A DNA stretch of 52,012 nucleotides, from positions 11,343,901 to 11,395,912 of the forward strand of contig NC_057751.1 of NCBI RefSeq assembly GCF_004010195.1. The letters are read 5' to 3'. This document shows positions 1-52,012 of the stretch, in pieces; within the stretch, counting starts at the first letter, position 1; each line of letters opens with the position of its first letter. The notes below the pieces were generated by a model. It saw only the letters and a program-made list of their open reading frames with translations, was not told the DNA's origin and made no database searches. The stretch comes from Chiloscyllium plagiosum. Lineage: Eukaryota. A program made the translations under genes and the position numbers.

Positions 1-136
1 TGCTATGTTATACTTTTTCTCTTTTAACTTTATATGTTTCTTAACTTCCCTCGTCAGCCACAGCCGCCCATGCCTCCTCCTAGGATCTTTCTTCCTTTTT
101 GGAATGAACTGATCCTGCATCTTCTGCATTATACAT
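1..136 (-). mobile_element. CR1 LINE ORF2 fragment (linker between endonuclease and RT), runs off the window edge
   Basis: Minus-strand translation ..QFIPKRKKDPRRRHGRLWLTREVKKHIKLKEKKYNIA matches the CR1 'IP.....PW.T.EVK..IK.K' linker; comparable to 46320-46751. Confidence 0.75.
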
Positions 137-138
137 GC

Positions 139-198
139 TACAAGAGAGACGGTTTGCACCTTAATAGGTTAGGGACCAGCATTCTGGCAGGCAGGTTT
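139..198 (+). mobile_element. Short CR1 ORF1 esterase C-terminal fragment, inverted relative to flanking CR1 pieces
   Basis: Translates YKRDGLHLNRLGTSILAGRF (SGNH DxxH block), homologous to YKKDGLHLNWKGTNILAGKF in 47514-47852. Confidence 0.75.
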
Positions 199-303
199 TA
201 GATTAGATTAGATTACTTACAGCGTGGATACAGGCCCTTCGGCCCAACAAGTCCACACCGACCCGCCAAAGCGCAACCCACCCATACCCCTACATTTACC
301 CCT
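199..303 (-). mobile_element. CR1/HE1-type 3' tail with (TAGAT)n terminal microsatellite
   Basis: tagattagattagatt followed by acagcgtggatacaggcccttcggcccaacaagtcc, the same tail as the other CR1/HE1 3' ends in the window. Confidence 0.7.
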
Positions 304-900
304 TCAACTTGTTCCTGACAGGTACTTCTCCTGGGGTCTCTTGCACCTGTCTCCTCTCTGCCTTCCTCATCGTCTGCTCTCTTCTACTCTCTTCTGGCAT
401 GATTGGTGTAATAACCTCGCTGAAGGTCTTGTCCAGAAAGATCTCGTTATCTCGAATGAGCCTAAAGTCCTCGAGTTCTTTCATCAGCGCTGCAATATGC
501 TCGATCAATAGCTGAATGTGCACACACTTCCCACATATATACGAGCCAGACACACCAGAGTCGTTGACCTCCCACATCAAGCATGTAGCACACTGAACCA
601 GCTGGGCAGTCATGTCTTCACCCTCTTCAACTGTGGCGTAATCACTTCGCTCAACCTCCTTTGTAAAAGATTCCTGAGCTGAAGCCTCACTCTTCGATCC
701 AACTTCCTTCGACCCTCTTTTTGTGGCAAGTCTGTGGACTCTTAATTTAGGTTAGAGGAGGAGGGAGGGAGGGAGACCCTACTTTGTAGGACCTGGGGTT
801 TAGAACTCACCCTCTCTAATAGCAATCACTTACCTTCCCGACCGGCTTTGCGCTCCGCCTGAACTTCCGCCCAGCTCCCGCCGCTCTCTGCTGCAAAAAG
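304..900 (-). mobile_element. CR1 LINE 5' UTR and ORF1 N-terminus (zinc finger/leucine zipper)
   Basis: ORF 296..613: CATCLMWE...YICGKC...L-heptads, the typical CR1 ORF1 zf/lz; GC-rich upstream segment to ~900. Confidence 0.8.
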
Positions 901-2025
901 ACTGTTGGCATCGAGGTAAGTTCTTCATCTCCTATAGCTGTTGTGATGAAGCCAGCCATCCCATTTCACCCACTGCATCTGTAACAGGGACATGACTTGT
1001 CAGCACCTTACCAAATGCCTCCTTACTTGGTAGCAGATGCACCTGGTCATTCGATATATGGAATTACATCTGTCCTTGGAACATGAACATCCTTTTCACC
1101 TCGTCCTGCTGTCCTTCACTCTTCACTGGAATAAACACAATGGAATCAGATCAGTTTTGCCATCTGTACCCCTCAGTTCAATGAGTATCTTGTTTTGCAG
1201 GTAATATTCTGGCGATATCAGGGCACATTTTTCAGACAAACCTCTTCACTGTGTCAGCGGGATGACTGTGGTCTCTATGTGCTGGGTGAGAAATTGTGAG
1301 TAAACTTAAACATCCTCATTGCTGATCTTTAAAACATTTGTGTTTAACATGATGTTATTGCTGAAACAGCCTGCAATTCTGACTAATGTTCATCTCACCT
1401 TCCTCCCTGACGGTTTCAGGGGTTTGAAGCCAAACAGTTTCCTGATGATGGGCATAAATGGTCACTGTTTAATCACGACCATTTGCCAAAAAGAAATCAG
1501 CAAGCAACAAACGGAAATGGGATTGAATCACAATCAGCCTTGGTGTTTTTCTCAAGCTGCATTTGCTGGGTCCCTTAGTCGACCCAAGAGTTTGACCTGG
1601 ACTCAGATTCAATGGACCTGGGTCCAATCCATCGCATTTCCTTGTTTCCAGTGAGTTTATTACTTTTCAGTTTCCTGAAACAGCTAATCTTAAGGAAATA
1701 CAACATTGTAGCAGAGCATCCGATCTGCCTGATTCCCAAATGACCAGTTTCAAAAGGCAGAGTTGTTCTAGACTAATATGTTGATGAATTTTCAGTATGG
1801 TATACAGTTCGTGCTGAAAACTCATTCTGGAGTGCAATAAGGTTTCAGCTACTTCAATACCCAAAATACAATGATGCAAACTGCTTTCATTCCACATACC
1901 CACTCCCTCCCTCTGATTCTCAAAGGGGTTACAAAGTTTGTTTTTACAAAATTTGTTCATGAAATATGTGCATCGCTGGCCAGGAAAACACTGATTGTCC
2001 ATCCTTTATTGCCCTGGTGGTGGTT

Positions 2026-2302
2026 GGCATGGTGACTCAGTGGTTAGCACTGCCGCCTCACAGTACCAGGGACCCAGGTTTGAATCCACCCTCAGGCGAC
2101 TGTCTGGGTGGCATTTGCACATTCTCTCTGTGTCGGCATGGGCTTCCACTTTGTTCTCCGATTTCCTCCCACAGTCCAAGGATGTGCTGGTGCGGTAGCT
2201 TGGCCATGGGAAATGCAGGGATGGGGTTGGTGTCTGGGTGGGATGCTCTTTGGAGGGTTAGTGTGCGCTGAGTGGCCTGTTTCCACACAGTAAGGATTGT
2301 AT
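2026..2302 (+). mobile_element. HE1-like tRNA-derived V-SINE
   Basis: A box (tgactcagtgg), B box (ggtttgaatcc), V-domain core tttcctcccacagtccaag, CR1-like tail ggcctgtttccacacagt. Confidence 0.85.
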
Positions 2303-2409
2303 TCCATGAGAACTGATGCCAGTGTTCGCATTGTTGTCTTACAACAGTTGCTGTGATGTCAGCTGATTTTATTAGTGTCTCTGCCCAGAACAGTCCGAAA
2401 ACTTTGTAC

Positions 2410-2506
2410 AAAAGTAGAAATTGCTGGAAAAGCTCAGCAGGTCTGGCAACATCTGTGGAAAGAAATTAGAGTTAACATTTCGGGTACAGTGACCCCTCCT
2501 CAGAAC
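2410..2506 (-). mobile_element. Penelope-like pseudo-LTR remnant with hammerhead core
   Basis: Reverse complement gttCTGAGGAggggtcactgtacccGAAAtGTTaac followed by ..gccagacctgctgagcttttccagcaattt. Confidence 0.75.
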
Positions 2507-2524
2507 ACTTTTGGTACTGCTTTG

Positions 2525-3010
2525 CCATCGTGGGAGTTACCATTCACCAGAATCTGAACTGGACCAGCCTCGTGCACTCTACGACTTCAAGAGCAGGTCA
2601 GAGGATAGGACAACTGCGGTGAGTAACACACCTTCTGACTCCACAAAGCCCTTCCACCAATGTCAAGGCACAAGTCAGGAGGATGTTGGAATATTCTCCA
2701 TTTGCCTGGATGAGTGCAGCCCTAACAACACTCATAAAGCTTGACACCAACCAGTCTGCTTGATTGGAAGCATATCTGCCAACTTCATTGTTTCTTCACC
2801 ACCAATGAACAGTGGCAGCAATAGATGCCATCTCTGAGATGCACTGTCACAATTGATCAAGTCTTTTTCGACAGCACCTTCCAATTTGAAGGACAAGGGC
2901 AGCAGAAACAGGGGAACACCACTACTTGCAAGCTCCCCTCCAAGCCAATCACCATCCTGAATTGGAAATATATAGCTGTCCCTTCAGTATTGTGGTCAAA
3001 ACCCTCTCCC
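2525..3010 (+). mobile_element. L2/CR1-group LINE 3' fragment (RT thumb region), degenerate
   Basis: Reads approximately GVTIHQNLNWTS...RAGQRIGQLR.VTHLLTPQSPST..KAQVRRMLEYSPFAWMSAALTTLIKLDT, a non-LTR RT C-terminal pattern. Confidence 0.75.
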
Positions 3011-3195
3011 TCAAGACCAGCACCCCTCTGTCTCCTATCCTGCACCACCTCTCCCTACTATTGAAGTCCAGTTCAAAATTGCATGAACTTCCTTGTGCAT
3101 GTGCAGCACTATATTTGCAAAGGACATTACCCATAAAGTCCACGTGATGATATTGAGTTTGGAACTGGGCACATGCATGTACCTGAATAAGCACA

Positions 3196-3281
3196 CAGAG
3201 CTGAAAATGTGTTGCTGGAAAAGCGCAGCAGGTCAGGCAGCATCCAAGGAACAGGAGAATCGACGTTTCGGGCATAAGCCC
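3196..3281 (-). mobile_element. Penelope-like pLTR fragment, truncated inside the hammerhead
   Basis: Near-exact reverse complement of ~3687-3771; retains stem II and GAAAC but lacks CUGANGA. Confidence 0.85.
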
Positions 3282-3486
3282 AAGTTGCTGATGTCAGCAA
3301 ACCCTGCCTGATTATTAATATTGCTTGGAGGACTATGTTTTGAAGAATTGTGGAAAATGGATTTATTTTCAGGTTTAAGCAAAGACCTGGAGTGGTTTTT
3401 TTAAAAGAGGAAATTGAAGTTTCACTGTGCACATTGACGATTTTGTTTAAAGAAGGCTTCCTGTGTGACAGGTGATGAATGCTTGA

Positions 3487-3805
3487 TCCATCAAATCCAT
3501 CAAATCCAGCACCACCTTCCTAACCTGCAATCTTCTTCCCGACCTCTCCGCCCCCACCCCAGTCTGACCTATCACCCTCACCTTGACCTCTTTCCACCTA
3601 TCACATTTCCGACGCCCCTCCCCCTAGTCCCTCCTCCCTACCTTTTATCTTAGCCTGCTGGACAAACTTTCCTCATTCCTGAAGAAGGGCTTATGCCCGA
3701 AACGTCGATTCTCCTGTTCCCTGGATGCTGCCTGACCTGCTGCGCCTTTCCAGCAACACATTTCCAGCTCTGATCTCCAGCATCTGCAGACCTCACTTTC
3801 TCCTC
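3487..3805 (+). mobile_element. Penelope-like element 3' end/pLTR insertion with 13-bp TSD
   Basis: GATGAATGCTTGA at 3474-3486 and 3806-3818; C-rich tract, hammerhead, terminal ctccagcatctgcagacctcactttctcc. Confidence 0.88.
3675..3710 (+). ncRNA. Minimal type I hammerhead ribozyme (PLE-associated)
   Basis: CUGAAGA(3679-3685)-A-GGGC/UUAU/GCCC-GAAAC-GUC; predicted cleavage after C3706; stem I only ~2 bp. Confidence 0.75.
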
Positions 3806-4474
3806 GATGAATGCTTGACTTTTACTAGGATAGTGTTTGAAGAGTGACTGCCTTGTATCTAGTTCAGTTGGAGAGAAGCTTATGACGAACAAGTCTGGAG
3901 GAAAGCTTACAAAGAATAAGCCGTCCAGCTGATTACTGAAATGTAAACCTTCTTGATGAGTTCGGGGTAAAACCTATTCATTCTCTTTAAAAAGGTGATT
4001 GAAGTAACACCTCAAGACATATTTCCTGGACACGCCATGTCTGCAAGGCTTCAAAGTCAGACATTGAATAACAGTGACTTCACCACACAAACATCATAGG
4101 AACAGGCTCTGGGACATTCTAAGTCTTCCTTCAACAATAACCTCTTAGCCAAAGAATATTTTTTCAGAAAGGCAATTTCTGCAGAGAAATCTGTTTCTGT
4201 TACTTGTCCTGAAAAGTGGAGACATTTGTTTTTTTTTATTTTGGGGATACCCAGAGGCATAAGCATTTATTCTTCCATTTCACTGACTGTGCATGTTAAC
4301 TAATTGTTGCAGTGTCATTGAATACATTTTCTTTTAGATTTGAGATTGGTCTTGTTTTTTAAAAGTGATAAATGAGGTATTTAATTGGCCATTTTGGTCC
4401 CTGTAAAAAGCTTTTTTGTTTTCTGATGTGACCTGTGGAGCTCCTCCACATTTGTCACTTGATTACAATTATCT

Positions 4475-5269
4475 TCTCGGAGGGCAGTCTCAAACAATGA
4501 CGAGACAGAGTACAGGAAAGAGATTGAGTGCTTAGCTGCATCAACATTAGCAAAATGAAGGAGCTGGCCATTGACTTCAGGAGGGCACAGCCTTGTCTGC
4601 ATCATTAGTACGAGATGGAGATGGTTGAGAATGTCAAGTTGCTGGGAGTGACGAGTACCAACAATCTGTCCTGGTCCACCCATGTTGACACTAAGGTCAA
4701 GAAAGAACAGCAATGCCTCTACTTCCTCAGGAGGCTGAGGAAATTCGGCATGTCCGCAAGGACTCCGAGCAATTTTTGTCGATGCCCCATTGAAAGCATC
4801 CTGGCTGGTCGCATCACAGCTTGGTATGGCGAGCACTGTTCCCAAGCCCCCAAGAAACTACAGAGAGTTGTGAACACAGCTCAGTCCATCAAGAAAACCA
4901 GCTTCCCATCCTTTTACATCATCTATACTTCCCATTGCATCGGGAAAGCAACCAACGTAATCCAAGACCCCTCCCACCCCGGTTATGTGCTCTTCCACCC
5001 TCTTCCGTTGGTCAGAAAACATCACAGTTTGTATGCACATACCAACAGATTCAAGAACAACTTCATTTCTGCTATTCCCAGACTTTTGAATGGACCTCTC
5101 AAATTTTAAATTTCCTGTTGATCTCACTCTCTGTGTACCTTCCCTGTAGCCGTAACATTGTACTCTTCACTCTGCTCTACTACCCTCATGCGATTTGTAC
5201 AGTATGATATGCCTGTACTGCATGCTAAACAGAACTTCTCACTGTACTGAGGTACAAATCCAATCAAAT
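4475..5269 (+). mobile_element. 5'-truncated Rex1/Babar-clade LINE (RT C-terminus, DUF1891-like) with 9-bp TSD
   Basis: ORF 4615..5109 ..KLLGV..NNLSWSTH..KKEQQCLYFLRRLRKFGMS..DPSHPG..RFKNNF; (AAATC)-type tail; CAATTATCT at 4466-4474 and 5270-5278. Confidence 0.88.
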
Positions 5270-6059
5270 CAATTATCTGGTTCGACCTGGGTCAGATATG
5301 AGGGGATTACAATGGGTCCACGTACTCTAACTGGGAGGAGGAGAAGAGTTCCTGCTCCTAATTGTTATCCAGTGACCCTGCACTTGAAAGGGAGCACAGA
5401 CATGGTCAGGCTCAGCCCTAGTACTGCACATGGTGGATTAGCCATCACACACCAGGAGGGAGTCAGCATCTGCCAGAGAGATTGAGAGGAACTGGAAGAT
5501 TGTTCCTAACTTCACACAAACCACAAGTGCTTGCCTCAAAAACAAATCAGTTCAAAGACAAGACCTGCTGCCATCGAAAGCAGCAGGAAGTGTTAAATCA
5601 TCTGACATGACAGAGAAGGGCACGTGATCAAATGCTTACACAAAGACAGAGGTAATTTTGATTGAATATTTCAACATAACAGAAAGAATGAGCAATGCTC
5701 GGAAGAATTTGCCTGTTGAGAGATGTTGGTGCAATGCCAACTGCTCCTAGCTCACTGGAATGACACCTTCCAGCCTGAATTAATGTTAATAACTGGAGAT
5801 CAGCTCAACATCTCAGCGTTTAACTGCTCCAGCAATCACTGTCATGTCGGAGGCATTGATGATACAATCAGAAGGATATGCTCAATTCCGCTGTCCAGAT
5901 AACTTGAATCGATTGCAGGATGATTCACTGAATAACTAGATTAAGATGTGCAACTCATCCAATGATTCCTCTCTCCAACTGGCCTGTCCACTTTCCCCCT
6001 GACAGCCGTACTATACAGCTGCTGCCCAGCCATTCTTCCCTGTCATTGTTTCAAATAAT

Positions 6060-6248
6060 TCTTTCACATGCTGGTGTCATTGGCAAGGCCAGCTTTTTTG
6101 TTGGCACAACATTAATTGTGCTTGAAAATTTGACAATGTGTTGTCCTCTTCAACAGTTGCAGTCCGTGTGGTGTGGGTGCACCCACAGAGCTGTGAGGAA
6201 GGGAGTCGGACCCAGTGATTGTGAAGAAACGATGATATGGGTCCAAGT
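6060..6248 (-). mobile_element. 3' end of L2/CR1-group LINE (same family as 2525-3010); continues at 9053
   Basis: gacccagtgattgtgaagaaacgatgatatgggtccaagt is the reverse complement of the 2955-3000 segment. Confidence 0.65.
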
Positions 6249-9052
6249 TGTGGCAGTCAGCGAGTGGGCCCAGTGTGGACTCAAGTGGGCCCAGTATGGA
6301 CTCATGTGGGCCCAGTGAGGACTCAATGGGTCCAATGCGGACACATGTGGGCCCAGCGTGGCCTCAAGTGGGCCCAGTATGGACTCAAGTGGGCCCAGTG
6401 AGGACTCATGTGGGCCCAGTGTGGACTCAGGTGGGCCCAGCATGGCCTCAAGTGGGCCCAGTGTGGACTCAAGTGGGCCCAGCGTGGCCTCAAGTGGGCC
6501 CAGTGAGGACTCAAATGGGCCAAGCGAGGACTCAAATGGGCCCAGCGTGGACACATGTGGGCCCAGCGTGGCCTCAAGTGGGCCCAGTGTGGACTCAAGT
6601 GGGCCCAGTGAGGACTCAAGTGGGCCCAGTGTGGACTCAGGTGGGCCCAGCGTGGCCTCAAGTGGGCCCAGTGTGGACTCAAGTGGGCCCAGCGTGGCCT
6701 CAAGTGGGCCCAGTGAGGACTCAAATGGGCCAAGCAAGGACTCAAATGGGCTCAGCGTGGACACATGTGGGCCCAGTGTGGCCTCAAGTGGGCCCAGTGT
6801 GGACTCAAGTGGGCCCAGTGAGGACTCAAGTGGGCCCAGTGTGGACTCAAGTGGGCCCAGTGTGGCCTCAAGTGGGCCCAGCGTGGCCTCAAGTGGGCCC
6901 AGTGAGGACTCAAATGGGACAAGCGAGGACTCAAATGGGCCCAGCGTGGATACATGTGGGCCCAGCGTGGCCTCAAGTGGGCCCAGTGTGGACTCAAGTG
7001 GGCCCAGTGAGGACTCAATGGGACCAATGTGGCCTCAAGTGGGCCCAGTGTGGACTCAAGTGGGCCCAGTGCAGACTCAAGTGGGCCCAGTGCGGACTCA
7101 AGTGGGCCCAGTGTGGACACATATGGCCCAGCATGGCCTCAAGTGGGCCCAGTGAGGACTCAAGTGGGCCCAGCATGGACACATATGGGCCCAGCGTGCC
7201 CTCAAGTGGGCCCAGTATGGACTCAAGTGGACCCAGTGAGGACTCAATGGGTCCAATACGGACTCAAGTGGGCCCATTGTGGACTCAAGTGGGCCCACTG
7301 AGGACTCAGGTGGGCACAGTGTGGACTCAAGTAGGCCCAGTGAGGACTTAAGTGGGCCCAGCGTGGACACATGTGGGCCCAGCTTGGCCTTAAGTTGGCC
7401 CAGCGTGGACTCAAGTGTGGCCAATGAGGACTCAATGGGTCCAATGCGGACTCAAGTGGGCCCAGTGTGGACTCAAGTGGGACCAGTGTGGACTCAAGAG
7501 GGCCTAATGCAGACTCAAGTGGGCCCAGCATAGACTCAAGTGGGCCCAGTGTGGACTCAAGTGGGCCCAGTGAGGACTCAAGTGGGCCCAGTGTGGACTC
7601 AAGATAGCCTAATGCAGATTCAAGTGGGCCCAGCATGGACTCAAGTGGGCCCAATGTGGACTCAGGCCCAGTGTGGACTCAAGTGGGCCCAGTGTGGACT
7701 CAAGTGGGCCCACTGAGGACTCAAGTGAGCCCAGTGTGGACACATGTGGGCCCAGCGTGGCCTGAAGTGGGCCGAGTGTGGACTCAAGTGGGCCGAGTGT
7801 GGATTCAAGTGGGCCCAGTGAGGACTCAAGTGGGCCCAGTGTGGACTCAGATGGGCCCAGTGTGGACTCAAGTGGGCCCAGTGTGGACTCAAGAGGGCCT
7901 AATGCAGACTCAAGTGGGCCCAGCGTGGACACATGTGGGCCCAGTGTTGGACTCAAGTGGGCCCAGTGAGGACTCAAGTGAGCCCAGTGAGGACTCAAGT
8001 GGGCCCAGTGAGGACTCAAGTGGGCCCAGTGTGGACTCAAGAGGGCCTAATGCAGACTCAAGTGGGCCCAGTGTGGACACATGTGGGCCCACTGTTGGAC
8101 TCAAGTGGGCCCAGTGAGGACTCAAGTGAGCCCAGTGAGGACTCAAGTGGGCCCAGTGAGGACTCAAGTGGGCCCAGTGTGGACTCAGATGGGCCCAGTG
8201 TGGACTCAGGTGGGCCCAGCTTGGACTCAAGTGGGCCCAGTGAGGACTCATGTGGGCCCAGTGAGGACTCAAGTGGGCCCAGTTTGGACTCAAGAGGGCC
8301 TAATGCAAACTCAAGTGGGCCCAGTGAGGACTCAAGTGGGCCCAGCATGGACTCAAGTGTGGCCAATATGGACTCAATGGGCTCAGTGTGGACTCAAGGT
8401 GTTGGTGCCAGAGACGGGTTTAGGTTCTTGCATGGTTGAGGCAGTCCCACTACTGACTCATGGGTGCTGCAGTGGGGTTCCTGGCAGCGTCTGTTTCCAG
8501 CAAAGATTCATGGAGGTGGTAGTGGAGACCGGTTTGGCCCCAGTACGAGACCCAGCAGCATCAGCAGAGGCCACATTGGCGAGGTGGGCCTGTAGTGGAC
8601 TTACAATGCCCTCAGAATCAAGTTTGAGCCAGTCCGATACCCCGTAGCATCGGTGGCATGTGCATGGGTGAGGTCCATCGAGGACTCATGGTGATGAGGG
8701 TGTTGATGGAGGTGAGGTGGTGCTGAAGAGTGGTGACTCTTAATCCAGCAGTGGTAGAATGGCAAGGGTGCTTGTGTCCATGACCGATGGCAGAGCACTT
8801 CGCAGGAAGAACTGTAAAGTTGAATACATCTTCTTTATTTTTCTGTCTTTATTTTCTGTGTCTTGGCTTTATTTTGTATTATAAGATGGCACTGGAGATT
8901 GGCAACACTGTACAACACTTTTCACTGTAATTTGTTACAAAACACAGTGAGAGGTGTTGTGTAGTGCTGCCAGTCTCCAGTGCTATCTTAAAACTTTTGT
9001 AACAAAATGCACATGACAATAAGTAAATCAAATCAAAGATATCAATCAAATC
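6249..9052 (+). mobile_element. Putative composite non-autonomous retroposon: VNTR + GC-rich body + Rex/Babar-like 3' tail
   Basis: Interrupts a LINE that resumes colinearly at 9053; ends catgacaataagtaaatcaaatc..aatcaaatc; shares acttttcactgta with the LINE tail at 5234-5269. Confidence 0.6.
6264..8398. repeat. 21-bp minisatellite, ~100 units, consensus GTGGGCCCAGTGTGGACTCAA
   Basis: Directly visible; produces the VGPVWTQ / SSGPSVD / LGPLEST periodic ORFs. Confidence 0.98.
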
Positions 9053-9200
9053 AAAGTCAGAATGCTGTGTGACTTGGAGGGGAACATTGAAGCCTAGGTG
9101 TTCCAATGCATTTTCTCCTGTTGACCTTTCAGGTTGTGAAAGAGTTGACATTGTGAAGTAGAGAATCCTGTAAATGGTACACATAGAGTCACAGTGCCAC
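9053..9200 (-). mobile_element. Continuation of the L2/CR1-group LINE split at 6248
   Basis: aagtcagaatgctgtgtgacttggaggggaac..ggtgttcc is the reverse complement of ~2912-2962 (ggaacacc..ctcccctccaagccaatcaccatcctga); further pieces at ~9460-9590 and ~10221-10325. Confidence 0.65.
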
Positions 9201-9591
9201 AATGTTAATTGTTAACAATGCTTTATTTGGAGAACGCCTCTGGTGTAATGGAACTTCCCTGAGGCTACACAAATGCAGAGGGCAGATAGCCAAATGTTTG
9301 GTGAAAGACGTAGGTTTTAAAGAAGGAAAGAGAGAGTGAGGGAACTCCAAAGATGAGGGGTGAGTTAGCTGAAGACACAGCCACCACTGATGCGGTGATA
9401 CAAATCAGAGATACTCAAGAAGCACAGAAGCTGTGGATTGTTGTCTTGTGATGTTTTCACGTCTTGGACCCTGACTCTCATCAGGAATGATTGAGCAAAG
9501 GCATTAATGAGCTTTGGAGATGAGTGATGCTGACAGAACCAAAACTGAGCATTGGTGGATTAGTTATTGGCCACTATGAATCGCTGCATAT

Positions 9592-10220
9592 TGTGATGAT
9601 GCTCTTCCTTTAACAAGGTTAGCTTGTCCTTAGTTATTTTTTTAGAGGTGTTGTAAACACATAGATTTCCAAAATGTCTGGGTTTATCTGCTTGAAGAAG
9701 CTTTTAAGTTTTTAAACAATCACTTGGATAATGGAAGGGGAGGGGCCAGCTCTCCCATCTCAGCTTTCCTCTGGTTTGGTTTGGCTTTAGCCTTGGCATG
9801 AGTTCGGCTTTTTTGAGGCTGCTGGTCAAAGAAACAGGTACATGGAAGAAGGCGTTCCATACCGAATCTCTCTGTCATCTCTCTCTCTCCTGTAAGAACC
9901 TGTGTTTGATTTTACCTTTTGTGCAAAGGACTGTTTGTGGGGATTGTTGCGAGTATTTGGAACAGGGTCATTAAGTTGGGGTAGTCTGTTGAGTTTTTGG
10001 ATAGGTTAAATAGTTAAGTTATTCTATATTTGGATCTCTTTTGTTTGTGTTTCATTCAGTAATCTTGCAAATAAATTTGGTTTTGTTTAAAACTAAATGG
10101 TTGGACCAGCTGCATCACACCTGGAATATCCACTTTACAGCTACTTAAGACAACGAGTAAAGTTAGGGTCCGGGCTACGTTCTTGAAATGTTTTGAGGGG
10201 GTCTGGCCTGGTCCACAAAA
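9592..10220 (+). mobile_element. Solo-LTR-like sequence
   Basis: Starts TG, has AATAAA near 10070, 3' end ..ttagggtc..tgagggggtctggcctggtcca resembles 24307-24362 reversed; interrupts LINE sequence; no clear TSD. Confidence 0.55.
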
Positions 10221-10619
10221 AGAGGCTGCTTCTGACAATATCTTCCATCGCTTTGTTGATAACTCAGAGTGGACTAATGAGGCAGTAACTGGCCAGATTG
10301 GTTTGTCCTGCACTTTGTGGACAAGAGCCAGTGGATCGATTTCACTCTGTTGTTAATTCTGTCTCAGGCAAGTTCTGTGTTCTCCCATCATCTTCACACA
10401 AAGAGTAATCGTATTTTTCTTTCTGTCCCCACCCATGAACATTGAGGCAAGTAAAATGGCCAACAGACTCAGCACAGACTCGGGGTGAAAGCTGGGGCTA
10501 ATGTATCATTGATTTTGTACCACTTCACTGAACATAAGGATTAGTATCCATTGACCCAACTGGGAGGCACCCTCTCCTGAAATAGCATTCCTTTGTTGGC
10601 AAGAGGGAGAAGCTTTTTT

Positions 10620-10960
10620 GTTTGGAAGACATTGGCTCTTGAAGAAGTTACATTCAACATTTTGCCACATGATGCTTCTATCTGTTCTGATTTACTGTCT
10701 TCCTGGTAATCCATTAGTCCAATCAATTGTCCATATTCTGTCTTGTAGATTGTGATCTTGCCATATGGTACTCGAATGCACATCTTAACATTTACTACTA
10801 TTGATCTAATATCACGATCTAATATCATGAGCTGTTTTATCAGTAATCTAATCCATCCAGTCAGCAATCTAAACTCTCTGATGAATCAATTTGATTTGAC
10901 AAGAAGCAATCTTTTTCTAATGTATTTATTGACTGGCTGGAATTTGGATTTTGCGAGTTG
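10620..10960 (-). mobile_element. Ancient, highly diverged CR1-like RT fragment
   Basis: ..FIREFRLLTGWIRLL..ILDRD..IRVPYGKITIYKTEYG..LNVTSS aligns loosely to CR1 [28 protein letters not shown]. Confidence 0.5.
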
Positions 10961-11594
10961 GATCCGAGGGGTTCATTCAATAAAATGAGCTGAAATTGTG
11001 GTTCATGGAGATCAGGTGGACAGCCCTGAACCTGAAACCTGAAGGGTGGGAGCAGGCTAAGGCTTCTGGGTGATGTTCCCTATCTCCCTATCTGCAGGGT
11101 TTGGTTCATCTATCTTCTTCATACATCTTCACATTCACTCTTCCTCCCTTGGGGAACGGCCTGCAGGCTGGTTAGTCTGTCAAAGGGCATCATAGGCTCT
11201 CTTTCCATGGCCACAACGTTATGAAGACTACTAGAGCAGAGTCTCCAGCCCAGAGATAAGGACACTACTGCTAAGTGACAAGATCTCCATGGGTTTGTCC
11301 AGGAAGAGTGATGATAATGTGGAAGGTGGAAACTGTTTCCACTGAAGAGGAAATGTCTAGGACAAGGGAGGGGATATCACATCAAAATCAGAGCGACCAC
11401 ACACACACACAGTGGCAGATTGTGGAACCTGCTCCCAGAAAGAGCAGTAGGTACGACCTCAGGTAGTCATTCTTTTTTCCACGAGTTTACAAAAGAAAAC
11501 TAAAAAAACGACCCAAAAGTATAAACATTGATATACAGTTAAATCTTAAATAAATGATAACCAGAATCTATCAAACAAGAAAACAGAAATACCA

Positions 11595-11860
11595 AGAGAA
11601 AAAAAAAATCCAACGGCTAACACATAAATTGAGCAGTAATACATGCTCGGAATGTGTTAACATCAGATCACAACACAAACCCGTATTTATCCAAAACATC
11701 AGGCGCATAGAGCATATAAAATTCACAGAGAAAAAAAAAATCCAACGGCTAACACATAAATTGAGCAGTGATATACATGCTCGGAATGTGTTAACATCAG
11801 ATCACAACACAAACCCGTATTTATCCAAAACATCAGGCGCATAGAGCATATAAAATTCAC
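11595..11860. repeat. Tandem duplication of ~132 bp inside the HAL1-like 3' region
   Basis: 11595-11726 and 11727-11860 nearly identical (agtaatacatg vs agtgatatacatg). Confidence 0.95.
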
Positions 11861-12488
11861 AAAAATAAAAGCTCTTTAGTACATTCAGATCAATATAGTA
11901 AAAAAGCTATTTCTAAATAGTAAAAAAAGTATAAAACATATTTAAATAGAGATCTTCCCCCTTATTCCCAGGGGGCATCACTTCCTTTCCAAAAAACCCT
12001 TCATAACCTCTCCCAACCAGTGCCCCACCCTTGACCCAGGCACCCCACGATAGGATAAAGAAAATTCAAGTACACTACTGAACTAGAACTAACAGTGAGT
12101 ACTCTATTCCCCCACCCACACCAATACTTGGATATATTTGGTAATGTTAATACCATGTATGAACATATATGACTGTAAAATTACAGTCTCAGCAAATAAT
12201 AATTAAATATATTAATACAAAATAACAGGGGAAACAACCCTGCTCCCAAGGACAAAGATAAAATAAGACAAGGTAGCCACCTTCCCCCCAACTACATTAA
12301 CTAGACCTCCTGGCCTATATATATATATATATTATATATATTAAAAAAAAGTGGGGGGAAGGAAATTGCTAAGTAAAGGATGACTAAATAAACCCTTCTT
12401 CCCACCCCCCGGAGATAATATTAAACAGTAAGATAACGAAAGGAGAAAAAAGGGGGGTAAACCGGGGTGGGGATAGGGCAAAACAACA

Positions 12489-13230
12489 TCAATTAACTCT
12501 TATAATTTGTCTAAGAGAGTCCAAAAGTTCCTTGGCCTTGTCCGGTGATCCGAAGTTATACACGGACCCTTCATGGCTGAAGCGTAGTATAGCTGGGTAG
12601 CACAAGGAGTATTGAATGTTTAAATCCCTTAAACACTCCTTTGCTTCATCAACCGCCTTCCTCTTTCGAACCAAAGCTGGGGAAAAGTCCTGAAATAACA
12701 TAATCTTGGATCCTTTATGAGTCATGGCTTGTGGATCTTTTCCAAGATTTCTGGAGGCTTCCAAGAGCATCTGCCTCACCTTATAGCTCTGCAGCCGGAA
12801 CAGGACCGGGAGGGGGGCGCTGGTTCGAGCGTATTGCAACCCGGTAGGCCCATTCTACCCTTACCTGGCCTGATCCAGCCTTCAGATTCAATAACCACAG
12901 AAGCCACTGTTCAAGGAATCTTGTCAGCTGGCCTTCTTCTTCCTGTTCGGGAAGGTCCAGCAAATGAATATTTTTTTCGACGACCTGGCATTCAATTTCT
13001 TCGATGTCTCGGCCGTGCTTTTGTCACGCGGCTGAGAGTGAATTCCACCGACTTCAGGACTCTTCTATGAAAGCATCGATCTTCACGTCGAATTTGAAGA
13101 TTATTTCCGCGAGACTCGCCACCGTAGGCAAATCCCCTGGGGGGGCTGCGGACGCCTCTGCTGCAGCTGGGGAGGGTCGGGGGGAGGCTCCTGCCTGCTG
13201 AGAGCTGCGGGCTCCTTTCCCCCTAGTCAT
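12489..13230 (-). pseudogene. Disrupted L1 ORF1p (Transposase_22-like RRM + CTD)
   Basis: ATG at 13230 (MTRGKGARSSQQAG..); later ..LPEQEEEGQLTRFLEQWL..VEWAYRV..PVLFRLQSYKVRQ..IMLFQDFSPALVRKRK..YSLCYPAILR; internal stop and frameshifts. Confidence 0.8.
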
Positions 13231-14124
13231 TTTTACAGGAGACTGAACTGTATAAATTTAGTACTAAACCACTAATTACATTAAATAAAAACCATTTTTA
13301 GTTGATTTTGTGAGTGTGGTGGGGGAGGGTGGTCCACTTTGCCTAGGTCTAGGGAGAAGCACTATAGACTCAGACTTGCTGAGTCGCCGCCATCTTGGAT
13401 CTCCCCAGGTAGTCATTTTAAAGTTGAGATCCGGAGACTTTAGCTGGACAAGATTGGAAAAGGTTCTGGAGCCTTGGAGCAGTTGGATTGAGTTGTAACA
13501 TCAGTGAAGGGTGAGGCAGAGCTGAGGGGCTGAACAACCCCCGTTCCATTGCTGTGTTGCTAAGTCAGCGAAGGCCTCCTGGCATGTTTGGAATCTGGTT
13601 CTGTGACATTTATAGGGCTAATTGAGAGTACAAACCCACATGGACAAGAGGATAAAACGGATGGCTCCAGACCAAGGGACAAAGCGCTCTATATCTGTGC
13701 TGCAGTTTCCATCATAGTCAATGTTAGTGGTTTGTGGACAAAATAGAAAGTGACTTGTCGAACAAATTGAAATAGCAGATTATATGTTTCGGGCCAATCA
13801 ACGGTTTTGATAAACCTGGCAATTTGCTCTGATTGATAGTCAGAATTCAGCCTGACCTCAAAGAATGGATGCAGGGGACAATTGAAAGACTTGATTTGAT
13901 GTCCTCTTCTCTGTGAGAAGTTTGACCTTTCCACCACTGTGAGAAAATTCAAATGCTATGCTGATGTCAGCTCTGAAAGTGGCATGACATTTCGTGACCA
14001 TCTGTGATCCATGCCTCGGTGTGTCATGTCATGTCATGTTATCCCACCTTTTCCATTTTCAGAGCTGAAACTGTGGAGGGGAATTTCCAGGTTTCTGCTT
14101 AACACAGTGCAAACTGGGCTAAAG

Positions 14125-14355
14125 TAAAAACATTAAGTGCTGGAGACACTCAGCAGGTCTGGCAGGACTTGTGGAGAGAGAGAGAAACTGAGTTCATGTT
14201 CCAAGTTGAACATGACTCCTTTTCAGAACTAAATCACATTGGGACTCAAAACAATAGTATATTTTTCCTCTCCATAAACTCCATAGGCTTGCTGAGCATC
14301 TCCACCACTGTCTGCCTTTACTTCCAATCTCCAGCATCTGCAGTGTTTTGGTTCT
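14125..14355. mobile_element. Degenerate inverted pair of Penelope-like pLTR ends
   Basis: gtgctggagacactcagcaggtctggc.. followed by its inverse ..gcttgctgagcatctccaccac..ctccagcatctgcag. Confidence 0.6.
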
Positions 14356-14649
14356 ACTTTGCTGCTGTTCTTCCATTGACTTCTCAACTTTGCCCGACAA
14401 ATAAATGCACACCCTCTGGATAGTTTAATTTCCTCTCTGAAACGGTTCTCATTTTTCAGCATGTATGATTGATGATGTAAACCTCTTTGGGACTAAATTG
14501 CATGAATCGCAGATTAGCTTAATTGAAGACTCATGATTTTAAATAAAAAGTACTTTGAGAACAGATGTCCGGTCAGTGCAAAATATAGATTGGACTTCTT
14601 GAAGGATGATGCAAGCAAAAATGAAAACCTCCACCAGATATGGCAGAAT

Positions 14650-14925
14650 AATAGAACCCCTACAGTGTGGAGGCAGGTCCATTTGGCCTATCGAGTCCAC
14701 ACCACCCTCTAAAGAGAATCCTGACCTGATCCACACGCCTACCTTATCCCTGCTTCTCCCATGGCCAATCCACCTAACCTGCACGTCTTTGGACTGTGGG
14801 AGGAAACCCACACAGACCAAGACTGAGGGAGATCATGCAAACTCCATACAGGCAGTCGCTCAAGGGTGGAATCAAACCCAAGTTCCTCATGCTGTGAGAC
14901 AGCAGGGCTAACCACTGTGCCAGCC
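14650..14925 (-). mobile_element. HE1-like V-SINE
   Basis: Reverse-complement head (gcacagtggttagccctgctgtctcacagc), V-domain ggactgtgggaggaaacc, CR1-type tail. Confidence 0.8.
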
Positions 14926-14929
14926 CCTA

Positions 14930-15190
14930 AGTCAGTGTGGAAGCAGGCTTTTCAGCCCATCAGTCTGCACTGTCCACCTGACCTAGCCCCTGATCCTAAT
15001 TCTGTAACACCACATTTAGCCTGGCCAATCCACCTAACCTGCAGATCTCTGGAGTGTGGAAAGAAGCTGGAGGAAACCCAGGCAGACACGGGGAGAATGT
15101 GCAAACTCCATGCAGACAGTCATCTGAGGGTGGAATTGAATGCAGGTCCCTGGCACTGTGAGACAGCAGTGTTAACCACTAAGCCACTGT
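14930..15190 (-). mobile_element. HE1-like V-SINE, second copy in tandem
   Basis: gggagaatgtgcaaactcc, ggtccctggcactgtgagacagcagtgttaaccactaagccactgtg. Confidence 0.8.
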
Positions 15191-15799
15191 GTCAGTCCCA
15201 GTAGACACAGTATTTTGCTTGTTTTGAGTTATTACCACACTGGCTTGAGACATCCTCCACATTAAAGTCCAACCACTTGAATGAATGCTGTTTTCTATAT
15301 TTTGTATACTAGAAAGAAAGGTTGTATTTATAGTGTCTTTCATGATCATGGCCTGTCTCAAAATGTTTTGTTACCAATCACTTTGAAGTGTTGTTATGGC
15401 TGTAATATCAGAAATGGTTGTGTGAATTTGTGCACAGGAAGGTCTCAGCAGTTCTAGATTTTTGCACAAGGGTTGATATCATGTCAAGTAAAACAGAGCC
15501 ATAGATGCTGGTGATCTGAAACAAAGGCACAAAGTGCTGGAGAAATTCCACAGGTCTGGCAGCATCCATGGGTAGGATGTCCACAGTGAGCCACAGAAGG
15601 AGAGACGCCCAGCCTCCGTTCACTGAGACCCAGGTTTCGGGTCACGCCACAGCTTTGGGCTCAGTTTCTCAGTGGCAGTTTGATCACAGTGTTCCCTGAG
15701 CCAGCAGCAGGCAGACCCACAGAGATCACGGTGCTCGTTGCTGATGCTTCATCTGACCGAAGAGCCGAAGGACAGTGAGTTAATTCACAGGGAGACAGG

Positions 15800-16432
15800 C
15801 CAGTGAAGAAGGCACTTGGCTCTTTGAGTACAGGAGTTGGGAGGTCATGTTACAGCTGTACAGGACATTGGTTAGGTCACTGTTGGAATATTGCGTGCAA
15901 TTCTGGTCTCCTTCCAATTGGAAGGATGTTGTGAAACTTGAAAGGGTTCAGAAAAGATTTACAAGGATGCTGCCAGGGTTGGAGGATTTGAGCTACAGGG
16001 AGAGGCTGAACAGGCTGGGTCTGTTTTCCCTGGAGCGTCAGAGGCTGAGGGGTGACATAATAGACATTTATAAAATCATAAGGGGCATGGATAGGGTAAA
16101 TAGTCAGGGTCTTTCCTCTGGGGCGGGGGAGTCCAAAACTAGAGGGCATAGGTTTAAGGTGAGAGGGGAAAGATATAAAAGAGACCTGAGGGGCAGCTGT
16201 TTCATACAGAGGGTGGTGCGTGTATGGAATGAGCTGCCAGAGGAAGTGGTGGAGGCTGGTACAATTGCAACAGTTAAAAGGCATCTGGATATGTATATGA
16301 ATAGTGAGGGTTTGCAGCGATATGGGCCTGGTGCTGGCAGGTGGGACTAGATCAGATTGGCATGTTTGGTCGATGTGAATGAGTTGGACTGAAAGGTCTG
16401 TTTCCGTGCTGTATAACTGTACGATTCTATGA
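15800..16432 (+). mobile_element. CR1 LINE 3' fragment
   Basis: ORF 15847..16350 LYRTLVRSLLEYCVQFWSP..LERVQKRFTRMLPGL..LRGD..TRGHRFK..WNELPEEVVEA, then tail ending ..attctatgac. Confidence 0.95.
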
Positions 16433-16442
16433 CCTTTGGGGT

Positions 16443-16484
16443 TGAAGGGGACCTTCCCGACACTGAAGGGGACCTTCCCGACAC
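16443..16484. repeat. Perfect 21-bp tandem duplication TGAAGGGGACCTTCCCGACAC x2
   Basis: Direct reading. Confidence 0.95.
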
Positions 16485-19164
16485 TGAGACAATGTTCAGG
16501 TCAGAGCTGAAGGAAAGTTGGGAATTTGGGGTGATGCACATATCTGAGGCTCTCTCCTTGGGCCAACGTTGTGCTCAATCTCCAGAAGGACCAGATTGAG
16601 AATGTGCCTGTGTGTCACAGGACATTTTCTGGAATATTCAGAACACACAAGAAAAATAGTTGGGCCAAGTGTTTGCCATGTGGTCACAATACTCCAACCA
16701 TTTTGACAATATGTCTGGGTTATATTTTTGGCACATACTTCCTGTCAACTTTCTGATATCAGTTTCTTTGTCCATGTTAACATGTCACACTGGAATGATG
16801 GAGGAGAGGATTGAAATATGACTTACTCCCCTGCCTGAATGATCTGCCAGGCTGTAATGCCACTCATACCTGAAGGTTACCCTTGGTGGTGACTGCTCTA
16901 CCATCACTTTGGCTTTTCTTCCACGTGTGAAGTGTGCGTGAGTGAATTGGGGAAGAGGTGTAAAAAGGGCTGTCGATTCACTGTCATGCATTCAACACCC
17001 AGACACAGTCAAGATGAACCTTGGTCATTGGCATCAGACAGACTGGCACGCTGGAGGTGTCTCAGCTGGGATGACAACCCAAGCTGCGTGTGGTCTTCAT
17101 GAACATGTGGCTCTGCTCCCTGAGAAGAGGTTGCAGTCACCCTAAAGCAGCAAGGTGTGGTATTCCCTGTGAAATCTCCCAGGCTTCACTCTGGTGCCAG
17201 CGAAATCAACTTTTCCAAAAAGGGGCGGCGGGTGTGGATGTGAACAAAGTATGATGAGAGGTCACTGACAGTTGATGAGACACGGAAGGGGGCTAACAAT
17301 ACAGAGAGAAAGAGAGAGAGAGGGAGCAAGATCAGATAACAGCAGTGGCATTGAGGGAAAGAGACTCCAGGGAATCTAAGCTCCCTGCCCCTTACATTGT
17401 GCCATTTGGAGGTAAACTCACCTTCCCAAGTTCAGAGATAGGGAGAGGAGCATCATTAAGACTGTGGTCTACTGGTGGGCGGGGGGAGCAGGAGTTATTA
17501 TCTCAGTTATCTGGATTGTACAGATACATGCAGGCAGCAGGGATGGAATGAGAATGCTTTCCATCACCAGCAGTATGTTCAAAGCAAACCAATGAGCCTT
17601 TTCCACAAGTGACAAAAATTACCTCTGATGTTTGGGAAATTTCCACAGAAACCAAAGTGAACTTTGGAAACCACACTGACAGGATGTTTAAAAAAAAAGC
17701 CCCTGCAATTCAAAACTAGGTTTGTTATTGTCCTATTTCCAGTGAAGTGTCACCCCGTGCCCCTTGTTAACTCTATCCTGGGGTTACAAGTTTAGGTAGC
17801 AGGCATGCAAGCAGGGAGAATGTTAGAATCAAACTCTATCCTGATGCAAAACTGTGCAAACAGGCTGAATCTCACAGTGTGGCTGGAGGCCATGCATCCC
17901 ATTAGTGCTGTGCTGATGCTTTCAAAGAGCTATCTGCTTAGCTCCGGTCCAGAACATTACTGATCGATGACAAATTGATGCACAGCAGTGCACTTGGGTG
18001 GACAAAATGGGGAGAACAATAAACACAAGCTGAGCTGTAGATGTAGTGAGAGGAGAGAGCGAGGGGTTTGCAATCACAAATCTTTGCTGCCTCCTGCTCT
18101 TTCTCCACAGCTTTGCAAATCTTTTCCCTTCTGAGTATTTCTGGAACCACACCATAATACAATGACAACTTCAGTCAAGGCTGTTCAGCCCATTCAGCAC
18201 AGCAATGGAGGTGAGTGTCACTTTCAACATTGCAAGTCGCTGCTGAATCTATTTCAGGCAGTGCTTTTCAGATTCAAACAACTCACTGTGTTAACAAAAT
18301 GTTCACTTCGCCACAGGGGCTTTGCTGATTATGTTAACTTTATATTCTCTGGTCTGCAGCCAGTGGAAACAGTTGAAAAGACTTACTAAACCTGCCCTCA
18401 GCTTCTCCCAACAGAGCCAAGGATGCTACATATCTTTCAAATAGCCTTCTCTCCATACCCTGCCACCAGCAGTGATTTCTGTTTGTTGTCTCTGCTTCTC
18501 CTCATTACTTCCATCAAAGTGCATCATCTCACGTTCCTCTCTCATATCATCTTCAATCAGTGGCAATGAGGTGGCCTGGAGCAAGGCGATATCAGGCAGG
18601 GTGACTGATGCTGACTGCAGTCCCGTGTTACTTGATGGTGGTGTGTGAACCTTAAGCTCAGGGCCAAGTCAGAATAGGGTTTGGCAGTGTCCTTGTGCTT
18701 GTGAGGTGACCTCGCTGTGAGATTTTTGCATTGGTTTCAGATCTCCCCACAGCCTCATTGTCCTTCCCTATCTGTGTAAACAGCTCCAATGTTCCAACAC
18801 CCTCTGATATTTGCATCATCCCTGATTGTAATCATTGTGCCATTGATAACTTGGCCTTCTGCTACCAAAGCCTGAAGCTCTAACATTTCCTCTTTAACAC
18901 TCTCCACCTTGCAAAGCCTCTTCCACAGAGACACTCCTTAAAACCTAAGGTTTCAGACATCCATTTCCTCTTACATTGCTGGGTATGAACATTTGTTCAA
19001 GAGCACTTCAGTAATGGGCATGTTCAAGGTGCTATGTAAATACAGGACATTGCTGTCTTGTATTCGCAGCTAATCAATGCCACTTCCCCACACACTCTCC
19101 CTGTCCGTTGATGTGGGTGATTACCAGAACTCTCTTGCATTCTGGCTGAAACCTGTTCAATGGT

Positions 19165-19730
19165 TATACTTCACATCTCTGGGACACCTGCACCAACCAA
19201 CTCCACTGCCCTGTGGCCAAAGACTTCAACTCCCCCTCCCACTCTGCCAAGGACATGCAGGTCCTGGGCCTCCTCCATCGCCACTCCCTTCCCACCCGAC
19301 GCCTGGAGGAAGAACGCCTCATCTTCCGCCTCAGGACCCTCCGACCCCATGGCATCAATGTGGATTTCACCAGTTTTCTCATTTCCCCTCCCCCCACCTT
19401 ATCTCAGATCCACCCCTCCAACTCGGCACTGCCCTCTTGAACTGTCCTACCTGTCCATCTTCCTTCCCACCAATCTGCTTCACCTTCCTCTCTGACATAT
19501 CACCATCACCCCTATATCCATTTACCTATTGCATTCTCAGCTACCTTCCCCCCAGTCCCACACCTCCTCCCATTTATCTCTCCACCCCCAAGGCTCACAG
19601 CCTCATTTGTGATGAAGGGCTTATGCCCAAAATGCCAACTCTCCCGCTCCTCGGATGCTGCCTGACCCATTGTGCTTTTTCGGCACCACACTCTCAACTC
19701 TAATCTCCAGCATCTTTGGTCCTCACTTTT
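19165..19730 (+). mobile_element. Penelope-like element 3' part: GIY-YIG C-terminus and pLTR with decayed hammerhead
   Basis: ORF 19213..19440 FNSPSHS.KDMQVLGL..RRLEEERLIFRLRTLRPHGINVDF; gtgatgaagggcttatgcccaaaatg has mutated core. Confidence 0.9.
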
Positions 19731-20039
19731 ATATAGTTGGTTGTACTCCCACAGTCCACTGGGTTACAGAATTCCAAAGGTTCAGCACCTACTGAAATTC
19801 CTCCTCACCTCAGTCTTACACAGTTGTTGAGCTTCTTAAGTCACCCACCAGGGAAAAGGCCCTATCCATATCTGTCATGTCCTCTGAGAATTCTGTCCAC
19901 TTCATTGTTAGTAAGAATTGTGAACATTCACAAATGTTGAAATGAAGAATGGCTCCTTTTGGATTGTCCTGATGGGTGGTCTGTGCCAAGGTTCTGTACT
20001 CCAGCAAGAAATCAATGCATTTGAATGGCCGACACATCC

Positions 20040-20372
20040 AGGACAGTGCTGACAGAAAGTGACACAGCCAAAGGCACTGACTTTCCGAAGAGCCAACGTT
20101 CTCACTGCCCTCTCAGATGATGTAAAATCTCCCTTGGAACCACGAGAGGCTCAACAGAGAAATGAACTCTGGTCTCTTGATCAATATTTACAGTACTCCC
20201 ATGACGGCTAAAAATGAGTCTGTCTGCTCATTCTGATGCTGCTGTTTGTGGGATCTTGCTGTGCTGCATCTCCTACATGGCAAGAGTATCTACCCCTCAA
20301 ATGTACGGGGTCGGCTGAAAAGCCCTTTCCAGCTTCCTGAGTTGGGAAAGGTGCTTTGTCAGTGCAAATCTG
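20040..20372 (+). mobile_element. Deu-domain SINE (SacSINE1/AmnSINE1-like), old
   Basis: ctgccctctcagatgatgtaaaatc..gctgtttgtgggatcttgctgtgc..gaaaggtgctttgtcagtgcaaatc. Confidence 0.6.
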
Positions 20373-21814
20373 CCTTGTGAATGTGGAGGGAGGTGAGGGA
20401 AGTAGGAGATGGATTGCTGGTGGTATGGAGATAGTCTGACCATCCATCAGGAACTCCAGGACTCATGGTATTTCAGTGCTCAGAGATGAATTACTGATAA
20501 CGGGTAAGAGACAGTGAAATCCAGACTTTGTTCTCTTCCAACTGTCCAGATACACCTCTGAGAAAGTATGGTCAGAATTGTAGATCCTGGTTTTAGTGAT
20601 GGTTACGAAGGAAGCTTAAAGGCAATGAATTTTTCACTGTCACTTTATACTTTTCAACTCAATTCGACCGCATGTGTTCACTCAATATGAGTACGGGTGT
20701 GGCAATTTTCTGCCAAACAAGCTGTCTGTATTGACCTGTGTCTGTCAAAGACAGTCATTAATTGCCAAGTATTAAACATCCATGATGGATTAATAAGCCG
20801 TGAACAGGAAATGCAACTTGGTACATTATTATAAGGGCTGGCCTTGCAGATTAAAATCAGGCTCTTCCTGTGTTACAGAGAGGCCACTTCCATGAATTTC
20901 GCTGCTTTGACAAGATCTCACAGAGAAATAAATCCACAACATAAAGCTTCCTCCTGCTGCTTCAAACTTGCTTCTCCTACAGACTTTTAAAAAAACACTT
21001 TCCTGTGGAGTTTATACAAGTCACATTCTGCCAAGTTTCTCCTCAGTTCCCCTTCCTCCCCCCACCCATGGATAAGATGATCAAGGATGCTGATCTCCAG
21101 CGTTTGATATGATACATATTGACAGCCCATATCCTCAGTATAAAATCTCTACAGAGCTGCAATGCAATTCCACTTTCTTCCTGTGTACTTTCAATCATTT
21201 TGTTTTGTACTCAATCAAATCAATAATGTAAAATCTATTGTCTCAAGCATTTGAGATGGAACGCGTGTGCAGTGGGCTGAGGCTTTACTGTGTGTTCATT
21301 CTGCGTTCCGTGCCCCCGGGTAGTGTGCTAAAGCTTGTTTTCCTTTCTTCTCTAAACCATGTGAGGGTGCTGTGCCCTCCCCACCTGTCAGAAGGAAAGG
21401 AGTTACACCCATGAGGCTAATGAGTGTAGTGTCCCTGGGTTGCCAGGCTGGTTTGGGCTACCCATCTGGGACCTTGTTCTTTAAGGGACACTGCTTTTGT
21501 TCTAGCTCCCAGTTGCTGTGGTTGTCTTATCAAACAAAAAAATGGAATTAATTAATGCTTTCAAAGTCATCTTGATAGATGCTCAGAACAGCGTTGTACC
21601 TATTGTCTTTGGCGACATCATTGCTGTTGTTGGAGAGTTCCTATTTTAAAGCTTTTTAACAAAGGTGAGAACAAGTATTGTCAAGAGCATGTCATGCACC
21701 TTGGATGCTCTGATCAGCCATGTCCTTACTTTGCCCTGTCTGAGCAATCGAGTGCCCCTCACTGATCTCTCCTGTGGTCAGACCAGTGCCTGTCAAAATG
21801 ACAGGTATTTTCAG

Positions 21815-21935
21815 CTCGGAGCAAATCGCTGCAGATGCTGGAATCTGTACTGAAAACACCAAAGCTCCTGATGAAGAGTCATCTCGACTCGAAACGTTAG
21901 CTTGCTCTCTCTGCATGGACGCTGGCTGACACTGG
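21815..21935. mobile_element. Penelope-like inverted pLTR junction carrying an intact-core hammerhead
   Basis: Minus-oriented gcagatgctggaatc.. followed by plus CTGATGA-a-GAGTC/atctc/GACTC-GAAACGTT (21868-21898). Confidence 0.75.
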
Positions 21936-24306
21936 TTTGAGCTGGAGTGCAGTCAGCCCCTTCCCGGGATGAGGTTGGCTTGGAGTTTGGGTCTGTGGAG
22001 CACCACATTCTGCTCTGTCCTTCCTCTCATGTTGTTTGTCCCTGTCCCCTGGAGAGCTGAACCGACTGGTTGTCCTGATCTGTTATCCTATCTGAGTAAC
22101 CTTGGACAACCCCATCGTTAGGCCATCCCAGCAGTTTGTAAAAAGACATTTCCTACTACAGTCTCATACAGATTGCTTATTCTCCAGCAGTCTCTGTCTC
22201 TTATTCTTCTGTCTCCGCCACAAACTCCTGACCATTTTACATCACTGACTACTTCACATTCACCCCTCAAAATACAGCTTTGTGCTTGAATGGGCATGTT
22301 CCTGAGCTGTGCAACAGAAACCCATCCCTAATAGCCCCCCTGTGCTGACCTTCATGGAGCTGGCAGGGGCTGATGGAGTGCACGCTGCAGCCTGGTGCAG
22401 AAGTGAAGGAGCACTAGCTGGGCCAGGGAACTGGAAGCCTAGCACAACTTGCTCAGAGACACTGTTATATAACTTTGGAACAGTTTGGACCTGACTCCAG
22501 GCCTCCTGGCTCAGATGTAGGAATACTACCATTGTGTCACAAGAGCTCAAGGCATTCTCAGTGTAAACTAAGTAAAGAATTGATTCCTCAATCTCAAATC
22601 ATTACCAAAGGGTTATTGTGTAAAAGAAAAATCAATGCACTTTTTCCTGGTAGATACTGTACCTGAACTCAGTGAAACAGCAAGGTCTGTGAAACCTAGG
22701 TCATGCTGCAATTTCCCTGTTTCCTGCCTTCTCACATGGAGTAATGACTCAAGGCACAAATAAAACAAACAACAGGGAATGAGTCACTGGACAATTGTCC
22801 CTCCTGTGCAAGGATGATCTCTCTGTGTGCAGACAGAAACAGATAATCTTTTCCCTTATATTTGTCAGGCATCTCAATTGGAGGAAATTATCCAGAGGTG
22901 ATCACGCTTATTAATAAATATTCAGTCAGCAGATTGTGTAAACTTACACATGAGTCTTTAGATGGGTTTGTGTGATCAAAGTGGTAAACACACCTCTTTA
23001 CTGTGGCCCCGCAATGCCTTGCTTTGAAGTCTCATCAGAGTTGGTGTCTCTGCCAGAGCAGTGCCCTTGTAGAGTGATCTGCAGGCAGCCTGTGTGAGGA
23101 GGGGCAGAGAGCTCCAGACAGCCTTCTCATTGGTTTCCTCCAGTGCCTGGCCCAAAGTGACCATGAACAGCTCAAGGCACTGGGCTGTAGAGGGTTGGTG
23201 CACCTGACTGTCTGCCTTTCTTTCATGGGTCACATACATCCATGTTTGCGTGTCCCTGGAGAGGGAGCACAGTGGCAGGATTGAGGCCTTTGGAGACCAA
23301 TGGGGACCATGGGGGCTGGAGTGCATCATCACCTTGGATGATGCTATTTTAATTTAGCAAGTATCTGGCAGCCGATAATTTGTATTTTGCTACAGTGGTT
23401 GGTCAGTGCTGTTTAATCCCACTTTGTTACCTTTAGTTTAAAAGAGTAGAGGGAACTCTACTTTCAGTTTAAAAGAGTAAAGTGCCTTTCACATGGTGAC
23501 ACATCCCAAGGTGCTTTACAGGAGTATTATCAAGCATAATTTGACACCAAACCATTGAAGGAGATGCAAAGGATGGTGTCCAAAATCTACGGTCAAAGAC
23601 GATGGGTTTTGAGCAGGAAGGACAAGAGGTACAGATGTGAAGTTGAGGAAAGTCAACATGTGGTACTGATAGACTGCTGCCAGTGGTGGAGCATGCCCTC
23701 ATTCTGACTTGCCAACCTTGTTCGTGACCCTCTGTGGAAATGGTGGCGTCGATACTAATTTAATTTTCTTCTGCATGGACCTGCAAGCTCCATGTATGGC
23801 AATGACATCCGAAACCACAAGACAATGCTGCCAACAGTATCAGCATGCCAACTGCTGTGTACAGATCCTTGGAGCGACTGCACTGTGCCCAATTTGAAGG
23901 ATGGGAGGGCTTTAGAGAGGGTGCATTGCTTCTAGGTTTGAAAGGTGGAAGTCATGTGGAGAGACTGCTGAGGCTGGTGTTCGTCTGCTTCCAGCAGAGA
24001 AGGTTCAGAGCCACTTCAGATGTAGGGTCTGAAATCATTAACAGTTTGGATCAAGATTAGAAGCCTGTTTCCAAAGTCTGATGCGTCAATAGGTGGAGGG
24101 TATGGATTTCAGGTGATTGAGAATGAGAAACACGTGTTCAGTCAATGAGTGGTTCATATTTGGAATGATCTGAATGGTAAGATGCTGGATACAGATTGAG
24201 TGGCAGTGGGAATTTGCTTTATCGGATGTGGCAACCCTTACGTTATCGCCCATAACATCAAAACATCTCATTATGGGTATTGTGGTATTGAAAAATGCAA
24301 CAAATC

Positions 24307-25048
24307 ATTATGGACCAAACTGAATCCCCTCAAAACAGATCAAGGAGATAGTCTCGACCCTAACTAGCACCTCAGTTAAAGATGAGCGTAAGGCACTGCA
24401 TTACAGATGTGATTCGATTGGTCAAACTACGAATGCTTCCAGTAACACCCACTTTATTCTCACACCACGAATAAAATGCAAACAAAACTAAAAGAACTGG
24501 CATAACTTCAACTGTATTGAAATATTAAACAAAATAAAATATTATTTAACTAATAGCCGTTAATGGTTCCAATAGAGCAACATCCCCATCGAATAATATA
24601 TTATTTGACTGCCACCCATCAACTGTTCCAAAAGAGCAACATCCCCTAAACACACCCTTGGCTGAGGCAAATTCAGCAAAGCAGATTTCCCTGACCTGTT
24701 ATCTCCTCCACTCCAGGAGAAGGGAACTGACAGTATGAATCTTGCACCAAGGACAGAGCTAGAGCTGTTTACAGCAGCTATAGCAGCAGCAGAGAGAGAG
24801 TGGTATCTTGCTGCTTCAGTCCCAAATTCCCAACTTCAACAACTGGTAGCAGAACTAAAGCCTTGTGCCTGTGGGAGCGTGACTCCACCTACTCACCCTC
24901 CTTTTGTCTCATTGAAGAAAAAAAAATCCATTGCTATTTAGTCTGCTTTCCATGGAGTAGACACATCAGCACCAAGTTTACAACACTCTTCTTCAAGAGA
25001 GCCGGGACAGAACAAATTCCTCTTCTCGGCACATATCTTCAGAAGACA
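24307..25048 (-). mobile_element. Solo-LTR-like sequence related to 9592-10220
   Basis: Reverse complement starts TG and ends ..gttagggtc..ttttgaggggattcagtttggtccataa; AATAAA on minus strand near 24455. Confidence 0.5.
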
Positions 25049-26092
25049 ATTATCACAACTGATGATGATGCAGACATGACACTCCCCAGGCACATAAGTA
25101 TTTGGGCAAACCTGACGCTATTGGTTTAAAACAGAAGCTGCAGGCTTCCAGTAGAGGGTCATGTTTCCAGTCTAACTCTTGGGGTAGGATGGGTTTGAAA
25201 CCTTTATGATGCTATATATTGTGGTTTGCTTCAAAATGGAAGTTTCCTAGCATTTACTGTGTGGCCTGGGATTTCATTTAAAAGTTATTATAGCGGTAAT
25301 TAACTTTCTAAATGTCTACCACATGAAAACAAAAGGAAAAACTACAAAATGTAAAGGTATAATGCCGAAGACCAGCAATTCATTTGGCACCAAACGCACC
25401 CTAATCCAGTGTGTTGCTTTTAATAGTAAGATTCAAAATAATGGTAAACTAATACTTAGACGAGGACAGGCAAAGGAACAATGATGCCCCGTTTCACATC
25501 ATGAGTGGCAGTCCCATGGCCATTGGCTGAAAGGTTTCAGACAATTAACTGACGCAGTGAAAATAAGCTGCACCGAGGGATATCATAAACAATGAGTGTC
25601 AGGCTCAGAGAGAGGCCTTCGTGGGATAGGAGTTGCCAAGGGAAGCCTGCAGGAGCTCATCCAATTCAGCGCTGGGGCCAAGGAAATTCGAGAAGTCAAA
25701 TCCGCACTGCAAAGCTGCAAAGAGGCCAAGAGATTTTAGGAGCCAGATTCTGCACTGGGGCTCAGTCAACTCCACACTGCAAGATTCACGCAGGGACCAA
25801 GAGTAGGCTTGACTCAGAACAGTGGGCCGTTTTCACAGACAGCAGTTCTCATCAAAAGGACCTTGACAAGAGCAGTTTTCATCATGCAGTCTTTAAGAGG
25901 CAAATAGAAGTCTGAGCAGATAAGGAGGAAGAGAAACAACATCAGTGTTTCCTGGCACATCAGCTGGAGAGTATGATTCTCCTTTCATAACTCTAACAAG
26001 TCTGAAGCACTCCACACCAACAGCATGATTGTTACCTGATATCAGTGAACCATCCTCAATTGTCACAGTTGTGTCATTTCATTACCTATACT

Positions 26093-27408
26093 CATAGAGT
26101 CATAGAATCATACAGTGTGGAAACAGATCCTTCAGTCCAAACAGTCCATGCTGACCATCATCCCAAATGGGCCTAGTCCCACCTGCCTGCTCCTGGCCTA
26201 TATCTCTCCAATCCTTTCCTATCCATGTACTATCTGAATGTCTTTTAAATGTTGTAACCGTAGCCACATCCATCACTTCCTCTGGAAGATCATTCCACAC
26301 TCGCTGTATGAAAGAAATTGCCTCTTACGGTCTTCCTTAAATCCTTCTCCTCTCACTTTAAAAATATGCCCCCCTCGTCTTGAAATCCCCACCCGTGGAA
26401 AAAGACACCCACCCCTCACCTTATCTATCCCCTTCATTATTTTACAAACCTCCATATGGTCATACCTCAACCTCCTCTGCTGGAGTGAAAAAAGTCCCAG
26501 CCTATCCAGCCTCTCCTTTTCACTCAAACACTTCATTCCCAGCAACATCCTGGGAAATCTCTTCTGAACCCACTCCAGCTTAGTTATATCCTTCCTATAA
26601 CAGGGAGACCAGAACTGGTCACAGTACTCTCAAAGAGGCCTCACCAATGTCTTGTACGACCTCAACATGATGTCCCAACTCCTATACTCAAAGATCTGAG
26701 TGACAAAGGCAAGCATACTTTATCTATATGTGATGCAAACTTCAAAGGACTATGTACCTGAAACCGTAGGTCCCTTGTTCGACAACACTATCCAAGGCCC
26801 TACTTTTAATGTATAATTCCTATCTTTGTTTGCTTTATCAAAATGTAATACCTCACATTTATCCAAATTAAACTCCATTTGCCACCCTTCAGCCCAGTGA
26901 CGCAATTGATCAAGATCTCTTTGTAAGCTTAGATAACCACTTTCACTGTTCACTATACCACCAATTTTGGTGTCATCCATAAACTTACTGATCATGCTCT
27001 CTGTATTCTCATCTACATCATTTCTTTCAAACAAAAGTGGATCCAGTACCGATTCTTGTGGAACACCACTGGTCACAGACTTCCAGTCCAAAAACCAACC
27101 TTCCATCCCCACCCTCTCGCTCCTGCCATTAAGCCAATTTTGTATGCAATTGGCAAGCTCACCCTGATTCCCATGTGGTCGAACTTTCCTCATTGGTCCA
27201 CCATGTGGAAACTTGTCAAAGGCTTTACTAAAGTCTAAACAAACAATGTCAACCCCTCTGCTGTCATCAATCTTCTTGGTTACTTTCTCAAAACCTCAAT
27301 CAAGTTTGTGACATTCCTTGCCTCTCCAAATGCACATAAATCCTTTCTTTCAGAGTCACTTCCAACAACTTTCCCACCACCAAAGTCAGACTCACAGGTC
27401 TACAGTTC
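26093..27408 (-). mobile_element. CR1 LINE 3' fragment (RT domain to tail), degenerate
   Basis: ORFs 26750..27193 (VTSGVPQESVL..KFMDDTKIGG..WQMEFNLDKCEVLHF) and 26273..26548; catagagtcatagaat tail. Confidence 0.92.
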
Positions 27409-28239
27409 TAATTAACTAATGCATCATATCTAACCTGCTCCTTCTTCACAAACTCAATATCAGTTCATTGACTGCCTAACGATGTTCACAGATTCCTGAA
27501 AAACAACAATACAATGATGATATCATGAGCATGGTAAAGACATACTGACGTTCTGACGATGAGACAGAGCACAACAAATAGTAACTTTAAAAAATCAGTT
27601 TTAATAAAATTGATGTGAGGAAAGAATGGTCAGGAAGACTAACTGGATCACTCTTCAAAGGAGTCACTGCAAAATTGATGAGATACATGGCATCATTTTC
27701 TGCTGGACTCTTCCCAGATTTTAAGTCTTAGGATGGAGCTTGCAAACTGGAAAAATTGTGTCTTATTAGACTGGCCAGAAACTCTCAACAGAAGTGCACA
27801 CACAGAGCACTGCAGTAAAATCCACTTTAAGAGAGTATTTCCCTTGGTTGCGCAAACACATCACAAATGTATAATTCAGCTGCCACATACTTGTATGACT
27901 GAAGTGAAAATAAAATGCCTGTGCCATGTGTTTCTTTTTTAAGTTTGCTTTCCCTGCCCTGGGGTCAGCTCTCTCCGTCATGGTCTGTTACGGTCAGCTG
28001 CCAGGAATACAAACCGAGTCAAGGTGTTGCTCTGTTCAGATCCTCACACACCTGTCTTTGCATATTGTCTCACATGCCTGTCACAAACTAAAATAGCTCA
28101 GCCAATTCCCCACTAACCTTCCTCCTGCTTCATGACTTCCTCTTGCAGAAAGTTTTATTGTGTTGGATTACCTCCTCTGGATACTCTTTCTTGTTTTGCT
28201 TCTGTTATTTTCTGTATTGAGTTTGTTTCCTTCCCTGCA

Positions 28240-28480
28240 AGTGCAGGAAGGAAACCCTGGGTACGGATGCCTGGCCCAGTTTTGCCCCTGTGCTCCAGAC
28301 AGTCGGTACTGTCCAGCTATTGGGCTGTACAAAGTGTTGTTGTCAAGCTCCATCCTGTCCTCACTCGTGTCCACACCTGATCAATTCCAGCAGGGATAAC
28401 TGGATGGAATACTGATCAAAATTCGGGAACTCTGAGTCTACGTTCCCTCTCTTACATTTCCCTGAAAGTGCCAAAGGTGT
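28240..28480 (-). mobile_element. Old interspersed repeat, same family as ~5330-5480 (+)
   Basis: Reverse complement gagttcccgaattttgatcagtattccatccagttatccctgctgg resembles gagttcctgctcctaattgttatccagtgaccctgc at 5346-5382. Confidence 0.4.
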
Positions 28481-28539
28481 ATGTGGGTTCGATCCTATCC
28501 CTGAAAATGGGATCCCATCGCTCAGGTTGACATGCCGAT

Positions 28540-28855
28540 GGCTATGTTGCAAGTGCTGTCTCTCAGATGAGATATTATTGTGTAAGATCATCTTTTGAAG
28601 AAGTGCAGTGCAATTATCCCTCATTGTCCCAATCAATATCTCACAAATATACTTCCATGAACACAAATTATCCAATCCTCACCAGACTGCAATTTGTTTG
28701 AGATTACTGAACACACATTGGCTGTCCCATTTCCCACAATTCAACAGTGACAAATTAGTACTGGAATAAATTGAACAACTACTTTGTTGGCTGTGAAACA
28801 CTTTGGGATATCTTGAGGCAGTAAAATGTATTTGGTAAATGTAAGTCCTTCCTTT
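28540..28855 (+). mobile_element. Deu-domain SINE, old
   Basis: gtgctgtctctcagatgagat..ttttgaagaag..ttggctgtgaaacactttgggatatcttgagg..aaatgtaagtccttcc. Confidence 0.6.
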
Positions 28856-30447
28856 CAACAATGTAGCACGTGCAGGCCCCTCACATTCCTCCTCACACAT
28901 CTGCTGTTTATGCTTTTCTTCCTGTTGCTGGAGTTCTGCGCTGCTCCAGGACCCTGCTGTCTTGTGTTATGACACGGTGTGACACTGAGTAATTGGATGT
29001 TGTGTCTGAGCCTGCAGTACGTTCCTCTCCCAGCCCTGGAGACTGGTGAGATGTGGAGCTGGAGCGAGGTGTAGACTGACTAGCTACAGCCAGTCAAAGC
29101 TGTCTGTTTTGATAAGGAGATGCACCAGGAGAGGTTCAGCATTCAAGTGGTCTAAGGGGAGTGAAGGATGACTGATACTATTTCTCTCATATTGATACTG
29201 AGCACAAGCAAAGGGAACTATTGCACAGTAACATCAGATCGCATGAAACTGGAACCTGAGTCTGGGGTATTCCACCAGGCTGCTGCTATCTCTAACCATC
29301 CCTTGTGTGGAACTGTGTTTCATAAAGTCTGTTCACATTCACTCATCTGCAGGCAGGCCACACCTGAATAGAGGAACCACCACTGTTAAGGGAAGGACAG
29401 ATGAATGATATAAGTTAAACAGAGATCCTCTCATGAGTTTTCGTCAAATAACAGATCGTGCTGGAAACTGATCTTAGGTGCTCGGAGCAAGGCAATGAGT
29501 TGACTGGCTGTTGAATGCCCCAGGTTTGAGATTGAACGTCAGACTGACTGCCCATGTAATGCTTCATGAGATGAGCCTTGAGGCCAACGTCACACCCTGT
29601 GACAGAAATCGAAGGTAATAATTACACAGTGCAATCCATTTCCAGATGCCTCTCTGGATTTCATGGTGCAGGCTATTCACTGGGGGCTGGGAGAGATAGA
29701 GAGGAGCAGTTATGGATCAAACACACAAGTGCAGCGGGTTATTCCTGTCAGCCCCTGAATCAGAAGGGTTTCTTGATGATATTCCTCGGTCTCCCTGCAC
29801 TCTGCAACATATTGTACTCAAACGGAAACTTGGACAATATCATGAGCTTGCACATGGAAGTCTGTCAGGATAATGATCAAAGGTACCAAGGTTCTCAACA
29901 TGATATACTGTCAGGGAAATGAGCTGCCTTTATGAACCCCCAAGCGAGTACAAACATCTTGAAGAGATGATGCTTTTCTTGGTTGACTGGCCTTGAAGGC
30001 CATGTGAAGTGGACTGATAGAGTAACTAGAAAGCTGAACAGAAAGGGATTCCCCAGTTAACCCTTTTGGTTACAGTATGTTGGGGCAAGGATTCCGCTTT
30101 GTAGCAAGTGGTCGAATCTCCTCCTTGTTACTGGGACAGAGTCCGTTTCACTAGGCAGCGCAGGAAGAGGCCATTCAGCCCATCATGCCTTTACTAGCTC
30201 TCCTTCCCTGTTCTTTCCCTATAGCCCTGTGAATGTTTGTCCTTTAAATCTTATCCAATTCTAACATGGAAGCCTCTCAGGCTTTACGTTCCAGATCATC
30301 CCAACTCACTGCGTGAAAAACAACTTTCCAAATTTCACTTCTGCCAAATTTGCCAGTCACTTGAATGTGTGTCCTGCTAGTTTTCAATCATCATGTCCTT
30401 TCTTACTTCATCAAAACCACCCATGATTTATGAATGCTCCCTAGCAC

Positions 30448-30664
30448 TGGTGACTGGAACCAGGTGGATCTCGCTGACTTTGAGATCCTTCCCTGGGGGG
30501 TGGGTTAACTTAGGGCAACTGGGCGATAGACATAAACTGGAGATTCAGAAGCTCTTCACTTCAGGGACTGACTCTGTGCTGGCTGGGCCACAGCCGGTAG
30601 AACGTGCACATGGAAATAAAGGGTAACTTGGTGACCGGATACTGGCCCCTGGGATGTTATTTCA
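30448..30664 (+). mobile_element. Short (~220 bp) solo-LTR-like repeat, copy 1
   Basis: Homologous to 33208-33426 (cagggactgactctg.gctggctgggccacagcc; aaataaagggt; ends ttatttCA). Confidence 0.6.
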
Positions 30665-31420
30665 GACTCTAAAGCACAATGGAATATCCTGAGAACGAGA
30701 AAGTTGCAACAGAAATGCAAGTCTCGCCTCCTGTTGTTTTCACCCCTGGATCCAATTGTGTCCTCTCCCTCAAGTCCACACACTTGCACGGCAGCGTGAC
30801 TGAGTCATGTTGGCCTTCCCACTTCCTAACCTGTCCCCATAACTCGTGTTCCGTGATTTTTTTTCAATGGTGCTGATAGAAAAGGGCAAGCAAGATAAGT
30901 GGAGCCACCTGATGGATGCGTGGTCCATCAGAGCGGACTGCCTGCTTATTTCAAACAAGGACACTCACAAAGAACTGAACTCACAAACTTTGATGAGCTA
31001 ACGTTAACAGCGCCTCATAAATATCACCCGATGTGCCAAACGAGGAGAAATCACTGGAAATGCTCAGGAAGTCTGGGAGCAGCTGGAGAGAGAGAAACAG
31101 ATTGAATAGCTCGGCTTCATCATTTTGTGTCATAACCAAAAGAACTGAGAGCTGTAACAGGTTTTAGGGAATCATGGAGGTAAGGGAATGGGAAGGGCAG
31201 AAAGAGAACTAAAGGAATTTTCAGGACAGAGGAGAAATGATGGGAAAAGACAGCATGTAAGTGGTAATGGACAAGGAAAGAAATAAAAGGTAGGTCCAGA
31301 GGCGATATTCATGGTACACTCAGGTTAATTTCCGATTAATCAATGGTTAATCACTAATCTTGTAGCACGGTGGTAGTTTGAGCCAGGAAGCCAGGCTTCA
31401 ACTCCCTCCTGCTCCAGAGG

Positions 31421-31710
31421 TCATAGAGTCATAGAGGTGTACAGCATGGAAACAGACCCTTCAGTCCAACCCGTCCATGTCGACCAGATATCCCAACCCA
31501 ATCTAATCCGTGTAATAATATCTTTGAACAGGTTGATTGGAAACCATCCACAGCAGCATTTAAAAGGCATCTGGATTGAGATATGAGTAGGAAGGGTTTG
31601 GAGGGATATGGGCCGGGTGCTGGCAAGTGGGACTTAGATTAGGTTAGGATATTTGGTCGGCATGGACGAGTTGGACTGTTTCCCTGCTGTATTTCTCTTT
31701 GACTCCATGT
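31421..31710. mobile_element. Two CR1 3' tails in opposite orientation (31421-31506 minus, ~31550-31710 plus) in and next to a short tRNA-like SINE
   Basis: catagagtcatagag..gacccttcagtccaac vs ..gttggactgtttccctgctgta; SINE head tcttgtagcacggtggtag at ~31358. Confidence 0.75.
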
Positions 31711-32402
31711 CTCCATAAACAGGGATCGGTTGACACCGGGTGGTAGGATAAGATGGGATAGAGTGAGCAAATCGATAAACTCTCCATAAAGTAAAAGATT
31801 TTCGTTTCAGTCTCACCAGTTATGGTGAAACATGATCAACATCCTGTGTCCAAAGCAAGTGGAGCATTGGTTCTGTTCAGAAGTTGTTGACGCGGTAAAA
31901 AAGACTTGCATTTATCTCATGATTTTCATGACTGCTAGTTGACTCTGAACTGCCCTCTGGGATAGGAACTAAATGCTGGCCTAGCCAGTGACGCCCTCAT
32001 CCTGTGAATGAATCAAAAAAATTCCAAAATTCTTCTTTTGGAGCATTGCATTCAGCAAGTGTCATCCAAACTCACTTCTATAAAGTGAGGAAGAAGTATT
32101 ATTTTTCTCATTAACAAATCCTGGCAAGACTGAATGCTGCTGTGTGGGGTGTAAGCATCAACTTTAAATCAGTAAATTAATTTTAGCCCATTCTCCAATG
32201 CTGTCAGAACTCAATGGAAAATCAGTGTAAGGGAATCTGAGGCAGCACTGAACTAGGAAAATGGTTCTGCACTTCCAGCAATGATAGCATCCATATACCT
32301 CAGGAACATTTTAAAATCCTTCCACGTGATGTGGACATAGCTGGGAATGAAAACATTTGATATCATTCCATTATTGACCTTGAACCAAGTGGCTTGTTCG
32401 CC

Positions 32403-32532
32403 ATTTTTTTAATATAGATGTTTTTACAAGTTTACAAATAAAAAAAAACACAAGTACAAACACTAATATACAATTAAATCTTAAATCTTAAATAAATAAT
32501 AGCCAAAACCTGTCAAACAAAAAAGAAGAGAG
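32403..32532 (-). mobile_element. 5'-truncated 3' end related to the 11472-13405 element
   Basis: agtttacaaa..agtacaaacactaatatacaattaaatcttaaa..ccaaaacctgtcaaacaa matches 11485-11578; flanked by gccattttt on both sides. Confidence 0.65.
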
Positions 32533-32554
32533 TTTGGCCATTTTTAAAAACAAA

Positions 32555-32945
32555 ATAATTCACATGATGAGGATATCACTGGCTGGGCCAGCATTTATTG
32601 CCAATCCTAGAGAGCAGTTAAGAGTCAGCCACATCACTATGGGTCTGGAGTCACAGGGCGTTCAGACCAGGTAAAAATGGCAGTGTCTTTCCCTGAACAC
32701 AATGCAGTCGGATGGAGGCCAGACTGGCTAAGGACAGCAGATTCCCTCCCCAAAAGGACTTGAATGAACCAGGTGGGGTTTTTACAAGAATTGATGACAG
32801 TCACTGTCATGGTCACCATTACAGAGAATTCTTTTTAAAATAGCAGGTTAATTAATTGACTTTAGATTTCAGCAGCAGTTGGAGTCAAATTTGAACCTGT
32901 CTCCCCACAACATTAGGGTCTGAGAGTTACTAACGCAGTGACTAC
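32555..32945 (-). mobile_element. tRNA-derived SINE whose 3' tail resembles the L2/CR1-group LINE end
   Basis: tcactggctgggccagcatttattgccaatcct tail (cf. ~1970-2015, 6075-6115); B-box-like tttgaacc at ~32890. Confidence 0.55.
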
Positions 32946-33049
32946 GAGAATAGGAAAATAACATTACTCCTGCTGCCCTTGGTAAATTGTACCCTCAAGC
33001 TGGTCCTTTTCAATAAACCATCTCCACCTGGGCAGCTCCAGAACATTAC

Positions 33050-33660
33050 TTCTGAGGACCTTTTCTCTACAAATGAGCAGGATGAGAGGTGACTGAATAG
33101 AGGACTTTCAAATGATGAAGGGCTTTGACAAAGGGAAACGTACTTCCACCTGCAGAAAGAGCCTGGACTTTAGGCCAATGGCTATCAGAGAGTTGCAAAT
33201 AGACCTGCGGTGATTGGAACCAGGTTGACCTCATTGACTACATGGTTGGTGATTGGGGTTGTTAACCCGGGCCAATCAGGAAAGGCTGACCAATAGAACC
33301 AGGAGATTAGAAGCTCCTCAGTTCAGGGACTGACTCTGAGCTGGCTGGGCCACAGCCAGTGTATTGTGCACATGTAAATAAAGGGTGACTTGGAGACGGG
33401 ATACTGGCCTCTGGACAGTTATTTCAAAATCCAACAGGAAATCCAAGACTTATGCCAGAGAATGGTGAGAATGAGGAACTTGCTACCATGGAGACAGGAG
33501 AGAAAACATATCGGAGTGTTCAAAGGAAGGCCGGACGAGCAGCTGGAGGAGAAGGAACAGAAAGTTATGTGGATAGGGTGAGATGAAGAATGGTTGAGGA
33601 AGGTTCATATGCAGCAGAAATGCTGGCACTAAACAGTTGGCCAGTTTCTGCTCTGTAGCT
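33050..33660 (+). mobile_element. Old CR1 3' fragment interrupted by short LTR-like copy 2 (33208-33426)
   Basis: ggatgagaggtgactgaatagagg (LRGDLIE) before and cagagaatggtgagaatgaggaacttgctacc (QR.VR.WN.LP) after the insert. Confidence 0.6.
33208..33426 (+). mobile_element. Short solo-LTR-like repeat, copy 2
   Basis: Homologous to 30448-30664; CCAAT boxes, AATAAA, ends ttatttCA. Confidence 0.6.
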
Positions 33661-34556
33661 TCGATCCGATGATATGCGAAGCCAGATAGCTGTTACCATG
33701 GTGTTTGGCAGTAGCTCTCAGTGTTTAAGCTTTCAACAAGATCAAGCACAACTCTTGCTGGATGTTAATATTTTGAACAAGTGGAAAATAAGGCAAACTC
33801 TTGTCATACTTGGCACAAACGTGCGGCTACAAAGTAAACTTCTTTGACTGGTGTCTCTGGGAAGCTGCACTGAACAAATGGACGGCTGGAGAAATGAACG
33901 GTTTCCAGATTGTATTCAAACACCCGGGGGATCTCAGCAAACAGACTGCGATTTCAGATTTCACCGCATCCCCAGTTCAACAGAACTCCAGGACAACCTG
34001 AATCTACTATGACCCTCCAAATAAACCCGTGCCAGAAGAGAGCATGTGCTATCCTGCAGTTGCCTGACACCTTGGTGGCTGTCTATTGTGGATAACTCAC
34101 AGCTAATGAACCCCTTCACTGTCATTCTGTGAGTTTACTGCTGATACGGGAGACCTGTGTGTTCAGAACTTTCATCTCGATCAGCTCATTCTGTGTTAAC
34201 TTGACCCAGGATTGCATTCACAACATCATCTCCCCAGTTGCTGCACATTCCCCACCACAATCTGCCCTTATGGTTTTTTGCTCTGGTCCCGGGGTAAGGG
34301 GTGGCACAATCTTTGCTCGATTAAGGGGGTCAAAGTGTTTGAGAATGCACGTCTCAAAGACTAGCCAAGGATGTCTTTGGCACAAGGGCCAATATGTTGT
34401 TCCTCTCAGGACACTGCACTAATCCAAGTGATACAACAATTGCAGATTGTATTGATAGTGTCCTGTATATAGAAAAACATCCTGATGAAAATTTGCCACT
34501 CTCCAGCAGAAGGTAACATCAGGGCAGAGAACCATCAGCTTGGTCAAACACGTCTT

Positions 34557-34818
34557 GAGTCATAGAGCCGTAGCGATGTACAGCACAGAAACACACCCTT
34601 TGGTCCGACTCTCCATGCCAACCAGTTATCCTAAATTAATCTAGTCCCATTTTCCAGCACTTGGCCCATATCCCGCTAAAGCCTTCCTATTCATATACCC
34701 ATCCAGATGCCTTTCAATGCTGTAATTGTACCAGCCTCTAACGCTTCCTCTGGCAGCTCATTCCATACACGCATCATCCTCTGTGTGAAAAAGTTGCCCC
34801 TTAGGTCCCTTTTAAATT
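34557..34818 (-). mobile_element. CR1 3' fragment
   Basis: Closely matches 44616-44870. Confidence 0.9.
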
Positions 34819-35429
34819 TTTGAGGTATTGAGTCATGTCTCCAACGACAAGTCCAGACCATGAGGCAGAGAGTTTTTGAGAGGTTACTGCGGAGGGACTT
34901 GCCAAGATGAAGGTGGAAATCAAGGTAAGCTGGTTGACAGGGAGAACTGAAGCAAACTGACGCTCAAAGAATTTACGTTGTCTCCATGTAAACAAATTCA
35001 GAAGTAAGAAGGTCAGCAGGTAATGTGGAACTGTGGATGCTTTGTTTGACATCAATTAGGCTCCACCCAGCTGATGTAACAAGGACCTGTGCGGCTGTGA
35101 GCGAGCTGCTTGGCTGGAAAATCTGTGGACGTTCCTGGAGAAATATAAGAGAGGCATTGGTCTGAATTTATGAAAGGTCAGACTTTCAGAGCAGTCGAAA
35201 ACTAATTGTGTGCACAGGCACCTCACAGCAGCCTTACTGTCACTCACCGATTGAGAGGTTTTCCCATTGCTGAGTGTCACATGAAACAGGCAACGCACAT
35301 CCTTGAGGAGAACCATTCTGGGTTACAAAAGGCTGACCAGGAAACTCACCCACTCTCACTGCTTGCTGTTGGTGCCCCGGCAGCATATTCAGGTTGATAC
35401 TCACCTTTCTGAAACAAAATACTCTTCAC

Positions 35430-36255
35430 TGCTTTTTGTTTGCCTTAGTTTTATTGGCCATGATCAATTCAAACACAAGCAGATGGAACAGAATGTGGAA
35501 CATGCGACGTTGTTTACTTTGGCCTGAAGAACAGAATAGCAAAATCTCATTCAAGAGGCGAGAGACTGCAGACAGAGCAGCACTGAGAGATCTGGGTGTC
35601 CTTGGAGAATAGGGTTTGTGAGGACAGCAAAGAGGAGTGAGGAAGGCAAATGGATTGTTGGTCTTCAGTACAAGGGAGATGGATAAAAATGTCAGGGATT
35701 CATGCTTGCAACTATGTGGTGTGTTGGTGCGATCGTGCATTGAACACAGTTTGGTCACCTCAAATGAGAAAAACCATACTGACACTGGAGGCAGTTCAGT
35801 GAATGTTTACAAGGCTGATTGCTGGGATGAAGGAGTTGTCTTTGTGAGGAACCATTCCACAGCATGAGCCCAACAGGTCATGGAGTTTTGAACAGTGAGA
35901 GGTGTCCTGAGTGAAGCGTGCTAGATTCCGAGGTGGGGTGGACAGAGCAAATGCAGAGAAGATGATTCCTCTTGTGGGGAGAATCTAGAACAGTTTCAAA
36001 ACAAGCGGTGACCGATTTAAGATGGGTCTTAACAGGATAAAGAATTTCTTCTCTCGGACGGTAGTCAGTCTTTGGAATTCTCTCCCACACAGAGCACTAG
36101 AGCCTGGAACATTGGATATGTCCAAAGCTGAAGTGGACAGATTGGCAAGGGAGTCCAGGTTTATCCAGAAACCACCAGGAAAATGGAGCTCACATCAATT
36201 AGCCATGGTGTGTGGTGGAACAGGCTCAAGGTGTGGAGTGAGTCACTCCTGCTCC
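35430..36255 (+). mobile_element. Old CR1 3' fragment
   Basis: ..RDLGVL..RKANGLL..LQLCGVLVRSCIEH..; NFFSRTVVSLWNSLPHRALE. Confidence 0.75.
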
Positions 36256-36902
36256 GATGTTGTGCCCACAGTTAGTTTCAGAGCTGCTTCAGTGCTGGGA
36301 TTGTGTGTCTCATTCATTGCATTACAATGACTGGATTTCAGCGTACACCAGACCGTGAGTGAGCAGCAGAGGCAAAAGAACTACAACAAATTGCTTCAAA
36401 GTAACCCTTTAGGGGAGACAAGGCCTGGGAGTTCAACTATCAACAGGCTGAAATGAGGACTGACAGCAGGAGGGCCCTTCAGTGGGCAACTAACTTTGCT
36501 TCTCAGTCTTCAGCTGGGATTTCAGGTTTGCTGTTGGTGGAAGAAATGTGAGCCAGACATTGCTTCTGAAGGAGAGTATCCCGGCATTCACCAATGCTCC
36601 CTCTTCAGGACACTCCCCCCATAGCAGCTGCACCTCCAAATACCACCAAACCAGGGGTGGGGTGGGGGAGGTGGGGGGGCCCTCAGGGTAAATTCCCAAC
36701 ATGGGAAGAGGCGGAACTGATTTTCTGGGAATGTCAGGGGAGGGAAGACTCACCCAGCGAGACATCAGGGAGAGCCTGTGTGTGTGCACAGGACCAACCT
36801 GCTCCAATGTCAGCCATACCTGCTCAGCCAACGTGCAGGACAACCCTGAGGAAAGCCTGGCTGGGAAACCAACTCCCAAACCCACACAGTCATCATGTCG
36901 TC

Positions 36903-37032
36903 AGAGAGTCATACAGATGTACAGCAGGGAAACAGACCCTTCAGTCCAACTTGTCCAAGCTGATGAAATATCCTAACCTAATCTAGTCCCATTTGCCAGC
37001 GTGTGGCCCATATCTGTCCAAACCCTTCCTCT
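36903..37032 (-). mobile_element. CR1 3' tail
   Basis: agagtcatacagatgtacagcagggaaacagacccttcagtccaac..aaacccttcct. Confidence 0.85.
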
Positions 37033-37775
37033 CAAGCCCAGCCCACGATGAGCTGTATTTTAAATGGACTCCCCTGAACAGATGTCCGTGGTGGAGGGGG
37101 ATGGTTCACGGTGGTCCTGCCTGGATGGGCCTGATACACGATGCCGTGCAGGCATGAGAAGATGCTTTCAGCCCCCTGCAGTAAGCTGTGTTGCATTTCC
37201 AGGTGAGATGGCAGCACGATAAATGCCTATGAATTGTTCTTGTTACTGGCTCCTTGAAGGAGATACCTGTTTGTAGCCACCGGATTGATTCAAGTGTTTG
37301 GTCCGGCTCTGCAGAAATCCACAGAATGCCTCAGTGCCTTGCTGAGCAGGTGTCCGTGGTGGGGGGGGGATGGTTCACGGTGGTCCTGTCTGGACGGGCC
37401 TCAGTGCCTTGCTGAGCAGGTGTCCTCTTTCAGACCACTTCATTCATGCTCCCCATTCAGCCCTGGCAGCTGACTCACTCACAGAAAACACAATTCTTTA
37501 TTCCAGATCAAGTCCAGATGCTTTTTCTCAGCAGTTGATCTTTTCTCCTCCTCCCCCCTCCCCCCACCCCCCCCGACTCACCTTCCATAACTTCCCCCGA
37601 ACACCCCATCCCAAACCCCAACTTCTGTGGCTGAACTTCATCAGTCCTTCTCTGAGCAGCACCACCACCCTGTCCACCAGACGCAATGTGATTGAATGTG
37701 AAACAGAGGCCACCTTGCCCTTAGGCATAGCTTCAAGTCAGCCCCAATATAGTCAGGACAACATGGGACTTGATA

Positions 37776-38335
37776 GGGGCAGCACGGTGGCTCAGTGATT
37801 AACACTGCTATCTCCCAGCACCAGGGACCTGGGTTTGATTCCACCCTTGGGCAAATGTCTGTGTGGGGTTTACACATTCTCTCCATGTCTGTGTGGGTCT
37901 GATTTCCTCTGGGTGCTCTGATTTCCTCCCACAGTCCAAACATGTGCAGGCTAGGTGGATTGGCCATTGGAAATTGCCCAGAGTGTGCAGGGATTAGCCA
38001 CGGGAAATACAGGGTGATGGGTCCAGAGTCAGGGGCTGGGTCTGGGTGGGATGCTCTTCAGAGGATTGGTGCAGATTTGATGGGCTGAATGGACTCTTTG
38101 CACACTATAGGGATTCTATTTTCAAAGGTACTGGGAAATATTGGGTGACAGGGATTGGGTCTGGGTGGGATACTCCGTGGAGGGTTGGTGTGGACTTGAT
38201 GGGCTGAATGGCCTTTTTGCACACTGTAGGGATTCTATTTTTAAAGGTGCTGGGAAATGCAGGGTGACAGGGATTGCAGAGGGCTGGTGTGGACTCAATG
38301 GGCCGAACGGCCTGCTTTCACACATGGGGATTCTG
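37776..38335 (+). mobile_element. HE1-like V-SINE with triplicated 3' segment
   Basis: ggcagcacggtggctcagtga..gggtttgattcc head; gggaaat..gggtga blocks at ~38001, 38133, 38252. Confidence 0.85.
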
Positions 38336-39477
38336 TCGAAGGCAGAGCTGTTCATGTCTCATTGAGATGAATGAGCTGCAATTCTGGATTGGGACTGAAC
38401 CTGGCCACTGGCTGCAGGTTCAGTTCATCAGCACAGCTTGCTTTCCAGCTTCACCGCTGACACCACTGACAGATGCTTTTACCCATCCACGTCCTGGCCT
38501 TGCCTGCACTTCCTGAATCCTTCCAAACACCAACAGCGAGTAACATTCCTCTCTCCGCTCAAAAACAGAACCTCATTCATAAAGTTTGTACATGCCCGAA
38601 CGCAGATTCTGACATGAAAATTGCAGGATCAGCTACATAGCTCACTGTATCTCCCCCTTCCCCCCCCACCCCCACCCCACCCCAGGAGGTGTGGCCATTC
38701 AGTAACTGATGTCTTCTGGGAGTACCCACATTGAGCCAAAGGACAGAAGGGCCTCTCAAGCTCTGACATCTGTCAAAGTCAGGCTGAGAGCTGTGACCAG
38801 TGGGCTTCATTGTGCAGTGGGAAAACAGAGTGAACTCTCTCCAGCCAATGTGAAAACTTAGACGGGACATCTCAATAGGCACTTGGAATGGGAGCAAGGG
38901 TAAGCTACCTACACTTGGAGTCCGCTTCCCTATTTCACAAGATCAGGGCTGATTTCCCATCTCCAATCTGCCCTGCACACAAGCCCCTTTATTCCCTCAG
39001 ATCTGGAAATTAGGGAAATGGACAGGCTCTACCTGTGCCAGCGAGGGGTTTGGGAAGGAAGGGGGGATGGTGGGGGGGGAGGTGAGGGCAATAGCCCATG
39101 ATTAGATTGCAAAATAAAAATGCATCAATTCTCAGCAACTGGACATCTGCAGCTGATTGGGGCTTGGACTTCCAGTGATCCTTCGCCTTCCGTATGAAGA
39201 CATTTCTCCTTGTCTCAGTCTAAAATTGGCCAAACTCCCCACAATAAAAGGAAAGGACAGCAGACTCTGGGAAATTTGAAATGAAGATGAAAGGAACAGG
39301 GTTTAACTTTCTGAGTTCAATCTGACTCTCCACCACTGAAGATTCGAAACATCAGCTGGGTTTCTCTCTGCTCTCACACATGCTGAGTTTCTCCAGCACT
39401 TTCTGTTTTGATGGCAGACCCTGACTGTAATTTTCAGGCTGGAATGTTTTGGATTGTATCTGAACAAACAGTAGCCT

Positions 39478-40060
39478 TGTTGAAGAGTCAGTCTGTCTGC
39501 ATCCGACACCAAGATCATGGTTTGTCGAGCTGTGGTATTTCTTACCCTCCTGTCTGGCCCTGAGATGTGCACTGTCTGCAGCAGATACCCCAAGGTGCTG
39601 AGCAGTCCCACCAACACTGCCTGTGCGAATCTGCTGGGAAGAGAGATGCACCAACACCAGCAACCTTGACCAGGCCAATATTACCAGCATCAAGGCTACA
39701 ATGGGCTGGGCCCATCGTCCCCATGGCTGACAGGGGACTCCCCAAGCAGATGCTCTACTCCCAGCCCCAGGTGGAGAGAGGAAGTGCTTCACTGATACCC
39801 TCAAGGCCTCACTCGGTAGGTACGGCATTCCCACAGACAACGGGAAATCACAGGCCCAAGACTGTCCAAAGTGGAGGAAGAGCATCTGGAAAGGCATCCA
39901 GTACTTTGAGACTTTGCCGCTGGGGACAAATAGAAGCCAGGTGAAAACAGTGTAAGAAGCGCCCTACCTCCTGCCCCAAGTGTAACATCGTCCACAGATG
40001 CCACCTCTGTACTCATCCTGAAAGTGGAAGAGAATCATGCTCAACGGTCAAGGCATTGCT
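39478..40060 (+). mobile_element. RTE-clade (BovB-like) LINE 3' fragment
   Basis: Reads TKIMVCRAVVFLTLLSGPEM..; LQWAGPIVPMADRGLPKQMLYSQ..FTDTLKASL..AQDCPKWRKSIWKG, the RTE C-terminal pattern. Confidence 0.8.
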
Positions 40061-41499
40061 GATGGTGATGACCTTATCAGTTTCTCAAAGACCTCAGTCA
40101 CCCTCATCTCTGTTTTTGTCTGATGCACTAAAGAGTATTTATGCTCCTTTGAAAACACATGCCCACGAGTCTTTGCCTTCTCCCGTGTGGTGACTGTGCT
40201 GTGGGCATACATGAGCAACAAATCAATGTTTCCTTTAGCACCAGCTGGATTTTTGAGTCAGACCAGAGGAAGCTGCTGGAGGATAATGTAGACTGGTACC
40301 TGAAGTGATATCCTCTGTCAGCACAGAGCTGCACTGATGAGCCACAACGTTGGGGGGACTGAATCTGGCTTAACTCTCAGCTGTCGCTTGTTAGCACTGA
40401 TGTCACTAATGATCAGATACCCCCTACCTTCCTGCTGTGTGGCTGCAATGGCTAACACTCTCTGTGGATCCATTGTTCTTCTCGAAAAACACCAAATGCT
40501 GGAGATTGCAACAGGGCATGGAGAGACAGCAAGTGAATGTTTTGAGTCCAGATGACTCTTCATCTGAGCTGTAGACTTGCTGCATTGTCATTCCAGTTTT
40601 CTCCCTCCATCATGCCTTCCTTTCTCTTATCCCTGCTGCTCTCCAACTCGTTCACAGACTATCCCTGTCATTCTAAAGCTGACACACATACCAGCCTTGC
40701 CAACTTTCCCTGGCGTTGCACTTGCTTACAGTCCATTTCTCATGTAGAATCTCCCAGTTTCATTGACTGCTCATTGACCTTGAACATTAAGTCTGTATCG
40801 AGTTGCTGAACGTTGCCTGTTTTCTGTTTCAGCTCCAGATTTGCAGCAAACACGTTTTCTGTTTCTTTCTAACTGGCATAATCTTCAATCGGTTAATCTC
40901 ATCATATCCCCTTCACCTCCTCCATTGCCAGTAAATAAATCACTTGGTGGCATTCTAAGCATTGAAGAAATATTTCGAAGCCAGAATGTTAATTTAGCAT
41001 GCACAACAGGGGTTAGGAGAATATTTGAGGACTATTATGTTCCTAATTACCGTGAAGATGATTTGGAAAGTGAAATGCTTCAGAGGTTGTTTGGAATGAT
41101 GTCCGGAGTTTCTGGCACTTTTCAAGCTTATCCTTGAAGACCATGTGAAATCAAGTTTGTGATGAGGCATAGGAATTTGAACATCTGTCTGATTCTGTGC
41201 CATGACACATAATTGCTGGTCCCTGTGGGAATAACGTTATCTCCTACTGTACTGTTATGCCTGACAATCAGCATGCAGGTCTACCTCGAAGATACATGCT
41301 CATGATATCATCCCCACAGCAAAGCACGTTGCCTGAGGATATAAAGATCTCAGACTCCATCTTAACTGGGATCAGCTGAAGCATGGCACACTGATAGATG
41401 TAAACTGCTCTTTGTCACCTCACAGCTTCATGTGTGGCCAGACATTGATGTGCCTGTGCGTGTAATATTTGGATACATTTTTATGTATGAGGACACAAT

Positions 41500-41660
41500 T
41501 AAAACATTGAAAAGACATTTGGATAGTACATGAATAGGAAAGGTCTTGGAGGGATATGGGCCAGGATGAGGCAGGTGGGACTAGGTGAGTTTGGGATTAT
41601 GTTCAGCATGGGCTGGTTGGACCAAAGGGTCTGTGTCTGTGCTTTTTGACTCTATGACTA
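41500..41660 (+). mobile_element. CR1 3' tail
   Basis: aaagacatttggat..gggatatgggccagg..gactctatgact. Confidence 0.85.
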
Positions 41661-41845
41661 TTTATGTGCTATAATCAACATCTGTTGGATTCTTTAAGAC
41701 CATGCTATCCATGACCTGTTTCTCTCTCATGTTATGAGGGATAATGTAAGCATTGCCTAATCAGATAAAACATTCAGCTGGTGGTAAAGTCAATACCATT
41801 GATCCAGCTCAGCCAGAAGAGCTCTTAGCTTGTTATTGGAAAATT

Positions 41846-42155
41846 ATAAGAACATTAGAGCCAGGAACAGGGGAAGGCCACCTGGCCCCATCGAGCCTGC
41901 TCCACAATTCAGTAAGGTCATGGCTGACCCTTCCATGGCCTCAGCTCCACTTACCTGTCCTCTCACCGTAACCCTTCATTCTTTGACTGTTCAAAACTCG
42001 GTCTGTCTTTGCCTGACAAACAGTTAAGGACATAGTCTGAACTACCTCACTGGCCAGGGAACTCCACAGATTCCCAATCCTCTGGGTGAAGAGCTTCCTC
42101 CTCAGCTCAGTCCAAAATCTGCTCCCCCTCATTTTGAGGCTGTACCCCCTTCTAG
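41846..42155 (-). mobile_element. CR1 3' fragment of an older subfamily
   Basis: ORF 41941..42132 ..RRKLFTQRIGNLWSSLASEVV; ataagaacatt tail. Confidence 0.75.
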
Positions 42156-42597
42156 AATTTGAATCTCACTTGGGAGTTTTGAGCACTGAATCAAGGTCCG
42201 CCCTCCTGTGGAGCGCTGTTTGTATTCTGGGGTATACAGGAAAGCAAGGCCTGGCCTCCCCATTCAGATAGGTGGGATCAATTCTCTGCACGTGACTTTG
42301 AAAGAGACAGGGCCAGTTCTCCCCGAGTGTGCTCGCCAATATCCATCCTGCGGCCATGGTCATTGCAATCGTTTATTGGACTGTGGTTGCACCATTGCTG
42401 ACTCAGGGATTGGTGTACGGGGAGTGGTTGCTGCATGACAAAATACAGGCTCGCTGATCCAAACACAAAGATGCCCATCAGGGTGGCCACGCACCCATGT
42501 GCAAATATGTCTTCCCTAACATACTGCAGACATCCCAAAGCTGGAATGTGTAGGTGGTGTCACAATATTCCATGCAGACTAGGTTCACTGCGCAAAT

Positions 42598-42743
42598 GGA
42601 GGAGAAAGTGAGGACTGCAGATGCTGGAGATCAGAGCTGAAAATGTGTTGCTGGAAAAGCGCAGCAGCTCATGCCCGAAACGTCGATTCTCCTGATTCCT
42701 GAAGAAGGGCTCATGCCCGAAACGTTGATTCTCTTGCTCCTTG
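42598..42743. mobile_element. Penelope-like inverted pLTR junction with tandem hammerhead segments
   Basis: Minus ggagaaagtgaggactgcagatgctggag..cagcag, then plus gctcatgcccGAAACGTC..CTGAAGAagggctcatgcccGAAACGTT. Confidence 0.85.
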
Positions 42744-43479
42744 ATCACTGTGTAAATGGACAATGTTCAGGGGACCCAGGGCCTGAGAATCCGGAAGCAG
42801 GCGTGGGGTGGAAGACCAGGAGTAGGGCAGTGCACTGCATTGGTGGCAAAGGCCATTAAATAGTCCCTGCCCATGGGCAATGCAGTTAGGGTGGCCCCTC
42901 ATAGAGGGCAAGAGAGAGAGCATGACAGTTCTGGGCTGAATTGAAACTTACAGGGAGAGCTGAATTAACTCAGTTGGCTGGTTTACAATATAAAACTGGG
43001 GAGCATGAGCATGGGTTGAATTCCCGCACTGGCTGGAAATTCCAACAAACTTGCTCCGTCTCACATCGTACCCGAGATGGCGTGAACATCAGGTTAAACT
43101 CTCCACACCAGTGAGAGAGTGGGGCGACACTGACTTCACCGTGGGGAGCACCATAGGTACCAGGCTCCTTTTTGTATCCACTTGGCACAAGGCAGCTGCT
43201 CTTCCATTGAAGCCCAAGTGCTGGCTCTTTAGCCTGCCCTTGCTCACCCAGGAAGCCATGCGGCATGAACATGAGGAAGTTCTGAGTCTTGCAGACTCCT
43301 TGCTCCCTCTGGAGGTGATGATTACAATGACAATACCACCACCAAGATCCCTCAGACTGTGGAGCCCTGTGGGATTTCTGAAGTTACGAGAGGTGCTATA
43401 TAAATTCAAGTTGTCTCTTTTCTTGCACCGTGACTCCAGAAAGCCATGTTATCCTGCAACATGCAATATACGGACAGGG

Positions 43480-44290
43480 AGGTCAGAAAGTGTGCAAACA
43501 CCAATGTGCTTTACACAGACAGTGAGTTCAGGAAGTGTGCAAACACCAACATGCTATACAAAGAGAGTCTGTTCAGGAAGTGTGCAAACATCAATGTGCT
43601 ATACACAGACAGTGTGTTCAGAAAGTGTGCAAATATCGATGTACTATACACAGTGTGTTCAGGAAGTGTGCAAACACCGATATGCAAACATCAACATAAT
43701 ATACACAGTGTGTTCAGGAAGTGTGCAAACATCAATGCGCTATACACAGACAGTGTGTTCAGGAAGTATGCAAGCACCGATATGCAAGCATCAACATACT
43801 ATACACAGACAATGTGTTCAGGAAGTGTGCAAACATCAACATGCTATACAAAGAGAGTCTGTTCAGGAAGTGTGCAAACATCAATGTGCTACACACAGAT
43901 GGTGTGTTCAAGAATTGTGCAAACACTGATGTGCTGTACACAGCATGTTCAGGAAGTGTGCAAACACCAATGTGCTGTATACAACAGCGAGTTCAGGAAG
44001 TGTGCAAACACCGATGTGCTGTACACAGACAGTGTGTTCAGGAAGTGTGCAAACACCAATATGCAAACATCAACATACTATACACAGAGAGTCTGTTCAG
44101 AAAGTGTGCAAACATCAATGTGCTACACACAGATGATGTGTTCAAGAAGTGTGCAAACACCGATGTGCTGTACACATCGGCGTGTTCAGGAAGTGTGCAA
44201 ACACTGATGTGCTATACACAGACGGCATGTTCAGGAAGTGTGCTATCCAGAAAGTGTGTTCAGGAAGTGTGCAAACACTGACGTGCTACA
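43480..44290. repeat. ~45-bp minisatellite (~18 units), core GTGTTCAGGAAGTGTGCAAACA
   Basis: Direct reading; explains the Cys-rich periodic ORFs 43051..43929, 43446..44207 and 43721..44281. Confidence 0.95.
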
Positions 44291-44615
44291 CATGGGCAGC
44301 GTACAGTCTGATTCCCCCTGTAATTGGGAACAGAAGTGGTGAAAGTGTTTCTGGCATCAGGATCAGGGGTCAGGGAGGGGGTGTGGGGGTTTCCTGCAGA
44401 TTTACCCCTAAAAAAGGAACATTTTCTTTGACCATTTCATGCAGTGTTCGAAGAATGGGATGACTGAGCCCGGCTGGTCTGGAGGAACAAGGCTGTTTTC
44501 TGAAGGAAACCTGTTTGGAGGGTTATGCTGCCACCATCAGGTCAAAACCTGCCAAGAATGTGGCACAAGCAAGGGACTTCCGTTCAACAACTGCGTGTGT
44601 TCAGATAACGAGTTG

Positions 44616-47600
44616 TAGAGTCATAGAGATGTACAGCACGGAAACAGACCCTTTGGTCCAACCCATCCATGCCGACCAGATATCCCAACCCAATCTAGTC
44701 CCACTTGCCAGTGCCCGGCCCATATCCCTCCAAACCCTTCCTATTCATATACCCATCCAAATGCCTCTTAAATGTTGCAATTGTACCAGCCTCCACCACA
44801 TCCTCTGGCAGCTCATTCCATACACGTACCACCCTCTGTGTGAAAACATTGTCCCTTAGGTCCCTTTTAAATCGTTCCCTACTCACCCAAAACCTGTGCC
44901 CTCTAGTTCTGGACTCTCCGACCCCAGGGAAAAGACTTCGCCTATTTCCCCTATCCATGCCCCTCATAATTTTGTAAACCTCTATAAGGTCACCCCTCAG
45001 CCTCCGACGCTCCAGGGAAAACAGCCCCAGCCTGTTCAGCATCTCCCGGTCGCTCAAATTCTCTTACCCTGGCAAGATGCTTTTCTGAATCCTTTCAAGT
45101 TTCACAACATATTTCCGATAGGAAGGAGACCAGAATTGCACGCAATATTCCAACAGTGGCCTCACCAATGTCCTGTACAGCTGCAACATGACCTCCCAAC
45201 TCCTGTACTCAATACTCTGACCAATAAAGGAAAGCATACCAAACGCTTTCTTCACTATGCTATCTACCTACGACTCCACTTTCAAGGAGCTATGAACCTG
45301 CACTCCAAGGTCTCTTTGTTCAGCAACATTCCCGAGGACCTTACCATTAAGTGTATAAATCCTACCAAGATTTGTTTTCCCAAAATGCAGCACCTCGCAT
45401 TTATCTGAATTAAACTCCATCTCCACATCTCAGCCCATTGGCCCATCTGGTCCATATCCTGTTGTAATCTGAGGTAACCCTCTTCGTTGTCCCCTACACC
45501 TCCAATTTTGGGGTCATCTGCAAACTTACAACCGTACCATCAAAATCATTTATGTGAATCACAAAAAGTAGAGGACCCAGCACCGATCCTTGTGGCACTC
45601 CATTGGTCACAGGCCTCCAGTCTGAAAAGTAACCCTCCACCACCACTCTCTGTCTTCTACCTTTGAGCCAGTTCTGTATCCAAATGGCTAGTTCTCCTTG
45701 TATTCCATGAGATCTAACCTTGCTAATCAGTCTCCCATGGGGAACCTTGTCGAACACCTTACTGAAGTCCATATTGATCACATCAACTGCTCTGCCCTCA
45801 TCAATCGTCTTTGTTACTTCTTCAAAAAACTCAATCAAGTTTGTGAGACATGATTTCCCACGCACAAAGCCATGTTGACTATCCCTAATCAGTCCTTGCC
45901 TTTCCAAATACATNNNNNNNNNNNNNNNNNNNNNNNNNNNNNNNNNNNNNNNNNNNNNNNNNNNNNNNNNNNNNNNNNNNNNNNNNNNNNNNNNNNNNNN
46001 NNNNNNNNNNNNNNNNNNNNNNNNNNNNNNNNNNNNNNNNNNNNNNNNNNNNNNNNNNNNNNNNNNNNNNNNNNNNNNNNNNNNNNNNNNNNNNNNNNNN
46101 NNNNNNNNNNNNNNNNNNNNNNNNNNNNNNNNNNNNNNNNNNNNNTTTCAAGATGTCACCATCTATTTCCCCACAGTCTATATCTTCCATATCCTTTTCC
46201 ACAGTAAATACTGATGCAAAATATTCATTTAGTATCTCCTCCATCTCCTGCAGCTCCACACAAAGGCCGCCTTGCTGATCTTTGAGGGGCCCTATTTTCT
46301 CCCTAGTTACCCTTTTGTCCTAAATATATTTGTAAAAACTCTCTGGATTCTCCTTAATTCTTTTTGCCAACGCTATCTCATGTCCCCTTTTTACCCTCCT
46401 GATTTCCCTCTTAAGTATACTCCTACTTCCTTTATACTCTTCTAAGGATTCACTCAATCTATCCTGTCTATACCTGACATATGCTTCCTTTTTCTTGACC
46501 AAACCCTCAATTTTTTTGGTCATCCAGCATTCCCAATACCTACCGGTCTTTCCTTTCACCCTGACAGGTATATACTTTCTCTGGATTCTCGTTATCTCAT
46601 TTCTGAAGGCTTCCCATTTTCCAGCCGTCCCTTTACCTATGAACATCTGCCCCAAATCAGCTTTTGAAAGTTCTTGCCTAATACCGTCAAAATTGGCTTT
46701 TCTCCAATTTAGAACTTCAACTTTTAGATCTGGTCTATCCTTTTCCATCATTATTTTAAATCTAATAGAATTATGGTCGCCGGCCCAAAGTGCTCCCCCA
46801 CTGACACCTCAGTCACCTGCCCTGCCTTATTTCCCAAGAGTAGGTCAAGTTTTGTATCTTCTCCAGTCGGTACTGAATGAGAAAATTGTCTTGTACACAC
46901 TTAACAAATTCCTCTCCATCTAAACCTTTAACACTATGGCAGTCCCAGTCTATGTTTGGAAAGTTAAAATCCCCTACCATAACCACCCTATTATTCTTAT
47001 AGATAGCTGAGATCTCCTGACAAGTTTGTTTCTCAATTTCCCTCTGACTATTATTAGGGGGTCTACAATACAATCCCAATAAGGTGATCATCCCTTTCTT
47101 ATTTCTCTGTTCTACACAAGTAACTTCCCCGGATGTATTTCCGGGAACATCCTCCCTCAGCACAGCTGTAATGTTATCCTTTATCAAAAATGCCACTCCC
47201 CCTCCTCTCTTGCCTTCCTTTCTATCCTTCCTGTCGCATTTCTGTCCTCGAACATTAAGCTGCCAATCCTGCCCATCCCTGAGCCATGTCTCTGTAATTG
47301 CTATGATATCCCAGTCCCATGTTCCTAACCATGCCCTGAGTTCATCTGCCTTCCCTGTTAGGCTCCTTGCATTGAAATAAATGCAGTTTAATTTATTAGT
47401 CCCACCTTGTCCCTGCCTGCCCTGACTGTTTGACTCACTTCTGTTCTCAAATGTACCAGTCTCAGAATGATCTCTTTCCTCCCTATCTCCCTGGGTCCCA
47501 CGCCCCCACCTTACTAGTTTAAATCTTCCTGAGCAGTTTGAGCAAATTTCCCTGCCAGTATATTAGTTCCCTTCCAATTTAGGTGCAATCCATCCTTCTT

Positions 47601-48490
47601 GTACAGGTCACTTCTACCCCAAAAGAGATTCCAGTGATCCAAAAATGTGAATCCTTCTCCCATACACCGGCTCCTCAGCCATGCATTTATGTGCTCTATT
47701 CTCCTATTCCTGCCCTCACTACCTCGTAGCACCGAGAGTAATCCAGATATTCCTACCCTTGAGGACCTCCTTTTTAAATTTCTGCCTAACTCTCTGTAAT
47801 CTCCTGGCACCAGGGAAACAACACACCATTCTGCTTTATCGCTGCTGGTCACAGAAACATCTGTCTGTACCTCTGAGTACAGAATCCCCTAACACAATTG
47901 ATCTCTTGGAAGCCGACTTACCCCTCGTTGCATTAGAGCCAGTCTCCATACCAGAAACTTGGTTGTTCGTGCTACGTTTCCCTGAGAATCCATCACCCCC
48001 TACATTTTCCAAAACAGCATACCTGTTTGAAATGGATATATCCATAAAAGACTCCTGCTCTAGCTGCCTACCTGTCTTACCCTCCCTGGAGTTAACCCAT
48101 CTATGTGACTGTATCTGAGACTTTCCCCCTTCCTATAACTGCCATCCATCACATACTGTTGCTGTTGCAAATTCCTCATTGCTTCTAATTGTCTCTCCAA
48201 CCGATCCATTTGATCTGATAAGATTCACAGCCAACAGCATTTATGGCCGATATAATCCGCAGTAACCCTTAAACTCTCTTTAAACTCCCACATCTGACAA
48301 GAAGTACATATCACTCTATTAAAGGCCATTTTTGCTCCTTCTACAGACCCAGAAAATAACACCATCTTATTCCTCTACAAAACACTGCCCCAGGTTAAAT
48401 TAATAGTTATGGCTTGTATTTTAAGTTTAATCAGGAGACATATCTCCAAAAACATATAATCAAGAAAGCATCCACTCTACTCACTACTTC
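44616..48490 (-). mobile_element. Near-full-length CR1 (HER1-like) LINE, inactivated
   Basis: ORF1 ATG ~48329 (CTSCQMWE zinc finger; IVLGDS and DGLHLN esterase blocks); ORF2 APE (FNARSL..IAITETWL..VGDFNFPNIDW), RT ([24 protein letters not shown]), C-terminus and tail; multiple stops/frameshifts. Confidence 0.95.
45914..46145. other. Assembly gap (232 N) inside the CR1 ORF2
   Basis: Run of n. Confidence 1.
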
Positions 48491-48685
48491 AGATTCTCTC
48501 CCCACAATAAAATGCTCTGGAACAGTTCAGCCTGATCAAATTTGCACTGGGCCAATTCTGATGGTTTTAGGACAGGATGGCAAATAATTAGCTTGCTGAA
48601 AGGGCTCCGTTTTGAAGGAGGGTCTGACAGAAGGGAAAAGAGATGGGAAGATTGAGATGGGCAATTCCAGAGCTGAGGACCTTAG

Positions 48686-48930
48686 AATTGTATAATCCCT
48701 ACAGTGTGGAAGCAGGCTATTCAGCCCATCAACTCCATACTCACCCTCCGAAGAGCATCCCCACCCAGACTCACCCGATGCCTGCAACCTTGCATTCCCC
48801 ATGGCTAATCTACGTAGCCTGGACACTGTGGGCAATTTAGCCTGGGCTAATCCTCCCGACCTGCATATGTTTGTGACTGTGGGAGGAAACCGGAGCACCC
48901 ACAGGAAACCCACGTAGGCACTGGGAAAGC
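48686..48930 (-). mobile_element. HE1-like V-SINE lacking its head
   Basis: ccctacagtgtggaagcaggc tail; gactgtgggaggaaaccggagcaccc V-domain. Confidence 0.8.
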
Positions 48931-48984
48931 TGCAGGCCACGTGGTGGCAGGACCTGGTATGAAGGGCTTGGGGCTCGGATATGG

Positions 48985-49573
48985 GAGAACTCAAGTCCGA
49001 AAATTATTGACCTTGATATTGAGTCCAGAAGGCTGAAGGGTCCCCAAACAGAAAAACAAGGTGGTGTTCTTCCAGCTTGCACTGAGTTTCACTGGGGCAC
49101 TGCAGCAAGCCTGAGACAGAGATGTTGGCCAGGGAACACTGTGGGGTGTTCAAGTGGCAGGCAACTGGAAGCTCAGGGTCATGTTAGCAGGCAGAACGTC
49201 GATGTTGTACAAAGTGGTCAGTCAGTCAATGCTTTGTTTCCTCAATGTGGAGCTGACCACACCGTGAACAGGTAACGTGCAGGTAAAGGTGTGTCTCCGG
49301 CCCTGGACCTTGAGGAGGGAGGAAGCAAACAGGCAGATGTGACACCTTCTGCGATTCCATGGGAAGGTAATGTGGGCCTCGGTGTCCTGGAGGGAATAGT
49401 TACTGCGAAAGGTGGACACGGGAGGGGAAGGGAAGGTCTATCAGGTCATGGCATCCCACTGCAGGTGGCGGAAATGGCAGTGACCAATCCTTTGGGTGTG
49501 GATCCTGATGGATGGTCAGTGAGGGATCCTATTGCTGTTGTAGGAGGCAAGATAGGGCCCAAGTGCAGGAAAT
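48985..49573 (-). mobile_element. Penelope-like element GIY-YIG region, degenerate
   Basis: TFPWNRRRCHICLFASSLLKVQG..FTCT (CxxxxCxxC linker remnant); then hiEETK, pvachlntp, KLEEHHL..GTLQPSGLNI. Confidence 0.8.
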
Positions 49574-49910
49574 AGAACATAGAACATAGAACATAGAAGA
49601 ATACAGCGCAGTACAGGCCCTTCGGCCCTCGATGTTGCGCCGATCCAAGCCCACCTAACCTACACTAGCCCACTATCCTCCATATGCCTATCCAATGCCC
49701 GTTTAAATGCCCATAAAGAGGGAGAGTCCACCACTGCGGCAACATCCTGGTAATCCTCCTCTGCACCCGTTCCAGTGCCTCCACATCTTTCCTATAGTAT
49801 GGCGACCAAAACTGCACACAATACTCCAGATGCGGCCGCACCAGAGTCTTATACAACTGCAACATGACCTCAGTACTCCGGAACTCAATTCCTCTACCAA
49901 TAAAAGCCAG
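49574..49910 (-). mobile_element. Internally deleted CR1 3' fragment with (ATAGAAC)n tail, nested in the PLE
   Basis: ORF 49665..49913 LQLYKTLVRPHLEYCVQFWSPYYRKDVEALERVQRR; possible AAAT TSD at 49570-49573 and 49912-49915. Confidence 0.88.
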
Positions 49911-50109
49911 CAAATGGGCCAGATATTTGCATTTTGTTTTTATTTCTGATTTACAGTATCTGTGGTTCTTCTGGTTTTTTGAATCAAGAAATAACTATTT
50001 CTCTGCAGTCAGCTCACTCTAAACCTATGCTTAGTTAATGGCTTTTGCCTGAAACATCAATTTTCCTGCTCCTTGGATTCTCCTTTTCCAGCACCCCACT
50101 ATAATCTTG

Positions 50110-51360
50110 ACTCTAAACCTATGTCCTCTCGTTCTGGACTCCCCCAACCCAGGAAAAAGACTTTGTCTATTTACCCTATCCATGTCCCTCATGTTTTTAT
50201 AAGCCTCTATAAGGTCACCCCTCAGCCTCCGACACTCCAGGGAAAACAGCCCTAACCTATTCAACGTCTCCCTGTAGCTCAAATCCTTCAACCCTGGCAA
50301 CATGCTTGTAAATCTTTTCTGAACTCTTTCAGGTTTCACAACATCTTTCCGATAGGAAGGAGACCAGAATTTCACGCAATATTCCAAAAGTGGCCTAACC
50401 AATATCCTGTACAGCCATAACATGATCTCCCAACTCCTGTACTCAATACTCTGACCAATAAAGGAAAGTATACCAAATGCCTTCTTCAGTATCCTATCTA
50501 CCTGCAACTCCACTGACAAGGAGTTATGAACCTGGACTCCAAGATCTCTTTGTTCAGCAACGCTCCCTAGGACCTGACATTTAAGTGTATAAGTCCTGCT
50601 AAGGTTTGCTTTCCCAAAATGCAGCACCTCACATTTATCTGAATTAAACTCCACCTGCCACTTCTCAGCCCATTGGCCCATCTGGTCCAGATCCCATTGT
50701 AATTTGATATAGCCTTCTTCGCTGTCCACTACACCTCCAATTTTGGTGTCATCTGCAAACTTACTAACTCTACCTCTTATCCAAATCATTTGTGTAAATG
50801 ACAAAAAGCAGTGAACCCAGCACTGATCCTTGTGGCATGCCACTGGTCACAGGCCTCCAGTCTGAAAAGCAACACTCCATCACCTTTGAGCCAGTTCTTA
50901 ACCAAATGGCTAGTTCTCCCTGTATTTCGTGAGATCTAACCTTGCTAACCAGTCTCCCATGGGGAACCTTGTCGAACGCCTTACTGAAGTCCATATAGAT
51001 CACATCTACTGCTCTGCCCTCATCAATCTTCTTTGTTACTTCTTCAAAAAACTCAATCAAGTTTGTGAGACATGATTTCCCACGCACAAAGCCATGTTGA
51101 CTATCCCTAATCAGTCCTTGCCTTCCCAAATACATGTAAATCCTGTCCCTCAGGATTCCTTCCAACAACTTGCCCACCACTGACGTCAGGCTCACTGGCC
51201 TATAGTTCCCTGGCTTGTCTTTACCACCCTTCTTAAACAGTGGCAGCAAGTTAGCCAACCTCCAGTCTTCCGGCACCACGCATATGACTATCAATGATAC
51301 AAATATCTCAGCAAGAGGCCCAGCAATCACTTCGTACAGAGTTCCAGGGTACACTTGATC
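50110..51360 (-). mobile_element. CR1 ORF2 RT fragment; 3' end replaced by a decayed PLE pLTR piece (50040-50112)
   Basis: ORFs 50770..51417 (NYRPVSLTS..QHGF..DFSKAFDKVPH..QGSVLG) and 50031..50843 (KFADDTK..). Confidence 0.95.
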
Positions 51361-51699
51361 ACTGAGCAACATAACCTGGATTGTTGTCACTGAACAGAGG
51401 TCAACTGTAATTCTCACATTCTATGTATGAGAACATCACTCCAGTTTAACTGGGTCCAAAGATCCACCTGACAATGATGTCTGAACCAGCACCATTTGAT
51501 GGAACGTCAGCTAAGGTGTGTTCTGGAACTGGAATGACACAAGGTATAGTTGTAAGACTAGGATGCTGAGTGACTCATCATTGAGCACCTTCAGTCAACT
51601 GAAGCTAAACACCTTCCTGCCACAGTACACTGGGGAAACAAACAGAAAGGCAAGAACACAACACCAGACTGGAATTAATCAGGTTCCGGCTTCAAATTC

Positions 51700-52012
51700 C
51701 AACTCTCTCTCCCTGTGCTCCAGCTCCCTCCCTCACTCCCCCTCTCTCTTCCTGTGCTCCAGCTCCCTCCCTCTCTCTTTCTCTTTGTGCTCCTGAACTC
51801 TCTCTCCCCACGTTCCTGCTCGCTGTCTCTCCCCATGTTCCTGCTCTCTGTCTCTCCCCATGTTCCTGCTCTCTGTCTCTCGCCATGTTCCTGCTCGCTG
51901 TCTCTCCCCATGTTCCTGCTCGCTGTCTCTCCCTGACTCTCCCCTCCGCTCTCACTCTCTCCATGCTCTCTCTTTCCCCAAGCTCTCTCTCTCTCTGTCT
52001 GTGTCTCTCTGT
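51700..52012. repeat. CT-rich tandem/low-complexity repeat with ~26-bp units (CCCCATGTTCCTGCTCGCTGTCTCT-like)
   Basis: Direct reading. Confidence 0.9.

Follow-up and report, generated by a model that had tools for sequence, protein, structure and literature searches.

The question raised by this locus is whether a large GC-rich tandem array, found within a retroposon-like insert of a shark genome, is a standing part of a mobile family or the local product of a single copy. The locus belongs to a 52,012-nucleotide window (the whole stretch of Chiloscyllium plagiosum contig NC_057751.1 that was analysed), in which a 2.8-kb insert between 6248 and 9054 interrupts an old minus-strand LINE. The original prediction read the insert as an SVA-like composite, with expansion of the array in place after insertion as an alternative. 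The analysis described here favours a minisatellite that expanded locally on one old copy, belonging to a non-coding family that is abundant and ends in a LINE-type tail; taken as a whole, this scenario is held with moderate confidence. The insert looks like an ordinary case of a repeat on a transposon and is unlikely to be the shark counterpart of the SVA elements of primates; the evidence lends no support to an SVA-like VNTR family.

The interrupted LINE, which is presumably CR1-type, is present on both sides of the insert. Its decayed left piece (6058–6248, minus strand) corresponds to the 3' side and matches 32013–31971 at 77% over 6058–6097, and its right piece spans 9058–9240 (minus strand). 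The flanks were compared with the LINE copy at 2525–3015 in the expected colinear position (2961–3015 for the left flank). The 55 nt that end the left flank have a score of 31, and 4 of 3000 random 55-mers of the window are as good; those that open the right flank have a score of 59, with 1 of 3000 as good. Compared with the same copy, the entire right flank scores 94 (shuffle maximum 49.5) and the entire left flank, with 49 against a shuffle maximum of 53.5, is not significant by itself. The predicted colinearity is upheld by both 55-nt tests and by the right-flank score.

The junction letters give an exact 4-bp target duplication, AAGT, at 6245–6248 and 9054–9057 (plus strand). The longer duplication initially suggested, tc(c/a)aagt, stands only for these four letters, because the remainder shares letters with the repeat of the tail and is interpreted as microhomology. 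A leader of 14 nt (6249–6262, plus strand) precedes the first repeat unit, as foreseen at about 15 nt. No tRNA gene, Rfam match or B-box pattern is detected, and a Pol III head (tRNA, 5S, 7SL) is thus absent in this copy. Self-BLAST reveals no second body, tail or array inside the 52-kb window.

Four of the 24 available sequencing runs were used, three of DNA and one of RNA. The contigs of the DNA runs, which represent three species (X1, X13 and X17, of which 84%, 85% and 64% were read), were placed on 8335–9700 at a likeness of at least 80%. The components that follow the array, all on the plus strand, differ in their recurrence. The array-body junction (8399–8475) has only about single-copy depth. 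The non-coding body (8476–8820, GC 0.55) is patchily common to many loci, with a variant at 8538 in 39, 36 and 26 contigs (X1, X13 and X17, the order kept below). The T-rich tract of the family (8821–8878) has a variant at 8830 in 45, 39 and 31 contigs. The subsequent family 3' region (8879–8935), which ends in ACTTTTCACTGTA, has a variant at 8910 in 104, 100 and 69 contigs, so that the dispersed copies amount to 26–39 contigs at 8538 and 69–104 at 8910 per DNA run. The terminal motif with GACAATAA and the (AAATC)n tail (8995–9053) was delimited by sequence inspection. Every element foreseen for this end, namely the T-rich tract, the acttttcactgta motif, gacaataag and the (AAATC)n end, is present. 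The family copies have an A at 9023, which creates AATAAA at 9018–9023 (96, 96 and 86 contigs), and they end at 9037, running into unrelated flanks (88, 98 and 76 contigs).

Expressed relative to single copy, and bearing in mind that summed contig depth is not a copy number, the body reaches 73, 59 and 57x (8519–8564) and the tail 757, 802 and 255x (8887–8932). A single-copy body and tail had been set beforehand as the outcome contrary to the prediction; both are multi-copy in the three species. Since body and tail are dispersed in all of them, the family exists, and a retroposon-type insertion into an older LINE, with body and tail recurring at many loci in three species, is supported. The placement gave 15 joints among those listed, besides another 145 joints, 1288 loose ends and 4956 pieces. 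Forward skips of 54–280 nt occur among the 15 listed, and the copies consequently share blocks in order yet differ between blocks. A single-copy hole is also observed inside the body at 8605–8607. Beyond the insert, another very abundant repeat starts within 9577–9700, with depth above that of the studied tail and sharp contig starts at 9591–9592 in all three species (51–91 contigs per run among the rows listed).

The body was predicted to be non-coding, and this copy has stops in all six frames; a protein search with one body frame returned 0 of 39 candidates and no hit in 1.84 billion proteins. A metagenome scan with a 19-nt tail motif found three loci, all chance matches of 20–24 nt. The LINE at 4475–5275, which we take to be Rex/Babar-type, has an ORF that carries Pfam ALKBH8_N (E=1.9e-06); no literature tying DUF1891 to retrotransposons was found. 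The proposed similarity between the end of this LINE and the tail of the insert holds for a 13-nt motif, the single solid run of the alignment, and for the AAATC repeats in which both finish, but the score against 5100–5280 is marginal (58; shuffle mean 39, maximum 57.5). The claim of VNTR-like words in the body is likewise weak. The words are borderline against shuffles: the best match, in the multi-copy part at 8583–8603, agrees with the unit at 15/21 positions and is equalled by 50 of 300 shuffles, the body windows with at least 14 unit matches number 13 against a mean of 2.5 (3% of 300 shuffles reach 13), and for three local alignments of the array unit with the body, 46, 35 and 41 of 500 shuffles do as well.

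The tail of this copy contains a rearrangement that the original prediction overlooked, as it falls inside the part of the tail motif abbreviated there to two dots. The segment 8937–8993 (minus strand) is an inverted duplicate of the preceding 57 bp and is 82% complementary to the direct arm at 8879–8935. A loose end at 8995 appears in 97, 104 and 77 contigs (X1, X13 and X17), and its consensus is the direct family sequence ending in ACTTTTCACTGTA. The inverted arm is specific to this locus, because the contigs of other copies continue at 8995 as direct family sequence. The arms differ at 10 of 57 sites (8 transitions), about five times the species distance of 3.5%, and their likeness of only 82% indicates that the copy is old. 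The turn lies within a short self-complementary stretch of the tail, which would suit a fold-back template switch. The fold-back is strong (z = -13). A functional RNA hairpin was considered and rejected, as the fold-back is locus-specific and its arms differ at the sites given above; by a count made by eye, six of the eight transitions permit G-U pairs, which is close to the one half that chance predicts. A Penelope-type fold-back is not favoured either, given that a general Rfam search, which leaves minimal hammerheads to a separate search, gave no ribozyme match and that the family runs directly across the inverted arm. No literature on inverted duplications at LINE 3' ends was found.

The array itself agrees with the predicted 21-bp VNTR of about 2.1 kb. 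Tandem Repeats Finder delimits a GC-rich, non-coding minisatellite at 6263–8398 (plus strand) with 102.1 copies and 82% matches, and its CpG o/e is 0.12. It is not coding, because 9 of 102 units (17, 20 or 22 nt long) break the frame; a coding exon is ruled out by these units, and Pfam returned compositional hits alone (MSSP, MINT_RAM7). Higher-order blocks are present in the array, one of 210 bp starting at 6339 and another of 148 bp starting at 7800. An identical twin exists for 59 of 93 array 21-mers, with a nearest-neighbour distance of 2.3%, whereas static decay would give 26 twins (distance 5.8%) at 9% or 51 (2.9%) at 5%. The best self-match over 200 nt is 196/200 at a lag of 210, which none of 200 unit-order shuffles reaches. 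Two of seven variant features are significantly clustered along the array. A score-based test for higher-order blocks gave 320, below the null maximum of 372 (100 shuffles, mean 210). The array was remodelled where it stands, at the level of the DNA, and in its present form it is younger than the insertion.

The array lies within the insert bounded by the target duplication, that is, in one copy of the dispersed element, and the contigs of X1 and X13 end at it. Next to the array, the stretch 8335–8736 is more polymorphic: in X1, a contig from the same species departs from the window at 7 of about 400 sites, compared with 1 of 698 in the right flank. The window contains two further minisatellites, at 43462–44271 (units of about 45 bp, with higher-order periods) and at 51801–51933 (25-bp units), and hence forms tandem arrays readily. 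Two-copy tandem duplications also occur inside other repeat copies, at 11595–11861 (134 bp, 98%) and 38030–38276 (119 bp, 85%).

The insert can be traced in the related species. In organism B, a single contig spans 8336–9696 and shows 48 differences and 6 gaps relative to the window, and in organism C a contig covers 8847–9700 with 31 differences and 3 gaps. The filled site in B and C implies that the insert and the inverted arm (in B also the last array units) predate the split of about 3.5%; organisms A, B and C separated only after this copy had become fixed. An empty orthologous site, which had been proposed as a check, was looked for in the three DNA runs and the filled site was found instead; no empty allele was seen in X1, X13 or X17, in contigs that lose rare alleles. 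Age also shows in the placed X1 contigs, of which 1194 of 1749 are less than 90% alike to the window.

The RNA run (X21, 2% read) was placed on the same 8335–9700 interval and gave 66 reads, of which 1 matches at 95–99%, 10 at 90–95% and 55 below 90%. None falls on 8335–8472. Loose ends rich in A occur behind 9037 in 8 reads and behind 8941 in 5 reads. Such ends, together with AATAAA, indicate that related copies either end polyadenylated RNAs or provide internal priming sites. The evidence of expression concerns related copies and is not assignable to this one, since 0 of 66 reads match at 99% or more.

The depth profile bears directly on whether the array moves with the family. Over 8381–8426 and 8427–8472, the depth relative to single copy is 1.4 and 1.6 in X1, 1.0 and 1.0 in X13, and 0.9 and 0 in X17. 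This 92-bp junction (8381–8472) is about single-copy, and 50 bp onward the body stands at 57–73x. The bin of the last array units reaches 23, 18 and 11x (X1, X13 and X17). A unitig simulation of this array alone produces 8–107x for that bin over 8 filter settings, so no locus beyond this one is needed for 11–23x; the simulation is uncalibrated and predicts 4–48x at 8381–8426, where about 1x is observed. On these depths the array is unsupported at other copies. A true SVA-like composite family, in which the VNTR is retrotransposed as a standing part of the mobile unit with body and tail, is accordingly judged improbable. It would account for a GC-rich VNTR, a body and a LINE-type tail occurring together within an insert that has a single TSD, for the array units that adjoin the body at the orthologous site in B, for the junction depth present in C, and for the unit-like word in the multi-copy part of the body. 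However, an array in every body-bearing copy should raise the array bin above the body, and it is observed lower, at a level attainable from this locus alone; the junction is single-copy in three species, and none of the 15 joints listed connects array to body at another locus. That the 21-mer array belongs to the mobile family is unsupported, and the alternative of expansion in place after insertion fits the single-copy junction and the remodelling best. A related proposal, equally improbable in our estimate, is that most long copies carry a hypervariable GC-rich tandem module at their 5' side, with a unit more than 20% different by subfamily. An array with such a unit at other copies is invisible at 80% likeness, and because the same cut-off leaves a hole within the body, the junction may merely be more diverged elsewhere. 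If true, primates would not be alone in having a VNTR composite; this one would be driven by a stringent LINE of Rex/Babar type and would seed minisatellites throughout shark genomes.

Two other explanations concern the nature of the family and its 5' boundary. The body and tail may represent a long 3' UTR that belongs to a LINE subfamily of Rex/Babar type, itself autonomous; this would then be an ordinary 5'-truncated copy of it, with a minisatellite grown in its UTR. We consider this unlikely, although it deserves some weight: the LINE-type 3' end with no Pol III head, the loose ends resembling poly(A) that follow the tail in X21 and a tail far deeper than the body, as 5' truncation leads one to expect, are all consistent with it. 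On the other hand, the one such LINE of the window (4475–5275) has about 165 nt from the end of its ORF to the tail and no match to the body, and the block differences among copies suit a loose non-coding family. The remaining explanation, rather unlikely in our judgement, is a chimera in which the family proper begins near 8480, and the leader, the array seed and the 80-bp junction derive from another RNA, or from a second insertion, by template switching. The abrupt drop from about 28–39 contigs at 8503–8538 to single-copy depth at 8475 suggests such a boundary, the listed RNA loose end there (8489, 4 reads) has unrelated upstream letters, and the likeness between array unit and body is borderline. 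Nevertheless, no common start of many contigs near 8480 appears among the tables listed, and neither a second tail nor a second TSD is visible within the insert.

The preferred reading, an old family copy with a locally grown minisatellite, can be set out as a sequence of events. A probably 5'-truncated copy of a non-coding retroposon family, composed of a GC-rich body, a T-rich tract, a LINE-type 3' end and (AAATC)n, would have entered an older LINE through target-primed reverse transcription. The enzymes were most likely those of a LINE of Rex/Babar type able to recognise the common 3' end; the family would be non-autonomous and mobilised in trans by such a partner. The 57-bp inverted duplication may have arisen during insertion or later, through a fold-back template switch in the short terminal hairpin. 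A GC-rich 21-mer near the 5' end of the copy presumably grew from a short seed. Subsequently, slippage and unequal exchange would have homogenised the array in place into the 2.1-kb minisatellite. The copy is now probably an inert fossil.

Other elements of the window are worth describing. At 11460–13417 (minus strand) lies a 1.95-kb element with an exact 12-bp TSD (11460, 13406), an L1/Tx1-like 5' end, a broken ORF1-like frame, an AT-rich non-coding 3' part of about 1 kb and no ORF2. To our mind it resembles the ORF1-only 'half-L1' elements, and Pfam gave no match with two of its fragments. By eye, a similar 3' end seems present near 32410–32530. A long LINE copy contains an assembly gap (run of N) at 45914–46145.

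Known systems offer partial parallels. According to the available text of PMC6947457, minisatellites born inside Alu, B1 and MaLR (LTR) elements are documented. As in those cases, one copy of a dispersed retroelement bears a GC-rich array that would have grown after insertion by slippage and unequal exchange, but the host here is a shark LINE-tailed family and an origin of the seed in the body would rely on a borderline match (PMC6947457). Stringent LINEs read a shared 3' tail, a principle reviewed in PMC3747384, whose available sections cite as LINE-tailed SINEs HE1/HER1 of sharks, HpaI and SlmI with RSg-1 of salmonids, and SINE2-5_NV with Rex1-24_NV. Like them, the family is non-coding and multi-copy, with a LINE-type 3' motif followed by short tandem repeats; unlike them, the copy has no tRNA, 5S or B-box head, and its partner LINE is backed only by the 13-nt motif and AAATC repeats (PMC3747384). 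The LP-SINEs of molluscs, as far as the accessible part of PMC4758252 describes them, share the poly(A) signal directly before the terminal tandem repeats and the lack of a Pol III head, but they have a LINE-derived 5' promoter, and this copy's family is compared without its 5' end. For Rex1, the available text of PMC6274825 reports a conserved 3' UTR followed by oligonucleotide repeats.

The SVA, LAVA, PVA and FVA elements are presented in the available portion of PMC4432496 as hominoid-specific and L1-mobilised, with a CT-hexamer/Alu-like head and VNTR units of 30–50 bp in every member. The insert resembles them in that a GC-rich VNTR, altered at the level of DNA, lies upstream of a separate 3' module, and differs by its 21-bp unit, headless structure, (AAATC)n tail, 4-bp TSD and an array evidenced at one locus only (PMC4432496). 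A constant VNTR at many loci, which characterises SVA and LAVA, is not what the depths indicate, with a single-copy junction and an array at 11–23x against a body at 57–73x. In place of a 5' CT-hexamer and Alu-like domain there is a 14-nt leader only, though truncation could remove a head. The L1 hallmarks, a poly(A) tail and a clear TSD, are replaced by (AAATC)n and 4 bp. Remodelling of the VNTR in place is common to both and does not discriminate, since it also occurs in true SVA VNTRs (PMC4432496, available text).

No description of the LINE-tailed family was found in the literature; repeat libraries (Dfam, Repbase) and supplements lie beyond that search, and the family may be catalogued there. 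Unclassified repeats represent 10.8% of the whale shark genome in the available text of PMC8455134. Only if arrays were present at many copies would the locus overturn the specificity of VNTR composites to hominoid primates, as it is stated in the accessible part of PMC4432496. The locus offers a clear case, in a shark, of a large minisatellite carried by a retroposon copy. It also directs attention to a LINE-tailed family, non-coding and abundant, and is of use for repeat libraries and as a marker common to three species.
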